From an uncultured Gemmatimonadales bacterium (GTDB lineage: Bacteria > Gemmatimonadota > Gemmatimonadetes > Gemmatimonadales > GWC2-71-9), in the NCBI GenBank assembly GCA_963779755.1, contig CAVZZO010000001.1, positions 2,016,001 to 2,080,000 of the forward strand: DNA of 64,000 nucleotides. Direction: 5' to 3'. This document shows, one piece after another, positions 1-64,000 of this stretch. The first letter of the stretch is position 1. Each line of letters begins with the position of its first letter. A program made the translations under genes and the position numbers. The notes beneath the pieces are model-generated. The model worked only from the letters and a program-made list of their open reading frames with translations, ran no database searches and was not told where the DNA came from.

Positions 1-867
1 CGTCCCCAGCCAGGCGGTGACGGTATCCCCCGCGCCGGAGACGTCGAAGACCTCCCGGGCCAGGCTCGGGATGTGCGACACCGCGCGGTCCTTGGTGACC
101 AGGACCATGCCCTGGGCCCCCAGCGTCACCAGCAGGTTGTCCACGTTGAGACTGGTCAGCGCCTGGGGCAGCGCGTCGCGATGCTGCAGGTCCACCCGGG
201 CGCCCAGCGCCGATTCCAGTTCCCGCCGGTTGGGCTTGAAGACGGTGGCGCCGGCGTACTCGAAGAATTGCCGGAACTTGGGATCCACCACCACCGGCAC
301 GCCGCGGCGCAGCGCGGCGGTCATGGCCGCCTTGATGAGCGGCGGGGCCAGCACTCCCTTGTTGTAGTCCTCCAGCAGCAGCACGTCGGCGTCCTGGATG
401 GCTTCCATGACCATGCCGGTGAGGCGCTCCAGGTCGTTCCCCTCCAGGAGCAGGTCGACTTCCTCGTCGATCCGTACTACCTGCTGGCCCCGCGCCATGA
501 CCCGGGTCTTGCTGGTGGTGGGCCGCCCGGCCACGGTCATGATGCCCCGGTCGTCCAGCTGCGCCGCCGCCAGGTCCTGCCGGATACTGAGGCCGTTCTG
601 GTCGTCGCCCACCGTGCCGATGAGCTGGCAGCGCGCGCCGGTGGCGGCAACATTGGCGGCGACGTTGGCGGCGCCGCCCAGGGCGGTGCGCCGCTCGCTG
701 ATGGTGACCACCGGCACCGGCGCCTCGGGGGAGAGCCGTTCCGTATCGCCCACGAAATAGCGGTCGAGAATGATGTCGCCCACTACCACCACCCGGCAGG
801 CGCGGAGTTTGGCGATCACGTGCAGCAGCCGGTCGCGGGAGAGCGGCGGATACGGCGTCTGTCTCAC
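1..867 (-). CDS. rfaE1: D-glycero-beta-D-manno-heptose-7-phosphate kinase (HldE/RfaE domain I, PfkB family); 3' end outside window
   Basis: Not in the ORF track. Manual translation from GTG 867 (GTGA overlap with upstream stop): MRQTPYPPLSRDRLLHVIAKLRACRVVVVGDIILDRYFVGDTERLSPEAPVPVV...AREVFDVSGAGDTV, which contains HldE and PfkB motifs. Confidence 0.92.
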   Translation of the reverse strand, partial: MRQTPYPPLSRDRLLHVIAKLRACRVVVVGDIILDRYFVGDTERLSPEAPVPVVTISERRTALGGAANVAANVAATGARCQLIGTVGDDQNGLSIRQDLAAAQLDDRGIMTVAGRPTTSKTRVMARGQQVVRIDEEVDLLLEGNDLERLTGMVMEAIQDADVLLLEDYNKGVLAPPLIKAAMTAALRRGVPVVVDPKFRQFFEYAGATVFKPNRRELESALGARVDLQHRDALPQALTSLNVDNLLVTLGAQGMVLVTKDRAVSHIPSLAREVFDVSGAGDTVTAWLGT

Positions 868-2381
868 GGCAGGGCTCCCTCGCTGGTAAAGCCGACGGTC
901 ACGAGCAGGCGGGCTTCCAGCCGGTCGCGCGTGCGGCCGGCCACATGGTCGGCGTTGACGATGTGATGATAGCCGCCATCGGCCGAGAGCTCCACCGGCC
1001 CCACCGCCCCCTGCAGCCCCAGTCCCGCGCGCCAGGTCCGCTCTACCGTGCCGATGAACACCTCGGGGGTGCTGCCCAGCGCCGTGCTCCGGGCCGGCGG
1101 ATAGGGCGCATCGATCATGCCATGGCCCTGCCGCAGGAGGGTCAGATCCGGCAGCAGCAGCAGGCGGTGTTTGAGCGGTACGCTGAGCTGCAGGCGCAGC
1201 TCGTCGTTGTCGGCGAAATTGCGGCCGATGCCTACGCCGGCATCGGTGAAGTCCTGGTGCTGGGGATCAAACGTCCGGAACGCCAGGCTCGACGCCTGGG
1301 AGTACCACGCCCGCCATGCCAGGGCGCTTCCCAGCGGGCCCGAGGCCATGAGCGTGAAGGCGTACCGATCCGGGTTTCGCGTCGCGCTATTCCGTCCTTT
1401 GTAGGTGAAATCGTCCAAGGCGAGCTGGGCCGAGAGCCGGGTGCTGCCGAAGGCCGCCCATTGAAGGTCGAGCCCCAGCATGCTGTTGCTCTCCTGGCCC
1501 AGGCCGTAGGCGTTCTCCAGAAAGCTCAGGCTCAACGGGTTCAGCAGCCGCAATTCGGCCGATCGGTCCTTGCCCGCGAAGACGACCGTTTCCCAGGCGG
1601 CCAGGGAGAAGCGGGGGCTGAACCGCAGGCCCAGGCGGTGCGCGAAGAAATAGCGATGGTACAGGGCGCCGGTGCTGTCGGTTTCGTCGCGCAACTGCGA
1701 GGCCAGGGTGCTGAACCGGATCGCGCGCGTGGTCACTTCCACGCCGATGGCCGGGCGGCCATAGCTGTAGTTGCTGAGGGGGATTCCCGGCAACCCCACC
1801 GGACCCCAGTTCCGGTCCATCTGTCCATAGAACAGGTTGATCCAGCGGAACTGGGCGCTGATGTACGACTCCGCCTGCCGCCCGGATACCTGGATGTCCT
1901 TGCGGCCCGGCCAGTCGGGATCCACCACCAGCCGCGGCTGCAGCACCGGCCGGGTCATGAGGACGATATTGCCGACCACCGCGCCCAATCCTAATTCGGC
2001 ATAGGGCCGCACGCCGCTCGGCCCCGCCGGATGCAGCAGGTCGCGCCGGGCATGGGTGTAGGCCTCGTCGCCCACCCGCGGCGCCACCCGCCAGCGATTT
2101 CCCATCTTCTCGGCGTACCAGGCACGCAACTGGGTAGCCAGCACCCGGTCCGACGCCGAGGCCGACGGCCGCGGGTCCGCCAGTACCCGCAGCAGATCCT
2201 TCTGCCGGAAGGGACGAATCATGGGTGAGGGATCGGTGATCGCCCCCCGCAGAATCAGATGCTCCACCAGCGGGAGTCGCGGGTCGTCCAGCGGCACATA
2301 GGGAGAGGCCTGGGCCTGGGCGCGGGTCGCAACCGCAAGAAGCGCCAGCGCGGTGAGGCCGGCACGCAGAGATCGCAGCAT
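864..2381 (-). CDS. Outer-membrane protein, capsule assembly Wzi-like
   Basis: Signal peptide (AQAQA), YVPLDD start, MDRNWGP..G..LS segment, beta-strand-rich; next to an LPS heptose gene. Confidence 0.6.
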   Translation of the reverse strand: MLRSLRAGLTALALLAVATRAQAQASPYVPLDDPRLPLVEHLILRGAITDPSPMIRPFRQKDLLRVLADPRPSASASDRVLATQLRAWYAEKMGNRWRVAPRVGDEAYTHARRDLLHPAGPSGVRPYAELGLGAVVGNIVLMTRPVLQPRLVVDPDWPGRKDIQVSGRQAESYISAQFRWINLFYGQMDRNWGPVGLPGIPLSNYSYGRPAIGVEVTTRAIRFSTLASQLRDETDSTGALYHRYFFAHRLGLRFSPRFSLAAWETVVFAGKDRSAELRLLNPLSLSFLENAYGLGQESNSMLGLDLQWAAFGSTRLSAQLALDDFTYKGRNSATRNPDRYAFTLMASGPLGSALAWRAWYSQASSLAFRTFDPQHQDFTDAGVGIGRNFADNDELRLQLSVPLKHRLLLLPDLTLLRQGHGMIDAPYPPARSTALGSTPEVFIGTVERTWRAGLGLQGAVGPVELSADGGYHHIVNADHVAGRTRDRLEARLLVTVGFTSEGALP

Positions 2382-2390
2382 TCGCTAACC

Positions 2391-2446
2391 GGTCAGAGGT
2401 CGAAGGTCAAAGGTCAGGGTCGAAGGTCGAAGGTCGAAGGTCGAAG
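2391..2446. repeat. Degenerate heptamer array (GGTCGAA)n
   Basis: ggtcagaggtcgaaggtcaaaggtcagggtcgaaggtcgaaggtcgaaggtcgaag. Confidence 0.85.
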
Positions 2447-2453
2447 AGGCCTT

Positions 2454-2506
2454 CGGTATGCTCCTCAGGAGATTGCTTCGGCGGCTGGCGCCGCCTCGCA
2501 ATGACA
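2454..2506 (-). repeat. REP-like palindromic element (GTCATTGCGAGG...GAAGCAATCTCC type)
   Basis: Minus strand tgtcattgcgaggcggcgccagccgccgaagcaatctcctgaggagcataccg; near-identical copy at 15196-15248 (+). Confidence 0.8.
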
Positions 2507-2513
2507 GCGATTT

Positions 2514-2672
2514 TCCTGCCGTCCTGCCGTCCTGCCGTCCTGCCGTCCTGCCGTCCTGCCGTCCTGCCGTCCTGCCGTCCTGCCGTCCTGCCGTCCTGCC
2601 GTCCTGCCGTCCTGCCGTCCTGCCGTCCTGCCGTCCTGCCGTCCTGCCGTCCTGCCGTCCTGCCGTCCTGCC
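2514..2672. repeat. Perfect octamer tandem repeat (TCCTGCCG) x ~20
   Basis: Directly visible; same unit at 5502-5518 (opposite strand), 24231-24269 and 31283-31490. Confidence 0.97.
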
Positions 2673-2714
2673 TCATTCCTCATTGCTCATTCCTCATTCC
2701 TGATTCCTGATTCC
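2671..2714. repeat. Heptamer array (CCTCATT/CCTGATT)n overlapping the CDF stop codon
   Basis: cctcattcctcattgctcattcctcattcctgattcctgattcc; encodes the CDF C-terminus GIRNQE*. Confidence 0.85.
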
Positions 2715-3620
2715 TTTCCGCTCCCGTTCCAGCCGCTGATCATCCCACGAGACCGGATCTTCGATCGGTTCGAGATGGGTGAAGATGGTGCAGAACGACA
2801 CCCGTTCGCGGATCTCGGCCTCGATCTGCTCCAGCAGGTCGTGGCCCCGCTGGACCGACCAGTCGCCGGGAACCAGCACATGAAAGGAAACGAAGCGCCA
2901 GCGGCCGGCCCGGCGGGTGCGCAGCGCGTGGAACTGGACCCCTGCCTCCCGATGGGGCGCCAGGACCTCCAGGATCTGGTTGACCACCGGCTCGGGCAGC
3001 GCGGTATCCAGCAGCCCGAGTGCCGAGCGGCGGAGGAGGTCGATGCCGGTGCGCACGATGTTGGCGGCGACGATGAGCGCGACGATGGGATCGAGCGCGT
3101 TCCACCCGGTGGCCGCCGCGAGGCCCACGCCGCCGATCACCCCGACCGAGGTCCAGACGTCGGTCATCAGGTGGCGGGCGTCGGACTCGAGGGTGATGGA
3201 CTCGAAGCGCCGGCCGGCGCGCGCCAGCACCTGGGCCACCACCAGATTCACCAGCGACGCGATGCCCGAGACGGCGAGGCCCAGCACCGGGGCGTCGATG
3301 GGGCGCGGCGCCAGGAGGCGCTGGACCGAGGTGAAGGCGATGCTCCCCGCTGCCACCAGGATCAGCGCCCCCTCGAATCCGCTGGCGAAGTACTCCGCCT
3401 TGTTGTGGCCGTAGGCGTGGTCTTCGTCGGCCGGCCGGGCCGCCACCGTCAGGGCGATCAGCGCGATCACCGCCGCCAGGAGGTTCACCAGGCTCTCCAG
3501 TGCGTCGGAGAGAATGCCGACCGAGCCGGTGAGGAAATACGCCCCGCCCTTGAGCCCGATGGTGATCAGGGCCGCGAGGATGGAAACCAGGGCGTAGCGC
3601 CGCAGCGAGGGCAGGGACAG
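2694..3620 (-). CDS. Cation diffusion facilitator (CDF) family metal transporter
   Basis: SDALES, HAYGHNKAEY, HLMTDVWTS, TIFTHLEP motifs and 6 TM helices. Start uncertain: the track ATG at 3722 overlaps the divergent gene; CTG at 3620 follows a GAGG. Confidence 0.9.
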   Translation of the reverse strand: MSLPSLRRYALVSILAALITIGLKGGAYFLTGSVGILSDALESLVNLLAAVIALIALTVAARPADEDHAYGHNKAEYFASGFEGALILVAAGSIAFTSVQRLLAPRPIDAPVLGLAVSGIASLVNLVVAQVLARAGRRFESITLESDARHLMTDVWTSVGVIGGVGLAAATGWNALDPIVALIVAANIVRTGIDLLRRSALGLLDTALPEPVVNQILEVLAPHREAGVQFHALRTRRAGRWRFVSFHVLVPGDWSVQRGHDLLEQIEAEIRERVSFCTIFTHLEPIEDPVSWDDQRLERERKGIRNQE

Positions 3621-3720
3621 CCGATGCCTCGATGGTGGGGTCGGGCCGAAATGTGGAGCCCGGCGGCCTCCGCCACAAGCAGCCGCTGGCAAAGCGGGAG
3701 CGCCTCTGTACCTTTCCCCC

Positions 3721-4725
3721 ATGTCCGACCTGCGTATTGAAGTCTGCCGAGGGGAGCTGGTCGAATCGGTTCATACCGTGCATGCCGCGGTGGTGGACGC
3801 CGGCGGAAGGCTCCTGGCTCGCTCCGGTGATCCCGATCTGGTGACCTTCTGGCGCTCCGCCGCCAAGCCCTTTCAGGCCATGCCGCTGGTGTTGGACGGC
3901 GCCGCCGATCATTTCGCGCTGAGCGAGGCGGAGCTGGCGCTCTGCTGTGCGTCTCACTCCAGCGAACCCATCCACCTGGAAACGGCCGCCGGCATTCTCC
4001 GCAAGCTGGGCTTGCGGGAAGACGCCCTGGCCTGCGGCCCGCATCCCCTCTCTCCCGGCCGCACCGAGCAGGTGCTGCGCGAGCACCTGAATCCCACCCC
4101 GCTCTGGAGCAACTGTTCCGGTAAGCACTCGGGGATGCTGGCGCTGGCCCGGTTCCACGGGTGGCCCATCGAGGGTTATAACCAGGCGGGCCACCCGGTG
4201 CAGGAGCGGATCCTGGAGGAGCTGACCCGCTGGACCGGGCTCTCCCGGCCGGAGATCGCCCTCGCGGTGGACGGCTGCAACACCGTCTGCTATGCGCTGC
4301 CTGTCGCGGCTATGGCGCTGGCCTACGCCCGGTTCGGGTCGTCGCCCGAACCCGGCGCGACCCGCCTGCGGCAGGCCATGATGGGTCACCCATTGCTGGT
4401 GGCCGGCACCGGACAGCCCTGCACCCGGATGATGGAAGCATGGGGCGGGCGCCTGGTGGCCAAGATCGGCGCCGAGGGTGTCTACTGTGCCGCGTTGCCG
4501 CAGGCGGGGCTGGGCATCGCCCTCAAGATCGAGGACGGCGACAGCCGCAGCGCGGTCCCTGCCCTCCTGAGTCTGTTACAGCGCCTGCGCGAGCGCGGAC
4601 TCGCGGGCGAGGTACCCGCCGGGGTCTTCGATCCGCTGCTGGATCTGCTGGACCAACCGCTGCTCAATACCCGCGGGGTGGTTGTGGGCGTTCTGCGCCC
4701 TGCCGGCGCCCCCGTGTTTATTTGA
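3721..4725 (+). CDS. L-asparaginase II (Rhizobium AnsA-type, class 3)
   Basis: RSAAKPFQA, CASHSSE, NCSGKHSG, DGC and KIGAEG motifs. Confidence 0.9.
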   Translation: MSDLRIEVCRGELVESVHTVHAAVVDAGGRLLARSGDPDLVTFWRSAAKPFQAMPLVLDGAADHFALSEAELALCCASHSSEPIHLETAAGILRKLGLREDALACGPHPLSPGRTEQVLREHLNPTPLWSNCSGKHSGMLALARFHGWPIEGYNQAGHPVQERILEELTRWTGLSRPEIALAVDGCNTVCYALPVAAMALAYARFGSSPEPGATRLRQAMMGHPLLVAGTGQPCTRMMEAWGGRLVAKIGAEGVYCAALPQAGLGIALKIEDGDSRSAVPALLSLLQRLRERGLAGEVPAGVFDPLLDLLDQPLLNTRGVVVGVLRPAGAPVFI

Positions 4726-4777
4726 CCAGCGCGGCGTTCGTTCGGTCCCCGGTTTTCCTCGTGGAGGTGCGAGACTG

Positions 4778-5419
4778 ATGCCGAAGCAGGACCAGCTGGA
4801 CCGGCCAACCCTGGCGCTCGTGCGGCTGGCTCCCGCAGTGGCGCTGGGCTACGAGCTCGATATCCGCGACCGGATCGAGGAGGCCCGGGAGAACCAGGTG
4901 CCGACCCCCTGGGTGGAGGAGCTGTTGCTGCAGACCGTGCTGATGGCCGGCTACCCCCGGGCGCTGGTCGCGTTCACGCTGTGGCGCAGCCTCACCGGGG
5001 TGCCGGCCCCCGAGGCCGATCCCGATGCGGACTACGGCCAGGTGGAGGAGTGGACCCGCCGGGGAGAGGCCACCTGCGCCGCCGTCTACGGTGAGAACTA
5101 CCGCCGGCTGCGGGCCAGCGTGCAGGCGCTGCATCCGGCGCTGGACAGCTGGATGATCACCGGCGGCTATGGGCGAACGCTGTCACGTCCTGGCCTGGAC
5201 CTGCTGCGCCGCGAGCTGTGTACCGTGGCTCAGACGGCGGTGCTCGAAGCGCCGCGGCAGCTGCATTCGCACCTGCGGGGCTCGCTCAATGCCGGCGCCA
5301 GCTTCGCCCAGATCGACGCCGTGCTCTCGGTGGTGAACCCGATGCTGTCGCTGGATCAATGGAAACGGGTGAAGGAACTGTGGCACACGGTCAAGGAAGG
5401 CTGGGGTGAAGAAAGTTGA
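4778..5419 (+). CDS. Carboxymuconolactone decarboxylase/AhpD-like family protein
   Basis: GYPRA, YGRTLSRPGLD..RELCTVA, QLHSHLRGSLNAG; ATG 4778 after GGAGG. Confidence 0.8.
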   Translation: MPKQDQLDRPTLALVRLAPAVALGYELDIRDRIEEARENQVPTPWVEELLLQTVLMAGYPRALVAFTLWRSLTGVPAPEADPDADYGQVEEWTRRGEATCAAVYGENYRRLRASVQALHPALDSWMITGGYGRTLSRPGLDLLRRELCTVAQTAVLEAPRQLHSHLRGSLNAGASFAQIDAVLSVVNPMLSLDQWKRVKELWHTVKEGWGEES

Positions 5420-5428
5420 AAGAGAAAT

Positions 5429-5672
5429 GGACTGAGGACTGAGGACAGGACGGCCCTGAAGGACTTCCTCGCGGCTTTCTATTGGGGAGGCCGCTCGGTC
5501 GCAGGACGGCAGGACGGCAAAAGGAGAGCAGTGTCACCCTGAGCGCAGCGAAGGGGCCCGAAGCGCTGGCTTCCTCCCAATGCCAGTGCCCGGCCCCCGG
5601 CCCCCGGCCCCCGGTCCCTGGTCCCTGATTCCTGATTCCTGATTCCTGATCTTTCCTGATTCCTGATTCCTT
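5429..5672. repeat. Composite intergenic repeat: (GGACTGA)n, 62-bp-type element, (CAGGACGG)2, GTCACCCTGAG half-palindrome, (CCCCCGG)n/(TCCTGAT)n
   Basis: Directly visible; components recur at 15652-15860 and 31253-31607. Confidence 0.85.
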
Positions 5673-5693
5673 CCTTCACTCCCGACCCCTCTC

Positions 5694-6737
5694 ATGCTTA
5701 TCGACCGCGCCGTCATTCACGTCACTGCCGGAACCGGCGGCAGCGGTGCCTGTTCTTTTGCCCGCTTCAAGTACAAGCCCAAGGGCGGCCCCGACGGTGG
5801 GGACGGGGGGCGGGGTGGCAGTATTTACGTTCGGGGCGACGCCAATCTGAGCACGCTGCTCGACTACCGCTACCGCACCGCCTGGAAGGCGGAGCGGGGG
5901 GAGCACGGCAAGGGGAAAACCAAGACCGGCGCCTCGGCCGACGATCTCTACCTGCCGGTGCCGCCCGGCACGGTACTCCGCGACCTCCAGACCGGTGAAG
6001 ACCTGGGCGAAATCCTGCGTGCGGGAGAGACCCTGCTGGTCGCCCGGGGTGGCCGGGGCGGCCGCGGCAACGCCCGCTTCGCCACCGCCACCCACCAGGC
6101 GCCGCGGGAGTGGGAGCCGGGAGAAGAGGGGCAGGAGCGCGAGCTGGAGCTGGTGCTCAAGCTCATCGCCGATGTGGGCCTGGTGGGCGAGCCCAACGCC
6201 GGAAAGAGCACACTGCTCTCGGTGGTGTCCGCCGCCCGGCCCAGGATCGCCGATTATCCATTCACTACCCTGGAGCCGAACCTCGGCGTGGTGCAGCTGG
6301 CCGATCATCGCTCCTTTGTCATCGCCGATATCCCCGGCATCATCGAGGGCGCGCACCAGGGCCGGGGGCTCGGCCTCCAGTTCCTCCAGCACGTCGAGCG
6401 CACCCGGGTCCTTGCCTTTCTGGTGGGGCTCGACAGCGAGGACGCCCAGCGCGCCCTCGACCGCCTGCGGCATGAGGTGGCGAGCTACAGTCCCGAACTG
6501 GCCACCAAGCCCTGGGTTGTGGTGCTCACGAAACGTGATCTGCTCCAGGCCGACGCCGGCCTGCCGCCGCTGGAGGCCCCGGGCGCGGCGGCCGTCACTG
6601 CCATTTCCAGCGTGTCGGGCAGCGGACTGGACGAACTGAAAGACTTGCTCTGGGGCATCGTCCGCGAGGCGCGGACGCAGGAAATGCCAGATGCCCAATT
6701 GGAAGAGGACCTCCCTGCTCCAGGGGAGTCGTCGTGA
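5694..6737 (+). CDS. obgE: GTPase ObgE/CgtA
   Basis: Gly-rich Obg fold (GGPDGGDGGRGG), GEPNAGKS, YPFTTL, DIPG, TKRD. Confidence 0.97.
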   Translation: MLIDRAVIHVTAGTGGSGACSFARFKYKPKGGPDGGDGGRGGSIYVRGDANLSTLLDYRYRTAWKAERGEHGKGKTKTGASADDLYLPVPPGTVLRDLQTGEDLGEILRAGETLLVARGGRGGRGNARFATATHQAPREWEPGEEGQERELELVLKLIADVGLVGEPNAGKSTLLSVVSAARPRIADYPFTTLEPNLGVVQLADHRSFVIADIPGIIEGAHQGRGLGLQFLQHVERTRVLAFLVGLDSEDAQRALDRLRHEVASYSPELATKPWVVVLTKRDLLQADAGLPPLEAPGAAAVTAISSVSGSGLDELKDLLWGIVREARTQEMPDAQLEEDLPAPGESS

Positions 6738-7828
6738 CGCGTGACCGCGCCGCCTATGTGACGCTCGCTCTGACGCCGGGCATCGGCCGGGGACGACTCG
6801 CCCTCCTGCTCGACGCCTGTGGAAGTGCCGAAGGCGCCCTCGCGGCGCCTTCCGCGCTTTTACGTGCCTTGCCGGGGTTCTCCAGCGCCGCCGTCACCAC
6901 CATCAAGGCGGCCGATCCCGCCGTGGGGCAGGCGCTGCTGGACCAGGCGGCGGCCCTTGGGGCCATCTGCCTGCTGCCGCAGGACGAGAGCTTTCCTCGG
7001 GCGTTGCGCGAGATCCCCGACCCACCAGCCCTGGTGTTCGTTCAAGGGAATCCCGCACTGCTGCACCAGGAGGCGGTCGCGGTAGTCGGCAGCCGCGATC
7101 ACACCCACTACGGCGCCGAGGCGGCCCGGCTCGTGGCCGGCTCGGCGGCGCGCCAGGGCCTGGTGGTGGTAAGCGGGATGGCCCGGGGTCTGGATGCGGT
7201 GGCTCATCTCGCCACGCTCGACGCGGGCGGCGGCACCATTGGTGTCCTGGGGAACGGCCTGGGCGTGATCTACCCGGCCGCCAATCGCCGCTTGTACGAG
7301 CGGGTAGCCGAGTGCGGCCTGCTCCTCACCGAGTTTCCACCGGGCGAGCGGCCGCAGGCTCACAGTTTTCCCCGGCGCAACCGGCTGATCAGCGCCCTTG
7401 CGAGGGTCACGGTGGTGGTGGAAGCGGCCGCCGGCAGCGGAGCGCTCATCACCGCCGATTGCGCGCTGGAGCAGGGAAGGGAGGTCATGGCGGTACCGGG
7501 GCCCGTCACCAGCCGGACCAGCGCCGGTGCCAACCGTCTCCTCCGGGATGGCGCCGGCCCCTGGCTGGAGCCGGCCGATCTCGCGGGTCACTATCCGGGC
7601 CTGGCCGCTCCTCCGCCGGGGCGGCCGGTGGAGGAGCGCCGTCCGCGCGCCGATCTTCCCGAGTCGCTGCTGAAGCTATATGCTCAGTTGGGTGGCGAGG
7701 CCCGGCACATCGATGACCTCGTTCGCCACGCCGCCCGCCCCATGGCCGAGACCCTGGCCGCGCTGAGCCAACTGGAACTGGAAGGCTTGGCGGTGCAGGA
7801 GCCGGGCTGGCGCTTCCGGCGTTCCTGA
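6734..7828 (+). CDS. dprA: DNA-processing protein DprA
   Basis: VAVVGSR, VSGMARGLDAVAH, FPRRNRLIS, SGALITA, C-terminal wHTH. Confidence 0.95.
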   Translation: MTRDRAAYVTLALTPGIGRGRLALLLDACGSAEGALAAPSALLRALPGFSSAAVTTIKAADPAVGQALLDQAAALGAICLLPQDESFPRALREIPDPPALVFVQGNPALLHQEAVAVVGSRDHTHYGAEAARLVAGSAARQGLVVVSGMARGLDAVAHLATLDAGGGTIGVLGNGLGVIYPAANRRLYERVAECGLLLTEFPPGERPQAHSFPRRNRLISALARVTVVVEAAAGSGALITADCALEQGREVMAVPGPVTSRTSAGANRLLRDGAGPWLEPADLAGHYPGLAAPPPGRPVEERRPRADLPESLLKLYAQLGGEARHIDDLVRHAARPMAETLAALSQLELEGLAVQEPGWRFRRS

Positions 7829-7866
7829 GCACCGGTACGTCCACAGCCCTGGCGCCTCCATGGTTG

Positions 7867-8007
7867 ACTCACCGCCGAGTACGCAGAGCTACGCCGAGAA
7901 GGATCACTGGCGGAATTGTCTGCTGCCGGCAATGGTGTGACCATGTTTCGTCGGCTGAATGCGCCTCCACAAAGTCGTTCTCTGCGTACTCGGCGGGCTC
8001 GGTGAGT
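7867..8007. repeat. Imperfect inverted repeat (MITE/REP-like, CACCGC.GAG..CGCAGAG type)
   Basis: Left arm actcaccgccgagtacgcagag...gagaa; right arm ttctctgcgtactcggcg...ggtgagt. Related element at 43806-43891. Confidence 0.75.
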
Positions 8008-9087
8008 AAACGCCGCCCGGTCAGGTGGGCCGGCATCGGCCTCCTGGGGCTGTTACTGCTCGCCGGCCCGCTCGCCGCGCAGACCGTCCAGGGTATTCTC
8101 CGTACTGTGGCGGACAGCGCGCCGGCGCCGGGGGCCCTCGTCCTCCTGCTCGACTCCACCGGGGTGGAACAGGCCCGGACGGTGAGCTATGGCTCCGGCG
8201 GCTACTCCCTGAGCGCTGCAGCCGCCGGCAGCTACCATCTCCGGGTGCTGCGGATCGGATCGCTTCCTTTCGAATCGCCCTCCTTCGCCCTGGCTGCGGG
8301 GCAGGTGCTGGCCTATCCGGTCACTTTGCCGCGCTCGCCGGTGGTGCTCACGGAGATCGTCGTGGCCTCGCACTCCGACTGCCGGCTCTACCCCGACTCG
8401 GAGACCACAACCGGCGAGGTGTGGCGGGAGGTGCGGAAGGCGCTGGCCATTACGGTGGAGACCATGCGGCACGGGCCCTATCGATTCACCACCAGCATCC
8501 GGCGCCTGTATTTCGATCCGGATATGCGGCTCATCCGCGGGGACAGCGTTCCGGGGCCGCGGCTGGAGCAGTGGCCGGTGGTGAGCTGGTCGCCCGACAG
8601 CCTGGCGGAGCACGGCTATGTGCGGCGGGGCGACGTGGATATGATCTACTACGGAATCGACCCCGGGCTTCTCTTCTCCACCTCCTTCCTCGATCGCCAC
8701 TGTTTTCACCTGGTCCGCGAGAAACGCAACGACAGTCTCATCGGGCTGGCGTTCGAGCCGGTCAGGGGCATCTCGCGTCCCGATGTGAAAGGCACCCTCT
8801 GGCTCTCGAAGGACGATGCCGAGTTGCGCTATCTCGAGTTTTCCTACGTGAACCTGGAACGCTGGATCCCGCGCGAGAAGACGGGCGGCCGGCTCGATTT
8901 CATGCGGCTGGCCAACGGCGCCTGGCTGGTGCGGCAGTGGTGGATGCAGGCGCCGCGACGGCAGGACCGTCCCGGCATGCGCCGGCCGGCGGTGGCGGGA
9001 TGGACCGTCTGGGGAGGACGGGTGACACAGGTCCTGGATCGCGAGGGCCACCTGTTGCGGACCATCCCGCCGCTGTCGGGACGTTGA
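8002..9087 (+). CDS. Secreted protein with N-terminal carboxypeptidase-regulatory-like domain (paralogue 1)
   Basis: Signal peptide ending LAAQ, VQG..PGALVLLLD..G.Y.L..LRIG; start set at GTG 8002. Confidence 0.7.
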   Translation: MSKRRPVRWAGIGLLGLLLLAGPLAAQTVQGILRTVADSAPAPGALVLLLDSTGVEQARTVSYGSGGYSLSAAAAGSYHLRVLRIGSLPFESPSFALAAGQVLAYPVTLPRSPVVLTEIVVASHSDCRLYPDSETTTGEVWREVRKALAITVETMRHGPYRFTTSIRRLYFDPDMRLIRGDSVPGPRLEQWPVVSWSPDSLAEHGYVRRGDVDMIYYGIDPGLLFSTSFLDRHCFHLVREKRNDSLIGLAFEPVRGISRPDVKGTLWLSKDDAELRYLEFSYVNLERWIPREKTGGRLDFMRLANGAWLVRQWWMQAPRRQDRPGMRRPAVAGWTVWGGRVTQVLDREGHLLRTIPPLSGR

Positions 9088-9139
9088 GCGGAGTCGTGCC
9101 GGTTGCGGGCGCCGTTTCGTTGCCGGGGGACCTCCTCCC

Positions 9140-10225
9140 GTGAGGCGCCGGTGCCTGTCGGCGGGCACGGTGGCAGCCGGCGCGATGCTCTCGCTGATTG
9201 CCGCGCCGGTCGCTGCGCAGAGCGTGCAGGGCCTGCTGCGCCAGGCCGCCGACAGCGCGCCGGTCGCCGGCGCCCTGGTGCTGCTGCTGGATTCGGCCGG
9301 GGTGGAGCGGGGGCGCTCCGTCAGCTACACCTCCGGACGCTATGCCGTCACCGCCGGCGCGCCGGGCCGTTACCGGCTCCAGGTGCTCCGCATCGGCTCC
9401 CGGCCCTATCAGACTCCCGCCTTTGCTCTGGCTGCGCGGCAGGTCCTCGCTCTGCCGGTGCTGCTCCCCAGTGCTCGGGTGGTCCTCTCGGAAATCGTGG
9501 TGGCCGCCGATTCCCGCTGCCGTCTGCATCCCGAGGCCGATGCCGTGATGGAGGCCGTCTGGCAGGAGGTCCGGAAAGCGATTGACATCACGGTCGAGAC
9601 CATGCGGCACGGCCCCTATCGCTTCGCCACCGAGCTCCGGCACCAGCGATTCGATCCCGATATGCTGCTCATTCGCGAGGACAGCGAACCCGGACCCCAG
9701 CTGCAGCAATGGCCCGTGGCCAGCCTGCCTCCGGACAGCCTGGCCCGGTCCGGCTACGTCCAGCCGGGCAGCCTGGGCATGGGGCCGATCTACTACGGCA
9801 TCGATCCGGCACTGTTGTTCTCGGCCTCCTTTCTCGACCGGCACTGCTTCTACCTGGTCCAGAACCGCGATGCCCCCGGCCTGATCGGCCTCGCGTTCGA
9901 GCCGGCCGGACGGCCCTCCCACCCGGACGTGCAGGGCACGCTCTGGCTATCCCGCGCCAATGACGAGCTCCGGTATCTCGAGTGGTCCTACACCCGCCTG
10001 GATAGCTGGGTGCCGCAGCAGAAGACCGGCGGTCGGCTCGATTTCATGCGGCTGGACAATGGCGCCTGGCTGGTACGCAACTGGTGGATGCGTGCGCCCA
10101 TGCGTGAGGATCGGGACCGTGGCCATCACGTAGTCGGCGGCTGGGTTGTGCAGGGGGGCCGCGTGACGGACGTGCGCGACCGGCAGGGACAAGTTCTGCA
10201 GCAGGTGCCGCTGCCCGGCGACTGA
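9140..10225 (+). CDS. Secreted protein with N-terminal carboxypeptidase-regulatory-like domain (paralogue 2)
   Basis: Colinear with paralogue 1 (ITVETMRHGPYRF, SFLDRHCF, KTGGRLDFMRL.NGAWLVR). Confidence 0.7.
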   Translation: MRRRCLSAGTVAAGAMLSLIAAPVAAQSVQGLLRQAADSAPVAGALVLLLDSAGVERGRSVSYTSGRYAVTAGAPGRYRLQVLRIGSRPYQTPAFALAARQVLALPVLLPSARVVLSEIVVAADSRCRLHPEADAVMEAVWQEVRKAIDITVETMRHGPYRFATELRHQRFDPDMLLIREDSEPGPQLQQWPVASLPPDSLARSGYVQPGSLGMGPIYYGIDPALLFSASFLDRHCFYLVQNRDAPGLIGLAFEPAGRPSHPDVQGTLWLSRANDELRYLEWSYTRLDSWVPQQKTGGRLDFMRLDNGAWLVRNWWMRAPMREDRDRGHHVVGGWVVQGGRVTDVRDRQGQVLQQVPLPGD

Positions 10226-10236
10226 GCCGTTCGCCG

Positions 10237-10276
10237 CTCCCCTTTCCCTTTTCCGCTTTCCCGTTTCCCTTCCCCC
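10237..10276. repeat. Pyrimidine-rich degenerate heptamer array (TTTCCC[G/T])n
   Basis: ctcccctttcccttttccgctttcccgtttcccttccccg directly before the hemW start. Confidence 0.6.
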
Positions 10277-10277
10277 G

Positions 10278-11408
10278 GTGCATCTCTATATCCATGTCCC
10301 CTTCTGCGCCCGGCGGTGCAGCTACTGCGACTTCGCCATCGCGGTGCGCCGGCGCGTGCCCGCCGAGGAGTACGCTGCGGCGGTCGAGCGGGAGTGGGCG
10401 GGCTGGCAGGAGCACCCGGTGTGGGGGGAGGCGCCGGGATTGGAGACGGTCTATTTCGGCGGGGGAACGCCCTCCCTGCTGGCCGCCGGCTCCCTCGAAC
10501 GGCTGCTCGAGCGTTTCCAGCGCGATCATCCCCTCGTCACCGGCGCCGAGATTACGCTGGAGACCAATCCCGACGATATCAGCCAGCCCCGGGCCGCGGA
10601 GTGGCGCCGGCTGGGGGTCAACCGGATCTCGCTCGGGACGCAGTCGTTCGATCCCGCCGTGCTCGCCTGGATGCACCGGACTCACTCCGCGGCAGACATC
10701 CCGCGCGGGATGGCGGTGCTGCGGGAGGCGGGGTTCGAGAATATTTCGCTCGACCTCATCTTCGGGCTGGGTCCGGAGCTCGCGCGCGACTGGGCGGCCG
10801 ACCTGGACCAGGCGGTGGCGCTCGGCCCGGAGCACCTGTCGGTGTACGGGCTGACGGTCGAGCCCCAGACGCCGCTGGCCCGCTGGGTGGAACGCGGCAG
10901 CAGCCGCCCGGCGGACGAGGACGCCTATGCGACGGAATTTCTCCAGGCCGACCAGCGGCTGACCATGGCCAGCTTCGCGCATTACGAGGTCTCCAACTAC
11001 GCCAGGCACGGATCTCGCTCGGCACACAATTCCGCCTACTGGCGGCGGAGGCCGTTTATCGGGTTGGGGCCCTCGGCCCACTCGGGCTTTGGCAGCCGGC
11101 GGCGCTGGAATCTCCGGAATTGGGCCGAGTACCAGCAGGCAATTGCGGCAGGGAAGGATGTCGTAGCCGGAGAGGAAACGCTGTCGGATTGGCAGCAGCA
11201 GCTGGAGGATCTGTATCTGGGGCTGCGGACGGACCGCGGTGTGCCGGACGGCCGGGTCCCGCCCGAGGTGGCTCGCCGCTGGATCGGAGCGGGCTGGGCC
11301 CGCCGGGAGCGGAACCGGCTGGTTCTCACTCCCTCAGGATGGCTCCGGTTGGATGCGCTGGTCGCCTCGGCGGAGAGCCATGATCTGGCTCCTAACTTGC
11401 GCCCATGA
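10278..11408 (+). CDS. hemW: Radical SAM heme chaperone HemW (HemN-like)
   Basis: LYIHVPFCARRCSYCDF, YFGGGTPS, YEVSNYA, HNSAYW; precedes hrcA. Confidence 0.93.
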   Translation: MHLYIHVPFCARRCSYCDFAIAVRRRVPAEEYAAAVEREWAGWQEHPVWGEAPGLETVYFGGGTPSLLAAGSLERLLERFQRDHPLVTGAEITLETNPDDISQPRAAEWRRLGVNRISLGTQSFDPAVLAWMHRTHSAADIPRGMAVLREAGFENISLDLIFGLGPELARDWAADLDQAVALGPEHLSVYGLTVEPQTPLARWVERGSSRPADEDAYATEFLQADQRLTMASFAHYEVSNYARHGSRSAHNSAYWRRRPFIGLGPSAHSGFGSRRRWNLRNWAEYQQAIAAGKDVVAGEETLSDWQQQLEDLYLGLRTDRGVPDGRVPPEVARRWIGAGWARRERNRLVLTPSGWLRLDALVASAESHDLAPNLRP

Positions 11409-11418
11409 ATAGATTTGT

Positions 11419-12453
11419 ATGATGTCCTCCAATGATCCTCTGAGCGACCGCGAGCTTCGGGTGCTCGAAGCCGTGATCCAGGTCTATGTCCAGACCGCGG
11501 AACCAGCGGGGAGTCAGACTATCGCCAAGCGGTTCGGGCTGGGCGTGTCTCCCGCCACCATCCGGGGGACCATGAGCGAGCTGGAGGAGAAGGGCTATCT
11601 CTATCACCCGCACACCTCCGCCGGCCGGATCCCGACCGACCGAGCCTACCGGCTCTACGTCGATAACATGATCCGGCTGCATCCACCCAGCGAGCAGGAG
11701 CGGAACGCACTGGAAGCGGAGCTGCCCGCGCCGCGGGGCGAGGTGGACGAGATTCTGCACCGGGCGGCGCAGGTGCTGAGCGTGCTCACGGAGGAGCTGG
11801 GCGTCGCGGTGGCGCCGGCCCTGGACCAGGTCGTGCTGGAACGGCTGGAGCTGGTCCAGGTCGCGTCCGACCGGCTGCTGCTGGTGTTCAATCTCCGGAG
11901 CGGGGTGCTGCGAAGCATTTTCGTACAGGTCCCGTCCACCATCCCGCGCGAGGTCGTCTACAGCGTGGGGCAGACGCTGAACCAGCGTCTGGCGGGCCTC
12001 ACGCTGCGCGAGATCCGCGAGACTCTGGCCGACCGGCTGCGCGATGCCGCGCCCGGTGGCGCGTCGGACCTGCTCAACATCTTCATCGAAGAGGGCGACG
12101 GGATCTTCGATCTCACCGCGCGCCAGGGACTGGTGCTGGGCAGCGCCAGCCAGCTGGCGGGACAGCCCGAGTTTGCCTCCAACGAGCGGATGCGCGAGCT
12201 GCTGGCCCTGACGGAGCGGCGCGAGTTGCTGCGCCAGGCGCTGGAGAGCCACCGCCAGGGCGGCCTTACCATTACCATTGGCGGCGAGAACCTCGACCCG
12301 AAGCTGAGCGACTTCACCCTGGTGACCAGCTCCTACCGGGTCGGCGGGACCAGCGGCGTCATCGGCGTCCTGGGCCCGACACGGATGCCCTACGACAAGA
12401 TCATCGGGCTGGTAGATCATACCACCCGGCTGGTGGAAGGATTGCTGGAATGA
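11419..12453 (+). CDS. hrcA: Heat-inducible transcription repressor HrcA
   Basis: SPATIR, HPHTSAGRIPTD, GVLGPTRMPY. Start may be the second ATG at 11422. Confidence 0.97.
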   Translation: MMSSNDPLSDRELRVLEAVIQVYVQTAEPAGSQTIAKRFGLGVSPATIRGTMSELEEKGYLYHPHTSAGRIPTDRAYRLYVDNMIRLHPPSEQERNALEAELPAPRGEVDEILHRAAQVLSVLTEELGVAVAPALDQVVLERLELVQVASDRLLLVFNLRSGVLRSIFVQVPSTIPREVVYSVGQTLNQRLAGLTLREIRETLADRLRDAAPGGASDLLNIFIEEGDGIFDLTARQGLVLGSASQLAGQPEFASNERMRELLALTERRELLRQALESHRQGGLTITIGGENLDPKLSDFTLVTSSYRVGGTSGVIGVLGPTRMPYDKIIGLVDHTTRLVEGLLE

Positions 12454-13580
12454 GCGACTATTACGAGCTCCTGGGAGTCGAACGCACGGCGACCGAGGTC
12501 GAGATCAAGAAGGCCTACCGCCGCCGGGCGATGGAGCTCCATCCCGACCGGAACCCCGAGCCGGGCGCCGAGGAGCAGTTCAAGGCGCTGACCGAGGCGT
12601 ACGAGGTCCTGAAAGACCCGCAGCAGCGATCGGTCTATGACCGCTACGGCAAGGCGGGGCTCGGCGGCGCGGGCGCGGGCGGATTCCACCACGTGGATCT
12701 GGCCGAGGCCCTCAGTATCTTCATGCGCGACTTCGGCGGCATGGGGGGGTTCGAATCTCTCTTCGGCGGCGGCCAGGGCCCCCGCCCCGACGCGCGGCGC
12801 GGCCAGGACATCCGGGTAAGCCTGCGTCTCAGGCTGCCCGAGGTGGCCACCGGCGTGAAGCGGTCGATCAAGCTCAAGACCCTGGAGCGCTGCCAGCACT
12901 GCGAGGGCACCGGCGCCGCCAAGGGCAGCCGCCCGGCAACCTGCTCCACCTGTGGCGGCAGCGGCGAGGTCCGGCGCGCCACCCGCAGCGTCTTCGGCCA
13001 GTTCATGACGGTCTCGCCCTGTCCCACCTGCGCCGGGGAAGGGGAAGTCGTTCGCGAGCCCTGCGAAATCTGCCGCGGCGAGGGCCGGGTCAAGGCCGAC
13101 CGCACCGTCAAGGTGGAGGTTCCCCCGGGCGTGTCGGATAACAACTATCTCACGCTGCGGGGCCAGGGCGCGGCGGGCCGGCGGAACGGCCCCAGCGGCG
13201 ACCTGCTGGTCATGCTGGAGATCAAGCCCGACGAGCGCTTCGAGCGCCAGGGTGACGATCTCATCTTCGACATGCCGATCTCGTTTTCGCAGGCGGCGCT
13301 GGGCGGGGAATTCACCGTGCCGACGGCTACCGGCGAGGAGCGGCTCACCGTGCCCGCCGGCACCCAGACCGGGACGCTTTTCAGGCTACGAGGCAAGGGG
13401 CTGCCCCACCTGGGCCAGGCGGGCAACGGCGATCTGCACGTCCGGGTACATCTCTGGACGCCGGAGCACCTCACCAGCGAACAGGAGCGGCTCTTTCGCG
13501 ACCTCGCCCAGATCGAAGGCGAGCCGCCCAAGCGGTCGTCGGGCTTCTGGAACCGGCTCAAGGAAGCGCTCCGGGCCTGA
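12450..13580 (+). CDS. dnaJ: Chaperone DnaJ
   Basis: J-domain HPD motif and four CxxCxGxG repeats. Confidence 0.98.
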   Translation: MSDYYELLGVERTATEVEIKKAYRRRAMELHPDRNPEPGAEEQFKALTEAYEVLKDPQQRSVYDRYGKAGLGGAGAGGFHHVDLAEALSIFMRDFGGMGGFESLFGGGQGPRPDARRGQDIRVSLRLRLPEVATGVKRSIKLKTLERCQHCEGTGAAKGSRPATCSTCGGSGEVRRATRSVFGQFMTVSPCPTCAGEGEVVREPCEICRGEGRVKADRTVKVEVPPGVSDNNYLTLRGQGAAGRRNGPSGDLLVMLEIKPDERFERQGDDLIFDMPISFSQAALGGEFTVPTATGEERLTVPAGTQTGTLFRLRGKGLPHLGQAGNGDLHVRVHLWTPEHLTSEQERLFRDLAQIEGEPPKRSSGFWNRLKEALRA

Positions 13581-14419
13581 GCTGGATCGCGCTGGAGATC
13601 CGGCTCCCCGCCGGCTCCGGCGGCGATGCCGACGTCCTGGCTGGCTGGCTTGCCGGCCGCACCGGCCAGTCCGTCTATCACCGTGACGATGACATCCTGG
13701 TGGCGACGGTCGGCGATCCGGCCGCCGCCGCCGCCCTTGCCGCCGCGCTCCGGCGGGAGCATCCCGGGGTGGAGCTGGTGGCCCGGCGCGAGCTGCCGGC
13801 GGTGGACTGGAGCACCGCCTGGCGCGCCGGGCTGGGGCCCCGCGCCATCGGGCGGCTCACCATCGTGCCCTCCTGGCAGGAGCCGGCGCCGGCGCCGGGC
13901 GACGCCGCGCTGATCCTCGATCCCGAAATGGCCTTTGGCAGCGGGGAGCACGGCTCTACCCGCGCCGCGCTCCTCCTGCTGCAGCGGTACCTCCGGCCCG
14001 GCATGGCCGTCCTCGACCTGGGAAGCGGAAGCGGAATTCTCACCCTCGCCGCTGCGCGGCTGGGCGCCGGCAGGGCAGTGGGCATCGAGTCCGATTCCGG
14101 GGCAATGCCGGTGGCGCTGCGGAACGCCAGGCGCAACGGGCTGGAGGCGCGGGTCACCTTCCTGGAAGGCGACGCCGGCGCGCTGGCGCCGCTGGCCGGG
14201 CCGGCCGACGTGCTCTGCGCCAACATCCTGCGCGAAGCCAACATCCAGCTGCTTCCCGCGGTTCGAGACTCGCTCGCGCCTCAGGGGGTTGCCATCTTCA
14301 GCGGCATGGAAGTGTCCGAGGCGTCGCTCTTCCGCCAGGCGCTGCAGGCCGCCGGGTTCGAGATGCTTGAGGAGCTGGCCGACGAGGGGTGGTGGGCCGT
14401 GGCGGCGCGCCGGCCATGA
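13577..14419 (+). CDS. prmA: Ribosomal protein L11 methyltransferase PrmA
   Basis: MAFGSGEHGST, VLDLGSGSGIL, ANIL. Frame is open back to CTG 13577 (CTGA overlap with the dnaJ stop), giving (M)SWIALEI. Confidence 0.92.
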   Translation: MSWIALEIRLPAGSGGDADVLAGWLAGRTGQSVYHRDDDILVATVGDPAAAAALAAALRREHPGVELVARRELPAVDWSTAWRAGLGPRAIGRLTIVPSWQEPAPAPGDAALILDPEMAFGSGEHGSTRAALLLLQRYLRPGMAVLDLGSGSGILTLAAARLGAGRAVGIESDSGAMPVALRNARRNGLEARVTFLEGDAGALAPLAGPADVLCANILREANIQLLPAVRDSLAPQGVAIFSGMEVSEASLFRQALQAAGFEMLEELADEGWWAVAARRP

Positions 14420-15114
14420 TTACGCTGCTCGCGGCGCCGGGATCGCTCCGGGCTGGCGCCACGCTGACGCTGGATGAGGCTGAGGCCCACCATATGCGCG
14501 TGCGCCGCGCCGCGGCAGGAGACGTGATCCGCCTGGTGGATGGCGCCGGCACTACCGGCCGGGCGCGGGTCATCGATGCGGGCGGGCCGCGGGTGGAGGT
14601 GGAGTCGATCGAGCAGCTGCCGGCGCCGGTGCCCCTGGTCCTGGCGGTCGGGGCCGGCGATCGCGACCGCTTCGGCTGGCTGGTGGAGAAGGCTGTGGAA
14701 CTGGGAGCCACGGAGATCGTTCCGGTGGAGTCGGAACGCACCGGCGGCGTTGCCACCCGGCTGCGTCCCAATCAGGTGGAACGCCTGGGGCGGCGCGCCG
14801 CGGAGGCCATGAAGCAGTGCGGCTCCGCCTGGGCGCTGCAACTCCGGCCGCCGGAGCCGCTCGGCGCGCTGCTCGAGGCGGTCACCCAGCCCATTCGGTG
14901 GGTGGGGGCCGCAGAGGGGCGCCCGGTACCGGGTTCGCTCGCGCTCGATCCCGCGGTTATTCTGATTGGACCGGAAGGCGGTTGGAGCGCGGAGGAGATG
15001 GAGGGGATCGGCGGCGCCGGATTCCTGCCGGTCTGCTTCGGGCCGCACATCCTGCGTTTCGAGACCGCCGCCCTCACCGGCGCGGCCCTGCTGCAGGCGG
15101 CGAGAAGGCGGTAA
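14416..15114 (+). CDS. rsmE: 16S rRNA m3U1498 methyltransferase RsmE
   Basis: VEKAVELG, EAMKQC, IGPEGG, ILRFETAA; ATGA overlap with prmA. Confidence 0.95.
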   Translation: MITLLAAPGSLRAGATLTLDEAEAHHMRVRRAAAGDVIRLVDGAGTTGRARVIDAGGPRVEVESIEQLPAPVPLVLAVGAGDRDRFGWLVEKAVELGATEIVPVESERTGGVATRLRPNQVERLGRRAAEAMKQCGSAWALQLRPPEPLGALLEAVTQPIRWVGAAEGRPVPGSLALDPAVILIGPEGGWSAEEMEGIGGAGFLPVCFGPHILRFETAALTGAALLQAARRR

Positions 15115-15151
15115 GGGCGGTAAGGGCGGTAAGGGCGGTAAAGGCGGTAAG
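15107..15151. repeat. Nonamer array (GGCGGTAAG) x5 containing the rsmE stop codon
   Basis: Directly visible. Confidence 0.9.
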
Positions 15152-15163
15152 GTGGCGCCAATT

Positions 15164-15307
15164 TCGTTGTCATTGCGAGGCGGCTTTAGCGTCGTTGTCA
15201 TTGCGAGGCGGCTTTAGCCGCCGAAGCAATCTCCTGAGGAGCACACCGTCGACCTGCGACCTGCGACCTGCGACCTGCGACTAGCGACTAACAACTAGCG
15301 ACTAACC
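15164..15307 (+). repeat. REP-like GTCATTGCGAGG element (5' 28 bp duplicated) followed by (CGACCTG/CGACTAG)n heptamers
   Basis: tcgttgtcattgcgaggcggctttagc occurs twice, then cgccgaagcaatctcctgaggagcacaccg and heptamers; same layout as 2391-2506 (-). Confidence 0.85.
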
Positions 15308-15309
15308 CC

Positions 15310-15645
15310 ATGCCCGATTGCATCTTCTGCCGCATTGCAAGCGGCGACATCCCCGCCGATATCGTCAAGCGCTCGGACGGCGCCGTGGCGTTCCGCGACC
15401 TCAATCCTCAGGCGCCGGTGCATATCCTGGCGATCCCGGTGCAGCACGTGGCCTCGGCGCGCGACGCCGATCCGGACATGCTGGGACATCTGGTCGCCTT
15501 CGCCACCGGCGTCGCCAGCGACGAAGGCCTGGACCAGAACGGCTACCGCCTGGTTCTCAATACGGGCCCACATGCGGGGCAGTCGGTCTTCCACCTGCAC
15601 CTGCACCTGCTGGGCGGGCGGGAGATGAAGTGGCCGCCGGGCTAG
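15310..15645 (+). CDS. Histidine triad (HIT) nucleotide-binding protein, HinT-like
   Basis: DCIFCRI, AFRDLNPQAPVH, GQSVFHLHLHLLGGR, WPPG. Confidence 0.95.
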   Translation: MPDCIFCRIASGDIPADIVKRSDGAVAFRDLNPQAPVHILAIPVQHVASARDADPDMLGHLVAFATGVASDEGLDQNGYRLVLNTGPHAGQSVFHLHLHLLGGREMKWPPG

Positions 15646-15651
15646 GAGAAG

Positions 15652-15860
15652 GGACGGAGGACTGAGGACTGCGAGCCAAGTGTCACCCTGAGGGAGCGCA
15701 GCGAGCGAAGGGGGCCAAACCCGAGGTGGGCTTCGGCCCCTTCGCTTCGCTCAGGGTGACAACTGCATCGACTCAACTCAGTCCTCAGTCCTCAGTCCTC
15801 AATCCTCAATCCTGAATCCTGAATCCTGAATCCTGAATCCTGGATCCTCCGTCCTCGTCC
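15652..15860. repeat. Complete REP-like palindrome (15681-15761) flanked by inverted heptamer arrays
   Basis: TGTCACCCTGAG...CTCAGGGTGACA with inner cgaagggg/ccccttcg; left (GGACTGA)n, right (TCCTCAG/TCCTGAA)n. Confidence 0.88.
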
Positions 15861-15896
15861 TTTCTCTATGCTCTGCCGCACGCTTATTTTACCGGG

Positions 15897-16340
15897 ATGC
15901 CTCCCGCACTGGCCCAGACCCTCCAGTCCCAACTCAATACCGCCCGGAAGGCCCAGGACAAGCCGCGCACCCTGCTGCTCGGCACCCTGCTGGCCGCGGT
16001 GAAGAACCGCGAGCTGGAGCTGAAACGCGCTCCCACCGACGAGGAAGTGCTCGAGGTCATCCAGAAGAACATCAAGACCCGGCGTGAGTCGGTAGAGCAG
16101 TTCGAGAAGGGCGGCCGGCCGGAGCTGGCGGCGCGGGAAGCCGAGGAGATCCGGATGCTCGAAGTGTACCTGCCGCCGCAGGCCGATCCCGAAGACATCC
16201 GCGCGGCGGTACGCGAGGCCATCGCGGCCGGCGCCACCGACCTGGGCCGCGTCATGGGGCAGGTGATGCCGAAGTTCAAGGGCCGCGCCGACGGCAGGGA
16301 AATCAACCGCATCGTCCGCGAGGAGTTGAAGGTCGGATGA
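15897..16340 (+). CDS. GatB/YqeY domain protein
   Basis: RRESVEQFEKGGRPEL, YLPPQ, LGRVMG, KGRADG. Confidence 0.93.
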   Translation: MPPALAQTLQSQLNTARKAQDKPRTLLLGTLLAAVKNRELELKRAPTDEEVLEVIQKNIKTRRESVEQFEKGGRPELAAREAEEIRMLEVYLPPQADPEDIRAAVREAIAAGATDLGRVMGQVMPKFKGRADGREINRIVREELKVG

Positions 16341-18775
16341 CGGAGTCCGGCGGGAGGACAGAGACCGACGGGGTGCCGGCGCGGGACACCGGCACCCCGT
16401 TCTCTTTGCCCGCGGCCCAGGTGGCGGACGCCCTGGAGGCGCTGGAGTTCGAGGCGGCGCTGGAGCGGGTGGCCGCGCACGCGGCCGGCCTGTCGGGCGC
16501 GGCCGAGATCCTGGCGCGCCGCCCCACCGACGATGCCGGCTGGATTGCCGCCGAGCTGGCGCTGGTGGCCGAAGCCCTGCAGCTGGAACAGCGCGACATC
16601 GGACTCGCGCCGGAGCCGGTGCCCGAGGTGAGGGAGCCGCTGGCGCGTCTCCGGGTCCACGGCAGCGTCCTGGAGGCGCCGGACCTTTTTGCGCTCTACC
16701 GCCTGCTGATGGCCGGCCGCCTGGTAGTCGGGGAGCTGGACCGCGTGGCGGACGAAGCGCCCGGCCTGGCCCGGCTCCGGCGGCCGGTACCCGAGCGCAA
16801 GCTGGAGCGACGGCTGGAACTCTCGGTGGATGCCGAGGGCACCCTGCTCGATACGGCGAGCCCGAAGCTGGCGGCCGCGCGGCAGGCGGTGCAGCATGCG
16901 CGGGAGCGTCTGGTGCGCAAGCTGGAGTCGCTGCTGCGCGCCGGCCAGGGCGGTGAGGCCGAGGTGACGGTGCGCAACGGCCGTTATGTGATCCCCGTCC
17001 GGCGCGATACCCGCCAGAAGGTCTCCGGAATCATCCACGGTGAGTCGTCCAGCGGTGGGACGCTCTTCGTGGAGCCCGCCGAGGCGGTGGAGCTGGGGAA
17101 TGAGCTGCGGGAGGCCGAAACCGCCGCGGAACGGGAAGCGCTGAGGGTGCTGCGCGAGCTGACCGACCTGCTCCGGCCTCACGCCGCGGCGCTGGTGGAT
17201 TTGCAGATCATGGCCGTCGCGGTGGACAGCATCGTGGCCCGGGCGCGCTACGCGGCCTCGGTGGGCGGCCATCCGCCCCAGTGCGGTGAAGGCGAGTCGC
17301 TCCGGATCCGTGAGGGCAGGCACCCGCTGCTGTTTGGTGGCGGGAACACGGTGGTGTCGTTCGATCTCGCACTGGAGCCGGGCGAGCGGACGCTCATCAT
17401 CAGCGGCCCCAATACCGGCGGCAAGACCGTGCTCCTCAAGGCCGTGGGGCTGCTCGCCGCGCTGGTGCAGAGCGGTGTGGTACCGCCGGTAGGGCCGGGC
17501 ACGGTCTTTCCCGTGTTCCGGCGCTGGTTCACCGACATCGGCGATCGCCAGTCCATCGCCGCCAGCCTCAGCACCTTCAGTGCGCACGTGCAGGTGTTGC
17601 GCCAGATTCTGGATGAGGCCGACGGATGCTCGCTGGTACTGCTGGATGAAGTCGGCGGCGGAACCGATCCGGTCGAAGGCGCCGCCCTGGCCGGGGCCGT
17701 GCTCCGGGACCTTACCGCCCGCGGGAGCCTGACGCTCGCGTCCACCCATCTGGGCTCGCTCAAGCAACTGGCGCAGGAGTCGCCGGGGATCGTCAACGCC
17801 TCACTGGAGTTCGATGCCGCGCGGCTGGAGCCGACCTACCGCTTCCTGAAAGGGGTGCCGGGCCGGAGCTACGGGCTGGCGATCGCCGAGCGCCTGGGTC
17901 TGCGGCCGGATGTATTGCGCGACGCCCGTGAGCGGGTTCCCGAGGGCGAGCGGCGGCTGGACGAGCTCCTGGCCGCGGCCGAAACGCGGGAGCGCGAGGC
18001 CGCCCGGCGGGAGGAGGCCGCCGCCGAGCGGCAGGCCGGACTGGAGGCCCTCTCCGCCCGGCTCGAGGCGCAGGCTACCGAGCAGGCGGCGCGGCAGGCG
18101 GAGCTGGACCGCCGCGACCGCGAGGCGGAACGCCGCGCCCGGAGCGAGGCGCGGAGCTTTCTGCTCAATGCCCGCCGCCGGGTGGAGGAAGCGGTGGAAA
18201 CGGCCCGGGGCGCCGCCGATGAGGCCGCCGCCCGGGAAGCGCGCCGCATGGTGGAGGAAAGTATCCGGGAGGAGACGGAAGCCCTGGCCCGGAGCGATGC
18301 CGGGACGGTGCCGGCCGGAGTCAGCGGTCCGCTGGCCGTGGGACAGCGGGTGCGGCTGGGCACCGGTGCCACCGGCGTCGTGCAGGAATTGCGGGGCGAC
18401 GGGCGGGTGGCGGTGCTGGCCGGTTCGCTCCGGCTCATCCTGGACGGCTCGGAGGTGGTGCCCATTGCGGGTGCCGCGCCGGCCGGCCGGGAGCGGGCTC
18501 GGGGCGGCGGCCTGGACGAGGCGCCGTCGATGCCGGGGGAGATCGACCTGCGGGGCCTGACCGGCGACGAGGCCGAGGCGGCCGTCCTGGCCGCGCTGGA
18601 CGGCGCCGTGCTCGCCGAGCTCCCCTCCCTGCGTATCATTCATGGCAAGGGGACCGGGGTGGTACGGGAGCGGGTGCGGCAGGTGGTCTCCCGCGACCGT
18701 CGGGTGTCGAGCCACCTGTTCGCGCCGGCCAACCAGGGAGGCACAGGAGTCACCATCGTGGAGTTCGCCCCATGA
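16337..18775 (+). CDS. mutS2: MutS2 family protein with C-terminal Smr domain
   Basis: SGPNTGGKT, DIGDRQSI..SLSTFSAH, LLDEVGGGTDP, IIHGKGTG. Confidence 0.96.
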   Translation: MTESGGRTETDGVPARDTGTPFSLPAAQVADALEALEFEAALERVAAHAAGLSGAAEILARRPTDDAGWIAAELALVAEALQLEQRDIGLAPEPVPEVREPLARLRVHGSVLEAPDLFALYRLLMAGRLVVGELDRVADEAPGLARLRRPVPERKLERRLELSVDAEGTLLDTASPKLAAARQAVQHARERLVRKLESLLRAGQGGEAEVTVRNGRYVIPVRRDTRQKVSGIIHGESSSGGTLFVEPAEAVELGNELREAETAAEREALRVLRELTDLLRPHAAALVDLQIMAVAVDSIVARARYAASVGGHPPQCGEGESLRIREGRHPLLFGGGNTVVSFDLALEPGERTLIISGPNTGGKTVLLKAVGLLAALVQSGVVPPVGPGTVFPVFRRWFTDIGDRQSIAASLSTFSAHVQVLRQILDEADGCSLVLLDEVGGGTDPVEGAALAGAVLRDLTARGSLTLASTHLGSLKQLAQESPGIVNASLEFDAARLEPTYRFLKGVPGRSYGLAIAERLGLRPDVLRDARERVPEGERRLDELLAAAETREREAARREEAAAERQAGLEALSARLEAQATEQAARQAELDRRDREAERRARSEARSFLLNARRRVEEAVETARGAADEAAAREARRMVEESIREETEALARSDAGTVPAGVSGPLAVGQRVRLGTGATGVVQELRGDGRVAVLAGSLRLILDGSEVVPIAGAAPAGRERARGGGLDEAPSMPGEIDLRGLTGDEAEAAVLAALDGAVLAELPSLRIIHGKGTGVVRERVRQVVSRDRRVSSHLFAPANQGGTGVTIVEFAP

Positions 18776-20586
18776 GCATGATTCCGGACGAGATCATCGA
18801 GCAGGTGCGCGACAGCGCCGATCTCGTCGGAGTCATCGGAGAGTCGGTGGATCTGCGCCGCACCGGCGCGGACTACCGGGGGCCCTGTCCCTTTCATGGC
18901 GGCACCCATCGCAACTTTGCCGTGATTCCCCGCAAGGGACTGTTCTACTGCTACGTCTGCCACGCCGCGGGCGACATCTTTTCCTACTTCATGAAACGGT
19001 TCGGCATGGACTATCCCTCCGCCGTGCGCGAAGTCGCGCGGCGGAGCGGCATCGTCATCCCCGAACAGACCAGCCGGGCCGGGCCCGATCCGCGCGAGCC
19101 GCTCTTCAGTGCGGTTTCGGTGGCGCAGGAGTGGTATGCGCTGCAGCTGCGGGAATCGCGGGAAGCGGAACCGGCGCGCCGCTATCTTGCGGGGCGCGGC
19201 TTTTCCCCGGAGGCGGCGCAGCCGCTGGGGCTGGGCTACGCGCCGCCCGGCCCGGCGTTCCTGGCCGAGATGGGCAAGCACGAGATCCCCGAGGCGATCC
19301 TGCTGGAGGCGGGGCTGGTGTTCCGCCGGGATGACGGCTCGCTGGTGCCGCGCTTTCGCGGGCGCCTGCTGATCCCCATTCACGACCTCCGCGGCCGGGT
19401 GGTGGGGTTCGGGGGGCGCATTCTGGGACCGGGAGAGCCCAAGTATCTCAACTCGCCCGAGACGCCGATCTTCCACAAGGGATCGCTGCTCTACAACCTG
19501 CACCAGGCCCGCCACCCGGTCCGCAAGGCGGAGCTGGCGATCGTGGTGGAAGGGTATTTTGATGTACTGGCGCTGGTGCAGGCCGGCATTGAAAATGTGG
19601 TGGCGCCGCTGGGCACCGCGCTGACGGGCGATCAGGCCGCCCTGCTGCGCCGGTTCGCGCCCGCTGCGGCGCTCATGTTCGACAGCGACAGCGCCGGCCA
19701 GCGGGCGACCTTCCGCACCGCCGACGAGCTGTTGCGCCACGAGGTCCGGGTGCGGGTGGCAACATTGCCACCGGGCCAGGATCCCGATACCGTGGTGCGC
19801 GAGGCCGGCGCCGCCGCCATCGAGAAGCTGGTGGAGGATGCGGTGGACGTGCTGGAGCGGAAGATCCAGCTACTGGAACGCAAGGGCTGGTTCAGCGGCA
19901 TGGAGCACCGCCGCGACGCGCTCGACCGGCTGCTTCCCACCGTGCGGGCCGCCCACGATTCGATCACCCGCGAGCTCTACCTCGGCCTCATCGCCGAGCG
20001 GACCGGCGTCAGCCGCCGGGTACTGGAGGAGGAGCTGGCACGGAACACCCGCAACGCGCCCCCGGCAGCGGAGGCGGCGGCGCCGGAGCGGCGGGAACGT
20101 GCGGCGCCCCCGGCGCGGCCCCGCGCGGGCGCCCACGCCGAGCGGGAAGTGCTGCGCGTCGTCATGCACTACGACGGCTGGCTGGAGCGCGCCAGGAACG
20201 ATATCCCGCCGGAATGGATCGAAGGCCCCGCGGCGCGCGAGGTGTATACTGCGTTGCTGGACGCCGGCCCCGACCTGGCGGCCGAGCGGTTGGAGAGTCT
20301 CAGCGAACCGGCCCGGGCATTGTGGGAAGCCCTCACGGTGCCGTCCGGTCTGGAAGAGCGGCAGGCGGGTGACAGTTATGAGGCGGCCCGCCAGATGCTC
20401 GAGGCCCGGCCCCATTTCCGGCAGTACTACCGCCTGAGCCGCCAGCTGCGGATCGCGGCGGGAGAGGAGAAGGACGCCTTGTTCGTGCAGAAGAATGCCA
20501 TGCGGCAGGACCTGCGGCGCCGCTTTCCCGGCGCGTTCGACCGCTTCATGATGCGGCGCCACTCCGGCCGCCGGGCGCAGGGATGA
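18772..20586 (+). CDS. dnaG: DNA primase
   Basis: CPFH...CYVC zinc finger, KYLNSPET, VEGYFD, TOPRIM FDSD. Confidence 0.97.
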   Translation: MSMIPDEIIEQVRDSADLVGVIGESVDLRRTGADYRGPCPFHGGTHRNFAVIPRKGLFYCYVCHAAGDIFSYFMKRFGMDYPSAVREVARRSGIVIPEQTSRAGPDPREPLFSAVSVAQEWYALQLRESREAEPARRYLAGRGFSPEAAQPLGLGYAPPGPAFLAEMGKHEIPEAILLEAGLVFRRDDGSLVPRFRGRLLIPIHDLRGRVVGFGGRILGPGEPKYLNSPETPIFHKGSLLYNLHQARHPVRKAELAIVVEGYFDVLALVQAGIENVVAPLGTALTGDQAALLRRFAPAAALMFDSDSAGQRATFRTADELLRHEVRVRVATLPPGQDPDTVVREAGAAAIEKLVEDAVDVLERKIQLLERKGWFSGMEHRRDALDRLLPTVRAAHDSITRELYLGLIAERTGVSRRVLEEELARNTRNAPPAAEAAAPERRERAAPPARPRAGAHAEREVLRVVMHYDGWLERARNDIPPEWIEGPAAREVYTALLDAGPDLAAERLESLSEPARALWEALTVPSGLEERQAGDSYEAARQMLEARPHFRQYYRLSRQLRIAAGEEKDALFVQKNAMRQDLRRRFPGAFDRFMMRRHSGRRAQG

Positions 20587-20670
20587 GGGAAGGGTCCAGC
20601 ATGCCCTCCGGCTGGCGGTTTCGGCTCCCCTCCACTCCCGATTCCCCATTCCTTCATTCCTGGAGTCTTA

Positions 20671-21381
20671 ATGCATCCTGAGATCGTCAAGCTGCTGGAT
20701 CTGCAGACCAAGGATTCCGCCGTTCGTGTCGTCGATGATAGCCTGGAACAGCTCGCCTCGGAAGAGGCCGCGCTCGATGCCGACCTGGCGCAGGCCCAGG
20801 CCGGGCTGGACGCGGCCGGACGCGCGGTGCAGGACGCCACGCGCCGGCGCGACGAAATGGAATCCAAGATCGAACTGCACCGGCAGCATCAGGAGCGGCG
20901 CCGCGAAAAGCTGGAGTTTCTGCATAACCAGCGCGAAATCGCCGCCCAGATGGCCGAGATCGACCTCGCCCGTTCCGTGCTGGCCAACGAGGAAAGCGAG
21001 TGGGTCAAGACCTCCGACCAGGTGCAGGCGCTGCAGGCCAGGGAACAGGAAGTGGGTGAGGAACTCGCCCGCCTGAAAGAAGCCCAGCAGGAACAGCGCG
21101 CCGCGCTGTCTGCCCGCCGCGCCGAGCTGGGCCGGGAACGGGAGGCGGCGGTGGCGGAGCGTGAGCGTAGCGCGGAAGGGATCGATCGCCAGTTGCTGAC
21201 GCAGTACGATCGGCTGCGGAGCAGCCGGAGCAGCGAGGTGGTCGTCTCGCTGAGCGGCGCCGCCTGCGGGGCCTGCTTCACCGCGGTCCCGCTCAACCGG
21301 CGGAGCCAGATCCGCAGCGGCCAGCTGGTCGAGATCTGCGAATCGTGCGGGGTTATCCTGTACGCAGCCGAAGGAGAATGA
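20671..21381 (+). CDS. Coiled-coil protein with C-terminal C4 zinc ribbon (DUF164/CT398-like)
   Basis: Long heptad region, then CGAC...CESCGVILY. Confidence 0.85.
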   Translation: MHPEIVKLLDLQTKDSAVRVVDDSLEQLASEEAALDADLAQAQAGLDAAGRAVQDATRRRDEMESKIELHRQHQERRREKLEFLHNQREIAAQMAEIDLARSVLANEESEWVKTSDQVQALQAREQEVGEELARLKEAQQEQRAALSARRAELGREREAAVAERERSAEGIDRQLLTQYDRLRSSRSSEVVVSLSGAACGACFTAVPLNRRSQIRSGQLVEICESCGVILYAAEGE

Positions 21382-21418
21382 TCCCGCCGGCTGCCCCGGT
21401 GGAAGCATTATGGGAGTG

Positions 21419-23134
21419 ATGCCCTCACCCGTGTCCCTGCCGGTCACCCGCTGGGTCTTCGCCGAGGCCCCGCCGGCCCAGCTGGTGGGCGCCCTCGCCG
21501 CCGAGCTGGGATTGCCCCTGCCCCTGGCGGCACTGCTAGTGCAGCGGGGGTTCGACACCCCCGCGGTCGCGCGGCGCTTCCTCCGGCCCGGAATGGAGCA
21601 GCTCTCCGATCCGGCGGCCCTGGCGGGCATGGCCGATGCGGTCGATGCCGTGGCGCGGGTGGCGCGGGCCGGGGGGACCATCCTGGTGCACGGCGATTAC
21701 GACGTCGACGGCCAGTGCGCCGCCGCCCTCCTGACCCGGGTGCTGCGGCTCTCGCCGGCGCGGGTGGTGCCCTTCGTCCCGCACCGGCTGCGCGACGGCT
21801 ACGACTTCGGCGCCGCGGGCCTCGCCGCCGCCCGGGCGGCGGGGGCCAGTCTGATCATCACCTGCGACTGCGGCATCACCGCGGTGGAGGCCGTGCGCCA
21901 GGCCACGGAGGCCGGCATCGGCGTGGTGGTGACCGACCACCATCTGCCGGGCCCCCTCCTGCCTCCGGCGCTGGCCGTGGTCGATCCGCAGCGCCCGGAC
22001 GATCGCTCCGGCGCCCAGGGGCTCTGCGGCACCGGCGTCGCCTTCAAATTGGCGCAGGCACTGGTCCCCGTCCTGGGGCTTCCGGAGAATCTCCCCTATC
22101 ACCTGCTGGATATCGTCGCGCTGGCGACCGTGGCCGATCTGGTCCCCCTTACCGGCGAAAACCGCGCGCTGGTGCGGATGGGCCTCCGGCTCCTCAACCG
22201 GAGCCGCTGGCCCGGGGTCCGCGCCCTCATCGAGGTGGCCGGCCTCGCCGGGCGGGAGATCCGGGCGGGCCATCTGGGCTTTCTGCTGGGGCCGCGGCTG
22301 AATGCCGCCGGCCGGGTGGGCGATGCGGGGGACGGCCTGCGCCTGCTGCTCTGCGACGATGTGCCGCAGGCACAGGAGCTGGCCCGGCAGCTGGACCGGC
22401 TCAACGAGGAGCGCCAGCGCCTCGACCAGCGCATGCTGGAAGAGGTCCTGGAGCGGATCGAGCGCGAGAGCGGCGACCACACCCGCGCCGTGGTGCTGGC
22501 GGGCGACGGCTGGCACCCCGGGGTGGTGGGGATCGTGGCCTCCCGTGTGGTCGAGCGCTTCGGCCGCCCGACGTTCCTGGTGGCGTTCGACGGCAATGTG
22601 GGGCGCGGCTCAGGCCGCAGCATCTCACGGTTCGATCTTCACGCGGCGCTCCACGCCTGTGGCGATCTGCTGGAGCGATACGGCGGCCACCATATGGCGG
22701 CCGGCCTCACCATCCGGCGCGACCGCTTCGACGACTTCCGCCGGCGCTTTGCCGGCGAGGCCGCCCGCCTCCTGGCCGATGAAGATCTCGGGCCGGAGCA
22801 GCGGGTGGATCTCGTTCTTCCGCTGGCCGACGCCACCGCCGACCTGGAACGGCTCTGTCGCCACCTGGAGCCCTGCGGCATGGGCAATCCCGCCCCGGTT
22901 TTCGGGGTGCAGGGCGTCCGGCTGGCGGGCCGCAGGCGGGTAGGCAATGGCCATCTCAAGGGTACGCTGATCGACGGCCCCAGCCGGCTCGAAGTCATCG
23001 GCTTCAGCTGGGCCGACCGGGTCGGCTCCCTGGAGGACGGGCCGGTGGATATCGCCTTCCGCCTGGAAACCAATGAATGGCAGGGCCGGGTGAGCCTGCA
23101 GGCCCGGGTCATCTCGCTGCTGGCCTCTGCCTGA
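21419..23134 (+). CDS. recJ: ssDNA-specific exonuclease RecJ
   Basis: HGDYDVDG, TCDCG, TDHH, ATVADLVPL, PRLNAAGR, GGHHMAAG. Start is 21410 or 21419. Confidence 0.96.
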   Translation: MPSPVSLPVTRWVFAEAPPAQLVGALAAELGLPLPLAALLVQRGFDTPAVARRFLRPGMEQLSDPAALAGMADAVDAVARVARAGGTILVHGDYDVDGQCAAALLTRVLRLSPARVVPFVPHRLRDGYDFGAAGLAAARAAGASLIITCDCGITAVEAVRQATEAGIGVVVTDHHLPGPLLPPALAVVDPQRPDDRSGAQGLCGTGVAFKLAQALVPVLGLPENLPYHLLDIVALATVADLVPLTGENRALVRMGLRLLNRSRWPGVRALIEVAGLAGREIRAGHLGFLLGPRLNAAGRVGDAGDGLRLLLCDDVPQAQELARQLDRLNEERQRLDQRMLEEVLERIERESGDHTRAVVLAGDGWHPGVVGIVASRVVERFGRPTFLVAFDGNVGRGSGRSISRFDLHAALHACGDLLERYGGHHMAAGLTIRRDRFDDFRRRFAGEAARLLADEDLGPEQRVDLVLPLADATADLERLCRHLEPCGMGNPAPVFGVQGVRLAGRRRVGNGHLKGTLIDGPSRLEVIGFSWADRVGSLEDGPVDIAFRLETNEWQGRVSLQARVISLLASA

Positions 23135-23141
23135 ACGCGGC

Positions 23142-23657
23142 ATGCGGATCACGGGAGGGACGCTCCGCGGCCGGCGGCTGGCCCCGCCCCGCGACGCGCG
23201 GGTCCGGCCCACCAGCGACCGGGTGCGGGAGGCCTGGATGAGCATTCTTCAGGGAAGCCTCCCCGGCGCCCGGGTGCTCGACCTCTATGCCGGAAGCGGG
23301 GCCCTGGGGCTGGAAGCCCTGAGCCGCGGGGCCGCGCGGACCGATTTCGTCGAGCTGAGTCCGCCCTCTCTCCGGGCCTTGGGCGAGAACATCGCCAGTC
23401 TGGGTGTGGAGAGCCGGGCGGTGGTGCACCGCGCCGACGCGCTGCGGTTCGCCGGGCGCCTCCAGGCCGGAGCGTACGATCTCGCCCTGGCCGATCCCCC
23501 CTACAATCGGGATGACGCGCTCCAGCTGGTGGACCTGTTCCGCCGCACGCCCTTCGTGCGTATCCTGTCTGTCGAGCACCGCTCTGCCCTGGAGCTGCCG
23601 GGCGACGACACCCGCCGCTACGGCGACACCGCCCTCACCTTCTGCTACGCGCCATGA
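23142..23657 (+). CDS. rsmD: 16S rRNA m2G966 methyltransferase RsmD
   Basis: MRITGG, RPTSDRVRE, DLYAGSGALGLEALSRGA, DPPY. Confidence 0.95.
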   Translation: MRITGGTLRGRRLAPPRDARVRPTSDRVREAWMSILQGSLPGARVLDLYAGSGALGLEALSRGAARTDFVELSPPSLRALGENIASLGVESRAVVHRADALRFAGRLQAGAYDLALADPPYNRDDALQLVDLFRRTPFVRILSVEHRSALELPGDDTRRYGDTALTFCYAP

Positions 23658-24154
23658 CACGCATCGCGGTCTATCCCGGCTCGTTCGACCCCCCCACCCG
23701 CGGGCACGAAGACCTGATCCGCCGCAGCCTGGCTCTGGCCGACGAGTTGATCGTGGCGATCGCCACCAACTCCTCCAAGAGCCCGCTGTTCACCGTGGAG
23801 GAGCGGCTGGCGCTGCTGCAGACGGTGGCCGGGGGCCTGCCTCGCGTCCGGCTGGAGGCCTTCGACGGCCTGCTGGTGGACTTCGCCCGCAAGGTGAACG
23901 CGAGCATCATCGTGCGGGGGCTGCGGGCGGTGAGCGATTTCGAGTACGAATTCCAGATGGCCCTCATGAACCGCCAGCTCCATCCCGCCCTGGAGACCGT
24001 CTTTCTGGTGCCAGCGGTGGACCAGACCTACCTGAGCGCCAGCCTGGCCCGGGAGGTGGCCCGCTACGGTGGGGATGTCAGTGCCCTGGTGCACCCGGAG
24101 GTGGCCCGGGCGCTGGCGGCCAAGTTCGCCCCGGCGGGCCCCTCCCGGGCCTGA
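23654..24154 (+). CDS. coaD: Pantetheine-phosphate adenylyltransferase
   Basis: YPGSFDP.T.GH, RGLRAVSDFEYE. Confidence 0.97.
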   Translation: MTRIAVYPGSFDPPTRGHEDLIRRSLALADELIVAIATNSSKSPLFTVEERLALLQTVAGGLPRVRLEAFDGLLVDFARKVNASIIVRGLRAVSDFEYEFQMALMNRQLHPALETVFLVPAVDQTYLSASLAREVARYGGDVSALVHPEVARALAAKFAPAGPSRA

Positions 24155-24183
24155 CCCGCCACCTCGCGCCCCAACCCCAATTG

Positions 24184-24192
24184 TGATATACT
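24184..24192 (+). promoter_or_regulatory. Putative extended -10 promoter (TGnTATACT)
   Basis: tgatatact in an AT-rich patch upstream of the STAS gene. Confidence 0.55.
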
Positions 24193-24230
24193 GTTGAGTC
24201 GTATGGCGGAGGACTGCTCGGCGATCCCTT

Positions 24231-24269
24231 GCCGTCCTGCCGTCCTGCCGTCCTGCCGTCCTGCCGTCC
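24231..24269. repeat. Octamer array (GCCGTCCT) x ~5
   Basis: Directly before the GGAGGA RBS of the STAS gene. Confidence 0.9.
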
Positions 24270-24281
24270 GGGAGGAGTTCC

Positions 24282-24617
24282 ATGGGCTTTACCGCCGTCC
24301 GCGAATCCAACGGAGTCATGGTGGTGCGGGTCGAGGGTCAGCTCATCGTGGGTAACCGCCAGGAGCTGAAGACCGTCGTCCAGCAGGCCCTGGAGAACGG
24401 CGAGCGCAAGTTCCTCATCGACTTCTCCCGCACCGGCTATATCGACTCCTCCGGACTCGGCGCCCTGGTGTCCATCTCCAAGAAGATCCGGGAACAGGGC
24501 GGCGACCTGCGTCTGTCGGGGCTCAACGAAGATCTGCGATCGCTGTTCGAGCTGACCAAACTGGATACGCTCTTCGCGATCGCCGATACCCCCGAACAGG
24601 CGCTCGCGGCCTTCTAG
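24282..24617 (+). CDS. STAS-domain anti-sigma factor antagonist (RsbV/SpoIIAA-like)
   Basis: YIDSSGLGAL phosphoserine motif. Confidence 0.93.
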   Translation: MGFTAVRESNGVMVVRVEGQLIVGNRQELKTVVQQALENGERKFLIDFSRTGYIDSSGLGALVSISKKIREQGGDLRLSGLNEDLRSLFELTKLDTLFAIADTPEQALAAF

Positions 24618-24619
24618 CC

Positions 24620-25144
24620 ATGGCGGGGCCCCTGCGGGTCCATCCGGAGCCTCCGGACGGCGGCGGCCGGCCGCGAACGGGCGAGACCGTCCTGCGGCTC
24701 TGCGTCCGCCGGGCTCCACGCCCGGAGTCCGGGCGCGGCGAGGTGGTTTCGCTGCGGCTCCCCAGCGAAGTCGCCTGCATCGAGGAAGCGGTAGACCTGC
24801 TGGTGCGCCACTGCCTCGCCAGCGCCGCCTGGACGTCCCGCCGGCTCCGTTTCACCCTGCGGGTGGTACTGGCCGAGTCGCTGGCCAATGCCATCATCTG
24901 CGGGAACGGCGAAGATCCGGGCAAATCGGTGCTGGTCGAGGCCGAGCTCGAGCCCGATCAGATCCGGCTTCACGTGACCGACGAAGGGCCGGGCTTCGAC
25001 CCCGGCCTGTTGCCCGATCCCACCGCCCCTGACGATATCGAGAACACCTGCGGCCGCGGCGTCTTCCTCATTCGCCGCATGGTCGACGACGTCAGCTTCA
25101 ACCCCAGGGGGAACTCCATCTGCATGACGCTGCGCCGCAAGTAG
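24620..25144 (+). CDS. Anti-sigma factor/Ser kinase (RsbW-like, HATPase_c_2)
   Basis: ESLANAI, DEGPGFD, GRGVFLIRRMVDDV. Start uncertain. Confidence 0.88.
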   Translation: MAGPLRVHPEPPDGGGRPRTGETVLRLCVRRAPRPESGRGEVVSLRLPSEVACIEEAVDLLVRHCLASAAWTSRRLRFTLRVVLAESLANAIICGNGEDPGKSVLVEAELEPDQIRLHVTDEGPGFDPGLLPDPTAPDDIENTCGRGVFLIRRMVDDVSFNPRGNSICMTLRRK

Positions 25145-25257
25145 CGCGGCTCGACTCCGTCCTCGAACAACTCGGCGATCTGGCGGGCGGCACCATCCGG
25201 CTCTGGCGGGAGGATGGCCGGGGGCTCCACCTCTGGCATGGCCCGGCGGCGGAGTAC

Positions 25258-26709
25258 GTGCCACCCTCGCCCGCCGTCGAGGGGTTCGTCACCACGCCCG
25301 AGGGCGGGTCCTGGCTCCTGCCCGTCCCCGAGGCCGAAGGCCTCTGGCTGGAGCTGTGCGGCGGGCTCGACGCCGAGCAGCGCGCGCGCGATGCCGTGCC
25401 GGTGGTGGCGGTCCTGTTCGAGCGCGAGCGCCAGACCATCCATCTGGCCGAGGAGCTGGCCAGCCGCTACGAGGAGATCGATCTTCTCTACGCCATCAGC
25501 GAAATCCTGGGCCGCACCGTCCGGCTGGAAGAAGCGGCACAGACCATCGTGCGCGAGGTGAGCACGGTGGTGGGCGCGCGCCGTGCCAGCATCATGGTGG
25601 CCGACAACGGCACGCTCCGCACCGTGGCCGCGCGGGGCTTCTCGGCCTCCCAGCTGGAGCCGGTGCCGGTGGACGACAGCCGCTCCGTGGCGGCGCTGGC
25701 CTGGCGGGAGCGGCGGGTGGTCGCCTTCGATCCCGCGGCGCCACCCGGCGATCTTCCGCCCCCGGCCCCCGGGCGCGGGTATCGCACCCGGGCCTACGTT
25801 TCGGTGCCCATCTCCTATGCCGCACCCGGCGGCCCTTCCCGCTGCATCGGGGTGCTCAACCTGACCGACCGGCTGGGTACCGATGCCTTCGGCTCCCGCG
25901 ACGTCAAGCTACTCACCGCCGTGGCCAACCAGATCGGGGCGGCCATCGAGAACGCCCGGTTGGTGGCGCGCGACCTGGTCCAGCAGCGGCTGCGCCGCGA
26001 GCTGGAACTGGCGCACGATCTCCAGCTCCGCCTGCTGCCCTCGCCCGCGGTGCTGCACGGGGCCGCCGAGGTGGCGGCGCGCTGCCGACAGGCCGACAGC
26101 GTCGGCGGCGATTTCTACACCTTCAGCCGCCTGGCGGGCGGCCGGGTGGGCGTCATGCTGGGCGACGTCAGCTCGCACGGGTTCCCCGCCGCCCTGGTGA
26201 TGGCGCTGGTCATCGCCGCCGCCGGGATCCACGCCGCCTCGTCCTTCAGCCCCGATGAGACGCTGGTCGCGCTGCTGGAGAGCCTGGCCAAGGAGCTGGA
26301 ATCCACCGAGATGTTCCTCAGCGTCTTCTACGGCGTGCTGCATCCCTCCGCCGGCCAGCTGATCTACTCCAGCGCCGGGCACCAGCACGCCTTCCGGGTA
26401 CCGGCAGCGGGAGCGCCCGAGCGGCTGGAAGTCACCTCGCCACCGCTGGGGCTGGCCTCCGCGGAGGGCATTGGGCGCCGGGTAGTAGACTGGGTGCCGG
26501 GGGATGACCTGCTCTGCCTCTGGACCGACGGCCTGGTGGACGGCCGTAACGAGGCGGGACAGCCCTTTGGCGAGGCCCGCCTGCTGGAGCTGCTCGGATC
26601 GATGCGGACGGATGATCCGGACGCCATCGTCGAGCGGGTCTTCGCCGAAGCCGAAGCCTTTACCCAGGAGCCGACGGACGATCGCACCCTGCTGGTGATG
26701 CGGGTGTGA
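25258..26709 (+). CDS. GAF + PP2C/SpoIIE phosphatase (RsbU-like)
   Basis: GAF domain, then VGGDFY, GDVSSHG, TDGL, DDRT. Frame is open upstream to at least 25120, so the true start may be earlier. Confidence 0.92.
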   Translation: MPPSPAVEGFVTTPEGGSWLLPVPEAEGLWLELCGGLDAEQRARDAVPVVAVLFERERQTIHLAEELASRYEEIDLLYAISEILGRTVRLEEAAQTIVREVSTVVGARRASIMVADNGTLRTVAARGFSASQLEPVPVDDSRSVAALAWRERRVVAFDPAAPPGDLPPPAPGRGYRTRAYVSVPISYAAPGGPSRCIGVLNLTDRLGTDAFGSRDVKLLTAVANQIGAAIENARLVARDLVQQRLRRELELAHDLQLRLLPSPAVLHGAAEVAARCRQADSVGGDFYTFSRLAGGRVGVMLGDVSSHGFPAALVMALVIAAAGIHAASSFSPDETLVALLESLAKELESTEMFLSVFYGVLHPSAGQLIYSSAGHQHAFRVPAAGAPERLEVTSPPLGLASAEGIGRRVVDWVPGDDLLCLWTDGLVDGRNEAGQPFGEARLLELLGSMRTDDPDAIVERVFAEAEAFTQEPTDDRTLLVMRV

Positions 26710-26733
26710 GAAAACAGGACTGAGAGAACAGGA

Positions 26734-27552
26734 CTGAGAGAAAAACGCAGCGGGCCGCGGCCGCGGAAGTCGCTCGGCCAGCATTTCCTGTCCGATCCGG
26801 GCATTCTCAACCGGATTGCCGAGGCGCTCGAACCGCGCTCCGGCGAAACCGTCCTGGAGATCGGGCCGGGGCGGGGTGGGCTCACCGAGGCGCTCCTGCC
26901 GTGCACCTCGCGTCTGATCGCCATCGAGCGAGACCGCGCCTTGGTTCCCGTGCTGCGCCAGCGGTTCCCCTCGGTCGAGATCATCGAGGGCGATGCCCTG
27001 GCCCTGGACTGGCATGCGCTGGTGGGAGCCGGGCCGTTCGCGATCGCCGGCAACATCCCCTACAACATCACGTCCCCCCTGCTGGACCGTGCGCTGCAGC
27101 CGCCTCGTCCGCGCCGGATCGTCTTCCTGGTGCAGCTTGAGGTGGCCCAACGCCTCGCCGCGCCGGCCGGCGGCCGCGAGTATGGAGCGCTGACCGTCGG
27201 GGTTCGGGCCGTGGCGGAGGTGGAACAGCTCTTCCGCGTTCCCGCCGGCGCGTTCCATCCCCGGCCCCGGGTGGATTCGGCGGTGATCCGGCTGACCCCT
27301 CGCGGCGCTCCCCTGGTGGCCGACGGCGACATTGCGGCGTTCCGGCGCCTGGTCGTCGGGCTGTTCGGGTTTCGCCGGAAGCAGGTGATCCGCGGCCTGC
27401 GCGAGCTCACCGGCTGGCCCGCCGACCGGCTGCTGCCCATCCTGCTGGCGGCCGGCATCGCCGCCGAGGCGCGGCCCGAGACCCTCCCTCCCGAAGCGTT
27501 CGCCCGCCTCTTTCAGGGCCTGGGGGGCAGAGGTGTGTTTCCTTCGGATTGA
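26734..27552 (+). CDS. rsmA: 16S rRNA dimethyladenosine transferase RsmA/KsgA
   Basis: Frame upstream of the track start reads RKSLGQHFL...VLEIGPGRGGLT; later GNIPYNIT, F.PRPRVDSA. No ATG/GTG/TTG ahead of the conserved N-terminus; CTG 26734 proposed. Confidence 0.92.
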   Translation: MREKRSGPRPRKSLGQHFLSDPGILNRIAEALEPRSGETVLEIGPGRGGLTEALLPCTSRLIAIERDRALVPVLRQRFPSVEIIEGDALALDWHALVGAGPFAIAGNIPYNITSPLLDRALQPPRPRRIVFLVQLEVAQRLAAPAGGREYGALTVGVRAVAEVEQLFRVPAGAFHPRPRVDSAVIRLTPRGAPLVADGDIAAFRRLVVGLFGFRRKQVIRGLRELTGWPADRLLPILLAAGIAAEARPETLPPEAFARLFQGLGGRGVFPSD

Positions 27553-27577
27553 CGCAAGCCCTTGCGGCGAGTAGCTT
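27549..27577 (+). promoter_or_regulatory. sigma70-type promoter of rex (TTGACG-N17-TAGCTT)
   Basis: Consensus-like hexamers with 17-bp spacing. Confidence 0.75.
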
Positions 27578-27594
27578 TGTGAAAGTTTTCACAA
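27577..27594. promoter_or_regulatory. Rex operator TTGTGAA-N4-TTCACAA
   Basis: Perfect palindromic match to the established Rex box, 6 bp before the rex ATG. Confidence 0.93.
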
Positions 27595-27600
27595 AATCAA

Positions 27601-28221
27601 ATGCGCAAAATCGCCGAATCCACCGTTCGTCGGCTTTCCCTCTACTTGCGGTTTCTCGAGGAATTCGAGGACCAGGGCATTGCCACGGTCAGCTCCGACG
27701 CGCTCGCGCTGCGGGGCGGGACCACCTCTGCCCAGGTGCGGAAGGACCTGTCATTCTTCGGCTCGTTCGGCAAGCGGGGGCTGGGCTACGCGGTGCCCGA
27801 GCTGGCGGCGCAGCTGCGGGAGATCCTGGGGCTCAAGCGGCGCTATCGCGTCGCACTCATCGGGGCGGGGAAGATCGGCAGCGCGCTGGTGCAGTACAAG
27901 GGCTTTCAGCGCCGCGGGTTCGATATCGTCGCGATCTTCGACGTGGACCGCAACAAGATCGGGCGCCAGTGGAACGGCCTCACCGTCTCCGATGTGCGCG
28001 ACCTGGAAAGCGAGCTGGGGGCCCACCAGGTGGAGATCGCCGTGCTGGTGACCCCGGCGGAGGTGGCGCAGGAGCTGGCCGAGCGCCTGGTGGCGCTCGG
28101 CGTGAAGGCGATCCTCAATTTTGCGCCGGTCCAGCTGGGTGTGCCGGACGATGTCGCGGTGAAGAACGTCAATCTGGCGCTCGAGCTGGAGGCGTTGAGC
28201 TATGCCCTGACGAATCGGTAA
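27601..28221 (+). CDS. rex: Redox-sensing transcriptional repressor Rex
   Basis: TVRRLSLYLR, QVRKDLSFFG.FGKRG.GY, GAGKIG, ILNFAP. Confidence 0.97.
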   Translation: MRKIAESTVRRLSLYLRFLEEFEDQGIATVSSDALALRGGTTSAQVRKDLSFFGSFGKRGLGYAVPELAAQLREILGLKRRYRVALIGAGKIGSALVQYKGFQRRGFDIVAIFDVDRNKIGRQWNGLTVSDVRDLESELGAHQVEIAVLVTPAEVAQELAERLVALGVKAILNFAPVQLGVPDDVAVKNVNLALELEALSYALTNR

Positions 28222-28232
28222 GTGCGCCTTCA

Positions 28233-28311
28233 ACCCTCTCGAGACCCTCGACCCTCTTGACCCGCCGGTAGAGGTCGAGGGGGCTGAGATGGTCGAGAGG
28301 TCGGCGAGGGT
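28233..28311. repeat. Inverted pair of degenerate short-repeat arrays (GACCCTC.. / ..GAGGGTC)
   Basis: accctctcgagaccctcgaccctcttgacc ... ggtcgaggggg...ggtcgagaggtcggcgagggtc. Confidence 0.6.
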
Positions 28312-28337
28312 CCCATCCCCCGTTAACTTCCTTCCGC

Positions 28338-29564
28338 ATGCCTCCCGTCCACGTTACCTCCGAAATCGGCGCCCTCCAGAGTGTGCTGGTCCATACGCCC
28401 GGCCTCGAGCTCCAGGCGGTCACGCCCGGGACGCGCGAAGACTACCTCTACGACGACATCATCGACCTGGAGATCGCTCAGCGCGAGCACCGGAAGTTTG
28501 TCCAGGTGCTGGGGGAGTTCGCCCAGGTGCACCAGGTGTCGGAGCTGCTGGTGCAGGTGCTGGATCAGCCCGCCGCCCGGGAATACGTCATCACCAAGAC
28601 CATGGATGTGCTGGCCTCCGACGCCCTGGCCCAGGCGATGACCGCGCTGCCGGCCGACGCGCTGGTGCGGATGCTGGTCGAAGGGGTGGAGGAGGAGGCG
28701 GGCCCCATCGCCCGGTCGCTGAACGAAGCCGGATACATGTTCCCGCCGCTTCCCAATCTCTTTTTTCCCCGCGACATCGGCTTCGTGATCGGCGACCGGG
28801 CCGTGGTGGGTTCCATGCGCCACGGCGTGCGCTGGACCGAGGAACTGCTGGTCAAGGCCCTGTTCCAGTTTCATCCCGAGCTGGAGAATGCCGGCCTGCT
28901 CTACGACGGCTCGGAAGAGCGGCGCAACAACTATACGCTCGAAGGCGGCGACGTTCACCACCTGCGCGAGGATCTGCTGGTGGTGGGCTTCAGCGAGCGC
29001 TCCTCCCCCGCGGCGCTGGACCAGCTTTGCGAGGTGGTCTTCGATCGCGGCACGGTCACCGACGTCATCATCGTGGTGATGCCCAAGGAGCCCACCGCCA
29101 TCCATCTCGACATGCTCTTCACCCAGGTGGATCGCGAGCGCTGCGTCATTTACCCGCCGCATTTCGTGGGGCCCGAGCGGCTGGCCATCCTGCACCGGCG
29201 CAAGGGCCAGCAGGGGGTGCGCGAGATGCCCAACTTCTTCGCCGCGCTGCAGGCCGTCGGGCTGCCGCTGGAGCCGATCTTCTGCGGCGGCGAACACCGC
29301 GCCACCCAGGAGCGGGAGCAGTGGAGCTCCGCCTGCAATTTCCTGGCGCTGCGGCCCGGCGTGCTGCTGAGCTACCACCGCAACGAGGCGACCCTCGAGG
29401 CGCTGGCCCGGGGCGGCTTCCGCATCCATCCCGGCGCCGACCTGCTGGCCGGCCGTCCGGCGCCCGAAGGTCCTACGGTGATCACCATCGAGGGCAGCGA
29501 GCTGGTTCGCGGGGGCGGAGGCCCGCGCTGCATGTCCCTGCCGCTCCGGCGGGAAGATCCATGA
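28338..29564 (+). CDS. arcA: Arginine deiminase
   Basis: VTSEIG.L, YLYDDI, PNLFFPRD, LEGGD, HLD, GSEL.RG.GGPRCMS.PL.R. Confidence 0.9.
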   Translation: MPPVHVTSEIGALQSVLVHTPGLELQAVTPGTREDYLYDDIIDLEIAQREHRKFVQVLGEFAQVHQVSELLVQVLDQPAAREYVITKTMDVLASDALAQAMTALPADALVRMLVEGVEEEAGPIARSLNEAGYMFPPLPNLFFPRDIGFVIGDRAVVGSMRHGVRWTEELLVKALFQFHPELENAGLLYDGSEERRNNYTLEGGDVHHLREDLLVVGFSERSSPAALDQLCEVVFDRGTVTDVIIVVMPKEPTAIHLDMLFTQVDRERCVIYPPHFVGPERLAILHRRKGQQGVREMPNFFAALQAVGLPLEPIFCGGEHRATQEREQWSSACNFLALRPGVLLSYHRNEATLEALARGGFRIHPGADLLAGRPAPEGPTVITIEGSELVRGGGGPRCMSLPLRREDP

Positions 29565-30349
29565 GCGGGCTCACGGCCTATCCCGACCGCACTCTGGGAG
29601 AGCGGGCCGTCGAGCATCTGCAGGGGGGGCCCCGGTCGGCCGCCGACCTGACCCGCGACATCCTGGGCCTGCGCAACGCGCCGGAGGTCATCGCCGAGCG
29701 CCTGACGGTGGCGTTGCTGGGCGCGGACCCGCGGGTGCGCCAGCTGCCCGACGGCCGCTGGGCGGTAGCCTCGGCCGCGCGGGTCTCCTCGCCCATCGGC
29801 GAGTGCAGCTTCGCCGTCGTGGATGTCGAGACCACCGGCGCCCGGGCCGGCGACGGGGATCGGGTCATGGAAATCGCGGTCGTGGCCGTTTTCGGCGCCC
29901 GGGTCGAGATGATCCTGGATACGCTGGTGAATCCGGGACGGCCCATTCCCTGGTGGGCCACCTCCGTCACCGGCATCACCGACGGGATGGTCCGCGGCGC
30001 CCCATCCTTCCACGAGGTAGCCGACCAGGTGCTGGCGGCGCTCGCCGGCCGGGTATTCGTCGCGCACAACGCGCGCTTCGACTGGCGTTTCGTGGATGCG
30101 GAGGTCCGGCGTTCCCGCGCCCTGGCGCTGGACGGCACCCGGCTCTGCACCGTCCGGCTGGCCCGCCGGCTGCTGCCGGGGCCGCGTTCCTGCGGCCTCG
30201 ATGCGCTGAGCCGCTTCTTCGGGTTCGACAACCCGGCGCGCCATCGCGCCGGCGGCGACGCGCTGGTCACCGCCTGGTTGTTGCAGCGGCTGCTGGGGCT
30301 GGCCGGCGAGCGGGGTGTGGGGACGCTGGAAGAGCTGGGGGCGCTATGA
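29561..30349 (+). CDS. DEDDh 3'-5' exonuclease (DnaQ/PolC-epsilon-like) with N-terminal extension
   Basis: VVDVETTG, VAHNARFD, HRAGGDA; ATGA overlap with arcA. Confidence 0.9.
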   Translation: MSGLTAYPDRTLGERAVEHLQGGPRSAADLTRDILGLRNAPEVIAERLTVALLGADPRVRQLPDGRWAVASAARVSSPIGECSFAVVDVETTGARAGDGDRVMEIAVVAVFGARVEMILDTLVNPGRPIPWWATSVTGITDGMVRGAPSFHEVADQVLAALAGRVFVAHNARFDWRFVDAEVRRSRALALDGTRLCTVRLARRLLPGPRSCGLDALSRFFGFDNPARHRAGGDALVTAWLLQRLLGLAGERGVGTLEELGAL

Positions 30350-31260
30350 CCCTGACGCACGATTTCCATGTCGGATCGCTGCGCTGCTTCACCCTGGAAG
30401 GCGGGCGGCAGCGGCTGGACGGCGGCGCCATGTTCGGCGTCGTTCCCAAGCCGCTGTGGGAGCGGCGCATCCCGGCCGATGCGCGCAATCGCATTCCGCT
30501 GGCGCTGCGCTGCCTGCTCATCGAGCATCCCGAAGGGCTGGTCCTGGTGGATACCGGGCTGGGCAACAAGGAAGATTCGAAATTCCGCGATATCTACGGC
30601 GTGGAGAACCAAGGCGCCTCCGGCGCGACCCAGCTGGAAGACGCGCTGCTGGACCTGGGGTACCGGCCGGAAGAGGTGCGGTGGGTGATCAACACGCATC
30701 TGCATTTTGATCACGCGGGGGGGAATACCCGGGCGGCAGGACGGCAAGGCGGCGGGACGGCAGGCGAGGCGCAGCTTTCCTTCCCCAATGCGACCTACAT
30801 GGTGCAGCGGCGGGAGCTGGAGTTTGCCCGGCACACCAACGAGCGCACCCGGGCGAGCTATCTGCCGCACAACTGGGAGCCGGTGGCCGCGGCCGGCCGC
30901 TGGCGGTTGCTGGAAGGCGACGAGGAGGTGCTCCCCGGGATTTCCGTGCGGCTCACGCCCGGGCACATCCCCTTTCATCAGTCGGTTCTGGTGCGCGATC
31001 ACGGGCAGACCGCCTGCTTTCTGGGCGATCTGATCCCCACCTCGGCCCACCTGCCGCTGGCCTGGATCATGGGCTACGATCTGGAGCCGCTGCGGACACT
31101 GGAGACCAGGCGGACGCTCCTGCCCCAGGCGGCAGCCGAGGGTTGGCGGCTCATCTTCGAGCACGACCCGGTGGTGGTCGACGGCATCGCGCGGCAGGAA
31201 GCGAAGGCGGTGGGACTGACCGACGTGACGACCGTTGAGAGAACTGAAGAACAGGACTGA
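30346..31260 (+). CDS. MBL-fold metallo-hydrolase (YtnP-like)
   Basis: LDGGAMFGVVPK.LW, THLHFDHAGG, PGH, WIMGYD, FEHDP. Confidence 0.92.
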   Translation: MTLTHDFHVGSLRCFTLEGGRQRLDGGAMFGVVPKPLWERRIPADARNRIPLALRCLLIEHPEGLVLVDTGLGNKEDSKFRDIYGVENQGASGATQLEDALLDLGYRPEEVRWVINTHLHFDHAGGNTRAAGRQGGGTAGEAQLSFPNATYMVQRRELEFARHTNERTRASYLPHNWEPVAAAGRWRLLEGDEEVLPGISVRLTPGHIPFHQSVLVRDHGQTACFLGDLIPTSAHLPLAWIMGYDLEPLRTLETRRTLLPQAAAEGWRLIFEHDPVVVDGIARQEAKAVGLTDVTTVERTEEQD

Positions 31261-31282
31261 GGACTGAGGACTGAGTATCTTC

Positions 31283-31490
31283 CCGTCCTGCCGTCCTGCC
31301 GTCCTGCCGTCCTGCCGTCCTGCCGTCCTGCCGTCCTGCCGTCCTGCCGTCCTGCCGTCCTGCCGTCCTGCCGTCCTGCCGTCCTGCCGTCCTGCCGTCC
31401 TGCCGTCCTGCCGTCCTGCCGTCCTGCCGTCCTGCCGTCCTGCCGTCCTGCCGTCCTGCCGTCCTGCCGTCCTGCCGTCCTGCCGTCCTG
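31283..31490. repeat. Perfect octamer tandem repeat (CCGTCCTG) x26, preceded by (GGACTGA)3 at 31254-31274
   Basis: 208 bp counted directly. Confidence 0.97.
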
Positions 31491-31607
31491 CGACCGAGCG
31501 GCCTCCAATAGAAAGCCGCGAGGAAGTCCTTTAGGGCCGTCCTGCCGTCCTGCGACCGAGCGGCCTCCAATAGAAAGCCGCGAGGAAGTCCTTTAGGGCC
31601 GTCCTGC
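31491..31607. repeat. Two tandem copies of a 62-bp-period element
   Basis: cgaccgagcggcctccaatagaaagccgcgaggaagtcctttagggccgtcctg at 31491 and 31553; inverted copy at 5446-5501. Confidence 0.93.
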
Positions 31608-31612
31608 CCGCC

Positions 31613-31641
31613 TTGCCGTACTCTCGCCCATCTCATAGCTT
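31613..31641 (+). promoter_or_regulatory. Putative sigma70 promoter TTGCCG-N17-TAGCTT
   Basis: Same -10 hexamer as the rex promoter, 17-bp spacer. Confidence 0.6.
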
Positions 31642-31769
31642 CTCCCTTCGCATCGCAGGATGCACCCCGTCCGCGGGAAGGGATCATCCCACCTGTGCTG
31701 TTCGAGGATCAGTCCTGACCCTCTTCTGCCCGTCATTCGCGGACACCGGGCGCTATGGAAGGGGGAGCC
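31642..31769 (+). ncRNA. Candidate structured cis-regulatory 5' leader RNA
   Basis: Nested complementary segments found by eye (see findings); no family assignment. Confidence 0.45.
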
Positions 31770-33272
31770 ATGACCCGCCGTCTGCCTGCACGTCCCAGTC
31801 TCGAACATCTTCGTAAACAGGCCAGGCAACTGCTGCGCGGGGTGCAGCAGGGCAACCCGGAGGCGTGTGAGCGCCTGCGCTCGCTGCTGCCGCCGCCGCT
31901 GCCCGACGAGCCCAGGCTGGCCGACGCGCAACGCGCCATCGCCCGGGAGTATGGGTTTCCCGGCTGGGGCCGGCTCAAGGCCCGGGTGGAGGAGTTGGAC
32001 CGCGCCGCCGATCCGGCGGCCCGGCTGGTGGATGCGGTGAAGGCCGGGTCGGCCACGCGGGTCCGCGCCGTCCTGCAGCAATCGCCGGCGCTGGCGGCGC
32101 GGCTGAACGAGCCGCTGCCCGGTTTCGGCTTCGGCGGCACTGCGCTGCTGCACGCAGTCTCCCACGGCAAGCTGGAACTGGTGGATGTGCTGCTCGATGC
32201 CGGGGCCGACATCAACCAACGCAGCCATTGGTGGGCCGGCGGCTTCGGCGTGCTGGACGACGACGGCGGTCTGGCGCCGCAGCTCATCGCGCGCGGCGCG
32301 CGAGTCGACATCCACGCCGCCGTGCGGCTGGAGATGCGCGAGCGGGTGGAGGCGCTCCTCCGTCAATCGCCGGAGCTGGTGCATGCGCGGGGCGGCGACG
32401 GCCAGACCCCGCTGCACGTCGCACCTACCGTCGAGATGGCCGCCCTGCTGCTGGAGGCCGGGGCGGACATCGATGCCCGGGATGTCGACCACGAGTCCAC
32501 TCCGGCGCAGTACATGGTGCGGGACCGGCAGGGGGTGGCGCGGCATCTCGTGGCGCGCGGATGCCGGACGGACATCCTGATGGCGGCCGCCCTGGGCGAT
32601 CTGGCGCTGGTGCGCGAGTACCTGGACCGGGACCCTTCCAGCCTCCGCACCGAGGTATCGGAGCGGTACTTCCCCCGGCAGAACATCCACAGCGGCGCCA
32701 CCATCTACCTCTGGACCCTGGGCAATCACAAGACGGCGCACCTGGTGGCGCGGGAGTTCGGCCACGAGGACATCCTGCAGCTTCTGCTGGAGCGAAGCCC
32801 GGAAGACCTCCGGCTGGCGGTGGCGAGCGAGCTGGGAGACGAGCCGCTCGGCCGCCGGTTTCTGAAGGCGCGGCCCGGATCAGGGATGGAGATTCCCGAC
32901 AGCGACCGTCGCCGCGTGGCCATCGCCGCGCAGAACAACAATGGCGACGCGGTGCGGTTGCTGCTGGAGGGGGGCTGGCCCGCCACAAGCCGGGGCCAGC
33001 ATGGCGGTACGCCGCTGCACTGGGCGGCCTGGCACGGCAACGCCGCCATGGTGCGGGAGCTCCTGGCGCATGGGGCCGCCGTGCATGTTCGCGGTGACGA
33101 GTACGACCTGCCGCCCCTCGGCTGGGCGCTGCACGGCTCGCTCAACAGCTGGCATCGGGACAGCGGCGATTACGCGCTCACGGTGCGCCTGCTGCGGGAG
33201 GCGGGGGCGGAGCTGCCCCGGCCGGCCAGCGAACTGGAGGGCAGTGACGAAGCCTTGGGCGCGCTGGGGTAG
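31770..33272 (+). CDS. Ankyrin repeat protein with N-terminal LPARPSLEHLRKQAR helical domain
   Basis: GTALLHA, GQTPLH, GTPLHWAAWHG ankyrin repeats; ATG 31770 after GAAGGGGGAG. Confidence 0.9.
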   Translation: MTRRLPARPSLEHLRKQARQLLRGVQQGNPEACERLRSLLPPPLPDEPRLADAQRAIAREYGFPGWGRLKARVEELDRAADPAARLVDAVKAGSATRVRAVLQQSPALAARLNEPLPGFGFGGTALLHAVSHGKLELVDVLLDAGADINQRSHWWAGGFGVLDDDGGLAPQLIARGARVDIHAAVRLEMRERVEALLRQSPELVHARGGDGQTPLHVAPTVEMAALLLEAGADIDARDVDHESTPAQYMVRDRQGVARHLVARGCRTDILMAAALGDLALVREYLDRDPSSLRTEVSERYFPRQNIHSGATIYLWTLGNHKTAHLVAREFGHEDILQLLLERSPEDLRLAVASELGDEPLGRRFLKARPGSGMEIPDSDRRRVAIAAQNNNGDAVRLLLEGGWPATSRGQHGGTPLHWAAWHGNAAMVRELLAHGAAVHVRGDEYDLPPLGWALHGSLNSWHRDSGDYALTVRLLREAGAELPRPASELEGSDEALGALG

Positions 33273-33287
33273 GGCCGGCCCGCCGCC

Positions 33288-33316
33288 TTGCTCTCCGGGC
33301 CCTGTCGGCTTAATTT
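33288..33316 (+). promoter_or_regulatory. Putative promoter of the infC operon TTGCTC-N17-TAATTT
   Basis: Hexamers with 17-bp spacing. Confidence 0.55.
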
Positions 33317-33429
33317 CGGGTCCAGTGAAGCGGGGCAGCGGACCGCCCCCACCCTCAGCCGCAGCAGGATGCGCGCGACCGGGTCCAGACATGAAGCACC
33401 GGGGGGAGGCGTGTCCCCGTGGCGATGTT

Positions 33430-33464
33430 CGGACATCCGGCTCGACTGGGTGTCCGTTTTTGTT
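33430..33464 (+). terminator. Terminator-like hairpin in the infC leader (possible L20-leader attenuator)
   Basis: cggacatccgg-ctcga-ctgggtgtccg followed by TTTTTGTT. Confidence 0.65.
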
Positions 33465-33493
33465 CTGGGTGTCTCATTTGCCGGGAGGTTTTA

Positions 33494-34015
33494 CTGTCAA
33501 CGACTGATAGAGAAAAGAGGGTCCGGGTCAATCGGCAGATCCGCATCAGTCCCGTCCGGGTGGTCACGGGGGACGGCGAGCAGCTCGGAGTGATGCCGAT
33601 CGAACAGGCGATGGCGGCGGCCGATGAGCGCGGGCTCGATCTGGTTGAGGTCGCCCCGATGGCGCGGCCGCCCGTGGTCAAGATCATGGACTACGGGAAG
33701 TACAAGTTCGAGGAAGCGAAGGCCGCGCGGGCGGCCAAGAAGAAGCAGCACGTCATCCAGCTCAAGGAAGTGAAGCTGCGGCCGGGCATCGACGAGCACG
33801 ATCTCGAGTTCAAGTCGCGCCACGCCCGCGAGTTCCTGGGTGAAGGCAACAAGGTCAAGCTGACGATGATGTTCCGGGGCCGGCAGATGGCCCATACCGA
33901 GTTCGGGCGCGCGGTGCTCGATCGGGTGGCCGAGTCCCTGGGTGATATTGGCAAGGTGGAAGTCGAGCCCAAGCTGGAAGGGCGCAACATGACGATGGTC
34001 CTGGCGCCACGATAG
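33494..34015 (+). CDS. infC: Translation initiation factor IF-3
   Basis: [33 protein letters not shown] start just after GGGAGG. Confidence 0.96.
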
Positions 34016-34037
34016 GCCCGGATCAGACGGAGATGAT

Positions 34038-34232
34038 ATGCCGAAAATGAAGACCAAGCGGGCGGCGATGAAGCGCTTCAAGCGCACCGGCAGCGGCAAG
34101 CTCAAGCGCTTTCACGCCAACCACAGCCACATCCTGACCAAGAAGACGCGCAAGCGGAAGAATCACCTGCAGAAGCCCGACCTGGTGAGCAGCGCCGACT
34201 ATCCGCGCGTCAACCGCCTGCTTCAGGCGTAA
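34038..34232 (+). CDS. rpmI: 50S ribosomal protein L35
   Basis: [21 protein letters not shown]. Confidence 0.98.
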
Positions 34233-34244
34233 AGGAGACGGGTC

Positions 34245-34598
34245 ATGCCTCGAGTCAAAAACGGCCCCGCCCACCACGCCCGGAAGCGGAAGATCATGCA
34301 GGCCGCCAAGGGCGCGCGCGGCGGCCGCAGCAAGCTGTACAAGTCGGCCAAGGAAACGGTCGAGCGCGGCATGCGCTATGCCTATCGCGACCGGCGCAAG
34401 AAGAAGGGCGAATTCCGCATGCTCTGGATCGCCCGGATCAACGCGGCGGCCCGGATGCACGGGCTGAGCTACAGCCGGCTCATGAGCGGGCTGCGGAAGG
34501 CCGGGCTGGAGATCAACCGGAAGATGCTGGCCGATCTGGCGGTGCGGGACGCCGAGGCGTTTGCCCGCATTGCGGAGGCGGCCAAGGCACAGGGCTGA
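34245..34598 (+). CDS. rplT: 50S ribosomal protein L20
   Basis: [34 protein letters not shown]. Confidence 0.98.
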
Positions 34599-34628
34599 GC
34601 CGGGCGAGTCGCCCGGCCGGAAGCTGAC

Positions 34629-34669
34629 GCCAGGGGTCGCCCGCCGCGGACGGCCCCTGGCTTTATTTT
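34629..34669 (+). terminator. Intrinsic terminator after rplT
   Basis: gccaggggtcg...cggcccctggc followed by TTTATTTT. Confidence 0.75.
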
Positions 34670-34676
34670 GGATCCC

Positions 34677-35828
34677 ATGTCAGAACTCACCGACCTGCAA
34701 GCGAAACTCTCCGCCTTGCGCCAGCGGCTGGGCGGCATCGGCGCTCTGGACCGGCCCGCCCTGGACGCCGAGCATACGGCGGTGCTGGGCCGCAGGCAGG
34801 GGGCGCTTACCGCCCTGCTCCGTGCCCTTCCCAGCCTGGCCCCCGCCGAACGGGTGGTCGTGGGGCGCGAAGCCAACGAGCTGCGCCAGGCCTTCGAGCA
34901 CGCCTTCGAGGAGCGCCAGCAGGCGCTGGCGGTCGAGGCACTGCTGGCCGACAGCGCAGCCCGCGACCTGACCATGCCGGGCCGGGGCCGCTGGACCGGC
35001 GGCACTCACCCGGTCACCCGGGTCATGGCGGAGATCTGCGAGATCTTCCGCGAGCTGGGCTTCACCCGCGCCGTCGGGCCCGAAGCCGAGACCGAGTGGT
35101 ACAACTTCACCTCGCTCAATTTCCCGCCCGATCATCCGGCGCTGGATCAGCACGACACCCTCTACCTCGATACCGGGGAGCGGCGCAGCGGGGAAGAGCG
35201 GCGCCGGCGCCCGGGCGCGCATCCCGGTGTGGAGCGGCGGGTGAGCGGGCAGGACCGTCGCGCGCCCGGCGGCCGCATCCTGCTCCGCACCCACACTTCG
35301 CCGGTGCAGATCCGCACCATGCTGGCCTGGCCCCCGCCCATCCGGGTGGTGATCCCGGGGATGGTCTACCGCAAGGACACCTTTGACGCCTCGCACGCCC
35401 CCGCCTTCAGCCAGATCGAAGGGCTGGTGGTGGACGAAGGCGTATCCTTTGTAGACCTCAAGGCCACGCTGGCGCACTTCGCCCGCCGCTTCTTCCGCGC
35501 CGATACCCTGGTGCGGTTCCGCCCCTCCTACTTCCCCTTCACCGAGCCGTCGGCGGAGATGGACGTGAGCTGTGCGCTGTGCAGCGGCGGCGGCTGCCCC
35601 GCCTGCAAGCAGTCGGGCTGGATGGAGATTCTGGGCTGCGGCATGGTCCATCCCGCCGTCTTCGAGGCGGCGGGCGTCGACCCCGAACGCTATACCGGTT
35701 TCGCCTTCGGCATGGGGCCGCACCGGATCGCCATGCTGCGCTACGGCATTCCCGACATCCGGCTGCTCTGCGAAGGCGACATGCGCTTCCTGGGGCAGTT
35801 CGAGCGCCCCAGGGGAGCCGGCGCATGA
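34677..35828 (+). CDS. pheS: Phenylalanine-tRNA ligase alpha subunit (with internal insertion)
   Basis: NFPPDHPA, LLRTHTSP, FRPSYFPFTEPSAE, GFAFGMG. Confidence 0.97.
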   Translation: MSELTDLQAKLSALRQRLGGIGALDRPALDAEHTAVLGRRQGALTALLRALPSLAPAERVVVGREANELRQAFEHAFEERQQALAVEALLADSAARDLTMPGRGRWTGGTHPVTRVMAEICEIFRELGFTRAVGPEAETEWYNFTSLNFPPDHPALDQHDTLYLDTGERRSGEERRRRPGAHPGVERRVSGQDRRAPGGRILLRTHTSPVQIRTMLAWPPPIRVVIPGMVYRKDTFDASHAPAFSQIEGLVVDEGVSFVDLKATLAHFARRFFRADTLVRFRPSYFPFTEPSAEMDVSCALCSGGGCPACKQSGWMEILGCGMVHPAVFEAAGVDPERYTGFAFGMGPHRIAMLRYGIPDIRLLCEGDMRFLGQFERPRGAGA

Positions 35829-38203
35829 ACATCTCGCGCGCCTGGCTCGAGGCCTTCCTGCGCCGCCCCCTGGATGCCGGCGAGGTCGCCGGCCGCCTGG
35901 CCATGCTGGGCGCCACCGTGGACGCGATCGAACCGGTGCATCCCGGCCTGGGCGATATCGTGGTCGGCCTGGTGGAGGCGGTGGCACCGCACCCCAACGC
36001 CGACCGGCTCCGGGTGTGCACCGTGGACGACGGCTCGCCCGCGCGCCGGCAGGTGATCTGCGGCGCGCCCAACGTCGAGGCAGGGAAGAAATACCCCTTT
36101 GCGCCCATCGGCAGTACGCTGCCCGGCGGGATCGCCATCGAGAAGCGCAAGCTCCGCGGCGTCGTGTCCGAAGGCATGCTCTGCTCCGCCCGGGAGCTCG
36201 GGTTGGGCGAGGACCATGCCGGCATCCTCGAGCTGGACACCGATGCGGCGCCCGGCGCGGCGCTCGCCGCGGCGCTGCCCGTGGGCGACCAGCGGCTGGT
36301 GGTGGACGTCACCCCCAACCGCCCCGATCTGCTGGGCCACAAGGGCGCCGCCCGTGAGTTGGCCGCCGGCTATGGGGTACCGCTGCGCCTGCCGGAGATT
36401 CCCGGCGCCGACCCCGCGGGGGTCCCCACGCCCCGGCGGGCGGAAGCCACCGAAGGCACCATCGGCGGAGTGCGGGTGCGCATCGACGATGCCGACGGCT
36501 GCCGGCGCTTCGTCGCCGCGGTGCTGCGGGGGGTGCAGGTGGGGCCGTCGCCCCGCTGGCTGGCCGAGCGCATCGTGGCCATCGGCATGCGCTCCATCAA
36601 TAACGTGGTGGACGCGACCAACTACGTGATGTTCGAGCTGGCGCAGCCGATGCATGCCTACGACGTGGCCCGGCTGGAGGGGCCGCTGGTGGCGGCCCGG
36701 CGCGCCCGGCCGGACGAGCGGCTGGTTACGCTGGACGACGTCCCCCGGATTCTCACCGACGATATGGTCGTGATCGCCGATGCCAAGGCGGCGGTGGGCG
36801 TGGCCGGCGTCATGGGCGCGGCCCACGTCGAGGTCACCGGGGCGACGACCGATCTCTTCCTCGAGTGCGCCTGGTTCGAGCCCCGGCGGGTCCGCCGGGC
36901 CCGGCGGCGGCTGGGCATCTCCAGCGAGGCGAGCTACCGCTTCGAGCGCGGGGTGGACCTCTGGAATGCCCCGGAGGCCATGCGCCGCTGCATCGAGATC
37001 ATCCAGGCGACGGCCGGGGGTACGCTCGAGGAGCCGCCGCTGGACCTCTACCCCCGTCCCACGCCGCCGCCGCGGGTCTTCCTGCGCGGCAGCCGGGTGG
37101 CCCAGGTGCTGGGCATCGAACTGCCCTGGAGCGAGCTGGAGCGGACCCTCTCGGCGGTCGGAGCGACCATCCTCTCCAAACCGGATGATGGCCGGATCGC
37201 GGTGGACGTGCCCGGCTGGCGGCCCGACCTCGCCCGGGAGATCGATCTGGTCGAGGAGATTGCCCGGATCTACGGCTATGACAATTTCCCCGTGGACCTG
37301 CGGCCCTACCGGCCCGGGACGGTGCCCGACGCGGTGGAGGCTCGGGCCGAAGACCGGTTGCGCGACGGGCTCACGGCCTGGGGGTTGCTGGAGGCCATGA
37401 CCCTGCCGTTCGGGCCTGCCGAAGGTGCCGACAGCGTCCGGGTGGTGAACCCGCTCTCGGCGGAGGATGCCTGGCTGCGGCAGCGGCTGGTCCCCGGCCT
37501 GGTGCGCCAGGTCGAGGCCAACTGGGCCGCGGGCACCCGCGCGGTCCGGCTGTTCGAGGTGGGCCACGTCTTCCGTCAGGCCGATCCGGGACGGCCGCCG
37601 GCCGAGGAGAGCCGGGTGGCGGCGGTCATTACCGGCGAGCGCGAGCCAGCCCACTGGACCACGGCCGGGCACACGCCGGTCTATGATGAATGGGACCTCC
37701 AGGGCCTGTTCCGCGCGGCGGTGGCTCTGGCGCAACCGGACGCATCGGTGCAAGTTGAAGGCAATTCTTGGGTTGCCATAACCAGCGACGGCCGCACCGT
37801 GGGCCGCGCCGAGCGACTGCCGGCCGATGCGCCGCCCTGGGCGGCGCCGGTCTACGGCTTCGAGTTGAGCCTGGTCATGACGCCCGAGCCTCCCCTCCAG
37901 GTCCGGCCGCTGCCCGGCACCCCAGCTTCGGACCGCGATCTGGCGCTGGTGCTGCCGGCCGGGGTGGCCGCCGCCCGGATTCTCGAGGTGGTTCGCCGGG
38001 CCGGCGGAACGCTGCTCGAGACGGCCGACATTCTGAGCGAGTATCGCGGGTCCGGCCTGGCGGCGGGCACCCGGAGCCTGGCGGTTCACCTGGTCTTCCG
38101 GGCGGCCGACCGCACGCTGCAGCGGGATGAAGTCGAGCAGACGGTGGGCCGGATCCTCAAAGTCCTGGAAAGGGAACTCGGTGTTCACCTACGAGAGGCC
38201 TGA
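35825..38203 (+). CDS. pheT: Phenylalanine-tRNA ligase beta subunit
   Basis: HPNADRL, CGAPN, TPNRPD, NNVVDATNY, RFERG, DLVEEIARIYGY. Confidence 0.97.
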   Translation: MNISRAWLEAFLRRPLDAGEVAGRLAMLGATVDAIEPVHPGLGDIVVGLVEAVAPHPNADRLRVCTVDDGSPARRQVICGAPNVEAGKKYPFAPIGSTLPGGIAIEKRKLRGVVSEGMLCSARELGLGEDHAGILELDTDAAPGAALAAALPVGDQRLVVDVTPNRPDLLGHKGAARELAAGYGVPLRLPEIPGADPAGVPTPRRAEATEGTIGGVRVRIDDADGCRRFVAAVLRGVQVGPSPRWLAERIVAIGMRSINNVVDATNYVMFELAQPMHAYDVARLEGPLVAARRARPDERLVTLDDVPRILTDDMVVIADAKAAVGVAGVMGAAHVEVTGATTDLFLECAWFEPRRVRRARRRLGISSEASYRFERGVDLWNAPEAMRRCIEIIQATAGGTLEEPPLDLYPRPTPPPRVFLRGSRVAQVLGIELPWSELERTLSAVGATILSKPDDGRIAVDVPGWRPDLAREIDLVEEIARIYGYDNFPVDLRPYRPGTVPDAVEARAEDRLRDGLTAWGLLEAMTLPFGPAEGADSVRVVNPLSAEDAWLRQRLVPGLVRQVEANWAAGTRAVRLFEVGHVFRQADPGRPPAEESRVAAVITGEREPAHWTTAGHTPVYDEWDLQGLFRAAVALAQPDASVQVEGNSWVAITSDGRTVGRAERLPADAPPWAAPVYGFELSLVMTPEPPLQVRPLPGTPASDRDLALVLPAGVAAARILEVVRRAGGTLLETADILSEYRGSGLAAGTRSLAVHLVFRAADRTLQRDEVEQTVGRILKVLERELGVHLREA

Positions 38204-38486
38204 TTTCCGCGCGCTGGAGGAGCTGCAGGGTCTGCTGCAGCACCTGGGGGAGGAGCTGGCGGCATGGCGCCGCCGCTGCCTCAAGGCCGAGGCGGAGCTG
38301 CAGCAGTTCCAGGACGCCGGGGGAGCCGGCGGGCCCGACCTGGTGCAGTCGCGGCAGCGGGTGGTGGAGCTCGAGGTGGAAAACCAGCGGTTGCGCGAGC
38401 GCATCGACGCGGCGAAGGACCGCGTGCGCATGATCGAAAACCGGCTGGCTTTCGTGGATCAGGGTTCCGAGGACGGTGCCGCATGA
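38181..38486 (+). CDS. Small coiled-coil protein (ZapB-like position)
   Basis: Heptad-rich (ENQRLRERIDAAKDRV); lies between pheT and zapA; GTG 38181. Confidence 0.65.
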   Translation: MFTYERPDFRALEELQGLLQHLGEELAAWRRRCLKAEAELQQFQDAGGAGGPDLVQSRQRVVELEVENQRLRERIDAAKDRVRMIENRLAFVDQGSEDGAA

Positions 38487-38809
38487 GCGCGTCGAAGCAC
38501 GCCGTCCGGGTGGTGATCGGCGGCGAGGAATACACGGTGCGCTCGGAGCTGCCGCCGGAATACACCCGGGAGGTCGCCGCCTACGTGGATCAGGCGCTGG
38601 CCCGGGTACGGGACATGGTCCCGAGCGTAGAGTCGCACAAGGCGGCGATCCTCGCCGCCCTGGCCATTACCGACGAGCTGTTTCAGGCGCGGCGCGGCGA
38701 CCGGGAGCTGGCGGCCCGGTTGTCGGCACTGGGCGATGAGCTGGCCCGGTTGCTGCCGCCGGCCAAACGGGGCCGTCGGGTTTCCGGGAGTGTCCCGGCG
38801 CAGGACTGA
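38483..38809 (+). CDS. zapA: Cell division protein ZapA
   Basis: V.IGGEEYTV, VAAYVD, AILAALAITDEL. Confidence 0.88.
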   Translation: MSASKHAVRVVIGGEEYTVRSELPPEYTREVAAYVDQALARVRDMVPSVESHKAAILAALAITDELFQARRGDRELAARLSALGDELARLLPPAKRGRRVSGSVPAQD

Positions 38810-38854
38810 CCGCGAGCGGACGCCGCCCCGCGTCCCCGTGCTGGAGATAGATCT

Positions 38855-40435
38855 ATGCCTCAGCCATTCCTGCTGCCTCTGCTCGGAGGCGTCGCCGCCG
38901 GGCTGATCGTGGCTGTTGTCGCCATTACGCTCTACATCCGCGCCCAGAAGAAAGAGGCCGCCGGCATCGTGGCGACCGCCCGGGTCGAGGCCGAGCGCCT
39001 GGTCGCCGAAGGCCGCCGGGAGGTCGAGGCGGCGCGCGCCCAGGCCGCGCTGGAAGGCCGCATGGAGACCATCCGGCTGCGGGAGGAGGTCGACCGCGAG
39101 GTCCAGCGCCGGCGGGAAGAGCTGGAGCGGCTGGAGCGCCGGGCGGAAGACCGGGAGCGCTCGCTCGACCGCAAGCTGGGCGAGGTGCGGGAACAGGAGA
39201 AGCGGCTGGAGGCACGCGAGGGCGAAGCCCGGCGGCGGCTGGAGGAGCTGGAACAGCGGCAAGTGGAGCTGGGCAAGGGGGAGGCGGAGCAGCGCCGCCA
39301 GCTGGAGCGGGTGGCCGGCATGACGGTCGACGATGCCCGCAAGGAATTGCTGCAACAGGTGGAGGACGAGGCCCGGGGCGCCGCGGCCGCGCTGGCCCGG
39401 GACATCAAGGACCAGGCCCGCAAGGGCGCGGAACGGGAATCCCGGCGCATCGTGGCCATGGCGATGCAGCGTATCGCCGCCGAGCACACCGCCGAGTCCA
39501 CCGTGGCGGCCGTGACCCTTCCCAGCGACGAGATGAAAGGCCGGATCATCGGCCGCGAAGGCCGGAACATCCGCGCCTTCGAGGCGGCCACCGGCGTGGA
39601 CGTGATCATCGACGACACGCCGGACACCGTGGTGGTTTCCTGCTTCGATCCCATCCGGCGCGAAGTGGCGCGCCGGGCCCTGGACGCCCTCATCGCCGAC
39701 GGGCGCATTCATCCCGGACGCATCGAAGAGGTGGTGAGCAAACTGCAGAAGGAGCTGGACGAGCAGCTGGTGGAGCTGGGCGAGCAGGCGGCCTACGAAA
39801 CCAGCGTGAACGGCCTGCATCCCGAAATCATCAAGCTGATCGGCCGGATGCGCTACCGCTCGTCCTACGGGCAGAATCTGCTGGAGCATTCCAAGGAGGT
39901 GGCCTGGCTGGCCGCCATGATGGCCGCCGAGCTGGGGGTCGACGTCAAGCTCGCCCGGCGGGGCGCGCTGTTGCACGATATCGGCAAGGTCCTGAGCCAC
40001 GAACACGAGGGGACCCACGTGGAGCTGGGAGTCGAGATCGCGCGCAAGTTCGGCGAGGATGCCGCCGTCATCAACTGTATTCACGCCCACCACGACGACG
40101 TGCCGCACGAGAGCACCGAGTCGGTGCTGGTCCAGGCCGCCGATGCCATCAGCGGCTCCCGGCCCGGCGCGCGGCGGGAGGCTTTCGAGAGCTACGTCAA
40201 GCGGCTCACCCGCCTGGAGGAAATCGCCAACGGCTTCGAGGGCGTGGAGAAGTGCAGCGTCATTCAGGCCGGCCGCGAGATCCGGGTGGTGGTCCGGCCC
40301 GACCGGATCAACGACGATGCCGCCGCCACCCTGAGCGACCAGATCGCCCGCCGCATCGAGAACGAACTGCAATACCCGGGGCAGATCAAGGTGGTGGTGG
40401 TGCGCGAGACCCGCGCCGTGGAGTTTGCCCGATGA
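38855..40435 (+). CDS. rny: Ribonuclease Y
   Basis: N-terminal TM, coiled coil, KH ([13 protein letters not shown]), HD (LLHDIGK), YPGQIKV. Confidence 0.97.
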
Positions 40436-41325
40436 GCGCCCGGCGGCTGGACGGCGCGGCCCTGGGCAAGACCATCCGCGCCGAGGTGGCCGGCGTGGTG
40501 AAGGAGCTGGTGGCGGCGGGCACCACGCCGGGCCTCGCCGTGGTGCTGGTGGGGGACAACCCGGCCAGCCAGGTGTACGTCCGGAGCAAGGGGCGCGCCT
40601 GCGAAGAGGCGGGGATGCACTCGGTCACCATCCGCATGCCGGAGGAGTCGAGTGAGGAGGAGGTGCTCGCGACGGTCGACCGCCTCAACGCCGACCCGGC
40701 TATCCACGGCATCCTGGTGCAGCTTCCGCTGCCGCCCCAGATCAACGCCGAGCTGGTGCTGGAGCGGATCGACCCGCGCAAGGACGTGGACGGATTCCAT
40801 CCGGTGAACGTCGGCAGGCTGGTGCAGGGCGATCCCGCCGGCTTCCGGCCGGCCACGCCCTACGGCGTGCAGCAGATGCTGATCCGCTCCGGCATCGAAA
40901 CGAAGGGTGCCCATGCCGTGATCGTCGGCCGGTCCAATATCGTGGGGAAGCCCATGGCCAACCTGCTGGTGCAGAACGGTCCCGGGGGCAACGCCACGGT
41001 GACCGTCTGCCATTCCCGCAGTCGCGATCTTCCCTCCATCACCCGCCTGGCCGATATCCTGGTGGTGGCGATCGGCAAGCCCGGCTTCGTGACCGCCGGC
41101 ATGGTCAAGCCCGGGGCCACGGTGGTCGACGTCGGTATCAACCGGGTCGACGACGCCAGCCGCGAGCGCGGCTACCGGCTGGTGGGCGACGTGGACTTCG
41201 AGCCCGTCTCCGAGGTGGCCGGCGCGATCACGCCGGTGCCCGGCGGGGTAGGGCCCATGACCATCGCCATGCTGCTGGTGAATACCCTGCAGGCGGCGAA
41301 GGCGGTAGGGGCGACGCAGCGGTAG
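40432..41325 (+). CDS. folD: Methylenetetrahydrofolate dehydrogenase/cyclohydrolase
   Basis: [44 protein letters not shown]. Confidence 0.97.
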
Positions 41326-41400
41326 GGGCGACGCATGCGTCGCCCCTACCGCCTCGCCCCTACCGCCTGCGTCGCCCCTACCGCTGCGTCGCCCCTATCG
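41301..41400. repeat. GTAG-type REP cluster with perfect palindrome at 41322-41349
   Basis: GTAGGGGCGACGCATGCGTCGCCCCTAC plus partial copies. Confidence 0.88.
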
Positions 41401-41447
41401 CTGCGCCCCTCGGTCCTTTTCTCTCAGTCCTGCGGTAAGTTTCAGCC

Positions 41448-42620
41448 ATGACCCTCCCGTTGTTCACCGCCCCCACCGACACCGCCTGGACCGTCACCCA
41501 ACTGGCCCGGGCGGCGAGGAAGCAGGTGGAAGGCAGCCTGGGGCAGGTCTGGGTACGGGGAGAAGTCCGCGGGCTCAAACAGTACCAGAGCGGCCACTGG
41601 TATTTCTCCCTGCGCGATGCCGAGAGCCAGATCCGTTGCGTCATGTGGCGTACCTGGTCGCGCCAGGCGGGGCCGCCCCCCGCCGAAGGCACGGAGGTAT
41701 TCGCCTGTGGCACGCCCACCATCTGGGAAGAGCGGGGCGAGTTCCGGCTCAATATCACCCAGCTGCTGGCAACCGACGGACGGGGAGAGCGGCACCGCGA
41801 ATTCGAGCGGGTGAAGAAACTGCTGGAAGGGGAGGGGCTCTTCGCCGCCGCGCGGAAACGGGCGCTGCCGGCGCTCGCCACCTGCATCGCGGTGGTGACC
41901 AGCCCCGACGGCGCCGCCCTGCGCGACATCATTACGGTCACGCGTAAACGCTGGCCCTGCGTGCGGCTGCTGGTCTTCGGGGCCCGCGTCCAGGGCAACG
42001 AGGCCGAGGGAGACCTGGTGCGGGCGCTCCAGCGGGTGAACCGCATGGATGGGCCGGAATTGTGTATCGTGGGCCGGGGCGGGGGTGACGGCGAGGACCT
42101 CTGGGCCTTCAATCGCGAAGGCGTGTGCCGGGCGCTGGCGGCGGTGCGCGTGCCCACCGTCTCCGCGGTAGGCCACGAGACCGACGTGACGCTCTGCGAT
42201 TTCGTCGCCGACGCCCGCGCCGCCACCCCCTCGGCGGCCGCCGAGCTGGCGGTGTGCGACCGCGAAGACCTGCGGCGCCGCTGCGACGCGCTGGGCTCCC
42301 GCCTGGGAGGTGGGCTGCAGCGCTATACCCGGGTCGCCTCGGAGCGGCTGCACCGCAACGCCGACCGGCTGGAGCACTGCCTGGAGCAGCGGCTGGAGCG
42401 CTGGCGCCGGCGGCTGGAGCAGGCCGGCAGCCGGCTCGATGCCCTGAGCCCGCTGCAGGTGCTGCAGCGCGGCTACAGCATGGCGCAGGACGCCGAGGGC
42501 CGTGTGCTCCGGCGCGTCGAGGATTTCCCTGCTGGCCTGCGGTTTTCGCTCCGGGTGGCGGATGGGCGAGTCCCGGCCCGCGCCGACGATTCTTTCCCTT
42601 CGAGGCCCGCTGGTGACTGA
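41448..42620 (+). CDS. xseA: Exodeoxyribonuclease VII large subunit
   Basis: SGHWYFSLRD, RGGG..EDLWAFN, SAVGHETD, TPSAAAE. Confidence 0.96.
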   Translation: MTLPLFTAPTDTAWTVTQLARAARKQVEGSLGQVWVRGEVRGLKQYQSGHWYFSLRDAESQIRCVMWRTWSRQAGPPPAEGTEVFACGTPTIWEERGEFRLNITQLLATDGRGERHREFERVKKLLEGEGLFAAARKRALPALATCIAVVTSPDGAALRDIITVTRKRWPCVRLLVFGARVQGNEAEGDLVRALQRVNRMDGPELCIVGRGGGDGEDLWAFNREGVCRALAAVRVPTVSAVGHETDVTLCDFVADARAATPSAAAELAVCDREDLRRRCDALGSRLGGGLQRYTRVASERLHRNADRLEHCLEQRLERWRRRLEQAGSRLDALSPLQVLQRGYSMAQDAEGRVLRRVEDFPAGLRFSLRVADGRVPARADDSFPSRPAGD

Positions 42621-42864
42621 CGAACCGGGTTCCGCACCTACCGCTCGTACCCGATCACTCGGCGACGAGCTGCGCCGGCTGGAAGAGATCCTCCGCGCCA
42701 TGGAATCCGAGGATCTCGATCTCGATGCCGCGCTGGCGCTCTTTGAAGAGGGCGTGGGCCGGCTGCGGGCCGCCCGCGAATGGCTGCGTGATGCCGAGGT
42801 CCGGGTGCAGAAGGTCCTGGAGGACGCCGGCGGAACCCTCCGGGTTTCCGACACCGACCGCTGA
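42613..42864 (+). CDS. xseB: Exodeoxyribonuclease VII small subunit
   Basis: LEEI...ME...L.L..AL..FEEG...L..AE..V; GTG 42613. Confidence 0.9.
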   Translation: MTDEPGSAPTARTRSLGDELRRLEEILRAMESEDLDLDAALALFEEGVGRLRAAREWLRDAEVRVQKVLEDAGGTLRVSDTDR

Positions 42865-43790
42865 TGCCGCCGGAGGGCAGCGGGACACCCACGCTGACAC
42901 TCGCCGACCGCCTGCTGGCGGAGGCCCGCGCCCGCACCGACGCCCGGCTGGCTCGCTGGGCCGGCCGGCTCTCGGCCCGCGCCCCGGACGGACTGGGCCC
43001 GGCCCTGGCCTACGCGCTGCAAAGCCCGGGAAAACGGGTCCGGGCGGCGCTGGTGCTGGCCGGCTATCACGCGGCCGCCGGCGAGCTGCCCGGGATTGAC
43101 GGCATCGCGGCGGCAGTGGAGACGGTCCATACCTACTCCCTGGTGCACGACGATCTTCCCTGCATGGACAACGACGACCTGCGGCGCGGCCGGCCCACGG
43201 TGCACCGCGCCTTCGGCGTCCCCCGCGCCACCCGGGCCGGCTACGTCCTGGTACCGGTGGCCGCGCTGGTCCTGAGCGAAGGCGCCCGCGAGCTGCAGCT
43301 GCCCGGCGCCTCGCTGGGCGCTCTGGCGCGCGAACTGTTCCATGCCGGCGGCATTGAAGGCATGGTGGGTGGGCAGTGGCGGGATCTCGAGGCGGAGCAG
43401 CGGCGGCTCGATCTGGCGGGCCTCATGACGGTGCATCGGGGCAAGACCGGCGCGCTGATCCGGGCCTCCTGCGTGCTCGGCGGGCTGGCCGCGCAGGCCC
43501 CGCCGCCGCTGCTGGCGGGGCTGCGCGCCTTCGGCGAGGACATCGGCCTGGCGTTCCAGATCGCCGACGATGTGCTGGATGTGACCGGTACCAGCGATGA
43601 GCTGGGCAAGACCGCCGGCCGCGACGAGGCGCTGCAGAAATCCACCTACGTGCGCCTCCTGGGCGTCGAGGGCGCCCGGGCGGAAGCGGGTCGGCTGGCC
43701 CGCCAGGCGGTGGAACACCTGGCGGCGGTCGGATTGCCGCCGGGATCTCTGGCCGCCCTGGCCGAGTATATTGTTAGACGGAGGCACTGA
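42864..43790 (+). CDS. ispA: Farnesyl/geranyl diphosphate synthase
   Basis: GKRVR, HDDLPCMDNDDLRRG, GGQ, KTG, FQIADD. Confidence 0.93.
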   Translation: MPPEGSGTPTLTLADRLLAEARARTDARLARWAGRLSARAPDGLGPALAYALQSPGKRVRAALVLAGYHAAAGELPGIDGIAAAVETVHTYSLVHDDLPCMDNDDLRRGRPTVHRAFGVPRATRAGYVLVPVAALVLSEGARELQLPGASLGALARELFHAGGIEGMVGGQWRDLEAEQRRLDLAGLMTVHRGKTGALIRASCVLGGLAAQAPPPLLAGLRAFGEDIGLAFQIADDVLDVTGTSDELGKTAGRDEALQKSTYVRLLGVEGARAEAGRLARQAVEHLAAVGLPPGSLAALAEYIVRRRH

Positions 43791-43805
43791 GGGCAGGAGG
43801 GGTAT

Positions 43806-43891
43806 TCACCGCAGAGACGCAGAGGACGCGGAGAAAGCGAGAATACCGGCGAGGGCCTCCATTCTCCGCGCGCTCAGCGCCTCTGGGGTTC
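43806..43891. repeat. Imperfect inverted repeat, CACCGCAGAG type
   Basis: tcaccgcagagacgcagaggacgcggagaa ... ttctccgcgcgctcagcgcctctggggtt. Confidence 0.75.
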
Positions 43892-43945
43892 AGTGTTTGT
43901 CCGTCTCCCGTCGCCATCGGCACTTGCTGAAAACGTGGTGAGCTC

Positions 43946-45844
43946 ATGTCCCTTCTCTCCGCCATCTCCGGGCCCGATGACCTCAAGCACCTCAGCCAGG
44001 ATGAGCTGGCCGCGCTGGCCGCCGAGGTGCGCGAGCGCCTGATCGACTGCTGCTCGGTCACCGGCGGGCACATCGGCGCCAGCCTGGGCGTGGTGGAGCT
44101 GGCCATCGCGTTGCTCCACTGCTTCGACTCGCCGCGCGACAAGATCCTCTGGGACGTGGGCCACCAGGCCTATGCCTGGAAGCTGCTGACCGGGCGCAAC
44201 GACGCCTTTCCCACGCTGCGGCAGGCCGGCGGCATCTCCGGCTTCCTCAAGCGGACGGAGAGCGAACACGACCAGTTCGGCGCCGGCCATGCCGGCACCG
44301 CCATGTCGGCCGCGCTGGGCATGGCCACGGCGCGCGACCTCCAGGGCGATTCCTACAAGGTGCTGGCGGTCGTGGGCGATGGGGCGCTCACCTGCGGGCT
44401 GTCCTACGAGGGCATGAACAACGCGGGCCATTCCGACCGCGACATCATCCTGATCGTCAACGACAACGGCATGTCGATCTCTCCCAACGTGGGGGCGATC
44501 AGCAAGATGCTGGGCCGCATCGTGGCCAATCCCGCCACCAACCGGGTGCGCGAGGGCATCAAGAGCGTCACCCGGGCGCTGGGCGGCGTCTTTGGGGAAG
44601 GCGTGGTGGAATTCGCCAAGAACGTGGAGGAGAGCGCCAAGAACCTCTTCTCGCCCGGGATGCTGTTCGAAGAACTGGGGTTCCGCTATTTCGGGCCGCT
44701 CGACGGCCACGATCTGGGCAAGCTGATCGAGACGCTCCGCTTCGTGAAGCCGATGAGTGGCCCCCGGGTGATCCACGTGATTACCGAAAAGGGGAAGGGC
44801 TTTTCTTTTGCCGAGGACAATCGCGAAAAGTGGCACGGGCTGGCCGCCTACGACCCGGTCACCGGCGAGGCGCGCAAGAAGCCCAGCGGCCCGCCCGCCT
44901 GGACCCAGGTCTTCGGGAACGCCCTGGCGGAGCTGGGGGCCGAGCATCCCGAGCTGGTGGCCATCACCGCCGCGATGCCCTCGGGCACCGGCACGGCCAT
45001 CTTTCAGAAGCGCTGGCCCGGCCGCTTCTTCGACGTCGGCATTGCCGAGGGACACGCCGTCACCTTTGCCGGCGGCCTGGCGACCCAGGGCATCCGGCCG
45101 GTGTGCGCCATCTACAGCACCTTCCTGCAGCGGGCCTACGACAACATCATCCACGATATCGCGGTGCAGCAGCTCCCGGTCATCTTCTGCATGGACCGGG
45201 CGGGGCTGGTCGGCGAGGACGGCCAGACCCACATGGGGCTGTACGATATTGCCTACATGCTGGCGGTGCCGGGCATGACGGTCACCGCACCCCGGGACGG
45301 CGACGAACTGATCGGGCTGCTCAAGTGCGCCCTGGCCCATACCGAGGGGCCGTTCTGCACCCGCTATCCCCGCGACAAGGCCCCGGCCGACCCCAGCCCG
45401 GTGAGCGAGGTGCCGGCCGTGCCCTACGGCCGCTGGGAACTGCTGCGGCAGGGCCGGGACGTGGCCGTGCTGGCGGTGGGAACCATGGTGCGTGCCGCCG
45501 AAGGCGCCGCCGCCCGGCTGGCCGGCGAAGGCGTCGACCCCTCGGTGGTGAACTGCCGTTTCCTGAAGCCGCTGGATACCGCCATGCTGGAGGCCCTGGT
45601 GCAGGACCACCGTATTCTGGTTACCGTGGAAGAAGGCACGGTGGTGAACGGGTTCGGCGCCTATCTGGCCGAGGTGCTGAGCACCATGCATCCGGAAGTG
45701 CGGGTAGTGGCGCTGGGCGTGCCCGACCGGCTGATCGACCAGGCGCCGCGGGCCGAGCAGCTGGAGCGCTACGGGCTCACGCCCGAGGGCATCGCCCGGC
45801 GGGTGCTGGCCCTGCATCGCGAAGAGAGCCTGGACCCGCGATGA
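43946..45844 (+). CDS. dxs: 1-deoxy-D-xylulose-5-phosphate synthase
   Basis: WDVGHQAY, GDGALT.G, NDN, DVGIAEGHAVT, DRAG. Confidence 0.97.
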   Translation: MSLLSAISGPDDLKHLSQDELAALAAEVRERLIDCCSVTGGHIGASLGVVELAIALLHCFDSPRDKILWDVGHQAYAWKLLTGRNDAFPTLRQAGGISGFLKRTESEHDQFGAGHAGTAMSAALGMATARDLQGDSYKVLAVVGDGALTCGLSYEGMNNAGHSDRDIILIVNDNGMSISPNVGAISKMLGRIVANPATNRVREGIKSVTRALGGVFGEGVVEFAKNVEESAKNLFSPGMLFEELGFRYFGPLDGHDLGKLIETLRFVKPMSGPRVIHVITEKGKGFSFAEDNREKWHGLAAYDPVTGEARKKPSGPPAWTQVFGNALAELGAEHPELVAITAAMPSGTGTAIFQKRWPGRFFDVGIAEGHAVTFAGGLATQGIRPVCAIYSTFLQRAYDNIIHDIAVQQLPVIFCMDRAGLVGEDGQTHMGLYDIAYMLAVPGMTVTAPRDGDELIGLLKCALAHTEGPFCTRYPRDKAPADPSPVSEVPAVPYGRWELLRQGRDVAVLAVGTMVRAAEGAAARLAGEGVDPSVVNCRFLKPLDTAMLEALVQDHRILVTVEEGTVVNGFGAYLAEVLSTMHPEVRVVALGVPDRLIDQAPRAEQLERYGLTPEGIARRVLALHREESLDPR

Positions 45845-46710
45845 ACGTCGGGATCATCGGGAATCCCCGCTATCCCGATCTGCGTGGCCTGCTCGACCAC
45901 ATCGCCGAGCTGGCGTCGGTGCGCGGCATGTCGCTCTTCGCCGAGGAAGGCCTCACCGCCATCTGGCAGCGCGAGATGCCGTCGCTGGACGACGCCGATC
46001 TCGACGTGCTCATTACCCTGGGCGGTGATGGCACCCTGCTGCGCGGGGCCCGCGCCATCCAGGGCCGCCAGATCCCCATCCTGGGCATCAATCTGGGCCG
46101 GGTGGGCTTTCTCACCACCTCTACCGGCGAGGCGCTGGATCCGGCGCTCGACGCCCTGGTGGCGGGCGCCTATCAGGTAGACGACCGCATGGCGCTCTCC
46201 GCCCAGATCAGCGGCACCGACGGTACCACCCATACGCGGCAATTCGCGCTGAACGACGTCGCCATTCACAAGAGCGGCGTCGCCCGCGTGGTGCGCCTGA
46301 GCGTGGAAATCGAAGGCGAAGAAGTCGGCCCCTACAGCGCCGACGGCATCGTCGTGTCGTCGCCCACCGGGTCCACCGCCTATTCGCTGAGCGCCGGCGG
46401 CCCCATCATGGTGCCGGGGGTCGAGGGGATGATCGTCACCCCGATCTGCGCCCACACGCTGGCCGTGCGGCCGCTGGTGGTGCCGGCGCGGTTCTCCATC
46501 ACCGTTACCCCGATCCCTCCCTGGGCCGACGACCTGCTGGTTTCCTACGACGGCCAGGTCGGTACCACCCTGACCGGCGGCGACCGGGTGACCGTCTGCC
46601 GCGCCTCCAGCGTGGTCCGGCTCATCCGCATCGGGCCGGAGGGGTTCCTCACCCGGATGCGGAAGAAGCTGCACTGGGGCGATCTCTCCGGGCGGGAGCG
46701 GCGGACCTGA
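45841..46710 (+). CDS. nadK: NAD kinase
   Basis: LGGDGTLL, GINLGRVGFL, LND, TGSTAYSLSAGGP. Confidence 0.96.
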   Translation: MNVGIIGNPRYPDLRGLLDHIAELASVRGMSLFAEEGLTAIWQREMPSLDDADLDVLITLGGDGTLLRGARAIQGRQIPILGINLGRVGFLTTSTGEALDPALDALVAGAYQVDDRMALSAQISGTDGTTHTRQFALNDVAIHKSGVARVVRLSVEIEGEEVGPYSADGIVVSSPTGSTAYSLSAGGPIMVPGVEGMIVTPICAHTLAVRPLVVPARFSITVTPIPPWADDLLVSYDGQVGTTLTGGDRVTVCRASSVVRLIRIGPEGFLTRMRKKLHWGDLSGRERRT

Positions 46711-46736
46711 TTCCACCCCATCCGCGGGGACGCACC

Positions 46737-48956
46737 ATGAACCCAGGCCGCGGGATCCTCTCCGGCGCGTTGATGCTGCTCCTGGCTGCCGCGAGCGCGC
46801 GGGCGCAGGAATCCGCCGCCCCCTCCGCGCTGCGAACCCGCTGGGCGGCTTCTGTCGATACGGCCCATCCCTGGCCGGAATACCCCCGGCCCCAACTGGT
46901 GCGGCCAGCGTGGCGCAACCTGAACGGCTGGTGGGACTACGCGGTGCGCGATTCGGCCGCCCCCGCGCCGGACCGCTATGACGGCCGCATCCTGGTGCCC
47001 TATCCCATCGAATCCCGGCTGAGCCGGGTGCAGCGGGCGGTCACGCCGTCGCAGCGGCTCTGGTATCATCGTACCTTCGTGGTCCCTGCGGACTGGCGGC
47101 GAGGGCGGGTGCTGCTGCACTTCGGCGCGGTGGACTGGGAGGCGGCCGTGTACGTCAACGGCCGCCGGCTCCGGACGCATCGCGGCGATTACGATCCGTT
47201 CACTCTGGACATCACCGGTGCCCTGGTACCGGCCGCGCATCAGCAGGTGGTGGTCGCGGTGCGGGACCCGACCGACAGCGGCGGCCAGCCGCGGGGCAAA
47301 CAGGTGCTGCACCCCCGCAGCATCTGGTACACCGCGGTCACCGGCATCTGGCAGACGGTGTGGCTCGAATCGGTACCCTCCACCTATATCGCCGCCCTGA
47401 CGGTCACGCCCCGGGTGGATTCCGGCGCGGTACGCGTTGCCCTGCGGGTGGAGGGCGCCGGCTCCGGCGGCACCGCGACGGTCGAGGTGCGCGACGGGGC
47501 GCGCACCATAGGCCGCTCGAGCGGGCCGGCAGACCGGGCGCTTACCATTGCCATTCCCCGGCCGAGGCTCTGGGCACCGGGCCATCCATTTCTGTACGGC
47601 CTGCGGATACGGCTGGCCGGCGGCGACTCGGTGTCGTCCTACTTCGGTATGCGGTCGATCGCGCTCGGTCGCGACTCGGCCGGGGCGGTGCGCCTGCTCC
47701 TGAACGGCTCGCCGCTGTTCCAGCTGGGGGTGCTCGACCAGGGCTGGTGGCCCGACGGGCTGTACACGCCGCCGACCGAGGCCGGCATGCGCCACGACCT
47801 CACCACGGTGCAGCGGCTCGGATTCAACCTGCTGCGCAAGCACGTGAAGGTGGAGCCGGCGCGCTGGTACTATCTCTGCGACAGCCTGGGCCTGCTGGTG
47901 TGGCAGGACATGCCCAGCGGGGACAACGCCAGCGACAGCGCCCGGTCGGAATTCGGGCGGGAGCTGGAACACATGGTGGCGGCGCTGGAAAACCACCCGT
48001 CGATCGTCATGTGGGTGCCGTTCAACGAGGGGTGGGGACAGCACCAGACCCCCCGCTACGTCGCCTGGCTCGAGCGGCGCGACCCCAGCCGGCTGGTGGA
48101 TGACGCCAGCGGCTGGACTGATCGCGGCGTGGGCGAGGTGATCGATCTGCACGCCTATCCCGGGCCCGGGATGCCCGCGCCGGACAGCGTCCGGGCGCGG
48201 GTGCTGGGAGAATTCGGCGGCCTCGGACTCCCGCTCGAGGGCCATACGTGGGTAGGGCGCGACAACTGGGGCTATCGCACCTTCACTTCGCTCGATTCCC
48301 TGAATGCCGCCTACCGCCGGCTGATGGGGCAGCTCCGTATTCTCATCGGGCGGGGTCTGGCGGCCGCGGTCTACACCCAGACCACCGACGTCGAAGTCGA
48401 GGTGAACGGGCTCATGACCTACGACCGCGAAATGGTGAAGCTCGACTCCGCATCCATCGCGGCAACCCGCCGGATTTACCGTCCGCCGCCGGCCGTCCGC
48501 ATGATCGTTCCTACCTCGGAAGATTCCCCGCAGCCGTGGACCTACACCACCCGGCGGCCCGACGGCGAATGGTACCGGGCCGGATACCATGCCGCGGGGT
48601 GGCAGGAGGGCAGGGGCGGATTCGGCACGCCCGATACGCCCGGCGCCCACGTGGGGACGACCTGGAACACGGCGGATATCTGGGCCCGGCGCACCTTCGA
48701 GCTGGGGGCGGTGCCCGCGGCACCGCTCTATCTGGCGCTCCACCACGATGAAGATGCCGAGGTCTATGTGAATGGCGTGCTGGTAGGTCGCTACCCCGAC
48801 TATACGGTGGACTATGCCTACCTGCCGCTGCCCGATTCCGCCCGGGCCGCGCTTCACGCCGGCCGGAACACCCTCGCGGTTCATGTGCACCAGACGAAGG
48901 GCGGCCAGTTCCTGGATGCCGGGATTGCCTCCGTGGCCGACCCGGCGCGCCCGTGA
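46737..48956 (+). CDS. Secreted glycoside hydrolase family 2 with C-terminal galactose-binding-like domain
   Basis: Signal peptide, YPRPQL, LHFGAVDW, RKHVKVE, WVPFNEGWGQ, GEFGG. Confidence 0.88.
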   Translation: MNPGRGILSGALMLLLAAASARAQESAAPSALRTRWAASVDTAHPWPEYPRPQLVRPAWRNLNGWWDYAVRDSAAPAPDRYDGRILVPYPIESRLSRVQRAVTPSQRLWYHRTFVVPADWRRGRVLLHFGAVDWEAAVYVNGRRLRTHRGDYDPFTLDITGALVPAAHQQVVVAVRDPTDSGGQPRGKQVLHPRSIWYTAVTGIWQTVWLESVPSTYIAALTVTPRVDSGAVRVALRVEGAGSGGTATVEVRDGARTIGRSSGPADRALTIAIPRPRLWAPGHPFLYGLRIRLAGGDSVSSYFGMRSIALGRDSAGAVRLLLNGSPLFQLGVLDQGWWPDGLYTPPTEAGMRHDLTTVQRLGFNLLRKHVKVEPARWYYLCDSLGLLVWQDMPSGDNASDSARSEFGRELEHMVAALENHPSIVMWVPFNEGWGQHQTPRYVAWLERRDPSRLVDDASGWTDRGVGEVIDLHAYPGPGMPAPDSVRARVLGEFGGLGLPLEGHTWVGRDNWGYRTFTSLDSLNAAYRRLMGQLRILIGRGLAAAVYTQTTDVEVEVNGLMTYDREMVKLDSASIAATRRIYRPPPAVRMIVPTSEDSPQPWTYTTRRPDGEWYRAGYHAAGWQEGRGGFGTPDTPGAHVGTTWNTADIWARRTFELGAVPAAPLYLALHHDEDAEVYVNGVLVGRYPDYTVDYAYLPLPDSARAALHAGRNTLAVHVHQTKGGQFLDAGIASVADPARP

Positions 48957-48966
48957 GGGAGCCGCG

Positions 48967-50100
48967 ATGCGAATCCGGATGGTCGTCTTCGCGCTTGCGG
49001 CGTTCGCGCTCCTTCCCGCCGCGGCGGCGGCTCAGGCGCCGCGCGTGAGCTCGGCGCCCTTCGGCCGGCTGCCCGACGGCACGGCCGTCAGGTTGTTCAC
49101 CCTGGACAACGGCCACGGCATGCGGGTGCGCGCCATGACCTACGGGGCCATCATCCAGCAGATCACCGTGCCCGACCGGAACGGGACGCCGGGCGACGTC
49201 GTCCTGGGGTTCGATTCGCTGGCCGGCTACCTGCACGACTCGCCCTACTTCGGGGCGGTGGTGGGGCGGTACGCCAATCGCATTGCGGGCGGCAGGTTCA
49301 GCCTCGACGGCGCCACCTATCACCTGGCGGTGAACAACGGGCCCAACGCGCTGCATGGAGGCGTGCGGGGGTTCGACAAGGTCGTCTGGCAGGCCGAGCC
49401 CTTCCGGCGGGGCGACAGCGTCGGCGTGGTGTTCAGCCATACCAGCCCCGACGGAGACGAAGGCTACCCCGGCACCCTCCGGGCCCGGGTGACCTACACC
49501 CTGACGCCCGACGATCGCCTGACGGTGGAGTATCACGCGGTGACCGACAAGGCGACGCCGGTCAACCTGTCCCAGCATTCCTATTTCAACCTGGCGGGAG
49601 AGGGCAGCGGCGACATCCTCTCGCAGGTGCTGACCATCCACGCCGACGGCTTTACGCCGGTGGATTCGACCCTCATCCCCACCGGGGAGATCCGCCCGGT
49701 CGCCGGCACGCCGTTCGATTTCCGCACGCCGCACGCGATCGGCGCGCGGATCGACGAAGCCGACGAGCAGCTTCGCTTCGCCGGCGGGTACGACCACAAC
49801 TTCGTGCTGGCGCGGACCGGGCCCGGGCTGTTCCATGCCGTCCACCTGCTGGCGCCTTCCACCGGCCGCACGCTGGATGTCTACACCACCCAGCCGGGGC
49901 TGCAGTTCTATAGCGGGAATTTCCTGGATGGGACGCTGCGCGGGAAGGGCGGCCACCCGTACCTCCACCGGGGGGCCCTCTGCCTGGAGACCCAGCATTT
50001 TCCCGATTCGCCCAATCAGCCGGAGTTCCCCTCGACCATTCTCCGGCCGGGGCAGCAGTTCCAGTCCCGGACGGTCTTTGCCTTCGGCGTGGCGCCGTGA
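48967..50100 (+). CDS. galM: Aldose 1-epimerase (mutarotase), signal peptide-bearing
   Basis: GRYANRI, LHGG, EGYPG, NLSQHSYFNL, GYDHNF, CLETQHFPD. Confidence 0.95.
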   Translation: MRIRMVVFALAAFALLPAAAAAQAPRVSSAPFGRLPDGTAVRLFTLDNGHGMRVRAMTYGAIIQQITVPDRNGTPGDVVLGFDSLAGYLHDSPYFGAVVGRYANRIAGGRFSLDGATYHLAVNNGPNALHGGVRGFDKVVWQAEPFRRGDSVGVVFSHTSPDGDEGYPGTLRARVTYTLTPDDRLTVEYHAVTDKATPVNLSQHSYFNLAGEGSGDILSQVLTIHADGFTPVDSTLIPTGEIRPVAGTPFDFRTPHAIGARIDEADEQLRFAGGYDHNFVLARTGPGLFHAVHLLAPSTGRTLDVYTTQPGLQFYSGNFLDGTLRGKGGHPYLHRGALCLETQHFPDSPNQPEFPSTILRPGQQFQSRTVFAFGVAP

Positions 50101-50113
50101 GAGGCCCGGCCCG

Positions 50114-51766
50114 ATGATCACCGAGCTTCGGGTTCGCGACCTCGCGACCATCGCCGACGTGACGCTCCAGTTCGGCGCGGGGCTCAACGTGCTCACCGGC
50201 GAAACCGGGGCCGGCAAGTCCATGTTGGTGGACGCGCTCTCCCTGCTGCTGGGCGAGCGGGGGGACAGCCAGCTGGTCCGGCCCGGCGCGGCGCGCGCTG
50301 TGGTGGAAGGCGCCTTCGAAGTGGCCGACCCCGCGGCGGAGCGGGGCATCACCGACCTCGGCCTGGACCTCGACGAGCACCGGGTGGTCATCCGGCGCGA
50401 GGTGAGCGCCGAAGGCCGCTCACGCGCATGGATCAACGGCAGCCCGACCACGGTCGGCGTATTGCAGCAGGTGGGCGCGCTGCTGGTGGACCTGCATGGG
50501 CAGCACGAAACCCAGTCCCTGCTGCATCCTGCCACCCAGCGCGACCTGCTGGACGCGCTGGGCGATGCGGCGGCCGAACGCCAGGCGGTAGCCGAGGCGC
50601 ATCGGGACGCCGCCGCCCTGATGCAGGAGGAGGCCGCGCTGCTGGGCCGGCGCGACGACGTGCGGCGCCGCGCGGACTACCTCCGGCACGTGGTGCAGGA
50701 GATCGACCAGGCGCGGGTGCAGCACGGCGAGGACGAGGAGCTGCAGGCCGAAGCCCGGCGGCTCACGCATGCCGGCCTGCTGGGAGAGAACGCCCGGATG
50801 CTGGCCGAGCTGGTCGGGGGCGACGACGCCTCGGCCCTGGTGGCATTGGGACGTGCCGAGAAGCCCCTGGCCGCGCTGGAACGGACCGACCCGGCCACCG
50901 GGGCCTGGCGGGAGCTGCTCGACGCCGCCTATGCCAATCTCACGGAGCTGGCTCGGGTGGCCGGTGAATACGCCGGGCAGATCCAGGAAGATCCCGGCCG
51001 CCTGGCCGACATTGAACGGCGGCGCGATCTGCTCTTCCGGCTTCGGCAGAAGTACGGCGAGACGCTGGATGCGGTTCGCATGGCGCGGGTGAATGCCGCC
51101 GCCGAGCTGGAAGTTCTGGACACGGCCGAGTTCGATCTCAAGACACTGGCGGCGCGGCGCGTGGCGGCCGAGGGTGCGCTGCAGGCAGCGGCCGCGGCAT
51201 TGACCGGCAAGCGCCGGGCGGCGGCGAGCCGACTCGCGCGGGGCGTGAACCGTCTGCTCCCGAAGCTCGGGATGCCCGGCGGCAAGGTGCGGGCCGAGCT
51301 GGCCACGCTCGATGCGCCGGGCCCAGCGGGGCGCGAAAGCGTCTCGTTCATGGTGCAGCTGAACCTGGGCCTGGACGAGCGGCCGCTGGCGAAGTCGGCC
51401 TCGGGCGGCGAGCTCTCCCGGCTCATGCTGGCGCTCAAGGTGGTGCTGGCCAGTCACGATGCGGTCGAGACGATGGTCTTCGATGAGGTCGACCAGGGGA
51501 TCGGCGGCGAAGTGGGCCGGCAGGTAGGCGACGCGCTGGCCACCGTGGCCGGGCGGCGCCAGGTGCTGGTCATTACCCATCTGCCGCAGATCGCCGCCCG
51601 GGCCGACCGGCATCTGGTGGTCTCCAAGGAGGCGCGGGGCGGCATCGCGACCAGCGACGTGGGGGTGGTCCATGGCGAGGACCGGGTGGTGGAACTGGCG
51701 CGCATGCTGGGCGACAGCGGCAGCCCCGAGGCGCGCCGCCACGCGCAGGCGATGCTGCGGCGGTAG
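50114..51766 (+). CDS. recN: DNA repair protein RecN
   Basis: TGETGAGKS, HGQH, SGGELSRLMLA, FDEVD.GIGG, ITHLPQIA. Confidence 0.97.
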   Translation: MITELRVRDLATIADVTLQFGAGLNVLTGETGAGKSMLVDALSLLLGERGDSQLVRPGAARAVVEGAFEVADPAAERGITDLGLDLDEHRVVIRREVSAEGRSRAWINGSPTTVGVLQQVGALLVDLHGQHETQSLLHPATQRDLLDALGDAAAERQAVAEAHRDAAALMQEEAALLGRRDDVRRRADYLRHVVQEIDQARVQHGEDEELQAEARRLTHAGLLGENARMLAELVGGDDASALVALGRAEKPLAALERTDPATGAWRELLDAAYANLTELARVAGEYAGQIQEDPGRLADIERRRDLLFRLRQKYGETLDAVRMARVNAAAELEVLDTAEFDLKTLAARRVAAEGALQAAAAALTGKRRAAASRLARGVNRLLPKLGMPGGKVRAELATLDAPGPAGRESVSFMVQLNLGLDERPLAKSASGGELSRLMLALKVVLASHDAVETMVFDEVDQGIGGEVGRQVGDALATVAGRRQVLVITHLPQIAARADRHLVVSKEARGGIATSDVGVVHGEDRVVELARMLGDSGSPEARRHAQAMLRR

Positions 51767-51846
51767 GGGCACAGGGGCGGTAGGGGCGAGGCGGTAGGGG
51801 CGAGGCATGCCTCGCCCCTACCTACCGCCTCGCCCCTACCGCCCCA
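51760..51846. repeat. GTAG-type REP cluster between convergent genes, palindrome at 51794-51821
   Basis: GTAGGGGCGAGGCATGCCTCGCCCCTAC plus partial copies. Confidence 0.88.
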
Positions 51847-52627
51847 ATTCCGCCAGGGCGGGGTGCCCATACCGCGCCCCCGCCACCATCACCCGCACAT
51901 TGGGCAGGACCTGCACATCGGCCGGGGTATGGGTGTGGCCGGCCAGCACCAGGATCTCCCGGTCGGGGAAGCGCGGCGCGATCTGCCGGATGGCGTCTCC
52001 CGTCGCCCGCGAGGTGAAGTACGGCAGCCAGTGCTCCGCCGGCATGTCCTCGCGGTGCCGGGCCCCCTGGGCGAAGGGCGGCACGTGGGTCAGCAGAACG
52101 ACGCGGGGCCAGCGCTCCAGCGCAGCCGGCAACTGTTTCCGGATGGTCGCTGCTCCTTCGTCGGCCAGGGCGCGCATCTTCGCCAGGCGGCCCGGCGGAT
52201 CGAGCCCGGCGAAATCGGTGATCAGGCGGTGGTCGGCCGGAACAAGAGGCGAAGCCTCGACCTCGCCCAGCCGCGCATCGGACCAGCCGCCGTGTCCCAC
52301 CAGTCCCAGGCCGTCGCCCAGCGCAACCAGTCCCGCATCCGGCAACCAACCCAGCTGCGGTACCGCGGCGCAGAGCTCCCGGACGTCGGCCCGCACCTGC
52401 GCGATACTGCCGCCGTAGTAATCGTGATTCCCCAGGACGAAGGAGACCGGCGCCTCGACCGTGCGGGCCAGCACCCGCAGGCGGGCCGTGAGCCCCGAGG
52501 CATTGTGAATGTCCCCGCCCAGCAGCAGGTGGGTCGGGTGGCGCCGCGCCAGGGCGACGCAGAAGCGGGAGAGGCCGGCGGGGGTGAGAAACTCCAGGTG
52601 GAGATCGCTGCCCCAGAGGAGCCGCAC
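51836..52627 (-). CDS. Calcineurin-like metallophosphoesterase
   Basis: SDLH, GGDI, GNHD, THVPP, GHTH. Confidence 0.9.
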   Translation of the reverse strand: MRLLWGSDLHLEFLTPAGLSRFCVALARRHPTHLLLGGDIHNASGLTARLRVLARTVEAPVSFVLGNHDYYGGSIAQVRADVRELCAAVPQLGWLPDAGLVALGDGLGLVGHGGWSDARLGEVEASPLVPADHRLITDFAGLDPPGRLAKMRALADEGAATIRKQLPAALERWPRVVLLTHVPPFAQGARHREDMPAEHWLPYFTSRATGDAIRQIAPRFPDREILVLAGHTHTPADVQVLPNVRVMVAGARYGHPALAELGR

Positions 52628-52629
52628 CC

Positions 52630-54198
52630 TCAGAACATCCGGGCGTAGAGGCGGAACCCGATGTCCATCGAGCGCCGTTTGGGCACCGCACCGCCGGAGC
52701 CGCGGACCGGCCCCTGGATGGTCCAGTGGGCCTCCACCGGCAGCCCGTGGGCGGCGGGATCTCGCGCGCCGGGGCTGGAATAGGTAATGCCCGCCTCGAA
52801 ACTGGTGAGGCTGGCTTCGGTATCCCGGCCCAGCACCGACGCGCTGATGCCCGGCAGCGAGTCCTGCGTCGAGGGATAGACGTACTGGTCCGCGCCGGCG
52901 CGCCAGTACCGCAGGCCTCCCAGCAGCGCCAGCGAGGGCGCCAGCCGCAGATACGGTGTGACGCCCACGTCCAGCACCGCTCCGCGGGTGCGCCGCACGG
53001 TGGTCTGCAGGTTGGCGAACGGCAGCGGCGCCGAAGGCGGCGCCACCCGCTGTTCCAGGTTCCGGGCGAAGCGGTATTCGTACCCGCCATCCACCCGCAG
53101 GCCCACGCCGCCGCCGCCCAGATCCAGAATGCCGCCGACACGCAGACCGAGGTCGCCCCCGCCGGTGCCCAGCCCGGTAAAATTTCCCGGCAGGTTGACC
53201 AGTCCGGTGGGCAGCCGGACGCGGATGTCCGCCGCGGTGCGGAGACCGCCCGCATGGCCATTCCGGTTCCAGTGATCGATCAGGGTGATGATCGCCCCGG
53301 CTTCGGCGTCCCCCACCCGGGCCAGCTTGTAGCTCTCCAGCAGGTTGCCGCCCACGGGGCCCGAGGGGTTGGACAGGAACCCCGCGAATTCATCCGAGCT
53401 GATCGGCTGCACGGCATACACCGGCCGGGCCGCGAAGCCGCCCACGCCGAGCGAGCCGCTCAGCGTGTTCTGCAGCGAGACCACCGCGCTGTCGATCGCC
53501 TGGCTGGTGTTGCTGCCGGCCAGCGGCACGAAGGGGCTGGCGGGATCGAGATAGACCGCCGCCAGATCCTGCTGCAGGCCCTGCGCTTTGGCGAGGGTCG
53601 CCTCGGCCAGGGCCTTCTGGGAGGGGCTGCCGTCGTAGCCGCCCGCGGCAATGTTGGACGCGAGCGTGCTGATGGCGCCGTCCAGCTCGTTGAAGAACTG
53701 CTGGGTCTGCTGCCGGCCCGCGACGGTGCCGAAGACCGGGTCGGCCGGATTGAATCCGGCGTTGGCGGTGGCGGAATCGAAGGCCAGCGAGATCTGGATC
53801 CGCTGGCGGACGATGGGCACATTCCCGTAGAGCGTGATCCGGCTGGTCAGGCCCAGCGCCAGTCCGAGGTTGAACGTCCCCGTGGTAACCAGGCCGTTGG
53901 CGCTGGTATGGCCGATGGACAGCCGGTAGGCGGGCTGGCCGGTGAGCCGGGCAAGGCCGGTCTGGGCCGCGGTGAGGGAAGGGAAGAGATCGGCCCCGGC
54001 TGCCGCCGACGAATAGTCCTGGAAGATGTCCTGGGTGCTGCCGCCCAGAAACCGGGAGTCGTAGTGCTGGAACCGTCCCCCGAACTCGAAGCGCAGCACC
54101 CCGCCGGGCACGCCGGGCTCCGGTAGCTGGGCCGTTGCCGCCGCCGGGAACAGCACCAGCAGCAGGCCCAGCACCGAGCGGCCTCTTCGTTGCTTCAC
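52630..54198 (-). CDS. Hypothetical secreted/outer-membrane protein
   Basis: Signal peptide (ATAQ), amphipathic strands, C-terminal Phe (FRLYARMF). Confidence 0.65.
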   Translation of the reverse strand: MKQRRGRSVLGLLLVLFPAAATAQLPEPGVPGGVLRFEFGGRFQHYDSRFLGGSTQDIFQDYSSAAAGADLFPSLTAAQTGLARLTGQPAYRLSIGHTSANGLVTTGTFNLGLALGLTSRITLYGNVPIVRQRIQISLAFDSATANAGFNPADPVFGTVAGRQQTQQFFNELDGAISTLASNIAAGGYDGSPSQKALAEATLAKAQGLQQDLAAVYLDPASPFVPLAGSNTSQAIDSAVVSLQNTLSGSLGVGGFAARPVYAVQPISSDEFAGFLSNPSGPVGGNLLESYKLARVGDAEAGAIITLIDHWNRNGHAGGLRTAADIRVRLPTGLVNLPGNFTGLGTGGGDLGLRVGGILDLGGGGVGLRVDGGYEYRFARNLEQRVAPPSAPLPFANLQTTVRRTRGAVLDVGVTPYLRLAPSLALLGGLRYWRAGADQYVYPSTQDSLPGISASVLGRDTEASLTSFEAGITYSSPGARDPAAHGLPVEAHWTIQGPVRGSGGAVPKRRSMDIGFRLYARMF

Positions 54199-54225
54199 GG
54201 CTCCTCCACGGCTACTCTCTCACTC

Positions 54226-55371
54226 GTGAGTCCCAGTCCCGCGCGCGACGCAACTTCGCTCTTCCGGAGCCGCTTCGGAAGCCACCCGACCGTCGGAGCC
54301 TCCGCCCCCGGCCGGGTCAATCTGATCGGCGAACATATCGATTATAACGGCGGCCCCGTGCTCCCCTGCGCCCTGCGCCGCCGGATCGCCGTCATGGCCG
54401 GGCCGTCCCCGGTGTGGGAATTCGTATCGGCCCTGGATGGAACCGTGGTCCGGCATGATCCCGCCGCCGGGCTTCGAGGCGACTGGTCCGACTATCTGAC
54501 CGGAGTCCTCCGGGTCCTGGCCCGTCGCGACGCGGCGCCACCGGTCGCGCGTATCAGCGTGGCGAGCGACCTCCCGGCCGGTGCCGGGCTCTCCTCCTCG
54601 GCCGCGCTGTGCGTGGCGGCCGTCAAGGCGCTGGCCGCCCTGGCCGGCGTGCGCGCGCGGCCGGCCGAAATCGCCGAGTGGGCCTGGGAAGCGGAGCACT
54701 TCGAAGTCGGGGTGCATTGTGGCCGTATGGACCAGACCGTCGCCGTCCACGCCCGGGCCGGCACCGCCCTGCTGTTCGAGACCGCCACCGGGACGCTGAC
54801 TCAGGTTCCCATGGGGGAACGCCTCTGGATCGTCGAGACCGGCGTGGCTCACACCCTCAGGGAAGGCGGTTACAACCAGCGCCGCCGTGAATGTGAGGAA
54901 GCCGTTGCGCTGCTGCGCGAACGGGGCTGGAGCATCGAGCGGCTGGCAGAGGTCCCGCCGGAGCGGCTGTTCGAGGCGGAGCGTGTCCTGCCGCCGCCGC
55001 TCGGCCGGCGGGTCCGCCATGTGGTCGGGGAGACGATGCGGACTCGTGAGGCCGCCGACCGTCTGAGGCGGGGTGACATCCCCGGTGTGGGACGTCTCCT
55101 GGTCGAGGGGCACGAATCCCTGCGCGACAGCTACGAATCGTCCTGTCCCGAGGCCGACTTTCTGGTGGAGCAGGCGGTGGCCCTGGGAAGCCGGGGTGCC
55201 AGGCTGACCGGTGGCGGTTGGGGGGGAGCCGTCCTGGTGCTGGCTCCCCCGGAGCGGGAACGCCGCATCCTGGCGGCCCTGGGCGAGACCTTCGCCGGCC
55301 GCTTTGGCCGTACGCCGTCGATCTGGTGGAGCCGGGCGGGCGCGGGAGTCAGGCGGGAACGGGCAGACTAG
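54226..55371 (+). CDS. galK: Galactokinase (GHMP family)
   Basis: APGRVNLIGEHIDYNGG, GAGLSSSAA, CGRMDQ, GARLTGGGWGG; GTG 54226. Confidence 0.93.
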   Translation: MSPSPARDATSLFRSRFGSHPTVGASAPGRVNLIGEHIDYNGGPVLPCALRRRIAVMAGPSPVWEFVSALDGTVVRHDPAAGLRGDWSDYLTGVLRVLARRDAAPPVARISVASDLPAGAGLSSSAALCVAAVKALAALAGVRARPAEIAEWAWEAEHFEVGVHCGRMDQTVAVHARAGTALLFETATGTLTQVPMGERLWIVETGVAHTLREGGYNQRRRECEEAVALLRERGWSIERLAEVPPERLFEAERVLPPPLGRRVRHVVGETMRTREAADRLRRGDIPGVGRLLVEGHESLRDSYESSCPEADFLVEQAVALGSRGARLTGGGWGGAVLVLAPPERERRILAALGETFAGRFGRTPSIWWSRAGAGVRRERAD

Positions 55372-55432
55372 CGGCAGAGTACAAGGTTGGGGTCGACACC
55401 CGGCGTTATCTTATGGGACAGGTTCGCAGCAT

Positions 55433-55517
55433 GCCCGGGTGGTGAAACGGTAGACACAAGGGACTTAAAATCCCTTGAGGCTCACGCCTCGTCTGGGTTC
55501 GAATCCCAGCCCGGGTA
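55433..55517 (+). tRNA. tRNA-Leu (anticodon UAA), long variable arm, CCA not encoded
   Basis: Acceptor GCCCGGG/CCCGGGT, anticodon arm AGGGA-CTTAAAA-TCCCT, variable arm GAGGC/GCCTC, T-loop GGTTCGAATCC. Confidence 0.96.
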
Positions 55518-55578
55518 CTCCCGCAGGCCCGCGCGCCCGCGGAACAGACGATCCGGACGCTGACCTTGCAGGTGTTCG

Positions 55579-58078
55579 ATGGTTATGAGAGCCCAGGCTT
55601 CCCTACCGCCCTCCCGGCACCACGTCGGGTCCGCTTCTTTCATTTCGGGGGCGGTTCCCTGGGGTGTAGGCCTGCTGGGCACCGTCGTATCGCTGCTGCT
55701 CTGGGAAGCGTTTCGCCAGCATTTCGCGGCCGATGTGCGCCGCCAGACGGAACTGGCGGCGCGGGGGGCGGCCGCCGATCTTGGCGGCCACCTGGACGAC
55801 CGGGTGCTGACCCTGATCCGAATGGCGCAGCGCATCGAGCACGGCCCGCCAAGCCTCGCTCCCTGGCGGGCCGATGCCCGGTTGCAGCTCTCCCAGTACG
55901 ACGACCTGCTTACCCTGGCGCTGCTCGATACGGCCGGGCGGATGCACGCCAGGCTCGACCGGCCCGGACTCGCTGTTCCCCCTCCATTGCGGCCCGTCCC
56001 CGGCTCCGCCTATGCCGAGGCGATGCGGGACACGGCCCGGGGCTCCCGACCCGTGGCGGTCCGGCCCGGGGAAAATGGGAACGGTGCCGATCTTCTGATC
56101 GTGGCGCCCCTGCGCCTGCCCTCGGCGGTACCGGGAAACCTGGTGGCCGTATGGCGGCTTGACCGGGTCCTGGCGCTGGTGGATTCGGCCCTTTCGGATG
56201 AGTTCGTGCTGCACATTCGGCAACAGGGACACCCGCTGTTTATCTCGGCCTCGGCCCCGGCTTCGGATGACGCCTGGGCCCGGGCCGAGCTGGACCGGTC
56301 CTACGGGATGTGGGAGATTCAGGCCGCGCCGGTTGCCAACAGCCTGACGGCCCGATCGTCCCGCCGGCTGACCTCCCTCATGTTGGCCGGAGGGTTGCTC
56401 AGTTCGGGGCTGGTGGCCATCACGCTCCAGTCGCGCCGCCGCACCCGGCTGGCCCGCGATCGCGCCAACGCGATGGCCGATCAGTTGCGGGAGGAAGTCT
56501 CCAGCCGGGCGGATGCGCAGCGATCGCTGGAAGCCGCGCGGGAGCGGCTACGGCATGTGCTGGATGCGCTGCCGGTGGGTGTCTGGCTGTTCTCGCCCGA
56601 AGGGACGCCGGTGGACCACAATCCCGCGGCGCTGCGGATCTGGGGCGGCCCCGGATTCGCCGGTCGGGGCGGGGAACTGCGGTTGCCATGCCTGGATCCG
56701 GTGACGGAGCGGGCCGTGGGCTCGGGCGACTGGGCATTGGCCCGGATGATTCAGCGGCAGGAGCAGGCCGGCCCTGAGACGCTGCTGATCCAGTTTCCCG
56801 ATGGCCGCCACCGGGTCATCGTCTCCGAGGTCGCGCCGCTGGAGGAGCGCGCGGCGAGTGGTGGCCCGGCCGGTTATGTGCTGGTGAGCGATGACATCTC
56901 CGAGCGTTTCGCCCTGGAGCGGCAGCTGCAGCAGGCCCGCCGCCTGGAGTCCCTCGGCCGGCTTGCGGGCGGCGTGGCGCATGACTTCAACAACATCCTC
57001 ACTGTGATCCTGGCCGGGGCAGACCTGCTGCTGGATGAGGTCGCGCTGCCGGCGCCCGCCCGGGAGGACGTGCGACAGATCCGGTCGGCGGCCCACCGCG
57101 CGGCGAACGCTCACGGCCCAGCTGCTGGCCTTCGGCCGGCGCACCGCCATGCGGCCGGCGGCCCTGGACCTGAACGAGGTCGTGCGCGGGCTGATGGAGA
57201 TGCTGGGCCGGATCATCGGCGAGCATATCCAGGTGGATGCCGTCCTGGACGAGACGGTCCCGCCCGTGCACATGGACCGGACCCAGTTGGAACAGGTGAT
57301 CCTCAACCTGGTCTTCAACGCGCGCGATGCCATGCCCGGCGGTGGGGTGCTGACCATCGAAACCAGCGCGATCCTGGTCGACGAGCACGACGTGCGCGCC
57401 CAGGCCGGCGCCGTGGCGGGCCGGTACGGCCTGCTCGCCATCAGCGACACCGGCGAGGGTATGAACGAAGCAATCCGCAAACGGGTCTTCGAGCCGTTCT
57501 TCACTACCAAGAGTCCCGGCAAGGGCACGGGGCTGGGGCTGGCCACGGTCCACGGGATCATCCATCAGAGCGGCGGCTGGGTCCGGGTGTACAGTGAGCC
57601 GGGCCTGGGGACCACCTTCCGGGTCTACCTGCCGCTGGCCGCGATGGAAGCGGGCCCGGTCGCCTCGGAGCCGGCGGTGCCGTTGCGCCTCTCCGGCACC
57701 GAGACACTGCTCCTGGTGGAGGACGATGCCGCCGTCCGCACCGCCACGGCCGCCGCCCTGCGCCAGGCGGGGTACCGCGTGCACGAGGCCGCCGGCCGGG
57801 ACGAGGCCACGCTGCTGCTGCGGCAGGGCCCGCAGCCCGCGCTGGTTATCACCGACATCATGCTGCCGGAAGGCACCGGCGCGGATCTCGCCGCCGCCGT
57901 CCCACTCCTGCGGCCGGGCCTTCCGGTGCTGTTCACCTCGGGTTACGCCGCCGAGAGCGTCCTGCGCCGTGATATCCTCGATCCCGGAGCGCTGTTCCTG
58001 CAGAAGCCGTACGCCATGGCGGATCTGCTCCGGATGGTGCGGACCGCGCTCGATCGCGGTGCGCGCACCGGTAGCTGA
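55579..58078 (+). pseudogene. Hybrid sensor histidine kinase (TM sensor-PAS-HisKA-HATPase-REC) split by a +1 frameshift near 57106
   Basis: H-box [12 protein letters not shown] is in the 55579 frame; [27 protein letters not shown] and the receiver are in the 57035 frame. Could be a sequencing error. Confidence 0.8.
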
Positions 58079-58202
58079 GCGCCGGGTGTGAGCGGCATCA
58101 CACCGGGCCCATCTCGTCCCGCCCAACCCTGATACATTCCAAGACCGGCAGAGCGCGGCAGCCGCGAGAGGGAGGAAACGCTCAGGCAGAGGAGGAGAGG
58201 GC

Positions 58203-60071
58203 ATGGCGAAGTCCACGGTCCGCGCCACCATCGGCGATTACGCGATCATCGGCGACTGCCTGAGCGCGGCGCTGATCTCGCGCGATGGCAGCGTGGACTG
58301 GCTCTGCTGGCCCCGGTTCGACAGCCCTTCCATTTTCGGCGCCCTGCTCGACCGCGGCTGCGGCGGCGAGTTCAGCATCCGGCCGGTCGCCGACGAGCTG
58401 CATATCTCCCGCGCCTATCTCGGTTTCAGCAACGTGCTGGAGACCACCTTCCGCTGCGAGACCGGTGTGGTGCGCGTGATCGACTTCATGCCGATCGCCG
58501 CCCAGCCACTGAAGAACCGGGAGCTCTGGCCCGACGGCCAGCTGGTGCGCATTGTCGAATGCGTCGAGGGCGAGGTTGAAATCGAGGTGGTCTGCCGCCC
58601 GCGGCCGGAGTACGGGCGGGTGGTGCCCCATCTGGTGAGTCGGGGGAAGCTGGGCTTCTACTATAGCCACGAGGGCCGCTCCCTCGTCCTCCGCAGCGAG
58701 GTGCCGCTCCGGCTCTCCGAGGCGATGAGCGATCTCGCGGGCCGGGTCACCCTGCGGGCCGGCGAGCGCCGCCGGCTGGCGCTGGGCTACATGCGGGGGG
58801 AGATCGCGGTGCTGCCCGCGCTGGGCGACGAGGCCGACCGGCGTCTGCGGCTCACGCTCGACTGGTGGGAACGCTGGGCCGCCCGCTGCACCTATGACGG
58901 GCTCTACCGGGATGCGGTCCTCCGCAGCGCCCTGGTGCTGAAGCTGCTCTGTTACGCGCCCTCGGGCGCCGTGGTGGCGGCGCCCACCACCTCGCTGCCG
59001 GAGAGGATCGGCGGGGTGCGCAACTGGGACTACCGCTACTGCTGGCTGCGCGACGCCTCCCTCACGGTCCAGGCGCTCTACGACCTGGGATACACCCAGG
59101 AAGCCGCGGCCTTCGTCTCCTGGCTGCTGCACACCACCAAGATCACCCGGCCCGAGCTGCAGGTGGTCTATGACATCTTCGGCGAATCCCATCTGCACGA
59201 GCGCACCCTGGACCATCTGCACGGCTTCGCCGGTTCCCGGCCGGTGCGCGTGGGCAATGCCGCGCACGGGCAGTTCCAGCTCGACGTGTACGGCGAAGTG
59301 ATCGACGCAGTGCATGAATTCGTGCTGCGCGGCGGCCAACTGGACCGCGCCAGCGCGGCCATGCTGGAAGACTGGGGCGAGGCCATCTGCCGCCGCTGGG
59401 ACGAGCCCGACAACGGTATCTGGGAGAAACGCTCCGAGCGCCAGCACCATACCTACTCGAAGGCCATGGCCTGGGTGGGGCTCGACCGGCTGCTGCATCT
59501 GCATGAGAAGTGCGGACTCAAGGTCGACCGGAAGAAGCTGTCGGATATCCGCGATGCCATTCGCCGCCGGGTCGACACCGACGGCTACGACGCGGGGCTC
59601 AACAGCTACGTCGCCGTCTTCGGCCGGCAGGAGGTGGACGCCAGCCTGCTGCTGCTGGACCGGATGGGTTACACCGACGGGGACTCGGCACGGATGCGCG
59701 GTACCTACGACCTCGTCGTCACCCGGCTCAGTGCCAATGGGCTGCTCTACCGCTACGCCACCCAGGACGGGCTGCCGCCGGGCGAGGGCGCCTTCGGGAT
59801 CTGCGGGTTCTGGGCGGTGGGGACGCTGGCCCGGATGGGTGAGCTGGAAGCCGCCCACCGCAGCTTTCAGCGGCAGATCGACTATGCCAACGATCTCGGC
59901 CTCTTTTCCGAGGAGATCGATCCAGCCACCGGCGAACTGCTGGGCAACTTTCCCCAGGCCTTTACCCATGTCGGCCTGATCGACGCGGCCCTGACCATCA
60001 AGGAGTTCAGCGGCGAGGAGGCGCGGCCGCAGAAGAACCGTCCCGCGCGGGAGGAGAAGCAGCTGCTATGA
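58203..60071 (+). CDS. Glycoside hydrolase family 15 (trehalase/glucoamylase-like)
   Basis: DWLCWPRFDSPS, TTSLPE..GG.RNWDYRYCWLRD, GIWE.R, LGNFPQAFTH. Confidence 0.93.
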   Translation: MAKSTVRATIGDYAIIGDCLSAALISRDGSVDWLCWPRFDSPSIFGALLDRGCGGEFSIRPVADELHISRAYLGFSNVLETTFRCETGVVRVIDFMPIAAQPLKNRELWPDGQLVRIVECVEGEVEIEVVCRPRPEYGRVVPHLVSRGKLGFYYSHEGRSLVLRSEVPLRLSEAMSDLAGRVTLRAGERRRLALGYMRGEIAVLPALGDEADRRLRLTLDWWERWAARCTYDGLYRDAVLRSALVLKLLCYAPSGAVVAAPTTSLPERIGGVRNWDYRYCWLRDASLTVQALYDLGYTQEAAAFVSWLLHTTKITRPELQVVYDIFGESHLHERTLDHLHGFAGSRPVRVGNAAHGQFQLDVYGEVIDAVHEFVLRGGQLDRASAAMLEDWGEAICRRWDEPDNGIWEKRSERQHHTYSKAMAWVGLDRLLHLHEKCGLKVDRKKLSDIRDAIRRRVDTDGYDAGLNSYVAVFGRQEVDASLLLLDRMGYTDGDSARMRGTYDLVVTRLSANGLLYRYATQDGLPPGEGAFGICGFWAVGTLARMGELEAAHRSFQRQIDYANDLGLFSEEIDPATGELLGNFPQAFTHVGLIDAALTIKEFSGEEARPQKNRPAREEKQLL

Positions 60072-60547
60072 ATCTGCCGAGTATCCTGCTCTGGGGGTTT
60101 CTCGCCACCATCGTGCTCACCTCGACCATGGCCGCCAGCCAGGGCCTGGGGCTCTCCCGGATGGGCCTGCCCTTCATGCTGGGGACCATGTTCACGCCCA
60201 ACCGGGGACGCGCCGGCGTGATCGGCTTCGTCGCCCACATGGTCAACGGCTGGATCTTCGCCCTGCTCTACGCGCTCATCTTCGAGAGCCTGGGGAAGGC
60301 CACCTGGCTGCTGGGGGCGGGGATCGGGTTCGCGCACGGCCTGGTGGTGCTGGTGGCCTTCATGCCCCTCATTCCCGGCATCCACCCCCGCATGGCGACC
60401 GAACGCGACGGGCCCGATCCCACGCGGGCCCTGGAGCCCCCCGGCTTCCTGGCGCTGAACTACGGCCGGCGCACCCCGATCATCGCCCTCCTGGCCCACA
60501 CCATGTACGGGCTCATCCTCGGGGCCTTCTATCATCTGAGCCACTGA
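60068..60547 (+). CDS. Small 4-TM membrane protein of unknown function
   Basis: Four hydrophobic segments with intramembrane His residues; ATGA-coupled to the GH15 gene. Confidence 0.75.
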   Translation: MNLPSILLWGFLATIVLTSTMAASQGLGLSRMGLPFMLGTMFTPNRGRAGVIGFVAHMVNGWIFALLYALIFESLGKATWLLGAGIGFAHGLVVLVAFMPLIPGIHPRMATERDGPDPTRALEPPGFLALNYGRRTPIIALLAHTMYGLILGAFYHLSH

Positions 60548-60551
60548 CGCC

Positions 60552-62066
60552 ATGCGTACCAGCCGGCTGGTCGTGCCCGAGTCCGGCATGCGCCGGGGCC
60601 AGCGCCCCGAGCCGTCGCTGCTGGTGATCTTCGGCGCGACCGGCGATCTCACCCACCGCGAGCTCGTGCCCTCGCTCTTCGAGCTGAGCTGCCAGGATCT
60701 GCTGCCGGAACACTTCGCCGTTCTGGGCGTGGCCCGGAGCGAATGGAGCGACCAGGAATTCCGCCGCCGCATGTACGACTCGGCGCGCGAGGTGGGACGC
60801 TGCGACGAGGCCACCTGGGCGGGGTTCCAGCATCGCCTGTTCTATCAGCCGGGCCACTTCGATGCATCGGAGGATTTCACCCGGCTGGCCGGGCGCATCG
60901 CCGCGCTGCAACGGGAGCAGGGACTGGGCGGCAATGTGCTGTTCCATCTGGCCACGCCGCCGGCCTTCTTTCCCGTCATCGCCGCGCATCTCGACCAGGC
61001 GGGGCTGGCCCACAGCGAGGCGGGCTGGCGCCGACTGGTGATCGAGAAGCCCTTCGGCTCGGACCGCGGGTCCGCCCGGGCGCTGGACCAGGGGCTGCGC
61101 GCGGTGTTCGACGAGTCGGCCATCTACCGGATCGACCACTTCCTGGGCAAGGAGACGGTGCAGAACATGCTCGTGTTCCGCTTCGCGAACCCGAGCTTCG
61201 AGCCGGTCTGGAACCGGAACTACATCGATCATGTGCAGATCACCGTCGCCGAAGAGATCGGCATCGGCACCAGAGCGCGGTTCTACGAGAAGGTGGGCGT
61301 GGTGCGGGACATGGTCCAGAACCACCTGCTCCAGCTGCTCTGCATGGTGGCCATCGAACCCCCGGTGCGCTACGCCGGGGGCGCCCTGCGCGACGAAACC
61401 GTCAAGGTGCTGGAAGCGGTGCAGCCGCTGGTCCCGGCGCGCGACGCCGTGCGCGGCCAGTACGGGGCGGGGCTGGTCGACGGCCAGATGCTGCCGGGCT
61501 ACCGGGAGGAAGCCCATGTCGCCCCCGATTCCACCACCCCCACGTTCGCCGCCCTGCGCCTCGGCATCGACAACTGGCGCTGGGCGGGGGTGCCGTTCTA
61601 CCTGCGCACCGGCAAACGGATGCGGCGCAAGCTTACCGAGGTCGCCATCCGCTTCAAGCCTACGCCGCACCTCATGTTCCCCTTCGAGGAGCGGCTGCTG
61701 CACAATGAGCTGGCCTTCCGCCTCCAGCCGCAGGAAGGCATCATCCAGACCTTCGGCGCCAAGCAGCCGGGCCCCGACCTGTGTATCCGGCCGGTCACCA
61801 TGAATTTCCTGTATGCCGATGCGTTCGGCGTGGCCGAGCCGCCCCGGGCCTACGCCTGGCTGCTGCTGGACGCCATGCAGGGCAATCAGACCCTCTTTGC
61901 CCGCAGCGACTGGATCCGGCGGGCCTGGGAGATCGTGGACCCGGTGGTGGCGCACTGGGAAGCGCACCCGTCCGGCGATTTTCCCAATTATGCCGCGGGC
62001 ACCTGGGGCCCCGCTGCCGCGGAGCGGCTCATCGGCGACGACGGCCGCGAATGGCGGGTGATCTGA
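60552..62066 (+). CDS. zwf: Glucose-6-phosphate dehydrogenase
   Basis: IFGATGDL, EKPFG, RIDHFLGKE, DMVQNH, RWAGVPFYLRTGK. Confidence 0.97.
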   Translation: MRTSRLVVPESGMRRGQRPEPSLLVIFGATGDLTHRELVPSLFELSCQDLLPEHFAVLGVARSEWSDQEFRRRMYDSAREVGRCDEATWAGFQHRLFYQPGHFDASEDFTRLAGRIAALQREQGLGGNVLFHLATPPAFFPVIAAHLDQAGLAHSEAGWRRLVIEKPFGSDRGSARALDQGLRAVFDESAIYRIDHFLGKETVQNMLVFRFANPSFEPVWNRNYIDHVQITVAEEIGIGTRARFYEKVGVVRDMVQNHLLQLLCMVAIEPPVRYAGGALRDETVKVLEAVQPLVPARDAVRGQYGAGLVDGQMLPGYREEAHVAPDSTTPTFAALRLGIDNWRWAGVPFYLRTGKRMRRKLTEVAIRFKPTPHLMFPFEERLLHNELAFRLQPQEGIIQTFGAKQPGPDLCIRPVTMNFLYADAFGVAEPPRAYAWLLLDAMQGNQTLFARSDWIRRAWEIVDPVVAHWEAHPSGDFPNYAAGTWGPAAAERLIGDDGREWRVI

Positions 62067-62773
62067 TGCCGGAACGCGACGACCTGGCCGCCGGGCGCCT
62101 GATCACTGAGCCCGATGCCTGGGCCGCGACCGCCGCACTGCGGCTGGCGGCACTCATCACGGCCGCGCAGCGGGAGCGGCCCCGCCTCGCGCTCGCGCTG
62201 GCGGGTGGTGGCACCCCCGCGCCGGTCTACCGCCGCCTGGCCGCGCTGGAGGGGCCGGACTGGCAACAGGTGGATATCTTCTTCGGAGACGAACGGGCCG
62301 TGCCGCCGGACCATCCCCAGAGCAATCTCCGGATGGCGCGCGAGACGCTGATCGGGCCCGCCGGCATCGCCCCGGAGCGGGTCCACCGCATGGAGGCCGA
62401 TGCGCCCGACCGCGAGGGCGCGGCGCGGCGCTACGCCGCCCTGCTGCCCGACCGTCTCGACCTGCTGCTCCTCGGCATCGGTGAGGATGGCCATACGTTG
62501 TCCCTCTTCCCCGGCGCACCCGCGCTGCAGGAACGCGAGCGGCTGGTGCTCCCGGTCAGCGGGCCCAAGCCGCCGCCGGAGCGGCTGACCCTGACGCCTC
62601 CAGTGGTCCGGCGGGCCCGCGCCGTGGTGGTGCTCGCGGTGGGGGCGAAGAAGGCCGACGCGGTCGCGCGGGCGCTCGAGGGGCCGCTCGATCCGGCGCA
62701 GTGCCCGGCGCAACTGGCCCGCGACGGGCTCTGGATCCTCGACCGCCCCGCAGCCGCTCACCTCAAGGAGTAG
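62066..62773 (+). CDS. pgl: 6-phosphogluconolactonase
   Basis: LAGGGTP, FGDERAVPPDHPQSN, LGIGEDGHT.SLFP, RLTLT. Confidence 0.95.
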   Translation: MPERDDLAAGRLITEPDAWAATAALRLAALITAAQRERPRLALALAGGGTPAPVYRRLAALEGPDWQQVDIFFGDERAVPPDHPQSNLRMARETLIGPAGIAPERVHRMEADAPDREGAARRYAALLPDRLDLLLLGIGEDGHTLSLFPGAPALQERERLVLPVSGPKPPPERLTLTPPVVRRARAVVVLAVGAKKADAVARALEGPLDPAQCPAQLARDGLWILDRPAAAHLKE

Positions 62774-62779
62774 CCCCGC

Positions 62780-63760
62780 ATGGATGTGCTGGTGGGTGAT
62801 ATCGGCGGGACCCACGCGCGGCTCGCCGTCATGAGTCTCGAGGAGGACCGGTGGAAAATCCGGCGCCAGCAGGACTACCGCAGCGCCGAGTTCCCCGGCC
62901 TGGCGGCCGTCGTGCGCGCCTTCCTCGCCACTCTGGACCAGGTGCCGGACCGCGCCTGTTTCGGCGTGGCCTGTCCGGTGGACACCGGCATCTGCCGGCT
63001 CACCAACCTGGACTGGGAAGTGGATACGGCGAAGCTGCCCGGCGAGTTGGGCATCGAGCGCACCCGGCTGATCAACGATTTCCATGCCGTCGGCCTGGCC
63101 GTGCCCCTCCTCCGCGCCGAGGACCTGGTCGTGCTGCAGCCGGGCCGGCCCGAGCCCCGGGGCGCGCTGGCCATCATCGGGGCCGGCACCGGGCTGGGCC
63201 AGAGTCTGCTGGTGTGGGACGGCAGCGCCTACCGGGTCCACGCCTCCGAAGGGGGGCACGCCGATTTCGCCCCCCGCTCCCGGCTCGAGGCCCAGTTGTT
63301 TCTCTACCTGCTGGAGCGCTACGGCCACGTGAGCTACGAGCGGGTGCTGTCCGGCCCGGGCCTGGTGAATCTCTATCGATTTCTGCTGGACAGCGGCATC
63401 GGCACCGAACAGCGCGCCGTTCGCTCGGAGATGGAAACCGGCGACCCCGCCGCCGTCATCAGCCGGCACGGACTGGAGGGCACTGACGCCGTCTGCGTCC
63501 GCGCTCTGGACCTCTTCGCCGGCATCTATGGCGCGCAGGCGGGAAACCTGGCGCTCACCGTGCGGGCGGAAGGCGGGGTCTTTCTGGCCGGCGGTATCGC
63601 GCCGGTCATTCTGGAGAAGCTGCGCGACGGCACCTTCCTGCAGGCCTTCACCGGCAAGGGCCGCATGGCCTCGCTGCTGGAGCAGGTCGCGGTGCGCGTC
63701 ATCGTGAATCCCAACACCGGGCTCATCGGCGCCGCCGCCGCGGCCCGGGCGCTGGAGTGA
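62780..63760 (+). CDS. glk: Glucokinase
   Basis: GDIGGTHAR, LTNL.W, INDF, GAGTGLG, SEGGH, ERVLSG.GL. Confidence 0.95.
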   Translation: MDVLVGDIGGTHARLAVMSLEEDRWKIRRQQDYRSAEFPGLAAVVRAFLATLDQVPDRACFGVACPVDTGICRLTNLDWEVDTAKLPGELGIERTRLINDFHAVGLAVPLLRAEDLVVLQPGRPEPRGALAIIGAGTGLGQSLLVWDGSAYRVHASEGGHADFAPRSRLEAQLFLYLLERYGHVSYERVLSGPGLVNLYRFLLDSGIGTEQRAVRSEMETGDPAAVISRHGLEGTDAVCVRALDLFAGIYGAQAGNLALTVRAEGGVFLAGGIAPVILEKLRDGTFLQAFTGKGRMASLLEQVAVRVIVNPNTGLIGAAAAARALE

Positions 63761-64000
63761 GCCGGGTGGCGCTCAAGCCCGTGCCCCCCGGCGCCAACCT
63801 CCGGCTGGACAACCGTCTGGCCGAGCCGCCGGACGATCTTCCTTCGAGCGGCGCGCTCAAGGAGTCGCTGGCCCAGCTCATGCACCGCATGCAGGACCTC
63901 CAGTACGAGCTGTACGCGGAGGGTCGGCGGGCCCTGCTGATCGTGCTCCAGGGCCGGGACACCGGGGGCAAGGACAGCACCATCCGCCATGTCTTCGGGC
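63757..64000 (+). CDS. ppk2: Polyphosphate kinase 2 family (class III-like); truncated by window end
   Basis: Not in the ORF track. GTG 63757 translates to ...LQYELYAEGRRALLIVLQGRDTGGKDSTIRHVFG, containing the PPK2 Walker A region. Confidence 0.9.
   Translation, partial: MSRVALKPVPPGANLRLDNRLAEPPDDLPSSGALKESLAQLMHRMQDLQYELYAEGRRALLIVLQGRDTGGKDSTIRHVFG

Follow-up and report, generated by a model that had tools for sequence, protein, structure and literature searches.

What does the leader in front of an ankyrin-repeat gene do, and to which part of the encoded protein is it tied? In the window, i.e. the whole 64-kb stretch of DNA that was analysed, the gene for the ankyrin protein P0001 starts at ATG 31770 and not at the in-frame ATG 31755, because its homologues begin with M[ST]R.LP. 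It is preceded by a leader of about 120 nt (31650-31769). The elements of the locus are as follows.

31613..31641, plus strand: putative promoter, with −35 TTGCCG at 31613-18, a 17-nt spacer and −10 TAGCTT at 31636-41
31650..31663, plus strand: hairpin P1, GCAU 31650-53 with AUGC 31660-63, to which the window sequence adds a fifth pair, 31654/31659
31656-59, plus strand: 5′ strand of PK1, CAGG, inside the P1 loop
31664..31668, plus strand: unpaired linker ACCCC, the conserved spacer between P1 and P2
31669..31674, plus strand: 5′ strand of the covarying helix P2, GUCCGC
31675-79, plus strand: near-invariant junction GGRAA, directly 3′ of the P2 5′ strand
31680..31690, plus strand: hairpin P3, GGGA-UCA-UCCC, GGGA 31680-83 with UCCC 31687-90 (TCCC in DNA)
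31692..31695, plus strand: 3′ strand of PK1, CCUG, partner of CAGG 31656-59 in the P1 loop
31696..31717, plus strand: variable region with an A/C-rich linker at its 3′ end
31719..31726, plus strand: anti-SD tract and 5′ strand of P5, CCCUCUUC, written CCCTCTTC in the DNA listing
31728..31732, plus strand: 5′ strand of P4, GCCCG, crossing P2
31739..31744, plus strand: 3′ strand of P2, GCGGAC, within the loop closed by P4
31747..31751, plus strand: 3′ strand of P4, CGGGC, pairing with GCCCG 31728-32
31757..31767, plus strand: Shine-Dalgarno (SD) region GGAAGGGGGAG; the 3′ strand of P5, GAAGGGGG, is 31758-65
31770..32009, plus strand: codons of the N-terminal module, residues 1-80, with LPxRPxLExLKKQAK, a variable linker and LADAQxxIAREYGFxSWxxLK
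32010..33272, plus strand: ankyrin-repeat body and stop codon of P0001 (500 aa), assigned with Pfam, AlphaFold2 and Foldseek

Compensatory base changes define the leader fold

An nhmmer profile built without the window row recovered the leader of the window at 31649-31770 (E 9.3e-24) as the sole match in 64 kb. Its CM score was 102.8 bits, and no second leader copy was found in the approx. 718 kb of the window and the other loci. The comparison covered 62 leaders belonging to six phyla or more, and five helices (P1, PK1, P2, P3 and P4; 23 pairs) were tested. In total, 98.7% of 1,410 cells were paired, as opposed to 37.7-45.6% with the partners slid. Two-sided changes occurred in 15 of the 23 pairs, and a single position could show as many as five pair types. 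On each of five measures, the observed value was reached by 0 of 500 shuffles. In a MAFFT-only alignment of 54 leaders, 99.1% were paired and 9 of 23 pairs showed two-sided changes. Covariation identifies 31650-31769 as a real, conserved, structured 5′ leader, and as far as such comparisons go this support is unusually strong for the family.

Two of the helices had been recognised in the original prediction. The hairpin GCATC/GATGC at 31650-31663 is P1, and GTCCGC 31669-74 with GCGGAC 31739-44 is P2; both pairings are kept with compensatory changes in the 62 leaders. P1 is 99.2% paired with two-sided changes in three of four pairs (AU:46 GC:15; CG:33 AU:13 GC:4 UA:3), while P2 is paired in 100% (pair 25-132 GC:41 GU:17 AU:4; pair 26-131 UA:61 CG:1). 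PK1 is 98.8% paired and changes on both sides in four of four pairs, with CG:34 AU:20 GC:2 UA:1 GU:1 at pair 11-58, and the MAFFT-only alignment gave the same outcome. Its extension by two further pairs was rejected, as these were 47.6% paired and a slid control was equally good. P3 is 99.6% paired; its closing pair is AU:54 CG:4 UA:3, and leader L088 carries one GC to AU change. P4 is 95.7% paired with two-sided changes in four of five pairs (pair 117-138 CG:46 UA:13). Both PK1 and P4 were absent from model R1. RNAalifold paired the GGG of P3 with the CCC of P4, a solution with one-sided changes only that was superseded by the covarying P3 and P4.

Between the helices, two C columns of the ACCCC linker are invariant in 54 leaders, and the linker from the P2 3′ strand to the P4 3′ strand measures 2 nt in 61 of 62. 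The variable region is 20-40 nt long (median 24; 62 leaders). In other leaders it appears to form lineage-specific hairpins, such as the long GC ones visible in the alignment for L013, L058 and L064. The innermost TCC/GGA pairing of the original prediction is located in this region of variable length (20-40 nt).

Apart from P1 and P2, most of the nested secondary structure proposed originally proved wrong, and PK1, P3, P4 and the real anti-SD tract had been missed. The GC.CCC/GGG.GC extension, pairing the linker C's with GGG 31748-50, is 75.6% paired with 0 two-sided changes. GAAGGG with CCCTCTTC reaches 83.0%, compared with 80% when slid by 1-2 columns. A 5′ CTCCCTTC, taken for the partner of the ribosome-binding site, is located 3′ of the −10 hexamer and 5′ of P1, in a stretch that is unconserved at other loci.

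Folded alone, the window leader has a minimum free energy of −50.7 versus −49.35 ± 3.85 for shuffles. At z −0.35, with 76 of 200 shuffles folding at least as well, single-sequence folding is uninformative as evidence. A folding energy no better than that of shuffles had been named at the outset as an outcome against a structured leader. The stronger criterion, also named there, is whether covarying structure occurs upstream of homologues, and here it does in 62 leaders. Taken by itself, the same z value would suit the view that there is no functional RNA at all, but a promoter/operator or a recently spread mobile sequence whose pairings are by-products of a GC-rich stretch. Two-sided changes in 15 of 23 pairs, and slid controls that are only about 40% paired, speak so clearly against this view that we give it hardly any weight.

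The 5′ end of the transcript

A promoter TTGCCG-N17-TAGCTT followed by an untranslated region of about 120 nt had also been proposed. Both hexamers are present in the window, at 31613-18 and 31636-41, but a promoter consensus scan of the leader region called 0 sites. The strict pattern TTGnnn-N16-18-TAnnnT-N4-10 adjoins P1 in 17 of 54 leaders, and a TAnnnT hexamer, counted by eye, is located 6-8 nt 5′ of P1 in 49 of 54. Judged from the putative promoter, transcription begins only a few bases before P1. A stable 5′ hairpin at or near the transcript start would be in accordance with a constitutive structural element that fixes a low translation rate, protects the 5′ end from decay or serves a general trans factor, i.e. 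another protein or an sRNA.

Sequestration of the Shine-Dalgarno region

The SD region forms a duplex with the 14 nt preceding P4 in 54 of 54 leaders, with energies from −11.4 to −15.5 kcal/mol. MAFFT and CM give different lineages different registers here, and P5 was assessed by duplex and swap tests. In the latter, cognate partners reached −13.46 compared with −10.66 ± 0.30 for permuted partners, and 0 of 5000 permutations were as low. The P5 partners are wholly different between lineages and yet complementary (CCCUUUGUGCU/AGCACGGAGG, AACCUUCUUCCA/UGGAAGGAAGGUU and UACGACCUCCU/AGGGAGAUCGUA), which is a further argument against pairings as by-products of base composition.

In the nested minimum-free-energy structure, SD and anti-SD tract are paired with each other in 49 of 54 leaders. 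With refolding allowed, and in an energy model that excludes pseudoknots, freeing the SD costs 7.9 kcal/mol on average (range 1.2-13.4). Among the example folds inspected, P2 formed instead when the SD was forced free. Together, P4 and P5 comprise approx. 14 pairs and are GC-rich. Given this trap, the mean of 7.9 kcal/mol needed to free the SD and the large conserved sensor domain, we rejected an RNA thermometer. A model in which GRAAGGGA mimics the SD and competes with it for the anti-SD tract was discarded as well, since just 4 of the 54 SD-free folds showed that pairing. No terminator-like site was found inside the leader.

The prevalence of the trapped SD among the minimum-free-energy folds (49 of 54 leaders) would also be in line with a constitutive element. 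For mere damping, however, a plain SD hairpin suffices, and a pseudoknotted domain, invariant junction bases and a fixed 2-nt linker are so costly that recognition of something is implied. Moreover, conservation across six phyla and on plasmids would be unexpected with a host-specific trans factor. A constitutive role thus appears unlikely to us.

The arrangement instead suggests a switch. According to the comparison, the 5′ two-thirds of the leader form a compact sensor made of P1, PK1, P3 and the closing helix P2, with ACCCC and GGRAA unpaired between the helices. The 3′ third is a long hairpin of P4 and P5, in which the pyrimidine tract pairs with the SD. Because the 3′ strand of P2 resides in the hairpin loop, two bases from the P4 3′ strand, sensor and trap are coupled mechanically. 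An effector binding to the sensor would shift the balance between P2 and P4-P5 and thereby alter ribosome access.

Such an effector could be a small molecule. A riboswitch is expected to combine a conserved covarying sensor domain with an expression platform overlapping the SD, and both are found here, the former with 98.7% of cells paired and two-sided changes in 15 of 23 pairs, the latter as P4-P5 in 54 of 54 leaders and in the swap test. The leader might then be an orphan riboswitch, whose P1-PK1-P2-P3 aptamer binds a small molecule, ion or signalling nucleotide. The ligand would fix P2 and open or lock P4-P5, and the proteins containing the module would be its regulon. The build resembles that of translational riboswitches, with a pseudoknotted core, near-invariant unpaired bases and a covarying platform sequestering the SD. 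The core sequence is conserved across five named phyla, and near-invariant unpaired bases across phyla suit a small-molecule pocket equally well. In addition, about 8 kcal/mol separate the two nested folds, and a ligand could bridge this gap. We regard this reading as possible but doubtful, for reasons that emerge from the genes downstream of the leader.

The N-terminal module of the ankyrin protein

The body of P0001 belongs to the ankyrin repeats (Pfam Ank_2 3.8e-29; 101.5 bits with a cut-off of 27.3). The AlphaFold2 model has pLDDT 88.0, and Foldseek with the whole protein returned ankyrin and DARPin chains only. Legionella Dot/Icm ankyrin effectors (NCBIfam AnkF, AnkY and others) were considered and dismissed as generic repeat similarity, since the best score was 49 bits where the cut-off demands 1000.

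Residues 1-80 form a separate module, for which AlphaFold2 predicts four helices (pLDDT 79.8). It had no match in Pfam, and none to ANTAR or CAT. A Foldseek search of the PDB found no matching fold (best E 2.4, TM at most 0.36) and no resemblance to an RNA-binding fold, and in the ESM Atlas residues 1-80 matched unnamed clusters only, with all scores below 0.9. The module is basic, with 16 K/R versus 10 D/E by manual count. At least 9,536 cluster representatives (50% identity) match it at E<=1e-3, nearly always with the module at residue 1-10 of the protein. Its codons vary synonymously at invariant residues; the module is evidently under selection at the protein level. GGDEF domains accompany it in 3 of 40 proteins scanned, which is a weak hint at nucleotide signalling and in this respect favours a riboswitch.

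The leader follows the module

An autogenous leader is expected upstream of the gene of its candidate binder across lineages. The leader is present in this position at 57 of 57 module-bearing ankyrin genes (56 loci and the window). Among other module genes from plasmid records, which were found via the module and not via the RNA, 10 of 15 have a leader match with E<0.01 directly upstream and one more has a marginal match. The tails of these leader-bearing plasmid genes are Ank, Ank+Clp_N, LRR or DUF1835. In the same set, four genes have the module without a leader match, namely three for glyoxalases and one of untyped kind. The glyoxalase modules retain the conserved residues; just the first ~10 residues are missing. 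As a source of discriminating residues they were given up because none emerged.

Conversely, module-less ankyrin paralogues were without leader match at 23 of 24 loci. The 24th, L010, has retained the visible 3′ half of the leader despite an in-frame loss of the module. Persistence of the RNA without its protein partner is a point in favour of the riboswitch. At L018, leader and module were lost in one deletion. As the two are adjacent, their joint loss can be a single event, and this makes the co-occurrence counts less telling than they look. A co-occurrence tree with scattered short forms and 11 changes, at least 6 of them forced, was rejected as proof of functional coupling because the L018 deletion removes both.

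In the leader-first direction, 400 kb from a Gemmatirosa replicon were scanned, and matches occurred only at its two module genes. Searching plasmid records by blastn with two leaders returned only the Methylosinus, Variovorax and two Burkholderia copies, which makes blastn too insensitive for a leader-first survey. In all, the leader was found in Acidobacteriota, Gemmatimonadota, Verrucomicrobiota, Pseudomonadota and Actinomycetota and also on plasmids, the range covering at least six phyla. Across the loci compared, the leader is coupled to the N-terminal four-helix module of ~80 aa and not to the ankyrin body. The original prediction had been right to link the two, as seen at the 57 module-bearing ankyrin genes and in front of other tails. 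By the same comparison, RNA and module travel as one 5′ cassette ahead of different protein bodies.

Conserved gene neighbourhood was absent among 96 ORFs of 29 loci, so there is no pointer to a ligand. A unit without fixed genomic neighbourhood could also be a recently spread mobile sequence, but the protein tree and protein identities of 50-60% indicate that the divergence is old. Riboswitch regulons usually share a metabolic, transport or signalling theme. Here the tails Ank, LRR, DUF1835 and Clp_N have only the N-terminal module in common, and interaction repeats such as Ank and LRR, or DUF1835, provide no common enzyme or transporter function. We know of no riboswitch regulon that is strictly coupled to one N-terminal protein domain, and this too counts against an orphan riboswitch.

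Relation to known regulatory RNAs

The original prediction could not assign the leader to a known Rfam family, and it indeed matches none. At the gathering threshold, cmscan with Rfam 15 (4,227 models) found only a tRNA (55433-55517) in the 64-kb window. At E<=10, the 171 nt from 31620 to 31790 gave four chance matches, the best with 14.6 bits against a cut-off of 63, and at E<=1 the leaders of five other loci had no match. Structured cis-regulatory leaders as such are already known; with no Rfam match and no published description retrieved, this one counts as a new RNA family.

Leaders of ribosomal-protein operons (the L20 leader of infC-rpmI-rplT, S15, L1) are structured, often pseudoknotted and mediate translational autoregulation via the SD. 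The present leader likewise is structured and pseudoknotted, precedes the gene of a putative binder and would control initiation at the SD region. In contrast, P0001 is not a ribosomal protein, its module has no known RNA-binding fold, and there is no rRNA site for the leader to mimic. Furthermore, the leader matches no Rfam leader family, and the RNA accompanies a portable N-terminal domain across varied architectures.

In the SAM-II, preQ1-II/III and guanidine-III riboswitches, the SD is buried in or beside a pseudoknot. Similarities to these include a pseudoknotted conserved sensor, a covarying SD-sequestering helix, the absence of a terminator and a length of ~120 nt. On the other hand, cmscan of the 171-nt stretch matched none of them even at E<=10, the leader has no ligand-related gene association, and its trap is a separate hairpin of 14 pairs, the loop of which donates one strand of the sensor closing helix.

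The ANTAR and CAT/PRD antiterminators are RNA-binding modules fused to variable sensor domains; they act on terminators, in trans, in operon leaders. Here, too, a small helical module is combined with diverse sensor or interaction domains, and a conserved leader RNA is the presumed target. However, our leader lacks a terminator, the module stands at the N-terminus and its putative target is its own mRNA.

According to the passages that deal with it in PMC4793209 and PMC12641257, the yjdF motif is an orphan riboswitch candidate associated almost solely with one gene of unknown function. Like our leader, it is there tied to one protein type without known function, which in both cases makes the ligand unguessable, and translational control has been proposed. 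The two are unrelated in sequence and structure (no Rfam match), and the partner of our leader is an N-terminal domain common to several architectures and not a whole gene family, as described for yjdF in those passages. A full-text literature search on ankyrin genes and riboswitch candidates, judged largely by title, yielded no published description of the leader. The main texts of PMC5737381 and PMC8632094 mention neither ankyrin nor the leader-bearing phyla, and a literature search judged by titles gave nothing on the function of DUF1835.

A candidate self-regulating cassette

Feedback by the module is our leading guess and the small-molecule riboswitch its main rival. The leader is best explained as a cis-acting RNA that sets the frequency of downstream translation by SD sequestration. 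As putative effector we tentatively propose, while rating this as somewhat short of probable, its own module in a negative feedback. The module would bind its own leader and shut the trap. As the trap is already strong with ~14 pairs, negative feedback closing it further may be unneeded, and an ON switch agrees with the modelled folding energies equally well. A bolder version, which we consider possible although we would not expect it to hold in full, is that the module represents a large unrecognised RNA-binding family, each copy reading the pseudoknotted leader on the mRNA that encodes it. Together with the promoter, leader and module would then make up a portable self-regulating cassette that, in six or more phyla, has come to precede bodies of the Ank, LRR, DUF1835 and Clp_N types, and the repeat domains may be sensors that prompt release of the RNA.

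In summary, the leader family ranges over poorly studied soil phyla plus Proteobacteria and Actinomycetota, and its unusual feature is that the RNA tracks a protein domain rather than a pathway. Both partners are of tractable size (RNA ~125 nt, domain ~80 aa) and occur in cultured hosts, namely Gemmatirosa kalamazoonensis, Methylosinus sp. C49, Variovorax paradoxus and Acidobacteriaceae bacterium ZG23-2. If a small ligand binds, the leader would be a new riboswitch class whose regulon consists of protein-interaction scaffolds and whose signal is of unknown kind. If the module binds RNA, it would be a new family of RNA-binding domains and provide a modular route to self-limiting genes.

Results

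Genomic context of the leader

The leader-bearing gene encodes a product of 500 aa (P0001). Its ORF as listed begins at ATG 31755, but the true start codon is ATG 31770: 21 full-length homologues (54-63% identical) start with M[ST]R.LP at the corresponding position. Ankyrin repeats span residues ~85-500 (Pfam Ank_2, 3.8e-29), the AlphaFold2 model has a pLDDT of 88.0, and its Foldseek matches are exclusively ankyrin and DARPin chains. No Pfam or NCBIfam model scored above cut-off on residues 1-80.

Features around the leader
28289-30349: ORF of 686 aa with an RNase_T domain (Pfam), upstream of the leader
Ending at 31260: ORF with a metallo-beta-lactamase fold, upstream of the leader
31283-31491: perfect octamer array (CCGTCCTG)x26 (x26.1), upstream of the leader
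31474-31608: 62-bp unit x2.2, directly after the octamer array, ending 5 nt short of the leader promoter's -35 hexamer
31613-31990 (+): stretch covered by the original prediction
31757-31767 (+): Shine-Dalgarno (SD) sequence GGAAGGGGGAG
33430-33456: terminator-like hairpin, downstream of the P0001 gene
Beyond the hairpin: infC-rpmI-rplT-pheS-pheT

In the 686-aa ORF, the RNase_T exonuclease domain (residues 510-663) is the sole Pfam match, and the first ~500 residues match nothing. The octamer CCGTCCTG, rotations included, recurs with 100% matches in three tandem arrays (2514-2672, x19.9; 24230-24269, x5; 31283-31491, x26.1) and is thus a dispersed, strictly homogeneous microsatellite within a GC-rich genome. 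The window contains exactly two copies of the 44-nt core of the 62-bp unit. At 33419-33520, the GTG ORF listed for infC has an N-terminal extension: its IF3 N-domain match begins only at residue 37, and the terminator-like hairpin falls within the extension. The true infC start therefore probably lies further downstream, possibly at an unlisted start codon.

The leader as a single sequence

Every string quoted in the original prediction is present at its assigned position, including the promoter hexamers, but a consensus promoter scan gives no site. The prediction had also named a folding energy no better than that of shuffled sequence as grounds for its refutation. The 135-nt stretch folds at -50.7 kcal/mol against -49.35 +/- 3.85 for shuffles (z -0.35), and 76 of 200 shuffles are at least as stable; judged from this one sequence, the idea of a structured leader would fail. 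As anticipated, no Rfam family could be assigned: cmscan (E<=10) returned nothing on the leader, in 7 kb or in a 171-nt stretch alone, and at gathering thresholds the whole window yields one tRNA and nothing else.

Conserved structure across leaders

Scanning one genome per species recovered 510 relatives of P0001, and the 80 best loci were retained. The N-terminal module is part of the ORF in 56 of them, and in all 56, as in the window, the ~125 nt 5' of the start codon are strikingly similar. The loci belong to Gemmatimonadota, Acidobacteriota, Verrucomicrobiota and one MAG labelled Vulcanimicrobiota. The structure was written from compensations visible in MAFFT alignments (A2, A3) of 54 distinct leaders.

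Helices of the leader, derived comparatively
31650-31653 / 31660-31663 (+): P1
31656-31659 / 31692-31695 (+): PK1, a pseudoknot between CAGG in the P1 loop and CCUG
31669-31674 / 31739-31744 (+): P2
31680-31683 / 31687-31690 (+): P3
31728-31732 / 31747-31751 (+): P4, which crosses P2

In the MAFFT alignment of the 54 leaders, 99.1% of 1,220 cells are paired, compared with 37.8-44.5% once the 3' partners are displaced by 1-3 columns. Both sides change in 9 of 23 pairs, and none of 500 shuffles reached the observed values. PK1 and P4 score the same after realignment by R1, a covariance model containing only P1, P2 and P3. Addition of the eight strongest leaders from further module-gene loci (alignment A7, 62 leaders) left 98.7% of 1,410 cells paired and raised the pairs with changes on both sides to 15 of 23, among them all four pseudoknot pairs; again, 0/500 shuffles reached these values. 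PK1 occurs as CAGG/CCUG, AAGG/CCUU, GAGG/CCUC, UGGG/CCCA, CGGA/UCCG and CAAG/CUUG. Comparison thus confirms a covarying structure 5' of the homologues, first in 54 and then in 62 leaders, and reverses the verdict reached from the single sequence. With the window's row withheld, the profile has a single match in the 64 kb (31649-31770, E 9.3e-24), which makes the window's copy a true family member.

Two pairings read by eye in the original prediction, GCATC/GATGC and GTCCGC/GCGGAC, correspond to P1 and P2. Two others were not borne out. GAAGGG/CCCTCTTC is paired in 83.0% of cells, compared with 80% at a shift of one or two columns; a purine tract and a pyrimidine tract can pair whatever the register. 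GC.CCC/GGG.GC is paired in 75.6% with zero changes on both sides; where a G in P4 becomes A, its P4 partner co-varies but the partner from this pairing does not.

An SD trap coupled to the sensor

Occlusion of the ribosome binding site had been proposed correctly, but with the wrong partner: not the 5' CTCCCTTC but the internal tract CCCUCUUC (31719-31726). CTCCCTTC falls 3' of the -10 hexamer and 5' of P1, in a stretch that is 6-8 nt long and unconserved in other loci, and is probably not, or barely, transcribed. The 14 nt immediately 5' of P4 form a duplex of 9-13 pairs with the SD region in 54/54 leaders (-11.4 to -15.5 kcal/mol), partly explained by composition (mean z against shuffles -1.9). 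As aligners place lineages in different registers, this helix (P5) was judged by duplex and swap tests instead of a column-wise count. Its partners vary by lineage yet stay complementary (CCUCUCUUC/GAAGGGAGG, CACUCUCUUCU/AGAAGGAGUG, AACCUUGAUGCU/AGCAGAAAGGUU; in the later leader set CCCUUUGUGCU/AGCACGGAGG, AACCUUCUUCCA/UGGAAGGAAGGUU, GCCCUUUUC/GAAAAGGG, UACGACCUCCU/AGGGAGAUCGUA). Among 56 distinct combinations, cognate partners average -13.46 kcal/mol against -10.66 +/- 0.30 when permuted. None of 5000 permutations was as low; kinship inflates such tests, but the turnover of sequence is plain.

Nested folding pairs the SD with the anti-SD tract in 49/54 leaders. Forcing it free costs a mean of 7.9 kcal/mol (range 1.2-13.4, 54 leaders), and the SD-free folds, in the examples printed, close P2 instead. 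A linker of exactly 2 nt separates the P2 and P4 3' strands in 61/62 leaders, while the other linker measures 3-6 nt and the variable region 20-40 nt. This fixed spacing amid variable ones indicates that sensor and SD trap are coupled by design. At the level of sequence comparison, the leader is thereby shown to combine a conserved pseudoknotted sensor, a covarying SD trap and a fixed short coupling, with no terminator.

Leader and module travel together

In the remaining 24 of the 80 loci the ankyrin body is the same but the first ~80 residues are missing, and 23 of these loci have no leader match (one, L062, is cut at a contig end and uninformative). The 24th, L010 (1-420) on a Gemmatimonadota contig, shows a good leader 3' half (35.2 bits, E 3.7e-6) with the SD kept and the 5' half hidden by the contig end. 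Its ORF opens MSPKHKAHVE, the module being deleted in frame; L010 is a natural leader-without-module variant. L018 is 92% identical to L056 and lacks ~327 nt (L018 3900-4060 against L056 3850-4300), a single deletion that removed most of the leader plus the module and left the promoter. L018 has no in-frame ATG/GTG/TTG start just upstream. L036 reads ATT at the start codon (position 3992), in contrast to ATG in near-identical loci; this is a rare start codon or else a difference in sequencing.

In the ankyrin-body tree the short forms are scattered, with 11 changes, at least six of them forced by well-supported branches; co-loss of leader and module has therefore happened repeatedly. As the two are adjacent, each co-loss could be one deletion.

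Three module sequences were run by tblastn against plasmid records (5, 18 and 9 records), and 15 distinct places were fetched (H28, H30, H32 and H33 were left out), none of which R1 had seen when scoring them.

R1 matches directly 5' of the module start in plasmid records
L086, Gemmatirosa: 68.1 bits
L081-L085, Gemmatirosa, Nonomuraea, Methylosinus, Burkholderia, Variovorax: 52-58 bits
L088, Ancylobacter: 47.6 bits
L087, Azospirillum: 42.3 bits
L090, Gemmatirosa: 40.7 bits
L089, Pseudomonas plasmid: 19.5 bits, E 1.1e-3
L093, Vibrio: 11.0 bits, E 0.12, marginal; compensated P2 visible by eye
L091, L092, L094, L095: no R1 leader match 5' of the module

The tails behind the module in these genes are Ank (several families unlike that of P0001), Ank + Clp_N, LRR and DUF1835; leaderless L091, L092 and L094 encode glyoxalase/VOC proteins (Pfam), and the L095 tail is untyped. 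Searching leader-first, 400 kb of a Gemmatirosa replicon gave just its two module genes (next match 14.5 bits, E 0.22), and ~718 kb comprising the window and the 80 loci held no further copy (next match 15.5 bits). Leader and module are shown by this comparison to be transmitted as one cassette.

The cultured Gemmatirosa kalamazoonensis has at least three cassettes, L081 and L086 (NZ_CP007129.1) and L090 (NZ_CP007130.1), with different tails (Ank+Clp_N, LRR, Ank) and a leader each, which would make it a convenient organism for tests. In Burkholderia cenocepacia (L084, 2498-3778), a copy of a 555-aa module-ankyrin protein reads 427 aa, and its C-terminal stretch is unlike the Methylosinus and Variovorax relatives, so that the ORF looks cut short. 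About 1 kb upstream, the Methylosinus cassette is preceded by a group II intron (L083, 757-1355, minus strand; RF01999 105 bits, RF00029 58 bits).

The module as a protein domain

The module profile matches 9,536 cluster representatives (E<=1e-3) of 70 to 935 aa, nearly always N-terminally and often in 2-3 copies. Among 40 module proteins, Pfam assigns Ank to 20, LRR to 5, GGDEF to 3, ClpX-zinc-finger + Clp_N to one, a FliM-like domain to one and none to 10. AlphaFold2 (33 sequences) predicts four helices (pLDDT 79.8); Foldseek gave no counterpart among solved structures (best E 2.4, TM at most 0.36), and the ESM Atlas returned unnamed clusters only. Invariant residues use varied synonymous codons (Leu CTG/CTC/TTG/CTT/TTA; Gln CAG 29, CAA 23; four for Ala), so conservation acts on the protein and not on an extension of the RNA. 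By manual count, residues 1-80 hold 16 K/R and 10 D/E.

In the leaderless glyoxalase proteins the module retains its conserved core, and nothing but the first ~10 residues is missing. Module-glyoxalase fusions exist, and in protein P0246 a weak Pfam Glyoxalase_8 match (PF20066, 5.2e-5) lies over the module itself (residues 8-97); the N-terminal part of that model may be this module.

Discussion

Binding of an effector to the sensor would shift the balance between P2 and P4-P5, and this shift would alter ribosome access. Quite possibly, though we say so tentatively, the effector is the module, feeding back on its own leader: it is the only thing that the regulated genes share, it leaves the ribosome first, beside that leader, and the tails joined to it are scaffolds for interaction, not enzymes. 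On energetic grounds an ON switch would fit, with P2 stabilised by the effector and the trap open; for negative feedback the effect would have to be the reverse. A small-molecule riboswitch is a possible but more doubtful reading, with which the classic architecture, an unpaired core near-invariant across phyla and retention of the RNA without the module in L010 are consistent. That the leader is constitutive or answers to a trans-acting factor appears unlikely.

The leader RNA belongs to no curated family (Rfam cmscan), and we found no description of it in the open full-text literature, including the main texts of two key survey papers. It works in like manner to autoregulatory r-protein leaders and translational pseudoknot riboswitches. 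The kind of RNA is known, but the family is new, and what sets it apart is that the RNA accompanies a protein domain from one architecture to another.
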